Shown piece by piece: positions 1 to 64,000 of a DNA stretch of 64,000 bases. The notes below the pieces were generated by a model, which had not been told where the DNA came from, did no database searches, and saw nothing but the letters and a program-made list of their open reading frames with translations. The stretch is from Chlorokybus atmophyticus (Eukaryota > Plantae > Mesostigma and Chlorokybus algae). The position numbers were made by a program, and so were the translations under genes. The number at the start of each line of letters is the position of its first letter. The stretch's first letter is position 1. The stretch covers positions 186,001-250,000 of the forward strand of contig RHPI01001327.1 of the NCBI GenBank assembly GCA_009103225.1. The letters are read 5' to 3'.

Positions 1-806
1 TGAGCACGTGGGTGCATGCGTGAGTGTGCTTTCAATAGCAATACGTGTGCGAACATGTGAGTATGTGTACACTGAGGTTATGTATATGCTTGCGCAACCG
101 ATGCAAAGGCCTTTGCATTGCAATGTTGACAAACAAACGAAACGATGTTGTTTGTGCAAGACGGAATGATGTGAATTGCAAGTTTTGAATGCCAAGGACA
201 ACATTGTAAAGTGCAATTGTCATGATATGTAACGAAAAAATAATTCTTCAATATTATATATCAATGTATAATAATTGTGAGTATTATACATTGCACAAAC
301 AAGATGAGATTATGACTACGACATGACAATAATGGATGCGTGCGTGGCTTGCATTACGTGTCACAAATAGGTAAATTGCAATTGTATTATAACATGCAAC
401 ATATGAACGAATACGCGTCATGGAACGGAATTCAATCGTGGTGTACACACATGCACAGTTGCAGTAAGTGTACTTCGATACGAATCATGGATACACGCTT
501 TTTCGCACTAACTTGCTGAATATGGTTGTCTTATGATACCAACAAAGCCACTACTTGGTGTGATGATTAAAGAAGCATCATTGGCCACCTATCGGCTATG
601 GTCGTTGAAATCGTCGGAGTTTTCAACTTGGAAACACACTGAAGCTCGCTCGTGTGCTTGCATGCTTATGCGGTTCAAGCGCAGAATGCTTACATGCAGA
701 ATAAGCCACTGCTGCTCTCAACGCCAGCAGCAGCAGCAGTAACAGGGAGAGCGGCGGCGGCGGCGGCGGCGGAGGACGGGGTGCACACACATACGGACAC
801 ACGCAC

Positions 807-3151
807 ATGGAGGTGGAGGCGAAGCAGGCAGAGGTTCTGGAGAGCTTCTGCCTGCTGGCCAAGGGCGCCCGTGGCAGGGCTTGCACACAGGTTGGCAGTT
901 GTTGTTGTTGTTGTTGTTGTCGGTTGTTTTTTTAAGGTGGAGTCTATGACTTGCAGTTGGTAATTTGCAGCTGAGGTCGCTAGAAGTTGTCGCTGTCGCT
1001 GTTGTTGCAGTGGTTTGCTAAGCTGCAACAAGAGCGGCAACGCCAACTTTGTTATACGTGTCAAGCATTTGTTAAACAGCGTTGCATGAGAAAAAAGGGA
1101 GGGGGCTTTGGAACGTGGCCATTTTTACAAGCCTAGTCAAGATATGTATCCTTTACACGTCAGGTTATTCTCTGCGTTACATGTATATATAATAAAATTG
1201 AACATTAACTGCGCACTTTCCGCTTATCTATGCTGCAGCTCATCACAGAGGCGACGTCACATCCAGGACTCTTTGCATTTGGCGAACTGCTTGACGCGCC
1301 GTCAATATCAGAGGTAAATGCAATGCATGAGATCTCTCGCTAAGGAGTTTACTAATTGATGCGTCACTTTGTTCCATCATGTCGCTCTCATGCTTCATGC
1401 ATTCATGAATGTACGTTTAGCGCATGCAAATCTCACACGGTGTTTTGAAACATTGTCTTAAGCATAGGGCATGGCATGATGTTGTCATAATCCGCATTGC
1501 TTTGTTATCCACTTGATCAACTTTGCCATGCATTGATTGTAATAAGCACATTGCAAGCAGTCCGGAGGCTTGCTGCTAAATTTTAAGTGAAACATTACAA
1601 CTGATACAGTATAACCTACTTGCTGCATAGGTTTGTCAGCATGTTGCAACCGAAGCTATTGTGAAGTCTTTACGCAAAGCATTTGTCATAGCATTACAGC
1701 AAGTGGCACTGTGTCTGTGAAGACACTTATAATGAGATATGTCATGAAACAATGAACGTGTGATTGAGGCAGCTATGTGATTGTTCCGCAGCTCGAAGGC
1801 ACCGAACACGCGCCGCATTTGCAGCTGTTGCGCCTTTTTGCACATGGCACCTGGGGCAATTACAAAGGTACTGGGTCATTTAACAACTACCACAATCTCA
1901 AAGCTGCTGCATTGTCGCGTTGCATGCAATTGTCTATGACACAACACATCTGTGTATGTGTATTTTCAGCTCTATCAAGTGAATTGCCGCCGCTTTTGCC
2001 CGCGCAGACGCTTAAACTGAAGCAGTTAACCGTTGTCTCGCTCGCAGATCACAGCAAAGTGAGTTGAACGTAGTTGTTGCTGTTACTGTTGTTATTGTCA
2101 CGGCTTTGTTGCAGCTGATACTTCACACAGGTTCTTTCTTATGACCTGCTTATGCGGGAGCTTGATGTGAGCAGCATACGTGACCTTGAGGACTTGCTTA
2201 TCAACGACTGCATGTATGTGGTAAGACAGTTGTTGGTACTAACAGAAACCAACGAGTATTGTTCATGCGTGCAACAACACATATTACTAATGGATGCGCT
2301 GATGTGCTAACATTGCGTGACACTATTGCTTGTAAACAGGGAATCCTTAGGGGCAAGCTTGATCAGCGTAGCAGGTGCTTTGAGGTGAGAAATCAGAATA
2401 ACACACATATAAATATGTAACATTGGAGTGGATACCAGTGAAGTCAATGCTGGTTGGTTTGTTGTGTGACGTATAGATTACTTAAATTGTTTGTGACAAT
2501 GATGCTGGCCTTCTGTTTCTTGATGTGCACAGGTGCATTTTGCGGTCGGGCGCGACCTCCGGCCAGGACAGATAAATGAATTGATAGACTCCCTTCACAA
2601 CTGGCAAGTGGCATGTGTGCTTTTGCGTTGTTGTGTAGCAGCTGTCTATGTCATATGCATCATCATTCATTGATTATATGAGTAAGTGTTTGTATTCTTA
2701 CCTGCAGGGTGAGGACATCAGAGGAGCTTATGCAAAGCATAAGAGGTCAGATAAGTTGGGCCGCGGAAACCACGCAGGCTGGCGCGAAGCACAAAGCCAC
2801 TGTGGAGGCCGTTGCCGAGGAGGTTCGCAAGAGCTTGAAGGTGAGTTGAGTTGTTGTATTGTGTGGTTTGTTTGACATGAGATTCGTAATGTTTGCATGG
2901 TGATGATGTCGTGTTATTCTTGTAGGCAGAACAAGACATGAAGAACCAGCCTGATGGGTTTGGTGATGGCGCGGCGTCCATGGATTATGTTGAAGAAGAG
3001 CGGCCCGGTCGACCGAAAAGGTGTGGGAAGAAGAACTGCTAGCAAACTTTTGTATGCCGTGTGCGTGTGCATGTGTGTGTACACTTGCGGTTTTTTGTTC
3101 AACTTACAAGCATTTTGTTGTGTGCTTATCATGATGTGCAGGAGACGATAA
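807..3151 (+). CDS. CSN7: COP9 signalosome subunit 7 (PCI domain), about 10 exons
   Basis: Spliced exons give MEVEAKQAEVLESFCLLAKGARGRACTQ (807-890) / LITEATSHPGLFAFGELLDAPSISE (1239-1313) / LEGTEHAPHLQLLRLFAHGTWGNYK (1792-1867) / ...LKLKQLTVVSLA / VLSYDLLMRELDVSSIRDLEDLLINDCMY / GILRGKLDQ...FE / ...GRDLRPGQ, ending RPKRR-TAA at 3149-3151. These are the characteristic CSN7 motifs. Confidence 0.93.
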
Positions 3152-4141
3152 TGGCACACAGACGTGATCGTGGTGGTGTCGTGCATGCGGGTTTAGTGTA
3201 ACAACATCTGTCTCACCTGACATCAACATTCGTGGCGATCTAGGGCATTTGCAGCAGCAGTGCAGCGCAGGTCGGAAACATGCAGCGTACTTGGGTGCCC
3301 ATCAGATGTGTATGTAAAAGCGCTTCTCAGCACAAACGGTTCGCTCATGGTGTACGTGCATTCAGCAAATCGTGGCATGCATGCATGCATGCAAAACTGC
3401 ATGCAGCCACTTCTTCGAATTATGCATGGTGGAGGTTCGGTCAACAAGAAAAAGAGAGCACAGTATGGTTGTTGTGGTACACGCAGCTATGCACATATTC
3501 TGCATGGAGATTTTATGTGGTTATTTGCATCAGACCACAAATGGTCATGGGCTCGCTCACAATGCGTCAAGATGTTAAACAATGTCGAGTCAGAACTGCA
3601 AAACCACACCCGGAAAACTTGCCAGCTGTGCAGAGCGGTGGTTACATGCACGAGCTGAAGCAGACATTCCTGCACTGTTGACCACCTATCAGGAGTGTGC
3701 TATCATGGGAGTTCATTCATGTCAATAGCAACATTTATAAGTGCGGCTTGTTAAGCCGCACTTTGACCAACCCTCTATCGTCTTCCTTTGCATTTTTCAT
3801 TTTGTGTTCTGCTTGCTTTTTTTCAGCCATTAAATATGCTGGGCTTATCAGGGTTTGAAGCCAATACAAACAACATTGCTACCAACGCCTTTGACCACCC
3901 TCTCCCCACGAACGGCCGCACCAGTTGCATATGACTTGCTGTACACAACTAGAACCACAGTCGTATGTAACTCGACCACCACAAAGCATTGTTATTACGG
4001 ACAACACAAACCATGTGATGCAGCTCTGGTTGCGCACATGCAATCAGTCTGTTGCACATGTTCCATCGTTGTCTGAAATGTCGTGTATTTGTGCACGATC
4101 ATGCACATCGTCTTCTGCTACACGAACAACTGCACACGCAC

Positions 4142-6999
<2,858 letters not shown>

Positions 7000-7286
7000 G
7001 GCTGCCAGCCGCCCAGCCAACCTTCTCCCGTCCGCCACCTCTGCTTAGCTATACTTCAGCTTGCACCAGCGGGTCAAGCGGTCCGACTAGATTACACACC
7101 CATGACGACGTTCCCCTGAGCGACAACCACGCCGCCGCCGCCGCCGCCGCCGCCGCTTGGTAGACCAGCGTTTTGGCTTCGGCCAGCGTGGAAACAGGCC
7201 CAAGCCAACTCTCTAGCGACAATAAAATCGATGCAAGTCTCGCTGCCTACAGCGTCATACGCGTCGCACACTGCAGAACGTCTGCA

Positions 7287-7323
7287 AGTGTCACGGCTGG
7301 GCGTTACAGTGTCACGGCTGGGC
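7287..7323. promoter_or_regulatory. 16-bp direct repeat (AGTGTCACGGCTGGGC x2) in the divergent DIM1 / Rossmann-protein intergenic region
   Basis: Exact copies at 7287-7302 and 7308-7323. A regulatory role is inferred only from position. Confidence 0.35.
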
Positions 7324-7434
7324 ACATTGTGCAGAAGCCATAATCGTAGCTTGCAGGGATTCGCTAACGTTTACAGTCGCTATTACTGCGAGACAGCTTT
7401 CTGTGCAAAGCACAAGCACTCCCAGGCGTTGGCG

Positions 7435-9449
<2,015 letters not shown>

Positions 9450-9926
9450 GAGATGTTGTGTTGGGTAGTGTTAGCTTGTGTTGTTAAACAACAGTTTTGT
9501 CCATGAACAAATCGTTGCGAGCGTATCCACGCAGTTTGGGAATGAATAATGTTGCCTCGTGTGTTTTGGCCCCAAGAGTTGATTGGGACGAACCTGAGTC
9601 GGATTGTCTTGTGTAATTGTGTCCTGCCAAGTTTATGGGATTGTTTGATATGCGTACGTACGCGCCCACACGCACACTGTGCGATGCACAGCGCATGCTG
9701 CGATATGCCACTCACACTGCACAGCATTTGGGCCAGCACATGTCGTTGCCAAAGCTGCAGATTTCATGCTCCAAAACTCTAGTCAACGCTTGGTGTACAC
9801 ATTGTGAAAATCTCTTGAACTACTTGTTTACAGTGACACACTTCAGCATCACCATGCAGATTGCTTCATGTCGACAGCAATGGTCATTGACAATGGTCAA
9901 TTATTGATGATGAGGTACTATTGTAT

Positions 9927-12459
9927 TCAGCCCCGTGACTTGACATCATCAGTTTGGTCTGGGGCAAGCGCAGGTCTCTGCTCAATCACCTCATCTACCA
10001 GACCAAACGCCTTTGCCTCTGCCGCAGACATGAAGTTGTCGCGCTCCATCGATGTCTCTGCGAGGCAGGAGCAGTGATGGTCAATAATTATGCCATGAGA
10101 TGTACAACTAAGCAAATGGGTGCGTAACCCAGTTGAAGAGTTTAAAGTGATGGCGCTCTGTATGTGCTGCAAAGCAAACACAGTCACAAACCGTGCAACT
10201 GTGTACACGTATTTATGTAAACGTATGGGCGCGCGCATGTGCACACACACACACGCGCGCACACACACGTACACTCGCGTGCACGCACGCACCCGGTCAC
10301 CCGGACACATGCACGCGCCTGTGCGCACGTGTGCGTGTGAGAGTATTTGGCATATGTAATTGTATGCCTGTGTGCGCGTGTACATACTGAAAACTCACAT
10401 CCACATAAGCATATACTCGATGTTTGTTCACCTATCGATTGTACGTCTTGCCCGGTGTGTTTGGCGTACAGCTTGTTGAGGCGCGATCGCATGTCGAGGA
10501 TCTCTCGCGCGTGGATCGCAATGTCGCTCGCCTGCCCTTGCACACCTCCCAACGGCTACACAACACGTACAGAGAAACATATCGACCATCGAGCCACAGC
10601 GAGACCACAACACGGACCAGCACGACCGCACCAAGTGAATGAGCACATACCCGCATGTTATGAGAGAGATGAGTGCGCGCACATGCGTGTGTGTCCAGGT
10701 GTGCATGACACAACGACAACAACAGCAAGAACACCCACTCACAAGCACGCGCGCGCGCATGTACACATACCTGGTGCACCATCATGCGTGCATTGGGCAG
10801 CGATCGCCGCTGCGTTGGTGCGCCCGCCGCCAGTATCAGCGTCGCCATTGACGACGCTTGTCCCAAGCAAAGCGTCGTCACATCGCACCGTACATACTAC
10901 AAACATGCAGCACAACATCACAACAACGACCCAACATGATATTGGGGCTTGCTAGGCTTGTGTGATTGATAACTACCAACATGAGCAACAACCACATGCC
11001 TGCATGGTGTCATATATGGCGAGGCCGGCAGTGACAAGGCCACCCGGGGAGTTTATGTACAGATTTATCTGCACACATCAGAGCAGCAATCAGTGAGAAA
11101 CTGATGTGAGAGAAAGACTGCACGAGTCCATGACGACGTGGGAGAGATAAATGTTGCTGTATCACTTAAGCGGCCGCACTACTATGCTTTCGCACAACTT
11201 TACAGCAAGTATGGCACGTGCTATGACGCAGCAGCGGGACGTGCAATGCATTGAAGAGTTTTCAACGCAATGCTTCATGTTGGAGGCAAACACATACATG
11301 CATATGAGCGCGCATGCACCAATGCGTACGTGCGTGGGCACATACGTGCGTGCACACGTACGTGGGTGCATTGGTGCGGTGGGGATGCGTGTGCGTGTCT
11401 GCGTGTGCGAGCATGCGTATGTGTAGGTGCGCATATGTGCAGGTGGTACGCGCAACCACATACCCACGCACCCAGCGCGCACACACGCATGCACAAACAA
11501 ACACATACCCACGCAGACACGGATGCGCGCACCCATGCCCGCACAAAGCAACAAACAGAAAGTCACAATAAACAAAACACGCAGCCATTGTAAACCTGCT
11601 ACGTACAGATCGTACACATCCTCGTGTAACAAGATTGCAACAATACCATGATCATGTATGTGTCTAGATGTGTGCTTCTGACCGGTTTTTCAGGGTTGTC
11701 AGACTCTAGGTATAGCAGCTGCGCAACAACGACAGAGGCCATGTCGTCCGATATCGGCCCGTTCACGCAGATGATCCGCTCCTTCAGCAGCCTCGAATAG
11801 ATATCAAACACCCTCTCCCCTGCACACACACACACACACACACACACCATCAATACGCAAAAACAAACACATGAACCAGAGTAGCATCATGATTACAGTA
11901 ACACCAGACAACCGATTGTCAAGTGTGTGGTATACACAGTTGCATAACCGAAAAGTGACTCCTACGAAGTGTTGCGGAGGATTTCATCAGTCTGGTCTGA
12001 AATACATGCTGCATGCTGGCAAGGCTATGAACTCACTCACTCACTGCAACGCAGGAGCTGGCACCCACAATATCCGTTCTGTACAAAACGATGCACACAA
12101 TAGCATGGGAACTATCTACGAGGACCGCATGGTTCATTGAGCTTTCGTCATGGTAGACTGCAATCAGGTGCTGCCCCTTGCTTGGCGCGTGTTGCATTGG
12201 TGAAGTTGATAATCAGTACGTGATGCTACCAGCATTATGACAAAAGAATGGCGATGGTTGAAGTGGCAATCGTGAGGAACTCAATGGTGATGTATGCAAT
12301 CGAGCTGGGCACACCTCTAGAGGTTTGTTCAATGACCATAGGTATGAGCCCCAGCCCGCGCCTCTGATTGCTTATCACCCTTCCTCCTCCCTCTCCGCCT
12401 CCCCTCCAGCCCGACCCGACCCTCCTCAGCAGCGTCCTGGACGACGATCTAAGCGCCAT
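9927..12459 (-). CDS. CLPP: ATP-dependent Clp protease proteolytic subunit, probably mitochondrial (ClpP2-type)
   Basis: R-rich presequence, then [12 protein letters not shown] / [22 protein letters not shown] / [10 protein letters not shown]...GLAIYDTMQ / [10 protein letters not shown] (catalytic Ser) ...PNARMMVHQ (His) / [10 protein letters not shown] / MERDNFMSA (Asp). Confidence 0.94.
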
Positions 12460-13262
12460 CGGCGGCAACGAGGACGACACGAATATAGCGGCCGCCGCCC
12501 GCCGCCGCCGCCGCCGCCGCCGCCGCTACCGACGCAGGACACAGGCATGCAGAGTGTTTGACGCAGGCACCAAGGCAAGTTGCGCAGTGTAGTAGTGCCT
12601 AGTGACTGTGTGGAGGTGTGTGCTTATTGCGAGGTTGCGTTCATCCCACCAGTGAGTCTTGTGTGTACACATAATTTTCGAGGGACGCTTGTGTTTACAG
12701 ACATCCAAGGTTCTGTGTGCGCTATACAGAATGGTGCTCGGAAACCTGGCTGTTGACTAAGGACCTATTGCTGTTGACTCATGTTACCGGCGAGGAACTA
12801 CTCTCTATTGTTGTGATACAGCACAGCGTGCAATGCATACGTGGTATACACACTGTACGTCCACAACTGCTGCCTGTGGAATGTTGTATCTTGCAGCCCA
12901 AGCACTCTGCTAAGATCAAGCTTTCATCAGTCGTAGCATACGAAGTATGCTCTCTTGACACACATGCATTGCAATAGAGCGCAGACGCAGCGACGCAGCA
13001 GCGGGAGGGAAGGCTACAGTGGCCGCTTTTCTGGTGGTACTAGTCTTGAAATTACTAGTACACTGAACTGGGGTGCCAAGCTCTATACTATACTCAATAC
13101 ACTGTACTACATGCAGCGTATCTAGCTGAGTACTCAACATTACCATTCTTATCACACGAGATGCCAAATGATATGGTACATGTCGCGAAGAATGCACCCA
13201 TGCACGCGCACAGGCAGCGGGTGCACACACGCACACATAAGTGCATGTGTGCGTGCCAAGTG

Positions 13263-16200
13263 CTAGTGCTTGACAAGGTTCCACAGCGTGTTGGTGCTGG
13301 CGTTGCCATGCTGGCTCTTGTTGAGTTCGGGGAAGCCGCCACCAGGCAGCACGTCCGACTGGTCCACATAAGGGTTGACCAGGGCCTCCAGCTGCAGAGA
13401 GAGACAACAACAGAAAGGGGATGATGAAATGGTCGTACCCGAGAAAGACAACGCGACTAAGTCCGATACAGGTCCGGGGCACCGCCGCCGGGCAGCATCT
13501 CCGAATGATCAGTATGCGGGTCCACAAACACCTCAAGCTGCCGGAAACACAACACAGAACAGAGCGCTAACGTCACGCGCACGCACAAGTAACCGCGATA
13601 CGCAAGCACGCTCTTGACTACAACATCATCGCGCGCACACACTCGTACACGCGCGCACACGTACATGAGTCTGCAACGCTGACTTTCACAGGACGCAACA
13701 CCCAACCATCGATGTGTCTATAAATGGCATGTACTTTACCTGTTGGAGCGGTATGGTTTCAATCTCATCCTGGCTGTGAAGTCTTTGTCGTGGCACAATG
13801 GGAAGCACGTGGTCATTCCTGCGAGGGATGACTTCGAGAGGGTTGTAGGCAGACCCTGGGCTGAACAGCACCTGACAACAGATGGCAAGGAGAGTGTTGA
13901 TTTTTGGCTGCATGATAATCAACAACAACTAAGGCTATAAGAACCCAAACACACCTCGACTTGGAACCGTTGAGGATCCTTTGGATCCAGATCCATGTTC
14001 TCATACATGCGAAAGACGATGTGCGTCAAGTAGTCCAACTCACCAGTTTCAACCTGCAGGCCAACAGTTTAAGCAACAAACGTTGTGATGACCTACAAAG
14101 GAAGTGTGATAGGTAATCAAGCACTCATACCAGCATATGCTGGGCTTGGTCGCAAACAACTGGGGGCCACATCAACGCCTCCCCGTCCGCGCACGGCGGA
14201 TCCAAGTGGCAATACCGCAAGACATTGATCAACGAGTGTATGTGCGACTCCTGCAAATCAAAAAATGAGCATGGAACCAACGTCAAGCCCATTTGACAGG
14301 ACACAACCCACTCATCAACCTACCGAGGTGAAGTAGATGCGCGTGCGAACGTGCCGGTTGGGGCTCTTCACGCCTTTAGCGTATCTGGTGTCCAGCTTGT
14401 AAGGGCGGGGCCCGCCATCATCCTCGTCACCCCCGCCGGCGCCTGGGATGCCGACAACATCGGTGTCCGCGGATATCCTGCCGGCGGAGCTCCCGCTGTC
14501 GGACATCGAGCTCGCCATCTCCCCCTGACCCGTCGACACCCTCCGCGGGATGGTGGGCGTCACGAGGGGCGGTGCGTCTGGCTGCTCTTGGCTGTATTGC
14601 AACACCTGCCATACATGCACAAGTGTTTAGCACACATGTGATGGGTACATGCCTCCTTGTCATTGGTTGTCACTCACTTGTGCAGGCAATCACACACACC
14701 GAGCTCACCTCTAAGCTTTCGTTTCGGGTATTGTTGAGATCGATGATTAGCTTGCGCAGCAACTTGTTGCAGATGAGCGCTCCTATCTTGAGCTTCTGCG
14801 ACGGGTCAATGCCATACTCGTTCGGGATGACTCCATCAGCCAACACTTTCGCCACAGCATACAGCTCGTCAAGGCCAGTCAAGCCCAGATGGCTGTTGTG
14901 CAGCGAGTCGTACTTGACTGAGTCGTAGATGTCCGGTATCTTACTAATGTCGAAGCGGCCTTTCCTTTCGTTGTAAATATCGTTCTGCAACTTGCTCCAT
15001 CGCGCGTGCATCAGCAGGAAACTCTCACCTAACATGGCAATGCACTTGAGAAATGTGGCATGAGGTTATGCTAGTGCCACAATACAACAAGTACAACTGC
15101 AACACATTTGTCAGAGCATACCTCCACAAGGAGCGCAGCCATGCTCCTGATGTCCATGCCAGTCATCTGTCGTGTGGTCCGGCATCATCAACATCCCTGG
15201 CACATCAAGCTCATCGTCGCTTCCGCTGCCGCTGCTCTTGGTGGAGTTGGGGTTGGCGCCGCTGGGAGCCGTGATATGCACACCAAACACCGACAGGCTG
15301 CCTTTCCTGCGATGACCCTCCAGCGGCGAAGGCAAACCCTCCAGCATCGCACGGCAGTGACCGTGCAGTTGCTCTGTTAAACTCTTGATTAACTCAACCT
15401 GAACATTGAGCCAAACAACCACATCAACACGCTGCAATGATGAACATTACTCCCACACATGGCGCTGAGCACAGGGAGAAGATGATGTCTATACCAGTCT
15501 GTGCAGAGTTTCTTCAGAACTTGCGGGCATGGCAGATGGCAGCGGGACAGCTAGGACACTCCCGGGCGAGCGTGGCGTTTGGACTGCAGCCTCGGGCTGA
15601 TCGAGTGTGTTACCATCGTACGCGGGAAGGGGCAGGCTATCAGCGAGGGACATGAAGTCAGGTCCTGATGCGCTCGAATTGCCAGCCCACGGTGGTTTCA
15701 TTGGCGAGGGCGCAGGAGACGGGTCGTCTCTTGCGCTCCAGCTGTGCGGACGATACGGCACGCCCGTGATGGTTGTGTATAGCTGCGCCTTGGCTTTGCG
15801 TATCTCATCATCCGCCCCGCTGCCAACGTAATCCAACATCGCCGCATCCTTGCTCACCAAGCTCACCTAAGACAAGGTGTGTCACCATACACATGCACAC
15901 ACGACCACTGTGCAATGCGATAACTCATCAAACAATTCACACGATACCAGTATTGGTGTAAGCGGGCCTTCAAGGTCAAGCAAGCCTTTGGCAAACGCCG
16001 CAGCCGACATCTGCACGCGGCCTTCATCGGATGTGTACAGCTTCAAGTCATGGCGATACGTGCTGTGCAACCTCAGGAGCCCTGTCCCTTGTTCGCCTGA
16101 CACTCGCAAATGCAACGAGCCCAGTATCAAATCACCAGCACTCAGAGCACACCGCCATGCTATGCTGCATGTGAGACAGGCAAGCGAATGCGCATATGGA

Positions 16201-19200
16201 CATATTAGATACCTGGATACATGTTGAGACGGAAGTCATTGCCAAGTGTTTCAGCTTGCTTGCGCCCAGCATGTGTCAGGACACCGCCATACTTTAGAAT
16301 CAGCAACGCCTGCGGCAATGACCGGATGAACAAGAGGTGCGTGGGAGCTGATCATCAAGTGCATGACATGCGTGAGAGCAGCTGCCAACATACTTGCGTG
16401 ACTTTTTCTTCACTGTCGACCTCTGTCCAAGCCATGGGCTTGAGCTGAACCTAAACAATTACCAACCATAAGCAGGTCAGTAAGGTTACTCAGCTTTGAA
16501 ATTGTTGTTAGTGTTAAAGGAACGGATGGAGTGTGCCGTTCAATGGCAACGCAACCTTGCGATTGATGCCAGAGAAAGAGCCTCCTTCTTCCAGCACTGC
16601 CTTCACATGCAACAACTGTTCAATGACCTCCTCGTTCTCGTCCTCTTCTACCACGCAATTTTCTGCTTCACCCCCATACCTGAAGCCAGGTTGCAAAGAT
16701 GATTGGTAGCTGCATTGTGCGCAATATCAACAGGCAGATGCATGCTCACTTCTTTGGTAGCAATGAACGCGTGGCATCCAGCAGATCCTGCAGCTGCACA
16801 GCGCTCTTCAGCTTTGCCTCTGAGCGTGTTTTGCCCCCATTGTATTTCATCAGTATGTCCAGATACAATGGCTGCGTGACCAACATCTTCATCTTTTGTT
16901 TGGGAGTGCGGTCGCCACTAAGCGTGTGCCACACAAAGATGAATTCAGCAGCGGAGCACTGCTAGCAAGAAATTAGCATAAATATGAAGTTGTACAGATA
17001 CGCTTACTGGCGCACAACAACAAGCACACAGCGCAGCTCGAGGCTCGACAGCGCTGACGGTTTCCCAAGCGGAGTGCCCAAAGCCTCACGCTTGTCATCA
17101 CCATACCCGTCTATAGATGTACCTGCTAGATCAGGTTGTTGTATTGGTCAGTCGCTCGCATGGCAGACAAGACAATGACAAACATCTCATTCACTCATAC
17201 CTGGTGAGACAGCAACACTGCCTGAGGACATGGTTGGCACCAGGGCTGGTGGCAGCCGCAAGAGGCGGTGTGGTGCGAGTGCCTTCAGAGCCATTGACCG
17301 CAACAAGCAAGCCGCATCATCATAATACTTGTGGGAGTTCTTGACAAAACTCCAACCGTTGACATCGCAGACGTATGATTTGCCCTTTGACCGTAACAGG
17401 TCAAAGCCGCATACCTGCAACACCGCTTGTTGAATGTGCCTATCCGCCAACAAGCATGCCAACCAACACAGCCCAAGAAGAAGCGTACCGACTGCTTGAA
17501 TGCCTGACACACTTGCCGCGCAATCTCTTTCTCTTCGGGTGTGAGCAGGACTGGAAATCTGACCTGCGAAGCAATGCGCACGTTCGGCATTGCTGCAGCT
17601 ATATAGCTCAGTGTAGACAAGTAGAGAATGTTGCGCCTCACGCTTGACGCACGCTTGTTCACCTCTTTTCCATCAGCACTACGGACAACGCGCCCATCAA
17701 CTGTTGGGGCTTTGCGTGCCTCTGCATGAGCATAGTCGGGGCCAACAGTGTACACCTACAGTGTCAACAGGGTGAGGGGGGTGTCGTAATGGTTGTAAGG
17801 TATTGCCTTCAATGAGCAGCATAAGCAGCGCCAATACAACATGTGATGAGCACCTTCACGTCTGTGCCACCAGTTGGCATGAATGTTTCATAAATAAACG
17901 AGCCGTTCCTGCGTACTTTGTTCTGGTCCGCATTGAAATCGCTGGACCTATCACCCACCTGGTTTTCAGAGTGCCAGTGTAAGTAGCAACACAGCACTCA
18001 CAGCACACTTGCCGTTTTGCCATCAGTCACCTTGCGAAACAAGCTCTTCATTCCACCTCCAACGGAAGAGGGGTAGTAGATGTTCACGCGATGGTCTTCA
18101 CCTGCGTGTTTACAATGGTATTGTAAGCAAACATGACACGTGGTGCATAAGCTCTGCTGCATGTGCTGGCTGTACCGTCTGCGGGTTTCTCCACAAAAGG
18201 TTTCGTGATGCGCACGCCATCCAGCTCTACGTACTCGGGGTCTTCAATGAACCGAGCCTCATTCACTGGAAACCTTCTGTCGCCCTCATCTCGGTTGACA
18301 ATGATGTGCTCAGGCGTCGTGATGCCATGCTTGCGCAGCAGCTGATATTAACACACCATACATGTCAAGGCAACAACACAGCTACGGTCTATCTGGCTGC
18401 ATGTGCGCTTGTTGCAACACACTTACGCTGTACATAATACGCCTGTCATACAACGAGCGCTGCTCAGGCAGATCATTGAACAGGAAGGGCCTGCACGCAC
18501 ATGCAAAGTAAGCTTCCATCATGCTATACACACACTTGGAGCACAATGATAGATGATACAACCGTCACAACACCTTCTGAGCTTAGCGTATGCTTCTGCC
18601 TTGTGCAGAGGGAAGCCATAAGAGAAGAAGGCAATGAGGCAGTGGCAAGCAGGCCAGCTTTCCACAGGCTGTTCCAGTATCATCTGATCCCCGAATATGA
18701 TGACCTGCTCGCCAAGACAGCAGCATCTTTAGGCTTGCCAGCTGCGGCTGTGCTACACCCAAGAACCAACTGGACCGACCCACTGACCTCAAAGTCGCCA
18801 AACGCCCGTATTCTCTCAAGTATTTGCTGCATAGGTTTGGACCGCGCCTGCATGCCAATGCACGTTTTGCAGCAAGTCAAGCCGTAATCATACCCACTGG
18901 TACCTGGGGCTTACTCAACTGGCAATGAACAGAAGTCTCTAACGACAGCGTGGGCAAGTACTGCAGCATGTGAGTGCATTGTAGTACACACGCAAACAGT
19001 GTGACGGGTCAATTCAATACAAGACCGGGTTCAGTAATCGTCAGCTGCTGTGGCAAGGTACGCAAAGCACCAGCAGCTTGCTGACAATCCAAAAGCATCA
19101 ACTTCCCTCATAAGCAACCCTTGAATCAACAGTAGTATAAGTTCAATTACGTTGAGTGATTGTCATTATGCTCAAATACCCTGGCTTGGGCAACAAAGCT

Positions 19201-19341
19201 AAACGCTAAATGCATCTTGAAGCTGTAATTGTTCGAGAGCTTGAGCAGCACCTTCTTGTCAAGTGCGCAGACGCCCATCTTAAGTTTCGGCTCATCGTCA
19301 TTGTTCCCCCTGCGGAAACCCTTGAGCAGCTGTCTGAACAT
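13263..19341 (-). CDS. VIP1: Bifunctional inositol pyrophosphate kinase/phosphatase (PPIP5K/VIP1/VIH), many exons, two candidate terminal exons
   Basis: ATP-grasp kinase motifs [69 protein letters not shown]. Histidine-phosphatase motif [12 protein letters not shown], assembled across an intron. Also [51 protein letters not shown] and [15 protein letters not shown]. Confidence 0.94.
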
Positions 19342-20053
19342 ATCTCGCTTCCGGCGGCGGTCCCCGTTGCCGCCCCCGCGGCCGCCTCCGCCGCCGGCCA
19401 GCCTGCCCGCTGCTGACCACCTGGCCGCCGTCGACTGGCTCACTGAACCCGAACCGATCTTGTAACGGCAGTGCTAGTTCACGCAGATGCGATCAATGAA
19501 CGGGATCAGTTGTGCTAGTTCACGATCAGCGATCAGTGATTGTGGCGAACACACTGCACAGCTGTTCGCTGCGGATCAAATGGTTTAGTGAATTAGTGAT
19601 CGCGTTCGGTCTATCGCAGCGGCGGCGGTGTGGTCGGTGGCCGTGTTGCTGTGGTCGCTGGTGGCAGTGGCGGGAACGCCTTGTTGTCATCCTTGATTGC
19701 AGCGTGGTAAGCGATAGGGAAGGTGTCCTTGCTATGTGGCATACCATGGCAGCTCATATCAGCAACGGCTGCATGCAGCATGCTGCCGTGATAGCAGCAC
19801 GACAGTCCGGAAGTATTAGCTTGTGTTGCAGCAGCTGATTACCTTATGTAGCAGTTTGACTTAGTTACACATACGTTGGCTGTACATGCTTAACCCTAGT
19901 ACATGTCTGGTGCATGTCTTCAATCAGCCGACTGTTGACTGTGAGCTACTTCTGCATGCATCTTGCTGTGTAGAGCCTGACAGACAGCTGCTCAAAGTAT
20001 GCATCACACATGCTCATTGCAGATCGCAAGCAGCCGAGCACGACAACATCAGC

Positions 20054-21132
20054 ATGGGGGAAGGTGATGACGCCGTGCAGGCGGCGGGGACCGCCGCTCG
20101 GGCCGTGGCTGACGCAGCGGAGGCCGCCGCCGCAGCCGTCCACAAGGTCGTTGAGGCGGTTGATGGCCGCAGCAGCGACACCAGCAGCAGCACGCAAGAC
20201 CACCCAACACAGCAGCAAAAGCAGCAGCAAGCAGCAGAGGACAGCACAGAGCAGCCGGAGGAGGAATGCGCGTTCTGTGTGTTTATGAAGGTGAGGGCTG
20301 AGGTGGTCTGGTTGTGGCTTGAGTGCTTTATTTAAGCAGCATACACAGATCTTGCATTCATGCTTGCAGTGCACGCCTGGGTGTTCGCAAAACAGCTGTA
20401 CAGCTCGTCATTCAAGCTAGCATGTTGTGTGCGTGACCAGTGTGAGCCCTGTGCAGTATGCAGCTGCTCGTCATGCTGTCAGTGTGCTGCTTACAAGTCG
20501 CCACATTCTACATATGGAGACTTCAGGCGCTGTGGACCTTGTTGGTGTACACAGCATGCATGCATGCATATTCTGTCCAATGTGTGCCATATGCGTAGCA
20601 GTGTTCCTGTCCTTCAGCAAAAAGCAGTACAAGTAGTGGCAGCTGCACGGTATAGCATGTGCGCAATGAGGCAGCAGCGTCTCTTGCAGCTGGCTTGCCT
20701 AGCATGCGACACCAGTCACTGTCTTTGACACTGATTGAGGTACACTAGCAGAGAGTGGATTGCCTGTGCAGCTGACTTGAGCCTGCTGCGCTTGCACAGG
20801 CCGGACCTTGTGGTGACGTGTTCACTGCCTGGGAGTTGTGCGTTGACGCTGGGCGAAAGGACGGTATGTGTGAACGCTGCCAATGCCTGTCATAAGATCT
20901 TGTGTGTCCGTTAGCTGTCAACCCGTACACCCCTGATAGGTACGTAAGTTGTGTTCGTGTGATGCTTGCAGAAGGTGGGGACTTCGTGGCGAGGTGTTCA
21001 CAGCAGACGCAAATGTTGCAAGTGTGCATGCAGCAGAACCCGTCGTATTATCAACCGGTGCTAGATGCAAATGAAGATGAGGCAGACAGTTCAGCCGAGT
21101 CACTCCCAGAACAGGCACAAACACAAGGCTAA
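20054..21132 (+). CDS. GCK-domain (CHCH-like, Cys-rich) protein, 3 exons
   Basis: EECAFCVFMK / AGPCGDVFTAWELCVD / GGDFVARCSQQTQMLQVCMQQNPSYYQPVL matches the plant GCK domain pattern. Stop TAA at 21130-21132. Confidence 0.78.
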
Positions 21133-21355
21133 TGGCTGTGACTAGTTTGTGTAGCCAGTTGTGCTTACCGTATGAGACTTAGGTGATTTTGTGTGGTGTT
21201 GTGAGTGTTCATTAGAATCATTGTTTACGACAGGGTCACACTTGGAACAGCATTTCAGCCCGGGTGTTTGGCGAAAATGGCTGGTAAAGGTGCCTAGTGA
21301 AGCTCTAGTCCCTGTAGTCCCTTTCGGGGTTGCAATGCAAAGAGTAAGGAGAGAT

Positions 21356-21898
21356 GGGGGGGGGGGGGGGGGGGGGGGGGNNNNNNNNNNNNNNNNNNNN
21401 NNNNNNNNNNNNNNNNNNNNNNNNNNNNNNNNNNNNNNNNNNNNNNNNNNNNNNNNNNNNNNNNNNNNNNNNNNNNNNNNNNNNNNNNNNNNNNNNNNNN
21501 NNNNNNNNNNNNNNNNNNNNNNNNNNNNNNNNNNNNNNNNNNNNNNNNNNNNNNNNNNNNNNNNNNNNNNNNNNNNNNNNNNNNNNNNNNNNNNNNNNNN
21601 NNNNNNNNNNNNNNNNNNNNNNNNNNNNNNNNNNNNNNNNNNNNNNNNNNNNNNNNNNNNNNNNNNNNNNNNNNNNNNNNNNNNNNNNNNNNNNNNNNNN
21701 NNNNNNNNNNNNNNNNNNNNNNNNNNNNNNNNNNNNNNNNNNNNNNNNNNNNNNNNNNNNNNNNNNNNNNNNNNNNNNNNNNNNNNNNNNNNNNNNNNNN
21801 NNNNNNNNNNNNNNNNNNNNNNNNNNNNNNNNNNNNNNNNNNNNNNNNNTGTAACAACACGTATGTGTTATGCGTATGAATTAAGCATAGGGGGGGGG
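21356..21898. other. Assembly gap (N, 21381-21849) flanked by poly-G
   Basis: A G run precedes the Ns, and a shorter G run lies about 40 bp after them. Confidence 0.95.
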
Positions 21899-22164
21899 AA
21901 GGTGAAGGTGATTGCCACATGGCTCGCAATGAGTGCGGCGGTGACCCTTGTGTAATAGATTTGCAAGACTCAGTGGAGTAGTACGAAGTGTGCTTTACCA
22001 ACCGTCCGGTTACCAGCCGCTTGATGATGTTTTTGCCCGCTATTTTACCAAACAAGTGTGACCTGGCCCTTAGAAGGGAAATGCAATAGCTGTGGGAAGT
22101 TCGCCTGAAGTCACCATTGAACACTCAAGTATTGGGTAAATGAGACAAGAGCACATGAACATCA

Positions 22165-22405
22165 CTAGCAGACAATAGCACAATGACAACAGGGTCTCAG
22201 CGTTGAGCTATCGTTGTAGTGCTGGCAGTGATATCCCATGACCTTGAGGTGCATGTGCAAAAGCAGCTGCAGGTCTTTCTCAACTAAGCATACACAATAG
22301 CAATGACAGCGCGGTCTTAGCGTTGAGCTATTGATGTAGTGCTGGCAGTACACTCCCCATGTCCTTGAAGTGCATGTGCAACAGCAACTGCAGGTCTTCC
22401 TCAAC
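22165..22405. repeat. Two-copy tandem repeat with a 121-bp period; each copy starts with a minus-strand splice acceptor and exon-like sequence
   Basis: On the minus strand, ag|TTGAGGAAGACCTGCAG begins at 22404 and ag|TTGAGAAAGACCTGCAG begins at 22283. The copies align along their whole length with scattered substitutions. Confidence 0.85.
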
Positions 22406-24259
22406 TGCAGAATCGATTGTCAGCCCATGTAAGCACAGTATACACACATTTGCTCGCACATGCACAAAAGCACACACATCAGTGATGTAATGCAGTCAGC
22501 ACACTACCACTTACTGAGGTTGGAGTAGCCAACATCTGCAAGAAGGAGCTCCCGCAGAAACAATGCGAGAGCGCCAGTCATGAGCGCACGCTCCAAAGGT
22601 GGCATGGCGGCAACAGCAGCATGGTCAATCTGCATGGAAGATTGCTGGTAAGTTGTTTGCCAGCACACAATCTTGTTCCTGTGTGCCTTGTGAGAGAATC
22701 AACATGCCGCCTGGTGCCAACACTTACCTCAAACGGGTTGGCAGCAGGTGGGTGCGCATTCATTATTATCAGTTCCTCCACAATGTCCCATACTTTGTGT
22801 CCTGTGGCAAAAGAGATGTCATGACAGAGACTGCCAGCTTTCATACATTTCTGGTGCGCATCTGTGTGGGTTCATCACCGTTGCAACTGTTGTGCTTCAT
22901 CAAACTGACCGTTGCTCTGCCACTTTTGAGTCGTGTTCAAGTCTAACGGGAGGTCCTTCAGGTTGGCGTTTGCTGAGAGCCGGTTGTGGTTGGTACGCAG
23001 CTGTTGGAAAGCATAGATTGACAATGCGTGTTAACGAGTGCATCAATGGCGAGCGCTGTGCGTGCACACGCCCTCGCGCACATGCGCGTGTGTCTGTGTA
23101 TGTTCTGCGCCGGATTCAGGAATTCAGCCAGCAGGGACCAGAGCACCCACATAAAACTATACTACAACTGACAAGTGTATGATATCAAGTCCAGCTCACC
23201 CAAACATATGGCCACTGGTATCGCGCGTATGCACCAATGAGGAAAACCGTCTCTTCTGGCGTGCTCTGCACGCAAACAAGATGGTCACTGCTGCAGCTTA
23301 ACAAGCTGTATTGCAATACTGCATCAAGTAGATGAAAGGTACAGCGACTTTGCTGTGCAGACATGCGTTAGCCAAGCATCCAATGACGTTTGCTTACTAC
23401 CTTCTCAATCTCCGCAGACGCAGGAGAAGCAGGAGGGTACCAACGGGACGGTGTCACTGTGGGTATTCGAAGCCCCCGACTGGTTTGCAGTGTCGAGGAT
23501 GGTGTCACCTACGTGGAGTGCATGAATGGAACACTCTGCTATGTGTGCTTGACCCGTATAACATATGCCTGCAACAATGTGCTGTGCAGCTCCAAACATG
23601 ATAATCTTAACATGACCGTGTATGGCGCCGGTTAACAGATAAATGTGATGGGTTGCAACTGTCGTGAGGAACCCATACCTGTCTTGAGGCTGGTTGATGC
23701 TTAACAGTAACGAGCAGCTCCTCCCTCCCCCTGAGATAGAGCTCCACATGCCGAAAGCCCCGCAAACAGCCCATCCGCAAGCAATCACTGCGTGTGTGGT
23801 GGGAGCATGCAATAAAAACTTGGTTAATTCAGGGATTCATCAAGCACACACATGGCAGGTACCGACTCTTCAGCTGTCATGAAGCCTCCAAGTTGTCTGT
23901 GTGACTTTGTGCCTAACTGCAGGAATGAAAGGCGGAAGAGGCAGCTAACGGATGCACAACTACGGAGCATGAAACACTCTCGATACAAACGCATACAACG
24001 CAAGGAAACAAGCATCTGTAAGGGGAGCAGTCAAGGGTATCGCAGGCACTGCACCGTATTTCCTTGGAACGAGACAACAATGAGAGCATTGCATACGCAT
24101 TATATCATGGTATGCTCCAATGCTGCTTGTTTCAACAAGGCATGACAATGCAGCACTTATTCACACGCTTTCAACACATACCGGTAGAACTCTTCCAGCT
24201 GCGAAGTGCTCCCTGAAGACTGCTGCTGTTGCTGTTGCTGCTGTTGCTGCTGCTGTTGT

Positions 24260-24294
<35 letters not shown>

Positions 24295-24426
24295 GTGGTG
24301 TTGCTGATGGAAGGGAGACGGCTGCTGCTGGTGCGCCGCCCCTCCGCCTCCCCACCTGTGCGTGGGCGTGTTGGGCCCCGACCCAACCACCACCGGCGCT
24401 GACGGCTGCTGCGGGTAGTACGCCAT
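22165..24426 (-). CDS. Hypothetical spliced protein with polyQ N-terminus; 3' end uncertain
   Basis: ATG at 24426 gives MAYYPQQP...polyQ...EEFYR|GT. Downstream exons have canonical boundaries and consistent phases: LRTNHNRLSANANLKDLPLDLNTTQKWQSN, DAHQKCMKAGSLCHDISFATGHKVWDIVEELIIMNAHPPAANPFE|GTAAGT, IDHAAVAAMPPLERALMTGALALFLRELLLADVGYSNL|GTAAGT. No family recognised, and the middle exons are unresolved. Confidence 0.55.
24222..24311 (-). repeat. CAG/CAA microsatellite encoding polyglutamine
   Basis: (TGC/TGT)n tract on the plus strand, inside exon 1 of the orphan gene. Confidence 0.85.
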
Positions 24427-24543
24427 CGCCGCCTCCCCACCCACCACCACCAACACCAACAATAACAGAACCAAGCGGCTTTCAACTAACAGCAGGGCTG
24501 AGGCTTATGCTCATGTTTGTGCTTGAGCTTAAGCTCGAGTTCC

Positions 24544-25814
24544 ATGGAGGCGTTGGCGGCAGGGGCGGCAGCGGTGGTGGTGAGGCCGGCGGTGTTGCCA
24601 AAGCGCAAGGCGATGGTTTCAGCGATCAAGCCAGGCAGGCGAGGAGTGCGATTGCCGTCGAGCAAAGGTGCGCTTGTGTGGCGTTGGTTATTGCTCAGTT
24701 CAGCTGCTCTGCATGAGCTGGTGTTCATACGCATGTGTGTGTAGTGAGTTCCATTGCATCGATGCATCATTGCAATACTTTTAAGAGCGCAGTTGACACT
24801 TGTACAATCTGCGGGCAAGTTGCACAGCAGCGCTGTCTCCATGCTGTACGTAGATCAGAACTGCACTGGGCGTTGGTCATGCTGTTGCAGGGACTTTGCA
24901 AGCGACTAGGCAAGCTGTGCTACTCAATGGAGTCACGGTTGTTCCCATGCCAAGATACTATACGTAACTCTATCCCTGTGCAGTGGTGCATTTGCAGCGC
25001 TGTTGCGCCATGGAGGATGAAGCCGAAGTCAGGCACAGTGTGAGGTTGCCTTGCACGCATGCTTTGCACCTTCGCCAACCCCACCGACTCTTTGTGGTTG
25101 CTATACATGTGCTAATGTTTGTGGTTGCTATACATACGTGCAGGGCGCTGTTGCGGCCGAAGAGTTGACAGTAGTTTTCCTGCCTGAGGAAGTCTACACG
25201 ACTGCAAGAGCTGGTGAAAACATCATGGAGGTGAGTAATAGTACAGCCATATATTGCTCCTCACCTCATCACAGATTACATACCCAAACACGATATGCGA
25301 TGACCAGGCACATTTGGCTGAGTGCTTTACTCAACCAGTAATCGCTGTTCTCGTTACTTCAAGTGGCTGTGTGCAAAATTCAGCTGTTGCTGCCACTTAT
25401 CAAGCAACCTTCCGTCAAGTTAGACTAGCTAGCTGTGTCGCTGACCTGGTTGCGGCTCCAGCGTTGCATGAATCGCTGTTGCTGACGGCCATGCTGGTTG
25501 GCGACAGGTGGCAGAGCGTTGTGGTATACAAGTTCCGCACAGTTGCATGCAAGGGTACTGTGGTACTTGCGAGGTATACATGCAGGAAACTGGCTTGCAA
25601 CACAATGCTTGTCGTAATGCATGTCATCTCAGTCATTGCCTTGCTGCAGCTAGAGGTGACAAAGCACACCGCGGATGACGCCAACTCGCATGCGCAAACA
25701 TCCTCGCCAGTTGTTGTAAGGTCGTGTATAGCGGCCATACCATCAGGGTACAAGCGTGTTGTTGTCAGCGCCATTGAAGACCCGTACTGGGGCGGTGGAG
25801 ATGGCTGGATGTAG
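24544..25814 (+). CDS. 2Fe-2S ferredoxin-like protein with probable plastid transit peptide, 4 exons
   Basis: VAERCGIQVPHSCMQGYCGTCE gives C-x4-C-x2-C, with a distal Cys in VVRSCI. The first exon is A/R/V-rich. Stop TAG at 25812-25814. Confidence 0.8.
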
Positions 25815-27574
25815 TTCATTTCTCGAAAGCGTGGTAAGCATGTACTTCTTGTAAAGCATCCAACCAATCATTTGCAAGCATTGTACAGGGTGTGTATCCC
25901 TACAATGGGCATGCCACTGCTGCATTGTGCGAATTCATTAGCAACACTATTTATGTCACCTTCCCTCATTTACCTCCATCAGGTGAGCTGCCTACCAGCA
26001 TTGCATACCAAGCAATCCAGTCGCACGTCAATAGCATCTACGGTGCAGCACCAACCTTTCATGGCGGTACTGTTGCAGTGTGGCAGCAGGCACAAAGCGA
26101 GGACAACATGAAGTTATGCAGCTTGGGGAGAGGCATGGGCCATGGCGGCTAGTGTGTACCGGGTGCTGTATCACACATCGTCTGCTACCTGCTACTGCTT
26201 TGCTTTGTTGCTGTTTAAGGGAATGTCGTGCGTCTGTGTTGAAATCTATAGCATAACTTATCATACGACTTATCCTAGCAGTGCTATACTGTACATCATG
26301 GCATAAGGCTTATGCTATGATAGATGTAAGCTCTGCCTTGGCCCATATCAAGTCAAACCTTTCCTTCTGATTGCACATTTACCTGCACATACACTTCAAG
26401 TTAGCTCGTGCAACTCGTATGTGCATTATAGCCATGTTGATATGCTGACGTGACGACATTCGGCCATTAATGTGATGTCATACAGCAAACCACATATCAA
26501 CTTACTGATGAATGCTAAGCGGCTTTTGTAGAACAATTGTCACTTTGTAGAAAAACTATATAGAACAAATTTACAATTGACAATTATCAGTTGTTTACAT
26601 TACGTAGTGCCATGATGCATTCATGTTTACGTATGATATTGCATTGTCGTAATTCGCTATAGATTTGCTTTACAATAAAAAGTGCTTGTGTCAAGTTTGA
26701 AGTTGAATGGTGCCTTCATTTGCATAGCAATTTATGACCTGTACAGAGGGCAAGGGTGGACCTGCTATATGTCCATTCAGTTATATACCCTAAGTTAAAG
26801 TAGTTGTGATAGTTCTTGATATATGACGCGCATGTATAAGTGTCTATTTTCATGAGATTCGATTCGGAATCAACGCAGCGCAGTGGCACACGGGATCTTT
26901 GAGCTGGAGGCTGGCAGCGACGGCTGGGGCCGGGAGGGCGGCGGGCAAGGCGGCGGGCAAGGTTCAGCTGGCCAGCCTCTTGCCCATCATCTCAGACCAT
27001 TGCGAAGGGGCAGTTCACCGCTGCTGTTTGGATGCTGGCAGAAAATAAGGTGAATAGCAGCTGCATGGCCTCTGCCTCTCAAGGGTCAGTGGCAGCATGC
27101 CAGCATGCCAGCATGCCCGCTTCTTCCAGGGTTTTTACTGCTTGCTGATCCACCCGTAACTCTGGTTGTCATGTAAGCGTATCCTATTCTGGTGCTGCTT
27201 TGCATGCATGTCTGCTGGCAGTGCTGCACTAAGTCCTGGTCAGCATAGCATGCACGGTTCTTGTTGAGCATGTGCTGATGCTTGGCAAGCGTGTCATACA
27301 GCAGTGATTTTCTGTGTATAAACAGGCGTACTTACAGGCTTGCTGATTTAGCCAAGTCCAGCTGCCCGAGCACAAGCGCCTCAAGTTGCCAGTTGATTGC
27401 ACCCATATGAGTACTGAGATCGCCAGCATGCGCTCAGTGCGATTGTCTTGTAAACAGCAGCTTCCTGCGCAGAACAGCTAGCTGATTGCAGGCTGGAACA
27501 CTTGTTACACGAGTAAAGCCAAGCTAGGCAGTGGGTAGCACAACAGAACTAGACAGATAATATACACACATCCC

Positions 27575-29527
27575 ATGGCGCTGCGCGTGATAGTGTTTCC
27601 AGTTTACAAGCGCCAATGGGCCTTTCTGGCCATACCGCCACCTGTCAAGGGCTCGAAAACAGCTGTGGATCCGGCAACAATAGGCTTCCGCAGCCTCCTG
27701 CGAGAGCTTTCTGCTGTAAAGGATTGGTCCACTCGCGCAGTTATCGCTGCTGATAGAATTTCCGCTAAGGTGCCTTTGATCACACTCAAGCATGCATGCA
27801 TGCATGCATGCATGGCTGCTTGTTGGGTACATGGGGTGAGGTATGCATGGCGTACTCAACAAGGATCCTGCGTAGGCAGAGCATATGTACTCTCAGCTTG
27901 GCACGGCACCAGAAGGATCTTGGAAGCATCGAACATACAGGTATGGCTCAGCAACATAATGATGAACGCTAGCCAAGTCCATTGCTTCTGGTTAGCAAAT
28001 CAAGCGTGACATTGTGGTGCAACAGCGCATGTAGATCTCATGCTGCCAGGAATGCAGGTTGATCCAGAAGCTGGTAGTGACGGCGAGGCCAGAGGAGCTG
28101 TTCCTGCGCTCTGTTTCAACAGATGCCCTTCAAGTAGAGCTTGTGTTTCCGTCCAGGTGGGTTAATCTCGATGGTACTTATCCTGGTTAAAATTGCTAGC
28201 AAAGTAAGCAGTCACCTGGGCTGAATGATTACTTTAACAACAACAATGTGCTGTTCTGCAGCTTGCATCCGCGATTAGTGCGCAGGCGCGTGCGACTCCT
28301 GGCTTCACGGTATGGTGCAGTGCAACAATTATGTGTTTGCACATTTCCGCATGTTCCGCATTGTGTTTGTGGTAACTGCCTAAATGATGGGGTAATCATC
28401 TAATGAGTCAGAGCGCCATGAATGCATCTTGCGCGCAGGTGTTTGCCATTTCATAGGTGGTGGTGTAAAGCAGATTTATATTTTGTCCCTGTGACATCTC
28501 TTGGTGCGGTGAGCACAGAATTTGTGTTGCTTGATTGCAACCCTCGCTCGCATCCTTGCAGCATTAACATCCGCGCCACTTAGTCCGGGAAAGCATTCAT
28601 CAGCAGTGCAAGTTGACTGATTGTCATGTTGCAGATTCTGCCTGCGCCCAATGTGTTCTTATTTTGGAACTTGTATCGTGTCATCTCCCATTGGCGAGCA
28701 TGGAGGGTATGCGGCGTTATTGTATAATCTTGGTGTACAGTCACCATGCATGCATGCACCTCAACCAAGTGTGTTCAACGCAAGTCTGCATTGCTTGCAG
28801 GGCAGCGAGTTTTTGTTGCGAATGTCACCCAAAGCAAAGCAGATAGCTGAAGCAAGCACCACAGACTCTCCCCAAGCCGACACCTCGTTGAAAGCCCAGC
28901 AAAGCGGAGATGAAGTCAGCACAGCACAATCTCCAGCAACACCCATACCTGCGGTATGTGATGGCATGTACACTTACATGAGCTGACCACTGATTGGCAA
29001 CCAGGTTTATTCACAAATTATAAATACGCACTGCACAGCCAGTAGCGTCACACTGTCCATATCTTGTCCATGCGTTGTCCACTTTACCTTGAAATTATGC
29101 AAGAGGATGAAGACAAGTTATTGCTGTGGCCCTGTTTGACTCGCGCTCGCGTGTGTCTGTGTGATTTCCTGGTGGTTGGAGCATGCAAATCGATACAGGT
29201 AGTGTCGTGAATTGGGCATGAGCACACATCTAGCCCAGGCAGTCAGGTTTATCATGTGCAAACAACACGGCTCCATCGTAGCAGCACTGCCACTATGTGT
29301 GCGCATATGCGTGCCAGCTGGCACACATGTGTGCGTTGAAGGCAAGTGTAGCAGTACTCATCCTGACTGAACAATCACAGGTTGCTGCCCCAAGCGAGGA
29401 GCTGGAAGCGCTGGCGAAGCCCGCCGAGCGGTGGCATGCTGCTCTGAGTCGAGAGGAGCTTGAGGCCATTTGCAGCAAGTTTCAGATTGATATCAATGTA
29501 GCCAGCAGATGGCTTGGGCGGCAATAG
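27575..29527 (+). CDS. Mit_KHE1/DUF2343-family protein (mitochondrial K+/H+ exchange-related), 8 exons
   Basis: MALRVIVFPVYKRQWAF / APEGSWKHRTY / RPEELFLRSV...ELVFPS / LHPRLVRRRVRLLA / FVPVTSLG / ILPAPNVFLFWNLYRVISHWRAWR / GSEFL matches the plant members of this family from recall. Confidence 0.82.
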
Positions 29528-30328
29528 GCGGTAGGTAATTGGTCATGCACTCTCAGCACTGTTGTGTCGCACTGTCTGCAGCAACTTGGTCTCTAGTGTT
29601 TCGGGCATGGTTGCCGCCGCATCTATTGTTGCTATTGTGCCTTCACGGTTAGCAGTAGATGCAACATTACTTGGTAGGTATGTTCTGTTGGACAGCTCGC
29701 GTTTGGATGGCCTATCCAGCGCATGTGATGAGTGTTTGCGGCTTGGTGATTAAGTCTCCCTAAATCGGCACCAGAACACATGTTTGTATGGCTTCTATCT
29801 GTTGGTGTGCACAGGATTAAAAAGATGCGAACTATTGTGATCAGTCTTTCACGCCACAATGGGTTGATTTGTACATAGGCACAACCTTGGTGCGCCATCT
29901 ATGCATTATCACTTTGTAGACTCACAACACAGTGCGCAGAAGCACAGTTCATAATTCTTGGGAATTGCTAGAACGTTTGCACAATACAACCAAGCTAGGT
30001 GGACTTCTTTCTTTTCAAGCCATGCCTGAACCTCACCGATAAGGAGAGAATACTGTGAAAGGTACAGAGTGTGAAGGCGAGCAGGTGTACTGTGGTCAGA
30101 AGGGGAGCGGAAAAGGTAGTCGAGTGCAGTGCATAGAGTGAACTAAGAGATCTCCATGCCTTCCGGCTGCTTCCCGCATCACTCAGAGTGATTCACTCTG
30201 AGTGATGCGCCATATTCTTCCCGTCCATGCGCACGACAGCGACAGCAGTAGCCGTCACAGCATTGGCGAGCATTAAGCAGCAGTCCTGAGCTGCCTGGAG
30301 GCGGCGGCGGTGGTGGCGGCGGGCCGAG

Positions 30329-32658
30329 ATGGCATGGCGGGGCGGAGGGCGAGGTGGAAGGGGGAGGGGGAGGGGCCGGGGCGGGCCCATGATTGTTGCC
30401 CGCGACGACGACGGCAGCATCCTGCCGTTCGCCAAGCAGGACGGTCCGCCGCCCCTGTTCCCGGTAACACATGCTACATGCACTCAGAACCCCTAAGCCT
30501 GAAAGTTCACAGAGCACATAGTTCAAGTTGAAGTTGCAGTATATTTTAGACATTGTCCTAAGTCATTGACTTAGGACAATGTCTAAAAAGTTGGACGTGC
30601 GCAATAGCCGTCGTTGCATGCAAATCCACAAACGCACGCGTACAGGTACAGAGTAACCTTTTACACACATGTCACATGCACGTTGTCCCTGGCCACAATG
30701 TGCATGCATTGACTACTTGAAGTTTACTAGTTACAAGCACATGCATACCACTACCAACACGCTGGTATGCACGCATGCTTCACATATAGTTCGCCCAAAA
30801 CGTGCATGCAGGCTTACACACGAAAACGATTACACACAAGCACACACAAACCCACACACGCACGTGTGTGTGCACGCGCGCATGCATACACACAAAAAGG
30901 TGAACTGTTGTCCTTGCAACAGCCGGTTGAGCTTCCGCCCATCCCAGAGGTGTCGGCTGAAGAAGAGAAGCTGCTTGCAAAGCGGCGGGCGCTGATGTCC
31001 GCCTGGCGCCACTCCCCTTACTACCTCCAGACTCCCAAAGTCAAGGCGGGTGGGTGCGCAAACAATTAAACGGTGTTTCATGTGCGTTGCATGTTAGCTG
31101 ACTTATAATCTTATGCACTGCGCATATGCGCATACACGCATGTGTGCATGGGCACGAACACCCGTGCGCATTTGCTTTATACTACGTTATATGCGTTGTG
31201 TTGTGCATGCATGCGCACGTGTATCTTGTTCACTGCCGTTCTTTGTTTCTCATGTTCACAGTGACTTGTGTTGCACAGTTGGTGTTGCGGCGGATATCGA
31301 GCGCTATAGCGACCGTTATCGAGCCCATCCCGATGCAAAGCGTGTGCAGCTGTCCGCTGTGATGCTTCTTGACGCCGCACACTTCCCCGCAGAACTGCTG
31401 ACAGGTTTGTTTGTGTGTACTGCTGTTGTATGTTGACAGGTTTGTAAGAACATGAACAACAAATCATCAACACCTGTGCTTACTGTCTGGACTCACACAC
31501 ATAACATCTCATGGGGAGAATTTCACACACACGTATACACATTTGCTAGGTGCAAAGCAGGCTACTGTGAAAGACACTTCTGCAATCTGGCGGGCGGGAA
31601 TATCTGAGACGCAAGGTGAGGTTTGAGTTTGAGTATGTGTTTTATATCTTTGTGCCATTTCTGCCCTGTTTTGCAGAAAGTGTGCTGCCGGCTGTGATTC
31701 ATTTTGGCTGTGGAGGCAAGCATTGCATGCAGGCGTTGTGTTGATATGTGCACATCTGTGTTCTTACAGAAATGCAAAGGCTGGAAAGGCTTGCAAGGCT
31801 TGAAGCTAAGCTTGAGAAAGAAGGAGGGGAGCGCAAGCCGGTATGTCATCTGTTGACGGCCACGGTTGCACAGTTGTTATACAACACCATCATGATGCAG
31901 CCTTTGACAACACAAAAAGCAATGATGTAACATGCATAACAGCGTAACACTGGAACAGTGTAACAACACGTATGTGTTATGCGTATGAATTAAGCATAGC
32001 TGTGGTGCTGAGTTTGTGCACCCTTTTGTTCAGTCATTAGCGCTCTTGTGCGTAAGTTTATTGCGTTGTTTGAGCTGTATCACAACATTGTCTTTTGCTC
32101 TGGTGCAAAGAAGCGAGAAAAGTACACGTGCATGGCAGGAGGAAGGCAAGGACAAAGAGAAAGAAGGTGGCGAAGGAGATGATGATGATGAGGCTGTGGT
32201 CGAGGAGGAGGAGGACTTTGGTGATGATGACTATGCTCAGGTGCTGATGTTTGTGTATATACATTTAGATGCCCTCTTGTCAGTTGGGAACCGCACACAG
32301 CATCCAGCATACACATACTCGAGTGTCTTTGGATGGCATCGGCACTGATATGTCACATATGACAATGCAGATATACGGCTATGACGATGATGATGAGTAC
32401 CCCGAGAATGACTTTGGAGGCGAGGACGGTATGTTGCGCATGTCAAGTTGCTGTTGTGATTGATGTCGTGCCATTGGTTGGTTCTTGCATGCCCCCACCA
32501 ACTCCTTAAGTCGACAGTATGCTCATGTACTTTTCTGCCACAGCAGAAAACTCCCATTGCCAACATCCGTACTTTACATCCTGCAACTATGGCTTCAATT
32601 TTGTCCTAAACTAGTCTCGATGCAACTCGTTTGTTTTGCAGAGGGCCCCACATTCTGA
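30329..32658 (+). CDS. RPC7: RNA polymerase III subunit RPC7/C31-like, 8 exons
   Basis: RG-rich N-terminus, then PPPLFP / WRHSPYYL / DIERYSDRY / HFPAELL, and an acidic C-terminal tail (EEEEDFGDDDYAQ...DDEYPENDFGGEDEGPTF-TGA). Confidence 0.82.
30544..30588. repeat. Perfect palindrome, 22-bp arms with a 1-nt spacer, in RPC7 intron 1
   Basis: TTTTAGACATTGTCCTAAGTCA-T-TGACTTAGGACAATGTCTAAAA. Confidence 0.95.
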
Positions 32659-34862
32659 GTTGACAGAAAGGGTTATGAGGTGTCCTTGACGAAGTTATTT
32701 TTTGGCATCATGCATCCTTTAGCAGGCATCTGCTGGTAAGTGTTGACACATTTGTGCAAACCACAACATGACGCAAGTGGACCTTCTTTTCACTTTGCTG
32801 TAGGTGCTTGGTTGATACACGGCAAGGCAGGCCAGTGTATTTCCACAACTTTTTTGGCAGTTCCTCGCTGCCAGTCAGTTACAGATGGCACCACGACAGG
32901 AGAGCCCCGGGTCAAGATGTGCTGATTCAGAGACTGGATGTCCAACGAGCAAAGCCGGTTCATCATGCAATCATGGGATGCATGATACTACATGATGACA
33001 GTCGGCAATTATTTGCACACTACCTTATTGCTACGTGTGTACAGCTGTTGGGTGCGGTGTAATATATGTTACGTTCTTGTTTGGTGCCATCTAGCATTGC
33101 TTTTAGTTGCATTGCATCTGGCGGTTATGCGGCTGCGCTGATGGCACGTTATGTGTTGCAGTACACTCAAAGGAATACAAGGTATTCATGCGCAATGTAA
33201 ATGCGACCAGAAGTGTGCTCGCTGCAGGCGCATATTACACGTACAACAATAACACAGCACGTCCACTCGGCGACTAAGTTGACTGACGTTTTCACAACTT
33301 GCTCCTATGACGGCCTTGTCCGACGTGGCAGTGCTCTTGGCGCGAGGCCTACGCAGCTGATGCGCGCTAGCTTGCTAGCACTCATAGTTCAATTGTCATG
33401 TGCCTTCGCATTGTGTTTGCTTTGGGTTTGCGTCGTTGTTAGCGTTATGGCTTTGACAGTGGGACCTTGTGACCGTTTGACATAATACATATACATAGAG
33501 AGAGAGATTAGTGCATAAAAAAAAGAAATGTAAATCAACCACACGTGAAGGTCGGTTATATATACGGTCCGAATCCTGCCAGCATGGGTCATGGGTCGCT
33601 CATTGTAACTTATAGCTACGTTAATCAAGTGCATTATTACCTATAAAACTATCCCTTCTACTACTACTACTACTATTAATACCACTACTACCGTATGCAA
33701 TTGTTACACCATAGTATCAATGAACAATATCAGTCAAACCGTTATGACAGTGCTGAGAGTGGTACCACTCTGCTACAGCGATAATGCTGCGATTGTTGAT
33801 GTTTTGCGCAACCTAACGTGCCAAATATAGCTCGCTTGCTGTACAGAGCGCGCGCAGACACACGCGCTTCTCGGCTTCCACCTCAAAACGTGCATGTGCC
33901 TGTGCGTCGTCATCGCCGAGGCAGACAGGCACAGCAGGCGCCCTGCAGACGGCGGCGGCGGTGGCGGCGGCAGCGCAAAGCGACGACAGCGGTGGAGGAG
34001 GAGGAAGAACGGCTACACATTGCCAGCGCCGCCTTTAATCACATCCTCTGGGCCTGGGCTGCAAGCGCTGCTACCCGAGGCTCCCCGAGGCTGGACTGCC
34101 TGCTGCGGCGGCTGTGGATCAGCCCCCCTTCCACCTCAGCTCATCCAATAGCGGCAGGTAGACCTAGGCGCAGCAAGTCATTGTGCGTACTGCTTGCATC
34201 AAGGTCGAGAGTAGATGTCCGCCAGTGTCGCTGATGTGAGAGGCATTGATCATGTCGTTCGTGCATGTGTGTGGTCTGTGCATTCAGTGTACGTTCACAT
34301 GCTTACATCCTCCCATCAGTCATGTGCAGCAAGTTAAACACCGTTCTTTTGTTGCATGCAACTTACACAAACACATGAGCACGTACACACACGCAAAAGT
34401 GTCGGAAGTGTCACAGACAAAGAACTGGAGACTGGTTGAACTTGACCCCTCGCATCTTCCAATGTGTTGCAGGATTGGACTTTAGCTTCAACAACTAGCA
34501 GCTACAATAGCAGCAGGCTGAAAGTCTGCAGACCAAGCTGATCCGTGGTGAGTGACTTGCTTGCTTGGAGATTGTGGAGCAGGTTGTTGAATGCGAGCAC
34601 ATGATTCTGAAGCGCACAGCTAGCACAATGCGCCACAGCAGGGAATCGGTGCACTACAGCGACAGTTGAAGCCGTAGGTGGGCCAGAGCATTGGAGTCAC
34701 CTACCTCTTGGTTTCCGCTACTTTTTGTGATACCTACCGCAACGGCTGCTTTGCATACCTCAGTAATCAGCCCAGGACTGACTGATGGCAACATTTACGT
34801 TGTGCATTGCGTGCGTGACTGCTTGCGGTGCATCTGGTGATCATGCTAAGATCTCTGCGTCA

Positions 34863-37800
34863 ATGCCAATGCCGCGTGTACCACTGCTCCTACTAGGAGT
34901 TGGGAAAGAGAGAGTGCGCGTGATGGCAGCCACTGCTTCTGCGCGGCCAGGCCTCTTCCTCACCAGTGGTGACCTGCAAGCTTTTCTAGTTGACTTGCAT
35001 CCGAGATACGGAGAATACACGAATGCGCTATGGGAGGAAGGATATAAGAGTGTTCACAGCTTGAGCTTGGCTCCTGTGGACGAGCTTACGAGCTTGGGCA
35101 TCAGCAAGCCGGATGCCAGGGACATCACTGCAGCAGCCCACCTTGTATCGCGCTATCGGCTGCCTTCGCCTGTTAACAGTAAGTCACTCTTTGTTGACGA
35201 ACACTGTGCATGTGATTTGTAGCATCTCGAAGAGGTAGAGTTGCGCATGCGATAGGCAAGAGGTGACCACTCAGCTCATTGCCCGCAAACCATTAGTAAC
35301 TACTCAATGCATAGAGGGTACAAGTATTGTGGTCTGTTTGTGCCAGCTGTCAACACTGCCAAGTAGGATTCTTGTCGACAGAGTGATCAGTTTTACAGTT
35401 AACGAGTTAACATGCTTACTGGCCCTGTTTGCACCCATGCAATGACGCTTTGCATGCTTTGACATCTTGCGGTTGTATGCAGGATCGTTGATGTCCGTTA
35501 GTTCAGGCTGGGTGTACAGGCAGCTTGTGGAGGCGGACTTGGTGACAGTGCTTCCACACTTGCACTTCGGGGGCTCTGAGCAGCCTAGAGGTTTTGACCT
35601 CTCTGAGGTTAGGCGTGCCTTTGCACAGTTATGGCAATTGCGGCATGCCGGCTTTCTAACGCGCTCCGCGGTGCAAGATGAGCTCGTCGCAGCGCAAAGT
35701 CAGCCAGTTTATCAAGCGTTTGCAACTCTCATTGAAGACATCATGTCGGTGATCAATGAGAACAATGCGCGAGGGGAATGCGTGCTCAACAGGCAGAGCC
35801 GGCCTGATACAAGTTTGAATTTTGTTGCTCACGACGTCTTGTGGTCAAAACAGGTGCGCCACATCTTGTAGCCGGCTGTACTGAATGACACAAACTTACA
35901 AGCACTTTTGTATGTCACTAGTTTAAAAATGACAACCTGTTCAAGGACGTCGAGTTCATCCTTGAGTATAAGAAGTCCCTCAGCGAGCACGACGTGAAAT
36001 GGGGGTAAGTGCCTGAGCAAGCGGGGTGTCTAGACTGTTCAAGTACACTGTTACCGCTTGAGACACGGCATTCACGAGCCGCACATGCCTTTGCTTGCAG
36101 CCTTGCTCAAGCGCTTAAGGGCGTGTCGCGCAAGCGTACATCTACACAAGTAGCTGTGCAACCTCCCTTTCCCTTTGCCGTCTGCAGCAGCAGCCAGATT
36201 GTGACTGCGCTGGGCAAGTTCGAGGGCGAGACACCGCGCGTCGTTCGCTCACAGGTCATGCCACTGTTTGCTCAAGTGCTACCCGACGGTCGGTACTTGT
36301 TAGACGGCACGTCGTCGGGATACAAGGTGCGCATAGGATGCTGTTTACTGCATGGTGTATTCGGTTGTCGCCTGCACTTGCACTTACAGCATATGTGCAA
36401 CGTATCCAGGACTTGGTGTTCCTTTGCTACATAGCCGCCAAGGACGTCATGGAGGCTTGTGCAAGCGCCAAGGATGAAGACTTCTTTCATCCCGGTGCGT
36501 GATTGTGTATGAACAATCTGAACTTGTTAGTCATTGACTAGACTTTCTCCCCTTCAGGTCATGCTGTCACCTTGAAGTGTGGCGCTGGCGACAACATGTC
36601 CCTGGAGGTGGTTGGAGTGGCTGATAGACCCCGCGTGGCTGGCGGGGTCTACTTTGTGAAGGTTGCTGCATCAAGTACAGCCGCAGCGACCCACGTGCTC
36701 AAGATCGCTCCGCACCAAGAGTATCTGAACAGCCGCAAGCAGCTGTGCCTAGATGTTGGGCACTTGCAACAGGTCAACAGTTTTACTACCATCGTTGTCA
36801 ATGTACATTCTCTATAGCAACTCAACTAGAATGTTCTTACCCCCCTCCNCCCCCCCTTTGAGTCCAAACAACAAGCACGTTTAACGTTTGCACGCCTTTG
36901 TGCACACAGGTGCAGCGCGAGATTGCAGTGCTGCGACACATCGGCGCGCATGACATGGAGGGGTTGCCGCAATTTGTTGCAGCAGGCAGCCTCGTCAGCT
37001 GCAGTCAGGCGCCCCGCATGGAAGGTGCGGCCGCTGTGTTGACAACCAAGTTTGGCCAACCGCTTGTGACAGATGGCGGCAAGCTGCCCATCCTTGACAT
37101 GAAGGACTTGCAGCAACTTGCTGCTGACATCTTGGAGGTCCTGCTTTTCTTGCAGGTACAGTATCGCAAGTGGTGCTTTGTCTCCAGTCCGCATGGTTGG
37201 AGTGTGTGTGCACGTGTGCAAGCTTGCAGCGGAACACTTCACCCAGCCTCTCTTCCAGTCTAAATGCTTGTTACCCACTCGTGTGTTTTATGCTTTGAGT
37301 AGGGCAAGGGCGTGCAGCACAACGACCTATGCCCGGAGAACATCGCTGTCCGTGTGCGTGATGCTCGTGCCCGATATGGGCTCTTCGATTTTGGCGGTGC
37401 GACGTGCATGGCAGCAGAAGTAGAAGACGCACTCTTCGCGCGGTATCTATACAGCTCTTGGATGTGGATCTCGGTGGGGTTTACTGAGTATTATGGGGAT
37501 TGCGAGTCCCTAGTGTACACCCTGCTGGCTCTGTCTGGGCCCGTGCACACGCCTTTGCCCTGGGCGTATGCTGCGCAGCAACGCGACATCAAGAGCCTTC
37601 GCGAACTTCGTTGGGCCATGCTCACAGCTGGTACGGCTGGCAATGCCGTCATGCGCACGTGGCCCTCAGCGCTGCGCGCCTTCGCCGACGGGGTGTTTGC
37701 GAGCGCTGAGACATTGAAGCCGTTGGCCATGCTAGATTGGCTTTCAGCGTTGCAAGCTTCGCTCGCCTCCTATGATGCGTCCTTGAAGAGCATGCGGGTG

Positions 37801-37974
37801 GTTCCTGCAAGAGCCACCTCTGATGACGCATCCCTTGGTATGTGGAGTGGTTATGCTGTTGACTTGGAGTTCACGTTGAGAACAATGGCAACACACGTCT
37901 CCTTCGCGCAGCTGCCTAGGCACTACGAGGAGAATTGCACACGCTCTAGGCAGGTGGGCGGCACACAACAGTGA
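34863..37974 (+). CDS. SAM-like + restriction-endonuclease-like + protein kinase protein, copy 1 (about 8 exons)
   Basis: Exon 1 FLVDLHPRYGEYTNALWEEGY...LTSLGISKPDARDI (SAM-like). SRPDTSL...W / DVEFILEYK...GLAQ (PD-(D/E)xK-like). Kinase motifs HVLK, QREIAVL, HNDLCPEN, LFDFG, GDCESLVYTLL, LPW. The start may be 34863 or 34923. Confidence 0.8.
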
Positions 37975-39127
37975 AAGAGCCGCGAACCCTCTTGCCATTG
38001 CAGAGCAAGGCCTCATGGGGGTATTGCTGGCGGAGGTGGGTTGGATGGCGGCGGGGTTGGGGGCAACAGGGAAACTATAAGGCAGTACTCAACGCAAGGA
38101 GGCCCACTACGTGCGGCTCGAGGGGAAAGTTGCCAGCTGCAACGCCTCAACCGCTAGGTGAGCCAGAGGCGTGCGTGCAAGGCTGCGTTTGTGGATGTGA
38201 GGCTGCGTGTGCGTGCGTGCGCGCGTGCTTTTGTGCACTGTGTGCGAGGGCTTGCATGCGAGTGATGTGAGCAGAAGTCTTCAATCTGCATGTGCCCTGA
38301 TGTAGCGTCTTCCCAGGTTGGAGGTCATGCGAGCACTTCCAGCGACTGCATGATGGAGGAAGAGCTGTGCTTCGCTGATGGCAACCACGCCAACCGCTGC
38401 GCAGTGTGTGGCTGATTGTGTGTTCTTGTACAGTGATACTTCTGTGTGCATGTGCTTGTTGTGTAGCATACTCGTAATGCTTTGCTACAAGCTAGGTGCA
38501 GTGTGTAGTACGACAGACATGCCTCTTGTGTGTATTGTTCGTAGACAGGCACAACTTGTGCCTCTACTCTATTGGGTATCGATGTACGGATGTTGCAACA
38601 GCCATACAAGTCATGCACCACGCCAATGGTAACGAAGGAACCCCCTCAAGTTGCACAGCCAAACTGACTGCAAGCTTGGTGTGGCGTCCCATACACACCT
38701 CATCAGCAGCTCGGTTGCCACTGGTCTAGCGTCCCAGCATGGCGGACCTGAAGAGTATTAAAGCTGATAAGCAACTGGAGTGACACCATAATACCAATGA
38801 ACAATATCGATCAAAACGTTATGACAGTGCTGAGAAGTGGTACCACTCTGCCACAGCGATAATGCTGTGATTGTTGATGTACGTTTTGCGCAATCTAACA
38901 TGCTAAATTTAGCTCGCTTGTTGTACAGAGCGCGCAGACACACCTCAAACGTGCATGTGCCTATGCGTCGACGAGGCCGAGGCAGAGCAGGCGCCTGCAG
39001 ACGGCGGCGGCGGTGGAGGAGCCGGAACGGCTACGCCAGCGCCGTTTTTCATGATATCCTCTCGAGCCTGGGCTGCAAGCGCTGCTACCCCAGGCTAGAC
39101 TGCCTGCTGCTGCGGTGGCTGCAGATC

Positions 39128-39147
39128 CCCCCCCCCCCCCCCCCCCG

Positions 39148-39232
<85 letters not shown>

Positions 39233-39346
39233 NNNNNNNNNNNNNNNNNNNNNNNNNNNNNNNNNNNNNNNNNNNNNNNNNNNNNNNNNNNNNNNNNNNN
39301 NNNNNNNNNNNNNNNNNNNNNNGCAGACCCCCCCCCCCCCCCCCCC
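39128..39346. other. Long poly-C tract plus N gap
   Basis: About 100 C, then Ns (39233-39322), then C again. The homologous site in unit 1 (about 34123) has only a short C run. Confidence 0.9.
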
Positions 39347-40295
39347 GGTCATCCAACAGCAGCAGGTAGACCTAGACACAGCAAGCAATCCTGTATTGCT
39401 GGCAGCAAGGCAAGGTCTGGAGTGAGTCCGCCAGTGTCGCTGATGTCAGAGGTATTCATCAAGTCGCTCGTGCATATGTGTGGTCGGTGCGTTCAGTGTA
39501 TGTTCGCATGCTTACATCCTCCCACCAGTCACGTGTAGCAAAACACAGTTCTTTTTGTTGCATGCAACTCACACGAACACGTGCGCGCATGAGCACAGGC
39601 AAATTATGTTAGTTGTCTGTGTGTAAGCTTCTGACCATGCGTGACTCGCGCATAAGGTGAGTTGTACAACAGCCTGAGTCTGCACTGTTAAGCGTGGTTC
39701 ACTGAGCTGGACTTTTCTGTACTGCTGTGTGCAGATTGCCCTTGCAAACCTTGGCATGACATATAACTTTGGCGCAATTGCAGCCGAAGCCTTGCGCTCG
39801 CTTTTTCCAACACCTGGACGTGATGCGTTGCTGATGTGTTGAGCCAATCAGCCTATTAGGAGCAGCTCATTCTACAGGTGCCTGGTTGAAGCAGTCCCGT
39901 GTGTACGGCTGCCTCGCTGTTACTGTGGTGTTAGTTGGTTTGCAAGCCCTGAACCCTGCACTTAGTAGAGTTGTTCGCTTTTGCAGTCCCTCAGAGGACA
40001 AACTAGCCCAACATGGTTCAACCGGGGCGGAATAGCCGAGGGTTCGAGTAATGCTCAGCGCTCGACAAACGGTGCCACATCTAGTCGAGTAAGTCGCTGT
40101 TCAGCAGACCGACCGTGTTGTGTGTCAACATGGGCCACATAATATGTGGAGTACTTATTGAAGACATCAACTCTTGGACTGTGCTCATGTTGGTGTTGCT
40201 ACCTCTGACAGACAGAGAGCTCTGAAAGTGTTACAGACGAAGCAGTAGAGTTTGAGGCTTGAGCCCCCGCATCTTCCACTGTGTTGCAAGACTCA

Positions 40296-40365
40296 GTTTC
40301 AACAACTGGCGGCTTCTGTAGCAGGCCGACAGCCTGCTGCTACTGAGGCCGCCAGTTGTTGAAAC
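40296..40365. repeat. 70-nt fold-back hairpin upstream of kinase copy 2
   Basis: GTTTCAACAACTGGCGGC (40296-40313) pairs perfectly with GCCGCCAGTTGTTGAAAC (40348-40365). An inner stem AGCAGGC/GCCTGCT closes the loop CGACA. Confidence 0.9.
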
Positions 40366-40724
40366 CAGCAGACCAAGTTGATGTGTGGTGAGTGACTTGC
40401 TCGGAGATGGTGGAGCAGTTTGTTAAGTTGTGCGAGCACATGGTTCTCAGGCACACAGCTAGCTCACTGTGTGCGCCACAGCAGGGACTCCGTGTACCTC
40501 CAAGTCCAGGACCCAGTCCAAGAGGCAGTTCACACAGCCGTCAGTGGGCCAGAGCATTAGAGTCACCTACCTCTTGGTTACCGCTACTTTCTGTGAAACC
40601 TACCGCTGCTTTGCATACCCCCAGTAAGTTGCCCAGGACTAAATGATGGCAGGGTTATGTCGTGCATTGCATGCGCGATTGCTTGCGGTGCATCCGGTGA
40701 GCATGCTGAGCTCTCTGTGCTTCA

Positions 40725-43700
40725 ATGCCAATGCCACGTGTACCACTGCTCCTACTAGGCGGAGTGGGGAAAGAGAGAGTGCGCGTGATGGCAGCCGCTG
40801 CTTCTGCGCGGCCAGGCATCTTCGACACCATCGACGACCTGCGAGCCTTTGTAGAAAACCTGAATCCGAGATACGGCGCATACACGAATGCGCTGTGGGA
40901 AAAAGGGTATCAGAGTGTGGACGAGCTGAGCGTGGCTTCTGAGGACGCGCTTGTGAGCATGGGCATCCCAGATATTAAGGCCAAAACAATCCTTGCAGCA
41001 GCCCGGCATGTATCGCCCTTGCGGCCTTCACCTGTTACAAGTAAGTCAATCTACGTGGACAAACATTGTGCATGTGGTTCGTAGCATTTCTGAGAGGTAG
41101 AGTTGCGCATGCGGTAAGCAAGAGGTGACCACTCAGCTCACCGCCCGTAGACCATTGGTAACAACTCAAAGCTGTCTGTTTGTGCCAGCTGACCAGCTAA
41201 CTGTCGGCTGTGCCAAGACTTCTTGTCGATGCAATGATCAGTTTCATATTCCACGAGTTACTATGCCTACTGGCCCTGTTTGCACTCATGCAACGACACT
41301 TTGCATGCTTTTGGCGTTTGACATCCTGCGATTGTATGCAGGACAGTTTGTCTCTCACAGTCCAGGCTGGGTGTACGGACAGCTTGTGGCTGCGGACTTG
41401 GTGACAGTGCTCCCACACTTGCACGAGGGCTCTGAGCGGCCGGGCGGTATGGACATCTCCGAGGATAGGCGTGGCTTCAGAGACATCTGGCAATCTCGGC
41501 TTGCCTGCTTTCTATCAATCAAGGCGGCGTTCCCGGCGGTGCAACATGAGCGCTTCGCGGCGCAGAGTCAGCCCGTTAATGAAGCGCTTGCAACCTTGAT
41601 TCAAGACATCATGTCAGTGTTTCATGACAACAACAGTGCGCGAGGAGAGTTTAGGTGCAACAGGCGGAGCCGGACTAGTACCAGTTTGGACTTTGTCGCC
41701 AACGGCGTCTTGTGGGCAAAAAAGGTGCGCCACATCGCGTTGGCAACTGTATTGAACGACACAAACTAAAAAGCACTGGAATTGTGTGTCAGTTTCACAA
41801 TACCAACCTGTTCAAGGACGTCGAGTTCATCCTTGAGTATAAGAAGTCCCTCAGCGAGCACGACGTGAAATGGGGGTAAGTGCCTGAGCAAGCGGGGTGT
41901 CTAGACTGTTCAAGTACACTGTTACCGCTTGAGACACGGCAGTCACGAGCCGCACATGCCTTTGCTTGCAGCCTTGCTCAGGCGCTTAAGGGCGTGTCGC
42001 GCAAGCGTACATCTACACAAGTAGCTGTGCAACCTCCCTTTCCCTTTGCCGTCTGCAGCAGCAGCCAGATTGTGACTGCGCTGGGCAAGTTCGAGGGCGA
42101 GACACCGCGCGTCGTTCGCTCACAGGTCATGCCACTGTTTGCTCAAGTGCTACCCGACGGTCGGTACTTGTTAGACGGCACGTCGTCGGGATACAAGGTG
42201 CGTATAGAATGCTGTTTACTGCATGGTACAATCTGCTGTCATCTCCTTGTACTTACAACATCTGTGCAACGTATTCAGGACTTGGTGTTTGTTTGCTACA
42301 TTGCTGCAAAGGAAGCCATGGAGGCTAATGCAAGCGCCAAGGACGAAGACTTCTTTAAGCCAGGTGTGTGTTTGTGTAATGAGTGGTTTCAACTTGTTAG
42401 TCAATGACATGACTTTCTTTTGTTGCAGGGCATGCTGTCACCTTGAAGTGTGGTGCTAGCGATAACATGGCCCTGGAGGTGATTGAAGTCGCTGATAGAC
42501 CCCGCGTGGCTGGCGGGGTCTATTTCGTGAAGGTTGCGGCAGCAAGTACGGCTGTAGCGACTCACGTGCTCAAGATCGCTCCGCACCAAGAGTATTTGAA
42601 TGGTCGCGCGCAGCTGTGCCTGGGTGTTGGGCATTTGCAACAGGTAAACACTTTTGCTACTATTGTTGTTGATGCACATACTCTATATGAACTCAACTAT
42701 AGTGCTCTAGCGCCCCCNNNNNNNNNNNNNNNNNNNNNNNNNNNNNNNNNNNNNNNNNNNNNNNNNNNNNNNNNNNNNNNNNNNNNNNNNNNNNNNNNNN
42801 NNNNNNNNNNNNNNNNNNNNNNNNNNNNNNNNNNNNNNNNNNNNNNNNNNNNNNNNNNNNNNNNNNNNNNNNNNNNNNNNNNNNNNNNNNNNNNNNNNNN
42901 NNNNNNNNNNNNNNNNNNNNNNNNNNNNNNNNNNNNNNNNNNNNNNNNNNNNNNNNNNNNNNNNNNNNNNNNNNNNNNNNNNNNNNNNTTGTGAACACCT
43001 TTGTGCACACAGGTGCAGCGTGAGATTGCCGTGCTGGGGTACATCGGCGCGCATGGCATGGAGGGGTTGCCGCAACTTGTTGCAGCAGGCAGCCTCGTCA
43101 GCTGCAGTCAGGCGCCCCGCATGGAAGGTGCGGCCGCTGTGTTGACAACCAAGTTTGGCCAACCGCTCGTGACAGATGGCGGCCAGCTGCCCATCCTTGA
43201 CATGAAGGACTTGCAGCAACTTGCTGCTGACATCTTGGAGGTCCTGCTTTTCTTGCAGGTATAGTATCGCAAGTTGTGCTTTGTCTCCAGTCCGCATGTT
43301 TAGAGTGTGTGTGCACGTGTGCAAGCTTGCAGCAGAACACTTCACCCAACCTCTCTTCCGGTCTAAATCTTTGTTACCCAGTCGTGTGTTTCATACTTTG
43401 AGTAGGGCAAGGGCGTGCAGCACAACGACCTATGCCCGGAGAACATCGCTGTCCGTGTGCGTGATGGTCGTGCCCGATATGGGCTCTTCGATTTTGGTGG
43501 TGCGACGTGCATGGCAGCAGAAGTAGAAGACGCACTCTTCGCGCGGTATCTATACAGCTCTTGGATGTGGATCTCGGTGGGGTTTACTGAGTATTATGGG
43601 GATTGCGAGTCCCTAGTGTACACCCTGCTGGCTCTGTCTGGGCCCGTGCACACGCCTTTGCCCTGGGCGTATGCTGCGCAGCAACGCGACATCAAGAGCC

Positions 43701-44029
43701 TTCGCGAACTTCGTTGGGCCATGCTCACAGCTGGTACGGCTGGCAATGCCGTCATGCGCACGTGGCCCTCAGCGCTGCGCGCCTTCGCCGACGGGGTGTT
43801 TGCGAGCGCTGAGACATTGAAGCCGTTGGCCATGCTAGATTGGCTTTCAGCGTTGCAAGCTTCGCTCGCCTCCGATGATGCATCCCTGAAGAGCATGCGG
43901 GTGGTTCCTGCAAGAGCCACCTCTGATGACGCATCCCTTGGTATGTGGAGTGGTTATGCTGTTGACTTGGAGTTCACGTTGAGAACAATGGCAAGACACG
44001 TCTCCTTCGCGCAGCTGCCTAGGCACTAA
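40725..44029 (+). CDS. SAM-like + REase-like + protein kinase protein, copy 2; one intron spans an N gap
   Basis: Same exon structure and kinase motifs as copy 1. Stop TAA at 44027-44029 where copy 1 has TAC. The PD motif is replaced by TS. Confidence 0.78.
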
Positions 44030-44936
44030 GCGGAGAATTGCACACGCGTGCATGTGCGTGTGCAGTTTGCCTCTAGGCAGGTGGGCGGCACACAACAGTG
44101 AAGAGCCGCGAACCCTCTTGCCATTGCAGAGCAAGGCCTCATGGGGGTACTGCTGGCGGAGGTGGGTTGGATGGCGGCGGAGTTGGGGGCAACAGGGAAA
44201 CTATGAGGCAGTACTCAACGCAAGGAGGCCCACTACTGTGCGGCTCGAGGGGAAGGTTGCCAGCAACGCCTCAACCGCCAGGGCGAGCCTGCGCATGTGC
44301 GTGCGTGCGTGCGTACACGCTTTTGTGCACTGCCACATGTGTGCGTGCATGTGAGTTATGTGAGCAGAAGTCTTTTATCTGCATGTGCCCTGATGTAGTG
44401 CTTTCCAGCCTTGATGGCGTGCGAGCATGCAACTTCCAGCGACTGCATGATGGAGGACGAGCTGTGCTTTGCTGATGGCAACTACGCCAAACGCAGCGCA
44501 GTGTGTGGCTGATTGTGTACAGGAGGTATGACGTGCTATTATGGTGTTCTTGTATAGTGAGACGTCAGTGATACGTGTCTGCATGTGCTTGTTGTGTAGC
44601 ATACTCGTAACGCCTTGTTACAGGCTAGGTTCAATGTGTAGTAGGACAGACACCCCTCTGTGTATATTGTTCGTAGAAAGGCACAACTTGTAAGGCTTGT
44701 GCGTGGCTAGCATCATTGCCACGCAAGAGAGCCAACCCAACAGATTGAGTGTTGCCACCCAACCTGTCGCCTGGTCTCTTGTCTGGACTTGCTTAGAATG
44801 CACTAGAACTTGACGACAAACAATCAAGCAGAGCAATGATTACCTTCTTCTTGTGCACAACACTTGCAGACTGGTCGGAACTTACTCAAGAGCTATGCTA
44901 ACAGAAGGACTATGCATATGTACACAAGCTGTGTCA

Positions 44937-47200
44937 TCAGTTGACAAACATGGTGTTGTGCACGAGGCTCTTCTTCGTGAACCTGCGCAAGAAGTCGTTT
45001 AGCTGGTCGCCGATATGGTCATACCCGCCCTCACATGTCTCGATGCGTAACAACGGCGTCCTGATGCATGGCATGGCAGGAATACTGTCCCACCCCACCC
45101 CCCACCCCACCCAACTCTCTGCTGTCACTCACCTCGCCCAACCAAAAATCTTCGCCTCGCAGAACCACCTGTTGGGGATGAAGCATTCGATATCTACCTC
45201 TACAATCTGTGTGCGTGCGTGCGTGTATGTTTGTGTGTGTCTTGGTATCGCTCTGCGTGCGCATGTGCGTGTGTGCACGCATGCACATGCTTGTGCGTAC
45301 ATGTTGCAACAAACGACAATATACCACAATAAGCGTTACCTCTAAGGGCGTCAAGGCTGTCCCCAAGCGTGTCTCTGCTCTCTCTCGCCATCACGTTATT
45401 GGCATGTGTGGTGGCGGGCGGGAACAACAGCGCTGAATCCGCATACAGGTCCGTTGATACCTCTACGGCTCAGCTATTCAGAATTTGACCAAAGGACTGA
45501 TCTGAAGCCCTTTGGTGGTTCTCATTCACATGCTATTGGCGCCTGTCCTGATGTTGGTGTTGATGTTGGTGATGATGTTGTTGGTGGTGTGATGCTGCAT
45601 TGTGGTGTTGCGGGGGAGGCTGCGTGTAGCCCAGTCCCTGGTGCACGTTGGTGCTTTGGCTGATGTTGTCCTTCTGCTCACGCTCCTGGTGTGATGTCGC
45701 CTGTACAACAGAAAGGCCCTCACACTCTCTCTCAAACCTCCCCCAAAAAACACGGCATTGTTATCACACACGCAGGCATGTGCAAACACAAATACAGGTA
45801 AACAATTGCACACACGCGCACGCCCGCAGGTGCGCACACAACAACACAGGATTACACACGTGTACGCGCACATACAAGAACACACACATGCGCACCTTCT
45901 CCACGTCTCATGTGTAGACACAGCAGCGATAGTCTCCTCCACGCTTCTGCTCCTCCCCTCGTACACATCACTGCTGCTACCGCTGTTGTTATTGTTATTG
46001 CTGTTGTTGTTGTTGTTGTGTCCCGCCTTGGCATGTGCGTGAAGCTAGTTGAGCTCCGTCACATCGCGAAAGGTCTCGTAGCTCAACGCCTGCTGTGGGT
46101 TGCATGTTGGGTTACATGCCGAGGTCATGCTTCCAGCATCGCGCGCTCCCGAGCATTACGCCACTGCTTCTACTCTATCTGCTCCAGCAGCTCGCTGCAA
46201 TACACTTGCAATAGATTGATACGAGGACACATGTGTGCGCACTTGTATACGCGCACTCATCCACACACAGACATGACGTGCGCACAGTCACACATGCTTA
46301 CATGCACACGTGCACATATCGAGACATACTTTGCCTTTTCCCTAACCGTCTCGTCTTCTCCCTGCTGCTGCTGCTGTTGTTGTTGCTCGTGTTGTTGTTA
46401 CTGTTGCTGCGGTGGCAGCGGCGATGGTTGTTGTGGTTACTGTTGCTGTAAAAAGTGCGATTGTGGTTGCTGATAGCGTGCTTTCGACTTACTCGTAATC
46501 ATGCTCAGCACTCCTGTACAACGTCAGTACTGAGAGACCATGTTTTTACAACTTGGCTGTCGCTTTGAAAAACTAAGAAGACACACGCGCACGTGCATGC
46601 ACGCCCACATCCCCAGACATGGTGTGCGACTTGTCCTGTACTGTAGAGTAGACGATAACACAATGAGCACAGCTATTTGCCTGCATTGCCGAGTACTCAG
46701 GAGGTATCTGCTGATATCACAGATGCTCCCTGGTGCTGGCAAGCATGTTGTCCCATGGCATGCTCCCCAGTTCTTTTTGACAATGACCTGCTCAACAAAC
46801 CTACCAGGTGTTAGACTGCAATCAAGGTGGCAATATCGTCCGTCCACGCTTGCTGCATCTGGCAACCCAACCTTACACAGACTCAGTGCAGGCGTTTCTG
46901 CATTGTAAGTTGCAATGTGTTCTCCCAACCTTAGCGTTCCACTCGGTACTCCTTGCTGTACTCCTCAAGTTGCACAAGCCAACCTGTCTGCAAGTTGTGT
47001 GGCGCGCCCAACAAAACATATCAGCAGCTCAGCTGCCGTTAGGTCTAGCGTCCCAGCATGGCCGACCTGAAGGATATCAAAGCTGATAAGCAGCTGGGGC
47101 ACAATCATCAAACATGCTTGCCCACCTTCTGCTCTCCCTCCCTCGCTGGTCCACAGGTCGGTCCACCACGTCCTTACTGCTACCTGCCCTCTGCACTGCA
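44937..47200 (-). pseudogene. Degenerate spliced gene with Q/H/N-rich low-complexity exons
   Basis: Exon-like segments with canonical boundaries, e.g. 46330-46445 QQ*PQQPSPLPPQQQ*QQHEQQQQQQQQGEDETVREKA and a following exon from 46194 ELLEQIE*KQWRNARERAMLEA*. Frames of the other segments are ambiguous. Confidence 0.3.
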
Positions 47201-47945
47201 CGCACATAGAGCACTAGTAATAGCATAGGGCCCCGGGGGCTGGTATATGTCTCTGTTGGTCTGCTTCTCCTATGCTGCCTGCTTGCTGTGCGCTACTGCT
47301 TGCAGTCTGCTACTTGCTGCTGTTGTGCAGTTTGTGTGTGTGCGCATGCCGTGCAGATTGACTTACACCTTATGCTTGCGCTTATGATTGTTTGTTCACA
47401 TTCTGTGGCTTAATGTGTACACAGGAAAACCGCTGCTCCAGTACAGCATAAGAACACTAATGTTAAGCGTGTTTATTTCCCCTTGGGATTATGCAGCTCT
47501 TTTTCATTCTTGCTTAACTCGAGAAGTAGACCTGCATGTTGTGGGCGATCAACATCATCCTAGACTGCCTAAGGAGCTGATGTCTGGCATTGGCGTGCTT
47601 TCTCATATGGTAGGAGTGAAGCAAATCCAAAGTTTGAAACACTGTTTGTCACTGGCGAGCAGTGTCTGAAACCTTTGATCTGGTAGTGGCCGAGCCTAGC
47701 AATGTATAAACGCACTGATTGGTAGGTGTTGACAACTTGCATGCGGTGTCAAGACTAAGTGAGCTAACCACAACCATAAAGCGCAAACAGACAATAGTTG
47801 AACGAAAAACTTTACAACCACAAACTACGTCGTTGCCTTATCTTACTTGGTTATTCTACTTATTTATCAAAGGAAAAAGTTGTATACATAGTTACAAGCA
47901 TACAACGCTGTATATGTACACGGTTGGCTGGCTGCCCGCCGCAAC

Positions 47946-50356
47946 TTAATGTTTGTGTATCGCATCATCATCTGACATGTATGTTTCCCTTGTTTCATGA
48001 TCAGAACCATCCATCAAGGCGTCTTCCACCAGGATGGATGCGCGTTGATGTTGCCTGCCTGCTTTGCCCTCCATGGTTTTCATCTTGACATCGATGTCTG
48101 CAACAGGAACACCTGTGATGGCTGCATACACGCTTGATGTCCAGACAGGGTCCAGCTTAGGCAGCGAGTACGTCTCCAACTTGATTGGCAACTTGGCTTC
48201 CGGCAGATTTGGAGCTGATACGGGTTCTCTGCAGACACAACATGGCAACGTGAGCAGAGAGCTGACACATGTGTGCAATTTCCGTGCAACTGTTTGCGCA
48301 TGCACGCAAGCGCGCAGCCAGCACGCACCGCTCGTAATATATCTGTGTGCTGATTTTCTCCATCTTTTCAAGGTCTTTGGGGAGCCGGTCACGAATGGCA
48401 AGCACGAAGTTGTGCACCAGCAGCTTACTGCATACACATGCACAGTAAGCTCCAGGACACACCCAACTGCACAACAGCGAACACTCTCACCAAGTCAGTG
48501 CGCACCTGTGGTGGGGACGTAAGTGGTTGTATTCACGCCGCAGATTGTCGGCTTGCGCTAGGAGTAGCTGAGCCAAACGCAAGCAAGCCACAGCCTGGCA
48601 ATTGCAGGAACAGATGTGTTATACACCAATTAGCACACACCATGGTCTCCAACAAACCTGTAGGCTCAATGTCAAACCAGTACCTGGCCATGGCTGCCCT
48701 TCTCGTCCTCTTCGTCCAACACGAGACCATGGTAGAAGTAGGCAGTGGCCTGCAATTTTGACAGTTATTATGACAGGCTGGCCGCGGTCACCGCTATTTA
48801 ACCAGGCATGTGCCGTGGTACACTGCTACACATGCATTGCACAACTAGCTCAAGCTACTTACCCGTGCTTGTACAAGTTTCCAGTTGAAGAAAGCATCCT
48901 GCTTGGCGGCTGCGGGACCAACTCTCTTCACTGCACGCAAGTTGGCCACAGCCTGCAAAGAACCACGTGTTGGTACATTATCACAACTGGTATCATAGCT
49001 GAACCCCATGTGAAGTGGTTACCCACCTCATCCCAAAGATGAGCAATGAAGCATGCCAGCCAGCACTGCGCTTTCAATGTGACACTTTCACGCTCATGTG
49101 CCGCAAGCTGCTGCAGCTCTTCGACCTGCTTGGGCTCGAAGTCAGCAGTCATAGCCAAGGCGGATTGGCTTTGTGACAACTAAAGCAGCGGGTGCTTGTA
49201 CCTGTGCAAGACACTGCAGCTGCAACGCCCGCAACACCTTTGGAGAAAGGTCGGCCGGCAGCTTGGCCCTGCAAACCCATATACCAGTTGTGATGAGAAA
49301 CAAACCACGCAATAAACAATTCAGCCAGCATCACTGTCATCGCACCTGGTGTGAACGGACATTGTGGGAAGCAGCTGCGTGCAGCAGTGTTCCAAGATGC
49401 CCGCAGCGCGGAGCAGAGCTGCATTGCCCTCCTTGCGCTCCATCGTGCCTTGTCCCATGCAAAGCAGAGAGTCGGCCTCCATCATCTTCGCGCACGCCTT
49501 GAGCACCAACACGGACAGCACCTCATACTGTGCGCTGGGCACCTCGGTTACCTGACCACGACACACGGGTCAAACGTTTGTGTAATGTTGTTGAGTTGCG
49601 TGCCCGCACGCATGCTTGCAGTGCGTTTGGTGTTGTTGGCGACTGGCGATTTGCAAGCTTTGCTCTCACGCAACACACCTGTTCCTGAGACAGCCAGTTG
49701 TTCCAAGAGAATGACACAGAGCTCTCCAGGTCACTGCCTGCAAAGAGAGTCACACAACAACCATCATCAGTGCCAACAGTCAGCACCACAAAGAATACAC
49801 TGTGCATCGCTGTGTGTGCAGCAACACCAAACATTGCGTGCACTGCTGTATGCATGTGTTTGTTGAGTAAGGGGATGATGGAGTTTACACCTGCACTATC
49901 CGGCATGCTGAAGGGAGACAGCAGTCCGAGCAGAACTTCAAGATAATCGTTGGCATTCTGCTCAACGTAGTGTTCGTTGCCGCGCTCCCAGGTACCGAAG
50001 GTGGGGTCAGCATTGCTGGCTAGAGAGGCAAGGCGGTTGCGAAGGGATGTGAGGGTGTCAAGCAGCTCGGGTGGGGCTGCGTTGAGGGCCTTGGTGTGCC
50101 AATCTGGCCCGGGGCCGAGAGGCGCCCGTAGAGGCGGGACATGCACGGCGCAGCGGCCCTCCCAGCTGCCGCCAGCGGTGACGGAGGCTGCACCGGCCAC
50201 AACAGCTGCAGCCGCGGCTGCCGCCGCACTCTTGCGGCCTCCTTGCAATGACAGGGTGCGTGAGATGCTGAGCGACGCGGGCCGGCGCAGTGCCAGCGAC
50301 GGGCGGTGCTCACGGCTGCTGCCTACTCCTCGCTCAGTGGACCCGCAGCACCCCAT
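47946..50356 (-). CDS. BRO1-domain protein (BROX-like, plant endosomal-targeting BRO1 family)
   Basis: MGCCGS start, then VHVPPLRAP, LLDTLTSLRNRLASLA, DYLEVLLGLL, VSFSWNN, QYEVLSVL, LLRAAGILEH, and C-terminal APNLPEAKLPIKLETYSLPKLDPVW. These match the plant BRO1-like family from recall. Confidence 0.85.
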
Positions 50357-50898
50357 GCACACAAAGCCCAGTGCAACAGCCCGCAACGCCACCCAACAGC
50401 CTACAGGGCCTTTAACCTCTCCAGCTGCTGCCTCAGTATGCTTGAACAGGGTGGGGCTTCACTGCAAGACAACGCACAGTTGGACCCAATGCACAGCGGT
50501 TGCTGCCTACACTTCAACAGATCAACTCGCGCACTGGTGAGGAATCAGATTCTCTTATATTGCAAGTTGGATGGTCTGCAAGCTGCTTGAAACATTATGT
50601 GCAACGTGCATTGGGCCAGCAGGCGGCATTGGCCCAACGTACAATGCAGCGAGAGCACAGCTAGCTTACATGAAATGCATACATGCACGTCGGCTTGTGA
50701 AGAGCAAACTGCACGCCAGCCATGACCCTGCAGTTGACCGTCTCCCCAACCCATTAGTCAAGCAGGGGGCCTCTTGCTGGGAACCTTGCCAAGCAAAGAA
50801 AGCCCCACCAGGAGGACGCAATGCGCGTGCCCTCACCGTTCAAATGGTGAGGAAACAAAGCATAGCACTCCAGCATACACGCTGCTTTGCGCTGAAAT

Positions 50899-52250
50899 GC
50901 AGGCGCGTGCGACTCCTGGCTTCACGGTACGGTGTTGTGCATTTTGTTTTTGGTAACTGCCTAAAGTGATGGGGTAATCATCTGACGAGTCAGCGCCCCA
51001 CTTTAAATGCATCTTGCGTGCAGGTGTTTGCCATTCCATAGGTGGTGGTGTAAAGCAGATTTGTATTTTATCCCTGTGACATCTCTTGGTGCGGTGAGTA
51101 TAAAATGTGTGTGTTTCCTTGATTGCAACCCTCGCTTGCATACTTGCAGCATGAAGAATGCGCCATTTAGTCTGGGCAAGCATTCATCAGCAGTGCAAGT
51201 TGACCAATCGTTGTGTTGCAGATTCTGCCTGCACCCAACGTTTTCTTGTTTTGGAACTTGTATCGCGTCATCTCCCATTGGTGAGCATGGAGGGTAATGC
51301 GGCCTTATTGTTTAGTTTATGGTGTAAAGTCAACATGTATGCATGCACCCCTGCCAAGCGTACTCAACGCGAGTCTCTACTGCCTGCAGGGCAGTGAGTT
51401 TCTGTTGCGAATGTCACCCACAAAGCAGATACCTGAAGCAAGCAGCACAGATCCTTTCCAACCCGACACCCCGTGGAAACCCCAGCAAAGTGGAGGTGAA
51501 GTCAGCACAGCACAACCTCCAGCAACACCCATACCCACGGTATGCAATGACTTAGGGGGGGGGGGGNNNNNNNNNNNNNNNNNNNNNNNNNNNNNNNNNN
51601 NNNNNNNNNNNNNNNNNNNNNNNNNNNNNNNNNNNNNNNNNNNNNNNNNNNNNNNNNNNNNNNNNNNNNNNGGGGGGGGGGGGGGGGGCTTGACCAGTGG
51701 TGAATGACAAGACTTACGTATCGCAAGTCATATGCACCGCAGACATATAAGCGTCATACACACTGTCTCATGTTGTCCATATGTTGTGGGCCTGGACATT
51801 TCAAGGAGATTACGAACAGCTGTTGCTGTCGCCCTTTTTGACTCGCGTGCACCTAGTCTGCGTGTGACTGTACGGTGCCCCGGTGGTTGGAGAATGCAAG
51901 TGTCCAGTGTAGGTAGTGTCGCCTGTTAGGCAGCTGCACATTGGTAGCCAAGGCAGTCGAGTACTACACACAAGCAACACAACTCTCGCTCTTTACACAA
52001 CACAAGAACTGCAAGGGTGCAAGGCTATGTGAGCGCATATGCATGCGTGCGCTTGTCAATGCATGTGTGTATAGCACTGCTCAAACTGCATTAACAATGA
52101 CAGGTTGCTGCCCCAAGCGAGGAGCTGGAAGCGCTGGCGAAGCCCGCCGAGCGGTGGCATGCCGCTCTGAGTAGACAGGAGCTTGAGGCCATCTGCAGCA
52201 AGTTTCAGATTGATGTCAATGTGGCCAGCAGATGGCTTGAGCGGCGGTAG
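50899..52250 (+). pseudogene. Partial duplicate of the Mit_KHE1-family gene (mid-exon 4 to the end)
   Basis: 50899-52594 aligns with 28282-29858. Exons 1-3 are absent, and there is an in-frame TGA at 51282-51284 where the parent has CGA (28695-28697). Confidence 0.85.
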
Positions 52251-52593
52251 GCGGAAGGTAGTTGGGTCACACACTCTCAGCACTGTTGTTGTGTGGCACT
52301 GTCGGCAGCAACTTGGTCTCTCGTGTTTCCGGTATGGTTGTTGCCGCATCTATTGTTGCTATTGTGCCTTCATGATTAGAAGTAGATGCAACGTTACATG
52401 GTAGGTGATTTCTGTTAGACAGCTCGCGTATGGATGGCCTATCCATATCATGTGCGATGAGCAGTGAGTGTTTGCGGCTAAGTGATCGAAGTCATCCTCA
52501 AACAGCGCCAGAACACATGTTTGCATGACTTCTATCTGTTGCTGTGGTGAAGAATCTCCGATGCGAACTATTGTTATGAGTCTTTCACGCCAC

Positions 52594-53500
52594 ATGACCT
52601 ATTCGTGGCGGGCATACCCGAGTTCGAGCAGTTGCTGTACATAGCGCCTAACGTACCGGGAGGGGGGGTGTACCCGCGCGATATTCTCACTGTCACCAAG
52701 ACTGCGGCCAACACCACAGTGCCATTCTTGGACCGAAAAGTGTTCCAAACGGAGCTCGGCATTTGTTCCAAGCTGTACTGCAAAAAGGATCTGTCAGCCT
52801 ACAGTGGCGTACCAAGGCACCGCGCACCATTGCCAGCGTCAAACTTGCCACGCTCAGTAAAGCTGGGCGTGGTGGAATCACAGTATGCAAGGTTTGTACG
52901 TGTGTGCACCTATCGCACGCACTTTGCTGACGCCATGAAGACACTGTTGCTGGACATGCAAGCAGATGGACACCCGTTGAAGCGCCTGCTGGCGACCTTG
53001 CGTCATAAGATGATTGTCAACAACACCTACGTGTACTGCACTCCACCGCCCTTGCTATACAAGCTGGTGTTCCAGGCGGTGTCCAAGCACCGCATCACCA
53101 CCACACAAGCGGCACACCAACAGCACCAAGAGCACGGGGAGCAGGCTGCCCGGTAAGGCAGCTTGCCCGTGCGAAGAACGACAACAGCCAACCCCACCGG
53201 CATTACCGAACTGGCACTGGCGCCGCAACGGCCCTGCCCTGTGCGGTGCTGACGTTGGCACTGCACAGCGAGGGTTAGGTCACCGAAAGAGGGGAGAGCG
53301 CAGCACACTCTGAGGAGAGTGGCGAGAGGGAGAGAGAGGAGGGAGAGGGAGAGGGACTTGTCGTCGTCGCTGCCATTCTTGCTGTCTGCTCACCTCATGA
53401 ATAAAGACTGACTGTGAGCCCGTGTGGGCAGGTAACCATTGTACTTCGTGCATGCTGTGTGAGCTAACGGGGTGAGGGTTAGTGAGTTAGGTAGTAGCTA
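52594..53500 (+). mobile_element. 5'-truncated Penelope-like retroelement (RT palm end + thumb; no C-terminal endonuclease; Chlamys/Naiad-like or EN-minus)
   Basis: The frame begins (D)DLFVAGIP at the junction, then YPRDILTV...VPFLDRKV...SKLYCKKD...PASNLP...KLGVVESQYARFVRVCT...F...GHP, typical of the PLE RT C-terminus. Stop TAA at 53154-53156, AATAAA at about 53401. The 3' boundary is approximate. Confidence 0.72.
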
Positions 53501-53917
53501 GCAGTAGCCCGGTGGTATAAAGTATTAGCGTGCCATTGTGGACATTGCATGCTGCATGTTGTGCTTGTCACCATGCATGCGGCTACCCAGCATACTATCT
53601 CTTATACAACGTGTGTACAAAAGATGGAGTGCTGATAAGACCGTGTGTAGAAAGTATGCAATGCTGTGCATGTGTGTGTGTGTGTGCGCGCGCGCTCTCG
53701 TGCGCGCGTGCATGTGTGTGTGTGCGTGTGTAAAGGATATGCGAGCAATTGATATCAACATGCACTTGCACAACATGCACTGCACGCAAGCAACCCAACC
53801 GCACCTGTTGCATACACGGCCATAGGGTCAACTCTATTCTCTACCCTACCGCTATTCCTATTGCCCACCCTGTTAGTCATCCGGAACGACGGTGTCACTT
53901 GCACGTCAGAACTATGA

Positions 53918-56900
53918 GTGCGTTATTGTTGCAGTGTGGCAACTGTATCACATGCGTTGTTTTCCATGAAACTAGAGTCGTGGACGGCCGGTTGTAACCA
54001 AACATTCGTGTTGATGTTGTGTTGCTGTTGTTGCGAGCGTGTGCAAATTAGCAATGATGGCACGCACACCAAGGTGCGACCGTTTGCCAACCTTACACAC
54101 CCTCCGCATTCGTTAGTCAATCTGTATATGGATAGATATATACGGCAAAACACCAACTGGGCCATATGTTCTTCGTGTCGACGTAAACATGATTGCAAAT
54201 CAGAGTTTCTAAGCGCACTCACGCCCCGACATATCAAACGCCTATTAATTGTAGAGCCCTTGCACATCATGATGTTATCTTTACTAAACACGAGACTAAG
54301 CCTGCAAAAAGAATACCACAATTATGGTTACACGCATGGTGGCATTGACGTTGAATCCGTCTTTACTGGTCCGTTGATACAATGGTCAGATAATAGTTTG
54401 CTATTAGATGGGCATGCCACAGTTTTGCAAGATATCCGATGCGAAATGCTAGCGCAGAATGTGTATGTTCAACACTGTCGCACAATGATGGAACAGCCAC
54501 GACGTAATCTCGGAGTGGTTGTGTTGACTGCAGATGTGATTGCAAGCTTAATAAGTCATCATATTGCGCGTAACCCACATGCTGTTGATCTTGGAACCGA
54601 AGTGCATCGTGCAATATCTACATGCGTACCCGTTAAAGCGGGTAGCATGCAAAAATCGCGCAATACGTTGAAATAATGGAAAGCTTTTTGCTTGAAATTT
54701 GATGCAACGCGATACGCAAAAGGAAGTTGAGTTCTTCGTTTCTCCCATAACCACACGCAGCGCTAACATGTCAGAAATGGCGTTATTCCCGTGCGTATAT
54801 CCATGTGGCAGGCATGACTTCAGCGATACGTGCAACATTAGAACATATTTGTCATTTCGTCTCTCTTGTTTATCTTCGGTGTACACATTGTACAAGCCAT
54901 ACTTGTTATTGATGTATCAAGTTCGGCAAGCATGCCGCGTTATGAGTATGCGCTATACAGTATGTATTAAAAACGAGTTTAACAAATGTCAAAAACAAAA
55001 TCCCTTTAGTACAGATGAAATGGCGTACCAAAATATTATCAAATATCATATATTCAGTACAGTGCCACAATTGCCATTATGGCACAAGAATCAATTGATG
55101 GATGTGTTGACGTTAGTCGATCATTGGGGTCTACCTTCATTATTTCTAACTTTGACGGCTGACGAGGTGTCGTCGTCACGATGGGCAGAATTTGATAATC
55201 TAGAAACTGTTGTACAATCGGTCAATCCCAACATGACATGGCGTGATTGTCCCGTAAAAGGAGCGATATTATTTCAGGTAAGATGCACAAATTTTACAAA
55301 AAATTCATATTGGGCAAAGGTATTTTGGGCGAAATGCAGCACCACGTGTTGCGTTATGAGGTACAGCACCGCGGATCTTTACATGCACATATTATGCTGT
55401 GGGTCGCTCCACAAGATATCGACCGCGTAAGCAACGAGATTACAGCAATGGTTCCTGCAGATATAGACTCTTGCAGATATAGCCAAAAACAGATTTATAC
55501 GTCCGCAAGATCTTATACAACAGAAGTTGTTTGACCATATTATAACAAAACAGATGCATACATGTCGCGAAGATGGTTGTCGTAAACAAGGCCCATGCCA
55601 ATATGGGTTTCCATTTGCTGTACACACCGACACTTGTAAGTACGATGCGCATCAGCGTCGCTATTTATATTACCGTCCACGCCATTGCGATCGCAATGTA
55701 GTACCATGCCACCCTGCTATTGCATTATTATGGGGCGCGCACGTCAATTAACAACGCATATGCAATGAGGCATGGTCATATTACGTGTTGAAATACGTAG
55801 TCAAGTCCAAACCATCTGATAAACTCAATCTTAATCCTGTTGATGCACGCTGTTTGGGTTTAAAAGAAATGACCGACGCCGAACTGCGCGTTACGTCAGC
55901 GCTGTACATGTCAAAACCTGTGAGCCCAGCGGAAGCGGCTTTCGTATTGCTAAATATACTTATAGTGCATATGTCATCATCCATGGAATACTTGGATTCA
56001 AGACCCAGACAATTTCGCGTGATAAACATAGGTCGCGGCGCCGATCTACATAACGTTGACAAGTATTGCACACGGCCAGCCTCACTACAACACGTTACGT
56101 TTTATGATTATTTTCGAGAATACGATTGTGTCGACAGCAAAACGCATGCTACGATTGAATCTGACCATTCTACTAACAAGTACATTGACTTCATGGGTGT
56201 CACCATACACACCACCACGAAATATGTGTATCGCTTATGCCAGCCCAAAATAATCAGGTTCACCGATTATCATCCAACACATCACATGCAAGCGTATTAT
56301 TACAATGTGCTTTTGCAAAAGGTGCCATTTCGAACAGAGAATCAAATACAACCATCTGAATACGCTGATTGTTTGCAAGAATGCATTACGCGAGGAATAG
56401 TGGATGTCGACAACATCGATGAGCACTTGCATCAGTATACACAAAGGCATCTGCAAAAAGAGGTCGATGGCGAATTGTTGTCGAACATCATGCAACAAAG
56501 AATGCACAACATGCATACGACACCTATACCATCTTCTACTGACGTAGTCACAGATGCCGATGATACAAACATGTTAGAACGTGACTTCAAAATGTACACT
56601 GCCGACAAATTGATGGGCTCACAACGATCGATATGTAACAACATAATCAACAGTGGTGAAGGATTGTATGTTCTTAACGGCACTCCAGGTAGTGGCAAAA
56701 CACATATGATTAAGACACTCGCATCACATTATGCACGCCACGGAAAACATGTGTTCCTGACCGCTAGCACCGGAGCTGCAGCCAAAAGAATACATCCTGC
56801 AGCCACCACAATTCATAGCGCCTTTAAGTTGCCTTTTTGCGATGATGGCTTTATGAGCACATTGTACCCGACCGATGCAGCGTACTTGGGCATTGCAACT

Positions 56901-57374
56901 ATGGACGTGCTGATTATAGACGAATTCTCGATGCTCACAAGCAGAACGTTTAATCTGATTATGCATCGCATGCAAACCGTGCATGCATTGATGACTATAC
57001 TAGATGTGGTCACAGTAATTCTAGTCGGCGACATGCACCAAATGCCAGCCTTATGCCATCATCGAGATACACCATGCCTACAATGTCAAATTGCGACCAG
57101 TCACCGGTGGACTGATGCAAAAGTTATGCATCTGACAAGTTCTATCCGACAAGAACAAGATCCGCACTTCGCGCAATTTCTTTCGCAAATCTGGCACGCT
57201 ATTCCATCGAGCGAACAAATACGAGAGGTCTTAGCATCGTGCGTCTGTGATTTCCAAACCGTCTTACAAACTCCAGGAGAAATCACGGTCATTTGTTCGC
57301 ATGTTGACGACACAATCGTATACAACCATCTCATATTGCAGAAGTTGTTCCCTGATGCGGTCATTACAAGTTAA
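53918..57374 (+). mobile_element. Decayed Helitron Rep-helicase (HUH endonuclease + PIF1-like helicase), intronless, 3'-truncated
   Basis: EMALFPCVYPCG, GLPSLFLTLTADE (motif 1), YEVQHRGSLHAHIMLW (HUH motif 2), CQYGFPF, YVLKYVVK (motif 3), GTPGSGKT (Walker A), LIIDEFSML (Walker B), ILVGDMHQMP, IRQEQDPHF. It carries several frameshifts and a TAA at 55749-55751. Confidence 0.9.
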
Positions 57375-57848
57375 CATTAAACACCGCACCGCAAGATTGA
57401 ACACCGATACCGACGTTTCAAAGCAACGAACAAGTCTAACACGTTGCAAAATATGCGTGGCCTTCTGCGAAACGTCCATACGTGTCAATATGCCAATATG
57501 CATATACGCAATAAGATCGAAGTAACGTATGAATAACGCTAACTTACATGACCTAACGTTATGCGTAACGCCATGAACGGATAAGGCCATCGACCTATAA
57601 CACCAGTCTCATCCGTTGTGATAGGCCGCGGCTTTGGCGCAGCGGCGCGGACAATCACATAAAGCAATTGACCTGTCACTCCAGTCGCATCAATTGTGAT
57701 AGGCTGCGGCTTTGGCGGCGGCGGCAGCAGCGAAACCACCACCATTTTAGAACAGCTAGGCCAGCCAGCGGCGTCGTCGAGAAGCAGTAAGTGTTGTGAA
57801 ACGTCGCGTGCCATTCGTGGCAGAGCATTAACTTCCTGTGCGACACAG

Positions 57849-58503
57849 ATGGCTGACCTCTTCAGCGCTGCGTTCGATGCTGCGGTCAAGCCGCTCGACG
57901 AGCCTGATCCGGCAACGGACACTCCGTTGAGGGACGAGCCGCTACCTGTGACTGTCAACCAGCGGCGGTTGCTGGACAGGCTTGGGTACTTACCGGAGGA
58001 TTACTATGACCGCTACGACATTTCCTGCACCGACATCGACCGCATAATCACTTAAGGAAGACAGAACGAAAAAGATTGGAAGCGCAAATATCAGCAGGAA
58101 GTCGGCGCACCTACATGTAAATAAACCACACATTCATACTGAGTTGCTAATGACTACAAAGTTGCAAATTGCTACTGTTTTTGGTAACACCCCAATGATG
58201 ATCTAACAAGGTCGTGCATCAGGATCCGCCAAATACTTCTTTGCCAAGTTTGGCAAGCAATTCGGCCCCAACATGAATAGGTACGACGCGTTCAAGGCGC
58301 TCAGCGAGATCATGAACCGGGAACTCGGACGCGACGTAAAGACAAGGGTCATCCCGACAGTGCAGCTGTTGGAGATTATCTTTGAGTACAAAGCAGCAAC
58401 GTGGGAAAAGTGCAAGCATCTGACTCAAGAAGTGGCAGCCAAGATCATTGACGCATGGAGACAGTCGCTAAAAAGGAACAACGCTGACACAACAATGTCA
58501 TAG
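57849..58503 (+). pseudogene. Small two-exon gene made of three helical repeats, with one in-frame TAA
   Basis: Exon 1 57849-58116, GT-AG intron 58117-58210, exon 2 58211-58503 in matching phase. The TAA at 58053-58055 interrupts otherwise open coding sequence. Confidence 0.55.
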
Positions 58504-59585
58504 ACAAAAGAGGACTTATCTCCAAGACTGCTGCGACATTGCTTCGCCATCCACCGTCCCGACGCAATTAAAGATGTCCACGGTAACACCAACCAGCGCA
58601 GAGTCCCGCCACAAAAAACAAAACACACCAGATCCAGCGTGGGAGCCAGCAATACCACTTTTACAAACTGACGCATACACCAACAGGTACAATACGCATG
58701 TGCAACTCGTACATACCCTGCTACAACACAAACAATAACCACAAATTGTCAGGTGGTGTGTACGTGGGGCAATCCGTTCATCCCCACCAGCGGTTCACCT
58801 AACACGCACGTAAACCGCCCAAAAAAATAAAAGATGTGTTGATAGATGCCCCTTTTTAAGAACAAGTCACCATGGAGGTGATGGGTTCCTACGACTTGCA
58901 AGCAGAAATCGACGCTGGCACAACCCACTCGACCACAAAAGACTTGGTGCTTTTATGGTCGATTTGTGGTTATTTAATGTACCTTCCCGTTACATTCCCC
59001 CCCACTCAAGAACGCTGACGTCCGTTGCAAATTTTACACGGTGACTGACTAAGGACTGAGGGACTGACTGGTGCCTGAGCCTGCCTGAGCCTGCCTGTCG
59101 CTGCCTGAAATATTACTTTTGGACTGTTGGGTTTGCCGTTGGCTTAAGTGGACTGACGCAGACGGCCGCGGGCCGAAAGTGGTTGTCAGTGGCACTAACC
59201 GGCCAAGAGTTGTCAACCAGTTACCCTTTGGTCGATGTGCACAGACGGCCATTAGCCGGTAGTTACGGACAGCTGACAGCAATAGCCGGCAGTTTCTTTG
59301 CCGTTACACTGCTGTTAATATGTGACCCTTGCCGTTTGACAAAAGTTGGCAATTCTTGCCGTAAGCCAACACTAACATGCCATGCAGCTTGTACAAACCT
59401 TGGACTGATTGTTTGGTCTTGCACCTAAAAGCCCACAATATATACAATGTACGGGCAGTGGTGAGAGTATGTCCACGTACAACTGAGCAGCCGACTTGCG
59501 CATGAAACTACCCTATAACATTGAGTCTAGTTGTTGGACTCATGCGCAGCTTGTCAACCCGTGGTGCCTGCCTCAGAACTCCTCC

Positions 59586-60441
59586 TCAACCCCCCTCCTC
59601 ATGTTCCTCCTCCGACGAGTCTTCTGCTTCAACGCCGGAGTCATCTTCATCCGTTGCCTCGCTCGCTGACAGTACAGCGGCTACTTCGTCCTTCAGCTTG
59701 AATGTCAGCGCCTCGCCGTGCACGCGCATGCGCTTGATGGTCGCTTTGAGAGTGACCACCTGCATTTGGTAATGCTGTAAGAGTGGCGTGCTGCCAGAGG
59801 ACTAGCCCATCAGCATGCACACGCTTACCTCGTCTTCCGCTTTGTTGCACTCCGCCAGGCAGACAGTCAGCCTGCCGCGCTGCTCTTGGTTCACTCTGAC
59901 CAACATGGCAATCTGCAAGCATACTGCTTGATTACCGCTGGAAATATTAAACTAGGTCATGGATTACCCGTTCGTGGTACTCCGCAGCTTCTCTTATGCG
60001 ACTTGTGAGCTCCCGCAAGTAGAAATAGGCTGTGCATTTGCGAGATTGGTCATGCTGTTCATGTGCATGACACTGGAGGTTGTGCATGAGGGTGTGCATG
60101 TCGTATTGACAATGTATGTCAAGTGCAAGATACTTGAGGCTGTGCATGTGCAAGATAAAAGAACCCTAGCATGTGGCATTGACAGTGCATCGTAACCCAC
60201 CTTGGTTATGCCAGTCTTGTTTGGTCCCTTCAATCATGTCGCCGTGGTCGCAGCTGCTGGTGGGTCGGATTTTCTTAGAGGCAGTATTGTGGTGTGCCTT
60301 TGCCCACTCGGAGGGGGAGCCCTGTAAGATATCGCCCGAGTCACTGTTGTCATTGGATGTGCCCTTGGTAGTCTTGGTGGGGTTTGACACCGAGGACACC
60401 CCTCCGGCACCCTGCCCGCCCTGTGCGAACATGGAATTCAT
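59586..60441 (-). CDS. Hypothetical spliced protein with acidic C-terminus, 4 exons
   Basis: Phase-consistent exons MNSMFAQGG...DWHNQ|AYFYLRELTSRIREAAEYHER|IAMLVRVNQEQRGRLTVCLAECNKAEDE|VVTLKATIKRMRVHGEALTFKLKDEV...EEEHEEGG-TGA. The start is uncertain because of an N at 60444. Confidence 0.6.
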
Positions 60442-60601
60442 CNCGGACCTCGACCACAATGCCCACTACGCCCCTGGCAGCGCCGCCAACGATCCTCCAA
60501 ACGCCACATACCCTCGGCATCACGCCCCTGTAAGGGCATAGCTTGGCGGAGCTATCAATGGTGTTTTCATGCGCAGGGGGACTGACATTGCCAGAGTTGT
60601 C

Positions 60602-60804
60602 AATGGTACGAACTGCCATTGCCATTGTACAAAGGTACCATTTCAATGGTACCTTTGTACAATGCCTATACCTTTCGGCAAAGGCATCTACGTACCATTG
60701 AAACGGTTCAATCAGGATATATATATATATATAGATATATATCCAGAGACTCACCCTGGACGTGCAATGGCTCGATTGTACCATTATAATGGTACGACGG
60801 AGCC
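60602..60804. repeat. Array of palindromes and AATGGTAC motifs between divergent genes
   Basis: Perfect 20-bp-arm hairpin at 60623-60664 and an 18-bp palindrome at 60778-60795. Six AATGGTAC/GTACCATT copies and a (TA)n tract at 60715-60744. Confidence 0.9.
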
Positions 60805-60957
60805 AGTGAATGGCGGCCAAGTTTCCCGCCTCTGGCATGCAAGGGTAGCGGTAGCGGTGGCGGTGGCGGCGGCGGCGGCGGCGGCGGCGGGTGTGCGTGT
60901 TGCTGGATATGATGCAGGTTACATTGGCGACACCTGTGTCGACGTTAGTAGTGAGAT

Positions 60958-63900
60958 ATGGGAGTCCTTTGTCCGTATTGCCACATGCGCTTCGCCACAC
61001 GCAGCTCGGTCTACATGCACATTATTAGCAGCAGGGTGTGCAAGCAGATCAAGCTGTATGTCGGCCAGCGTCCATTACAGTACGATGCGGGTCATGTTGA
61101 ACCGGGGAGTGCGATCCAGGATGCTCACATGCTTGATGCTGAAGGATTCCTCCAGGAGACACACGCACAGCAGCAACAGGAGGAGGAGGAAGTGAACGAG
61201 GGCTTTCGATGTGTGCGTGTGCCTGAGAAACAAATGGCACGCCAACATAGAAGTGGAGGCGTCCCTTTGCACGCGTCGGAATCCAGGTGGTATGGCTCGG
61301 AGCATGCTCTTGCAGTGGCATTCATGCAGTGCACCAACGGCCAAGGCCTGTCGGCCTCCGATATGGGGCGGATCATCAAGTGCATCCGAAATGCACACTT
61401 CCTGACGGAAGAGCTCCAGTGGGAGACCGGTGTGCATGTGGCCAGCTACCTCTGGATCACGATTGCTTTCTCTCAGTCTGAGGTGTGTTCACGGTGTGCG
61501 GTGCATGTGCTTCAACCATCAGAGCCATGTCACATATGCACATGCCAGTGTGCTGCCGTATCAGAACTACGTGACGGCTGACCTGCGCAAGCCTGGAGAC
61601 CCTGAGGATCAGGACATCTGCGTCACATATATGTCGGCCAAGGTCTGTAAAATGCAGTACCTAATGCAGTATAGATGCAGTATCTATTCTGAGGCTAGCA
61701 TAGTAAGTAATGCTCTCGGTTGGAGCAGGTATGGCTCGCGCGGTTGTATGGCAATCCACATGCCGCCAATGGCTTCAATCTCCAGTACACTAGTGACGAG
61801 CACAGCTTTGGCCATCCTTCCACGGGCGATTGGTGGAAGGATGTGGAGGTGGATTTGAGGAGAGAGGTGGGGGAAGCGTCCTACTTGGCGCCTGCCATTC
61901 TGTACAGTGACAAGACCACGCTGGACAGCGCGGGCAAGCGCTCTGGCTACCCTCTGATGGCATCGCTTGCCAACTACAGTTGGGACATGTATGCTAGCAA
62001 CATGGGGGTTGTTATAATAGCGCTTCTGCCGGTGGTTCACGCAGTGGCCGGGCATCCCACCTGGGCGCAGGGCAAGGAATCGTTTTCCATTCGGAAACGT
62101 GAGATTTTTCATGACGCTTTGAATGTAGTGTTAGGGGATGTGAAGCGGGCGAGTTGAGAAGGTCTGCAGCTCATCGACCCGAATGGCATCGAGCGTCGTG
62201 TGTTTCCCGCGCTTGCCAACTACATCAGCGATTTGCAGGTAGTGGGCATGAATGGTTGTAACCGGATGCAGCCTGCCAGCAAACAGTGCATGGAGGATGT
62301 TGTCAGTAAAACATCTGAGTTTGTCGTGTTGTAGGAGACTGCCACACTCGCACGCACTGTGTCGGGCAACCAAACACGACATCCTTGCAATGTTTGTCTC
62401 GTCACCAAATCAGATCTGTTGGAGATGGATGAGGACTGGGAATTGAGAATCGAGGCCTTCTACACACCAGCAATACGTCAGCTGCGGGCGGACCTGCATA
62501 GCGGTGTTAGGAATGCACGCCAGACAGCCAAGGCTTTCAAAGAGCAGCACTCCATGCATGTCGAGGAGGTAATGGTCAAGTTATCGGCATTCGTGAGGAT
62601 GAATGGCTTTCCGTGAAACCAGGCAATGTGGTTTGGCAACAGAATGCACTGTGGGGTTGGCGATAGTCGCGGGTGCCGGGAGCTGACTGCTACTCTCGTC
62701 TTGCCCCTGACGCAATGCATGTGCTGGGAGGCATCATTGACCACCTGCTTGCTGCTGTGTACGACGCCGCGAAGGAACGAATGCGTCCATCTACGAGACA
62801 GATTCTGCAGGCCAGGCACGTCTTTGGTGTTGCTTTTGTGTTGAACACAAAAGCCAATGACACGTGCTCACGTGCAGATGTGCACAGGCTGAATGCATGC
62901 AAGGCGACTCTGCGGGTTTCGCACTTCAAGGCACCCACAAGCACAGTAGATTTCTTCCTGTCCGACCACTGACTTCTTCCTGTCCGACCACTCCTTTCAG
63001 GTGGTGGAGAAAGTGGCGGTGCTGCAGCTGTTGCCGGTCCTCGCAGACGGTTTGCTGCTCGACAGTGAGGGCAACGATGTCTTCACCATTGCTGCCGCAT
63101 TGCTTGCCCAGTGGAACAAGAAGTTGATCAAGGCGCATAAACACACATGAGAGACCCTGACCACAACCGACAACGAGCAGGCTGCCTTCAAAGCTGCAGT
63201 GTTGCATCCGCTACTGTCGTCATATTCTGCACAGAAGTCATGTTGGAAGATTGAGAAGATGCATCAGCTCACTCATTTTGGGCCGGCAATTGTCAGCAGT
63301 GGACACCCAGATTGGTTCAGCGCCAACCGTATGGAGCAGACGCACGCCCAAAATATCAAACGATGGGCGCGTGGTGGCAACAACCGGGACTACCAGGCAC
63401 GTATCTTGAAGGCATGGAGCTGTGCGGAATATGTGAGAGAGGATGGCATGGTCGTGGATCCCGAGATGCGCTCGGTCATGGCGCAGGCGCGGCAGCAGTG
63501 CTGTAATGTCATGGAAAAGACGGACAAGTTGCTACGGATGGATGTGCTGACAAGGAGGGAGTTCAGCCCGTACTGGAGCGGATCTGCGCGTAGCCGCCAA
63601 GTCGCCTTGAAGACTCCATTCGCCGACAAGCTGCCTGCCACCCTGGACAGCTGGTTGAGGACTCCTCGGAGGGAACAACTGGAGTGGGCCGACGGGTGGC
63701 GTGCTGTTTGCGTGGTGGACGGAGGCGCAGCGGTGTACATGACATCAGGAGTCACCATGGCGCGCGCAACTGGGATGTTCCATGGGCGGCCTTGGTTCTC
63801 TACACTTGAGTTGGAAGGTGATGAGGACGGTGTGAACGTGACGTGGTGGGCTCAGGCACTCCTTTTTCTGCGCGTGGTGGTGTGGGGTGGTAGCGGCGAG

Positions 63901-64000
63901 CGCGTGTGGAAGGAGGTCGTGTTTGTCCGCTGGTACACGAAGCTGGATGTGACGAGAGACACAAAGTGCATCGCTCTGGAATGGGAAAAGCGTCGAGGCG
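60958..64000 (+). mobile_element. Plavaka-type (CMC/CACTA-related) DDE transposase, decayed, running off the window end
   Basis: N-terminal CPYC...H zinc finger. HPSTGDWW, PAILYSDKTTL...YPLMASLAN, REIFHDAL, VFPALANYISDL, CNVCLVTK, LAPDAMHVLGG, KIEKMHQLTHF...FSANRMEQTH, RATGMFHGRPWFS...VFVRWY. Lesions are a TGA at 62155-62157, a 22-bp tandem duplication at 62952-62992 and a frameshift near 63150. Confidence 0.82.

Follow-up and report, generated by a model that had tools for sequence, protein, structure and literature searches.

Does the PPIP5K/VIP1 gene of the green alga Chlorokybus atmophyticus encode one C-terminus or two? PPIP5K sets the level of InsP8, which acts in plants, fungi and animals as the messenger of phosphate status to SPX proteins, and Chlorokybus is one of the deepest streptophyte branches. 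An earlier note on this DNA had read the gene as PPIP5K/VIP1 and had given it two duplicated terminal exons, A and B, each serving as an alternative end of the protein (the window below means the whole 64-kb stretch of DNA analysed, and all positions are counted within it). The identity of the gene was borne out. Single exons of the window matched His_Phos_2 (histidine acid phosphatase), and a profile search with the exons and full-length relatives recovered a public protein model, eukprot jgi/Chlat1/8008 (P0208, 1176 residues), that maps exactly onto 24 exons on the minus strand, from 19341 to 13266. P0208 contains PF18086 (1.7e-37), a RimK ATP-grasp domain (4.8e-6) and PF00328 (3.6e-54), which is the domain order of PPIP5K/VIP1/VIH enzymes, with an N-terminal PPIP5K2_N and ATP-grasp kinase followed by His_Phos_2. 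As can be seen directly in the public annotation, the last coding exon of P0208 is exon B, and exon A is unannotated. It sits inside the last intron, which is 348 nt long; the 23 introns of the gene otherwise measure 69–116 nt (median 83), except for the first (404 nt), and a last intron of this length against a median of 83 nt is what would be expected if it held an extra exon. The features of the gene's 3′ end are as follows, in the order of transcription.

13740 to 13871, minus strand: exon 23, the last exon shared by the two readings (...ETIPLQQ, phase-0 end), exactly P0208 residues 1091-1134.
13738 to 13739, minus strand: donor GT (CAACAG/GTAAAGTAC), shared by both acceptors if both are used; leave-one-out PWM score 8.0, among the gene's best donors.
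13686 to 13739, minus strand: read-through of the exon 23 donor, 17 codons and a stop, weakly similar to B; possibly a third, degenerate copy or the remnant of an unspliced ancestral exon.
13538 to 13559, minus strand: exon A acceptor (CAG) with its pyrimidine-rich tract; two 1-nt gaps suffice to align this stretch to the 24 nt that precede exon B.
13457 to 13537, minus strand: exon A, 26 codons and TAG, unannotated; by alignment and selection tests, a paralogue of exon B over the latter's first 23 codons.
13392 to 13456, minus strand: 65-nt spacer from the A stop to the B acceptor, containing the B pyrimidine tract and a weak donor-like CGG/GTACGAC at 13438.
13263 to 13391, minus strand: exon B, 42 codons and TAG, the annotated last coding exon, exactly P0208 residues 1135-1176.
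12695 to 13262, minus strand: presumed shared 3′ UTR, predicted to reach to the only TGTAA of the strand (12699), the putative poly(A) signal.

GT/GC-rich low-complexity repeats of the CACGCGCACA type (plus strand) lie at 13203-13256, just past the exon B stop, and at 13574-13663, in the spacer upstream of exon A, and there are short complementary arms at 13242-13256 and 13651-13665.

The duplication itself can be read directly from the alignment of the two exons. Downstream of the ...IPLQQ donor (13739), the two phase-0 acceptors with pyrimidine tracts described in the earlier note are present at 13537 and 13391, the tracts being 70% (A) and 80% (B) pyrimidine and both followed by CAG, and the two translations came out identical to those it gave. 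Aligned without gaps over the first 23 codons, A and B share 13/23 residues, and the third base differs in nine of those 13 codons, again as previously counted. By codon position, nucleotide identity is 17, 20 and 8 of 23 for the first, second and third positions, respectively, an excess of third-position differences with a hypergeometric P of 2.6e-4. The likeness also extends into the intron, where ~22 nt before each acceptor align with two single-base gaps, and it ends sharply on the other side: in the same register, the 30–55 nt beyond the 23 codons are 20–22% identical, that is, randomised. As in other tandem-duplicated exons, the two homologous exons are adjacent, share a phase and each have an acceptor of their own. 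That A and B might resemble each other by chance has next to no probability in our judgement, as the pair scores 76 (BLOSUM62, 23 residues) and nowhere else in the six frames of the 64-kb window does a stretch of 23 residues reach 30 against exon B, and as chance would also have to supply the shared phase, the acceptor on both stretches and the homologous intron ends. We take exon A to be an ancient tandem duplicate of the intron end together with the first 23 codons of exon B.

Evolutionarily, the age of the duplication and its signature of selection are likewise directly visible, and they agree with the earlier claim of an old duplication with both copies under purifying selection, within the limits of 23 codons. 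Nei–Gojobori estimates over these codons give pS = 0.66 (dS ~1.6, near saturation) and pN = 0.24, for an omega of ~0.18, and a likelihood-ratio test rejects a model with constraint on one copy and neutrality of the other (P = 0.02). In simulations in which A was neutral since the duplication and B accepted synonymous changes only, the combination of third-position identity of at most 8/23 with an open frame in which 13 or more of the 23 residues are identical occurred with P ≤0.005 at any branch length, a value that leaves aside the additional requirement that A carry no indels. The only reading frame that reaches A is the PPIP5K frame, entered through the phase-0 donor at 13739. Thus, the open frame and the pattern of selection, as captured by the simulation and the likelihood-ratio test, indicate that exon A has been read as protein in its present frame through a large part of its history. 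The use of A may nonetheless have been lost fairly recently, which would be compatible with a selection test on 23 codons. Such a loss is the core of the main competing account, in which A served as a coding exon through most of its history, or was retained briefly as a duplicate, and is now skipped, leaving B-type protein only and making any splicing to A mere noise. We regard this account as unlikely, though far from negligible. The limited statistical power of 23 codons (likelihood-ratio P = 0.02) leaves room for it, but the frame of A is open and free of indels, its acceptor is kept, its codon-position pattern is strong, and its use could have ceased only recently when measured against a divergence of dS ~1.6.

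Functionally, the duplicated segment belongs to a recognizable part of the enzyme. In green-lineage relatives, the last common exon is followed by a conserved motif, L-T-L-x-x-L-E-x-h-h-x-P-F-A..., which continues in streptophytes as ...MPAEDFPP...VLERLVNLWPF. The first part of this C-terminal motif has homologues in exon A and in exon B alike, and both exons keep the four most conserved positions of the family (E2, P7, P16 and P21); put the other way round, the plant and algal VIH/VIP1 C-terminus (LEKMVRPFAMPAEDFPP...VLERLVNLWPF) is homologous to B and, over its first 23 residues, to A. The two copies do not fit the family equally well, with a mean BLOSUM62 score of 14.7 for B versus 9.4 for A and B scoring higher in 46 of the 58 homologues. 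One conserved aromatic position is Phe in 78% of homologues, Tyr in B and His in A, and exon B continues into a further 19-residue tail that A does without. The absence of both the aromatic residue and the C-terminal tail from A counts in favor of its being a disused copy.

Structurally, the position of the segment could be read from a predicted fold. An AlphaFold model of P0208 residues 380-1176 (mean pLDDT 70.8, pTM 0.74) contains a confident helix (pLDDT ~93) at residues 1132-1142, which spans the junction of exon 23 with exon B, and confidence falls to ~40 over the last 27 residues of P0208, except for a weak helix at ...LWNLVKH. The alignment of P0208 with the solved yeast Vip1 phosphatase domain stops just before the exon 23/B helix, and in yeast Vip1 the domain boundary is marked by alpha9, a well-defined helix and the most C-terminal one (PMC11836120). 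From the modelled helix and the point where the alignment ends, residues 1132-1142 are predicted to form the counterpart of yeast alpha9, and the final helix of the phosphatase domain would then take its second half from either A or B. Exchanging B for A would alter 8 of the 11 residues of this closing helix, as well as the loop behind it, and would remove the 19-residue tail.

How, then, would exon A be used? Splice sites were scored with a PWM derived from the gene's own 23 introns, and the sequences of the sites themselves are directly observed. The B acceptor scores 8.1 bits and the A acceptor 3.9 bits, ~4 bits weaker; the latter is the second best AG in the last intron, and real acceptors of the gene span −1.5 to 11, a range that includes it. 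This difference in strength is a further point for a disused A. The earlier picture of two independent terminal exons, on the other hand, did not survive: A has no 3′ UTR or poly(A) signal of its own, as only 65 nt separate its stop from the B acceptor and neither TGTAA nor AATAAA occurs between them, the first TGTAA on the minus strand past exon B being at 12699. An A-type mRNA would therefore have to come from alternative 3′ splice-site use or cassette splicing, with B as its 3′ UTR. We posit that donor 13739 usually joins the strong acceptor at 13391, giving exon B and the annotated form, and that in a fraction of transcripts it would join the weaker, nearer acceptor at 13537, giving exon A; translation of the latter form would stop at the TAG of A, exon B would then serve as 3′ UTR, and only the B form would carry the final 19-residue tail. 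A second C-terminal PPIP5K isoform made by this 3′ splice-site choice is, in our assessment, the best explanation of the locus, and we put it at slightly better than even. From the genomic sequence we infer that A is spliced and translated today, and the same holds for the proportions of the two forms and for any functional difference between them.

That the public annotation uses only B would seem to speak for a skipped A, but P0208 is a poor witness on this point. The genome encodes the RHGDR phosphatase motif when donor 17007 (GTAAGC) joins acceptor 16918 across a 90-nt intron. P0208 instead splices RHGDR out (window 16917-17048, minus strand) by means of donor 17027 (−3.9 bits) and acceptor 16958 (−1.5 bits), which are the lowest-scoring splice sites of the gene under its own-intron PWM. 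The annotation is thus probably wrong at the catalytic motif, and its choice of exon B is accordingly no strong evidence about the RNA.

A different splicing pattern could also bring A into use, a prospect to which we assign a small probability, to be added to that of 3′ splice-site choice when the overall chance that A is used is considered. In one version, A would be a cassette (acceptor 13537, donor ~13438) with translation ending at the TAG of A, and in the other, acceptor 13537 and the donor-like site at 13531 would delimit a 6-nt micro-exon that inserts Leu-Glu before exon B. Donor-like sites for both exist, GAG/GTGTTTG at 13531, six bases into exon A, scoring 7.6 bits and the site at 13438 scoring 3.2 bits. 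A stop less than 50 nt from the last exon junction usually escapes nonsense-mediated decay, and the stop of the cassette form falls within that distance, so that decay is not expected by the usual rule. The second intron of the cassette form would be 47 nt long, however, below all 23 introns of the gene (69–404 nt), and the micro-exon would leave the protein-level selection on codons 3–23 of A unexplained.

Turning to possible control of a 3′ splice-site choice, folding of the last-intron RNA gave z = 0.5, no sign of regulation by competing structures, and no obvious selector/docking complementarity was found in the last intron; a repeat search returned low-complexity GT/GC repeats only. Two further candidates were examined and rejected: frame-shifting donors inside A (13482 and 13469), which yield no sensible protein, and a small ORF starting from a Met inside the last intron, whose translation is of low complexity. 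As a separate observation, the start of exon A, CAG/CTTGAG/GTGTTTG (13526-13537, minus strand), resembles a recursive splice site or a 6-nt micro-exon.

The relatives available for comparison are distant. The nearest database proteins are ~50% identical overall (Spirogloea, land plants and Gonium), a HMMER search with the 131-residue exon returned relatives at ≤67% identity only, whose C-termini show no close match to A or B, and the profile search recovered the alga's own model P0208 but no close relative. Word searches with the two stop-free stretches containing A and B returned no match, an outcome that their length filter makes uninformative. The best C-terminal match, P0018, comes from an intronless transcript contig and hence has no gene structure to compare. 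The PPIP5K genes of Marchantia, Closterium and Gonium have neither an intron at the QQ/LE position nor a second copy of the C-terminal segment; in Marchantia and Closterium the plant-type C-terminus is, unlike that of Chlorokybus, a single-copy segment within one exon without an intron. On these comparisons, the duplication is specific to the Chlorokybus side of the tree and the intron probably is too. The earlier note had named, as grounds against two isoforms, the use of one junction only together with absence or degeneration of the other exon in relatives. Exon A is indeed absent from Marchantia, Closterium and Gonium, but all three are very distant and without the intron itself, so its absence there decides nothing about the use of A. 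In a scan of metagenome contigs, the only matches were unrelated M1-aminopeptidase-like ones to 'QHGNASTN': the exon B tail (13266-13320, minus strand) resembles an M1-aminopeptidase-like motif in three low-GC metagenome contigs (L005-L007), most likely by chance, the search having been seeded on that 8-mer.

In intron gain by tandem duplication (the Rogers-type model), the 5′ end of the new intron is homologous to the exon that follows its acceptor. Such an origin has some echo here, as eight residues of the donor read-through, PFIDTSMV, align with PYVDQSDV of exon B; the similarity is weak, shuffles giving P ~0.01 and random 17-mers from the genome 0.016. We weighed other origins for A than the copying of an existing intron end and exon, namely that A was captured from another PPIP5K-like gene, or that the whole last intron was born by tandem duplication within a last exon that had been uninterrupted, in which case the read-through piece would be the first of three copies. 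Both concern origin alone and are compatible with any scenario of usage. The missing intron in Marchantia, Closterium and Gonium, the in-frame read-through that resembles exon B (P ~0.01) and the GT/GC-rich low-complexity DNA that follows both the read-through piece and exon B all agree with one or other of these origins, and exon capture has been proposed as the origin of exon 4A in KRAS (PMC9882654). Yet the read-through similarity is weak and depends on a 2-codon gap, low-complexity repeats of this kind may be frequent throughout the genome, and the searches made turned up no second Chlorokybus PPIP5K. Moreover, the A/B homology begins inside the intron, ~22 nt upstream of each acceptor, which suggests that the intron predates the duplication and is a better fit with duplication of an existing intron–exon boundary. 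We consider these other origins quite improbable and retain duplication of the existing boundary.

Duplicated alternative last coding exons are already known as a class, and inclusion of KRAS exon 4A, the closest parallel, leaves exon 4B as untranslated sequence. In KRAS, as in the arrangement proposed here, a pair of homologous last coding exons is arranged in tandem, the upstream exon has its own stop, and the products would share a catalytic body and differ at the C-terminus only (PMC9882654). The two systems differ in that use of both KRAS exons is documented and has been conserved for >400 million years, whereas for Chlorokybus we infer the use of exon A; in addition, A lies 65 nt from B, and the segment concerned is the end of a phosphatase fold and not a membrane anchor. 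Tandem exon duplications more broadly, including mutually exclusive and alternative exons, resemble the pair in being adjacent, of the same phase, provided with splice sites on both copies and under purifying selection. They have been described mainly in animals, and the Chlorokybus pair departs from them in being terminal and unequal (26 versus 42 codons) and in the unremarkable folding of its intron (z = 0.5). To our knowledge, duplicated alternative exons are rare in the green lineage. This class of exons and its control by RNA structure are reviewed in PMC6071210.

Within the enzyme family, the only mention of PPIP5K isoforms that we found for algae or plants was the automatic 'isoform X' naming of NCBI records, and we found no earlier report of duplicated last coding exons for PPIP5K or for this lineage. 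Human PPIP5K1 and PPIP5K2 belong to the same family, and the variants we know of affect the long disordered tail and not the last phosphatase helix; we know of no duplicated exon among them. The two human genes have >30 exons and are alternatively spliced (PMC13573052), and their C-terminal region is a disordered interaction domain according to the passage that cites reference 72 in PMC11836120.

What the locus means depends on whether A is used. If it is unused, the locus is an ordinary relic of little import. If it is used, the alga would supply two natural versions of the closing helix, with and without the tail, a ready-made test of the role of this segment. The wider proposal, that Chlorokybus regulates PPIP5K by the choice between duplicated exons, switching the last phosphatase helix and dropping the conserved tail, is one we offer tentatively and hold to be rather doubtful. 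Were it true, an exon switch, for example on phosphate supply, would shift the balance of kinase and phosphatase activities that sets InsP8, and the balance between these activities in PPIP5K is an open question (PMC11836120). Such a PPIP5K isoform switch would have no described precedent in the green lineage, and it would add a rare plant-side example to the known duplicated alternative exons. The locus is also a clean, small case of ancient exon duplication in a green alga, one in which an intron and an alternative exon perhaps arose together.

A few features of the surrounding window deserve mention in their own right. The next gene downstream (about 11600-12530, minus strand) resembles a ClpP protease subunit, and the TGTAA at 12699 is the single one between this ClpP-like gene and PPIP5K. 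About 2 kb upstream of the PPIP5K start, at ~21300-21860, an N run (assembly gap) lies beside a proline-codon repeat, and farther upstream, at 24160-24504 on the minus strand, a stop-free stretch contains ~35 glutamine codons in a CAG/CAA repeat.
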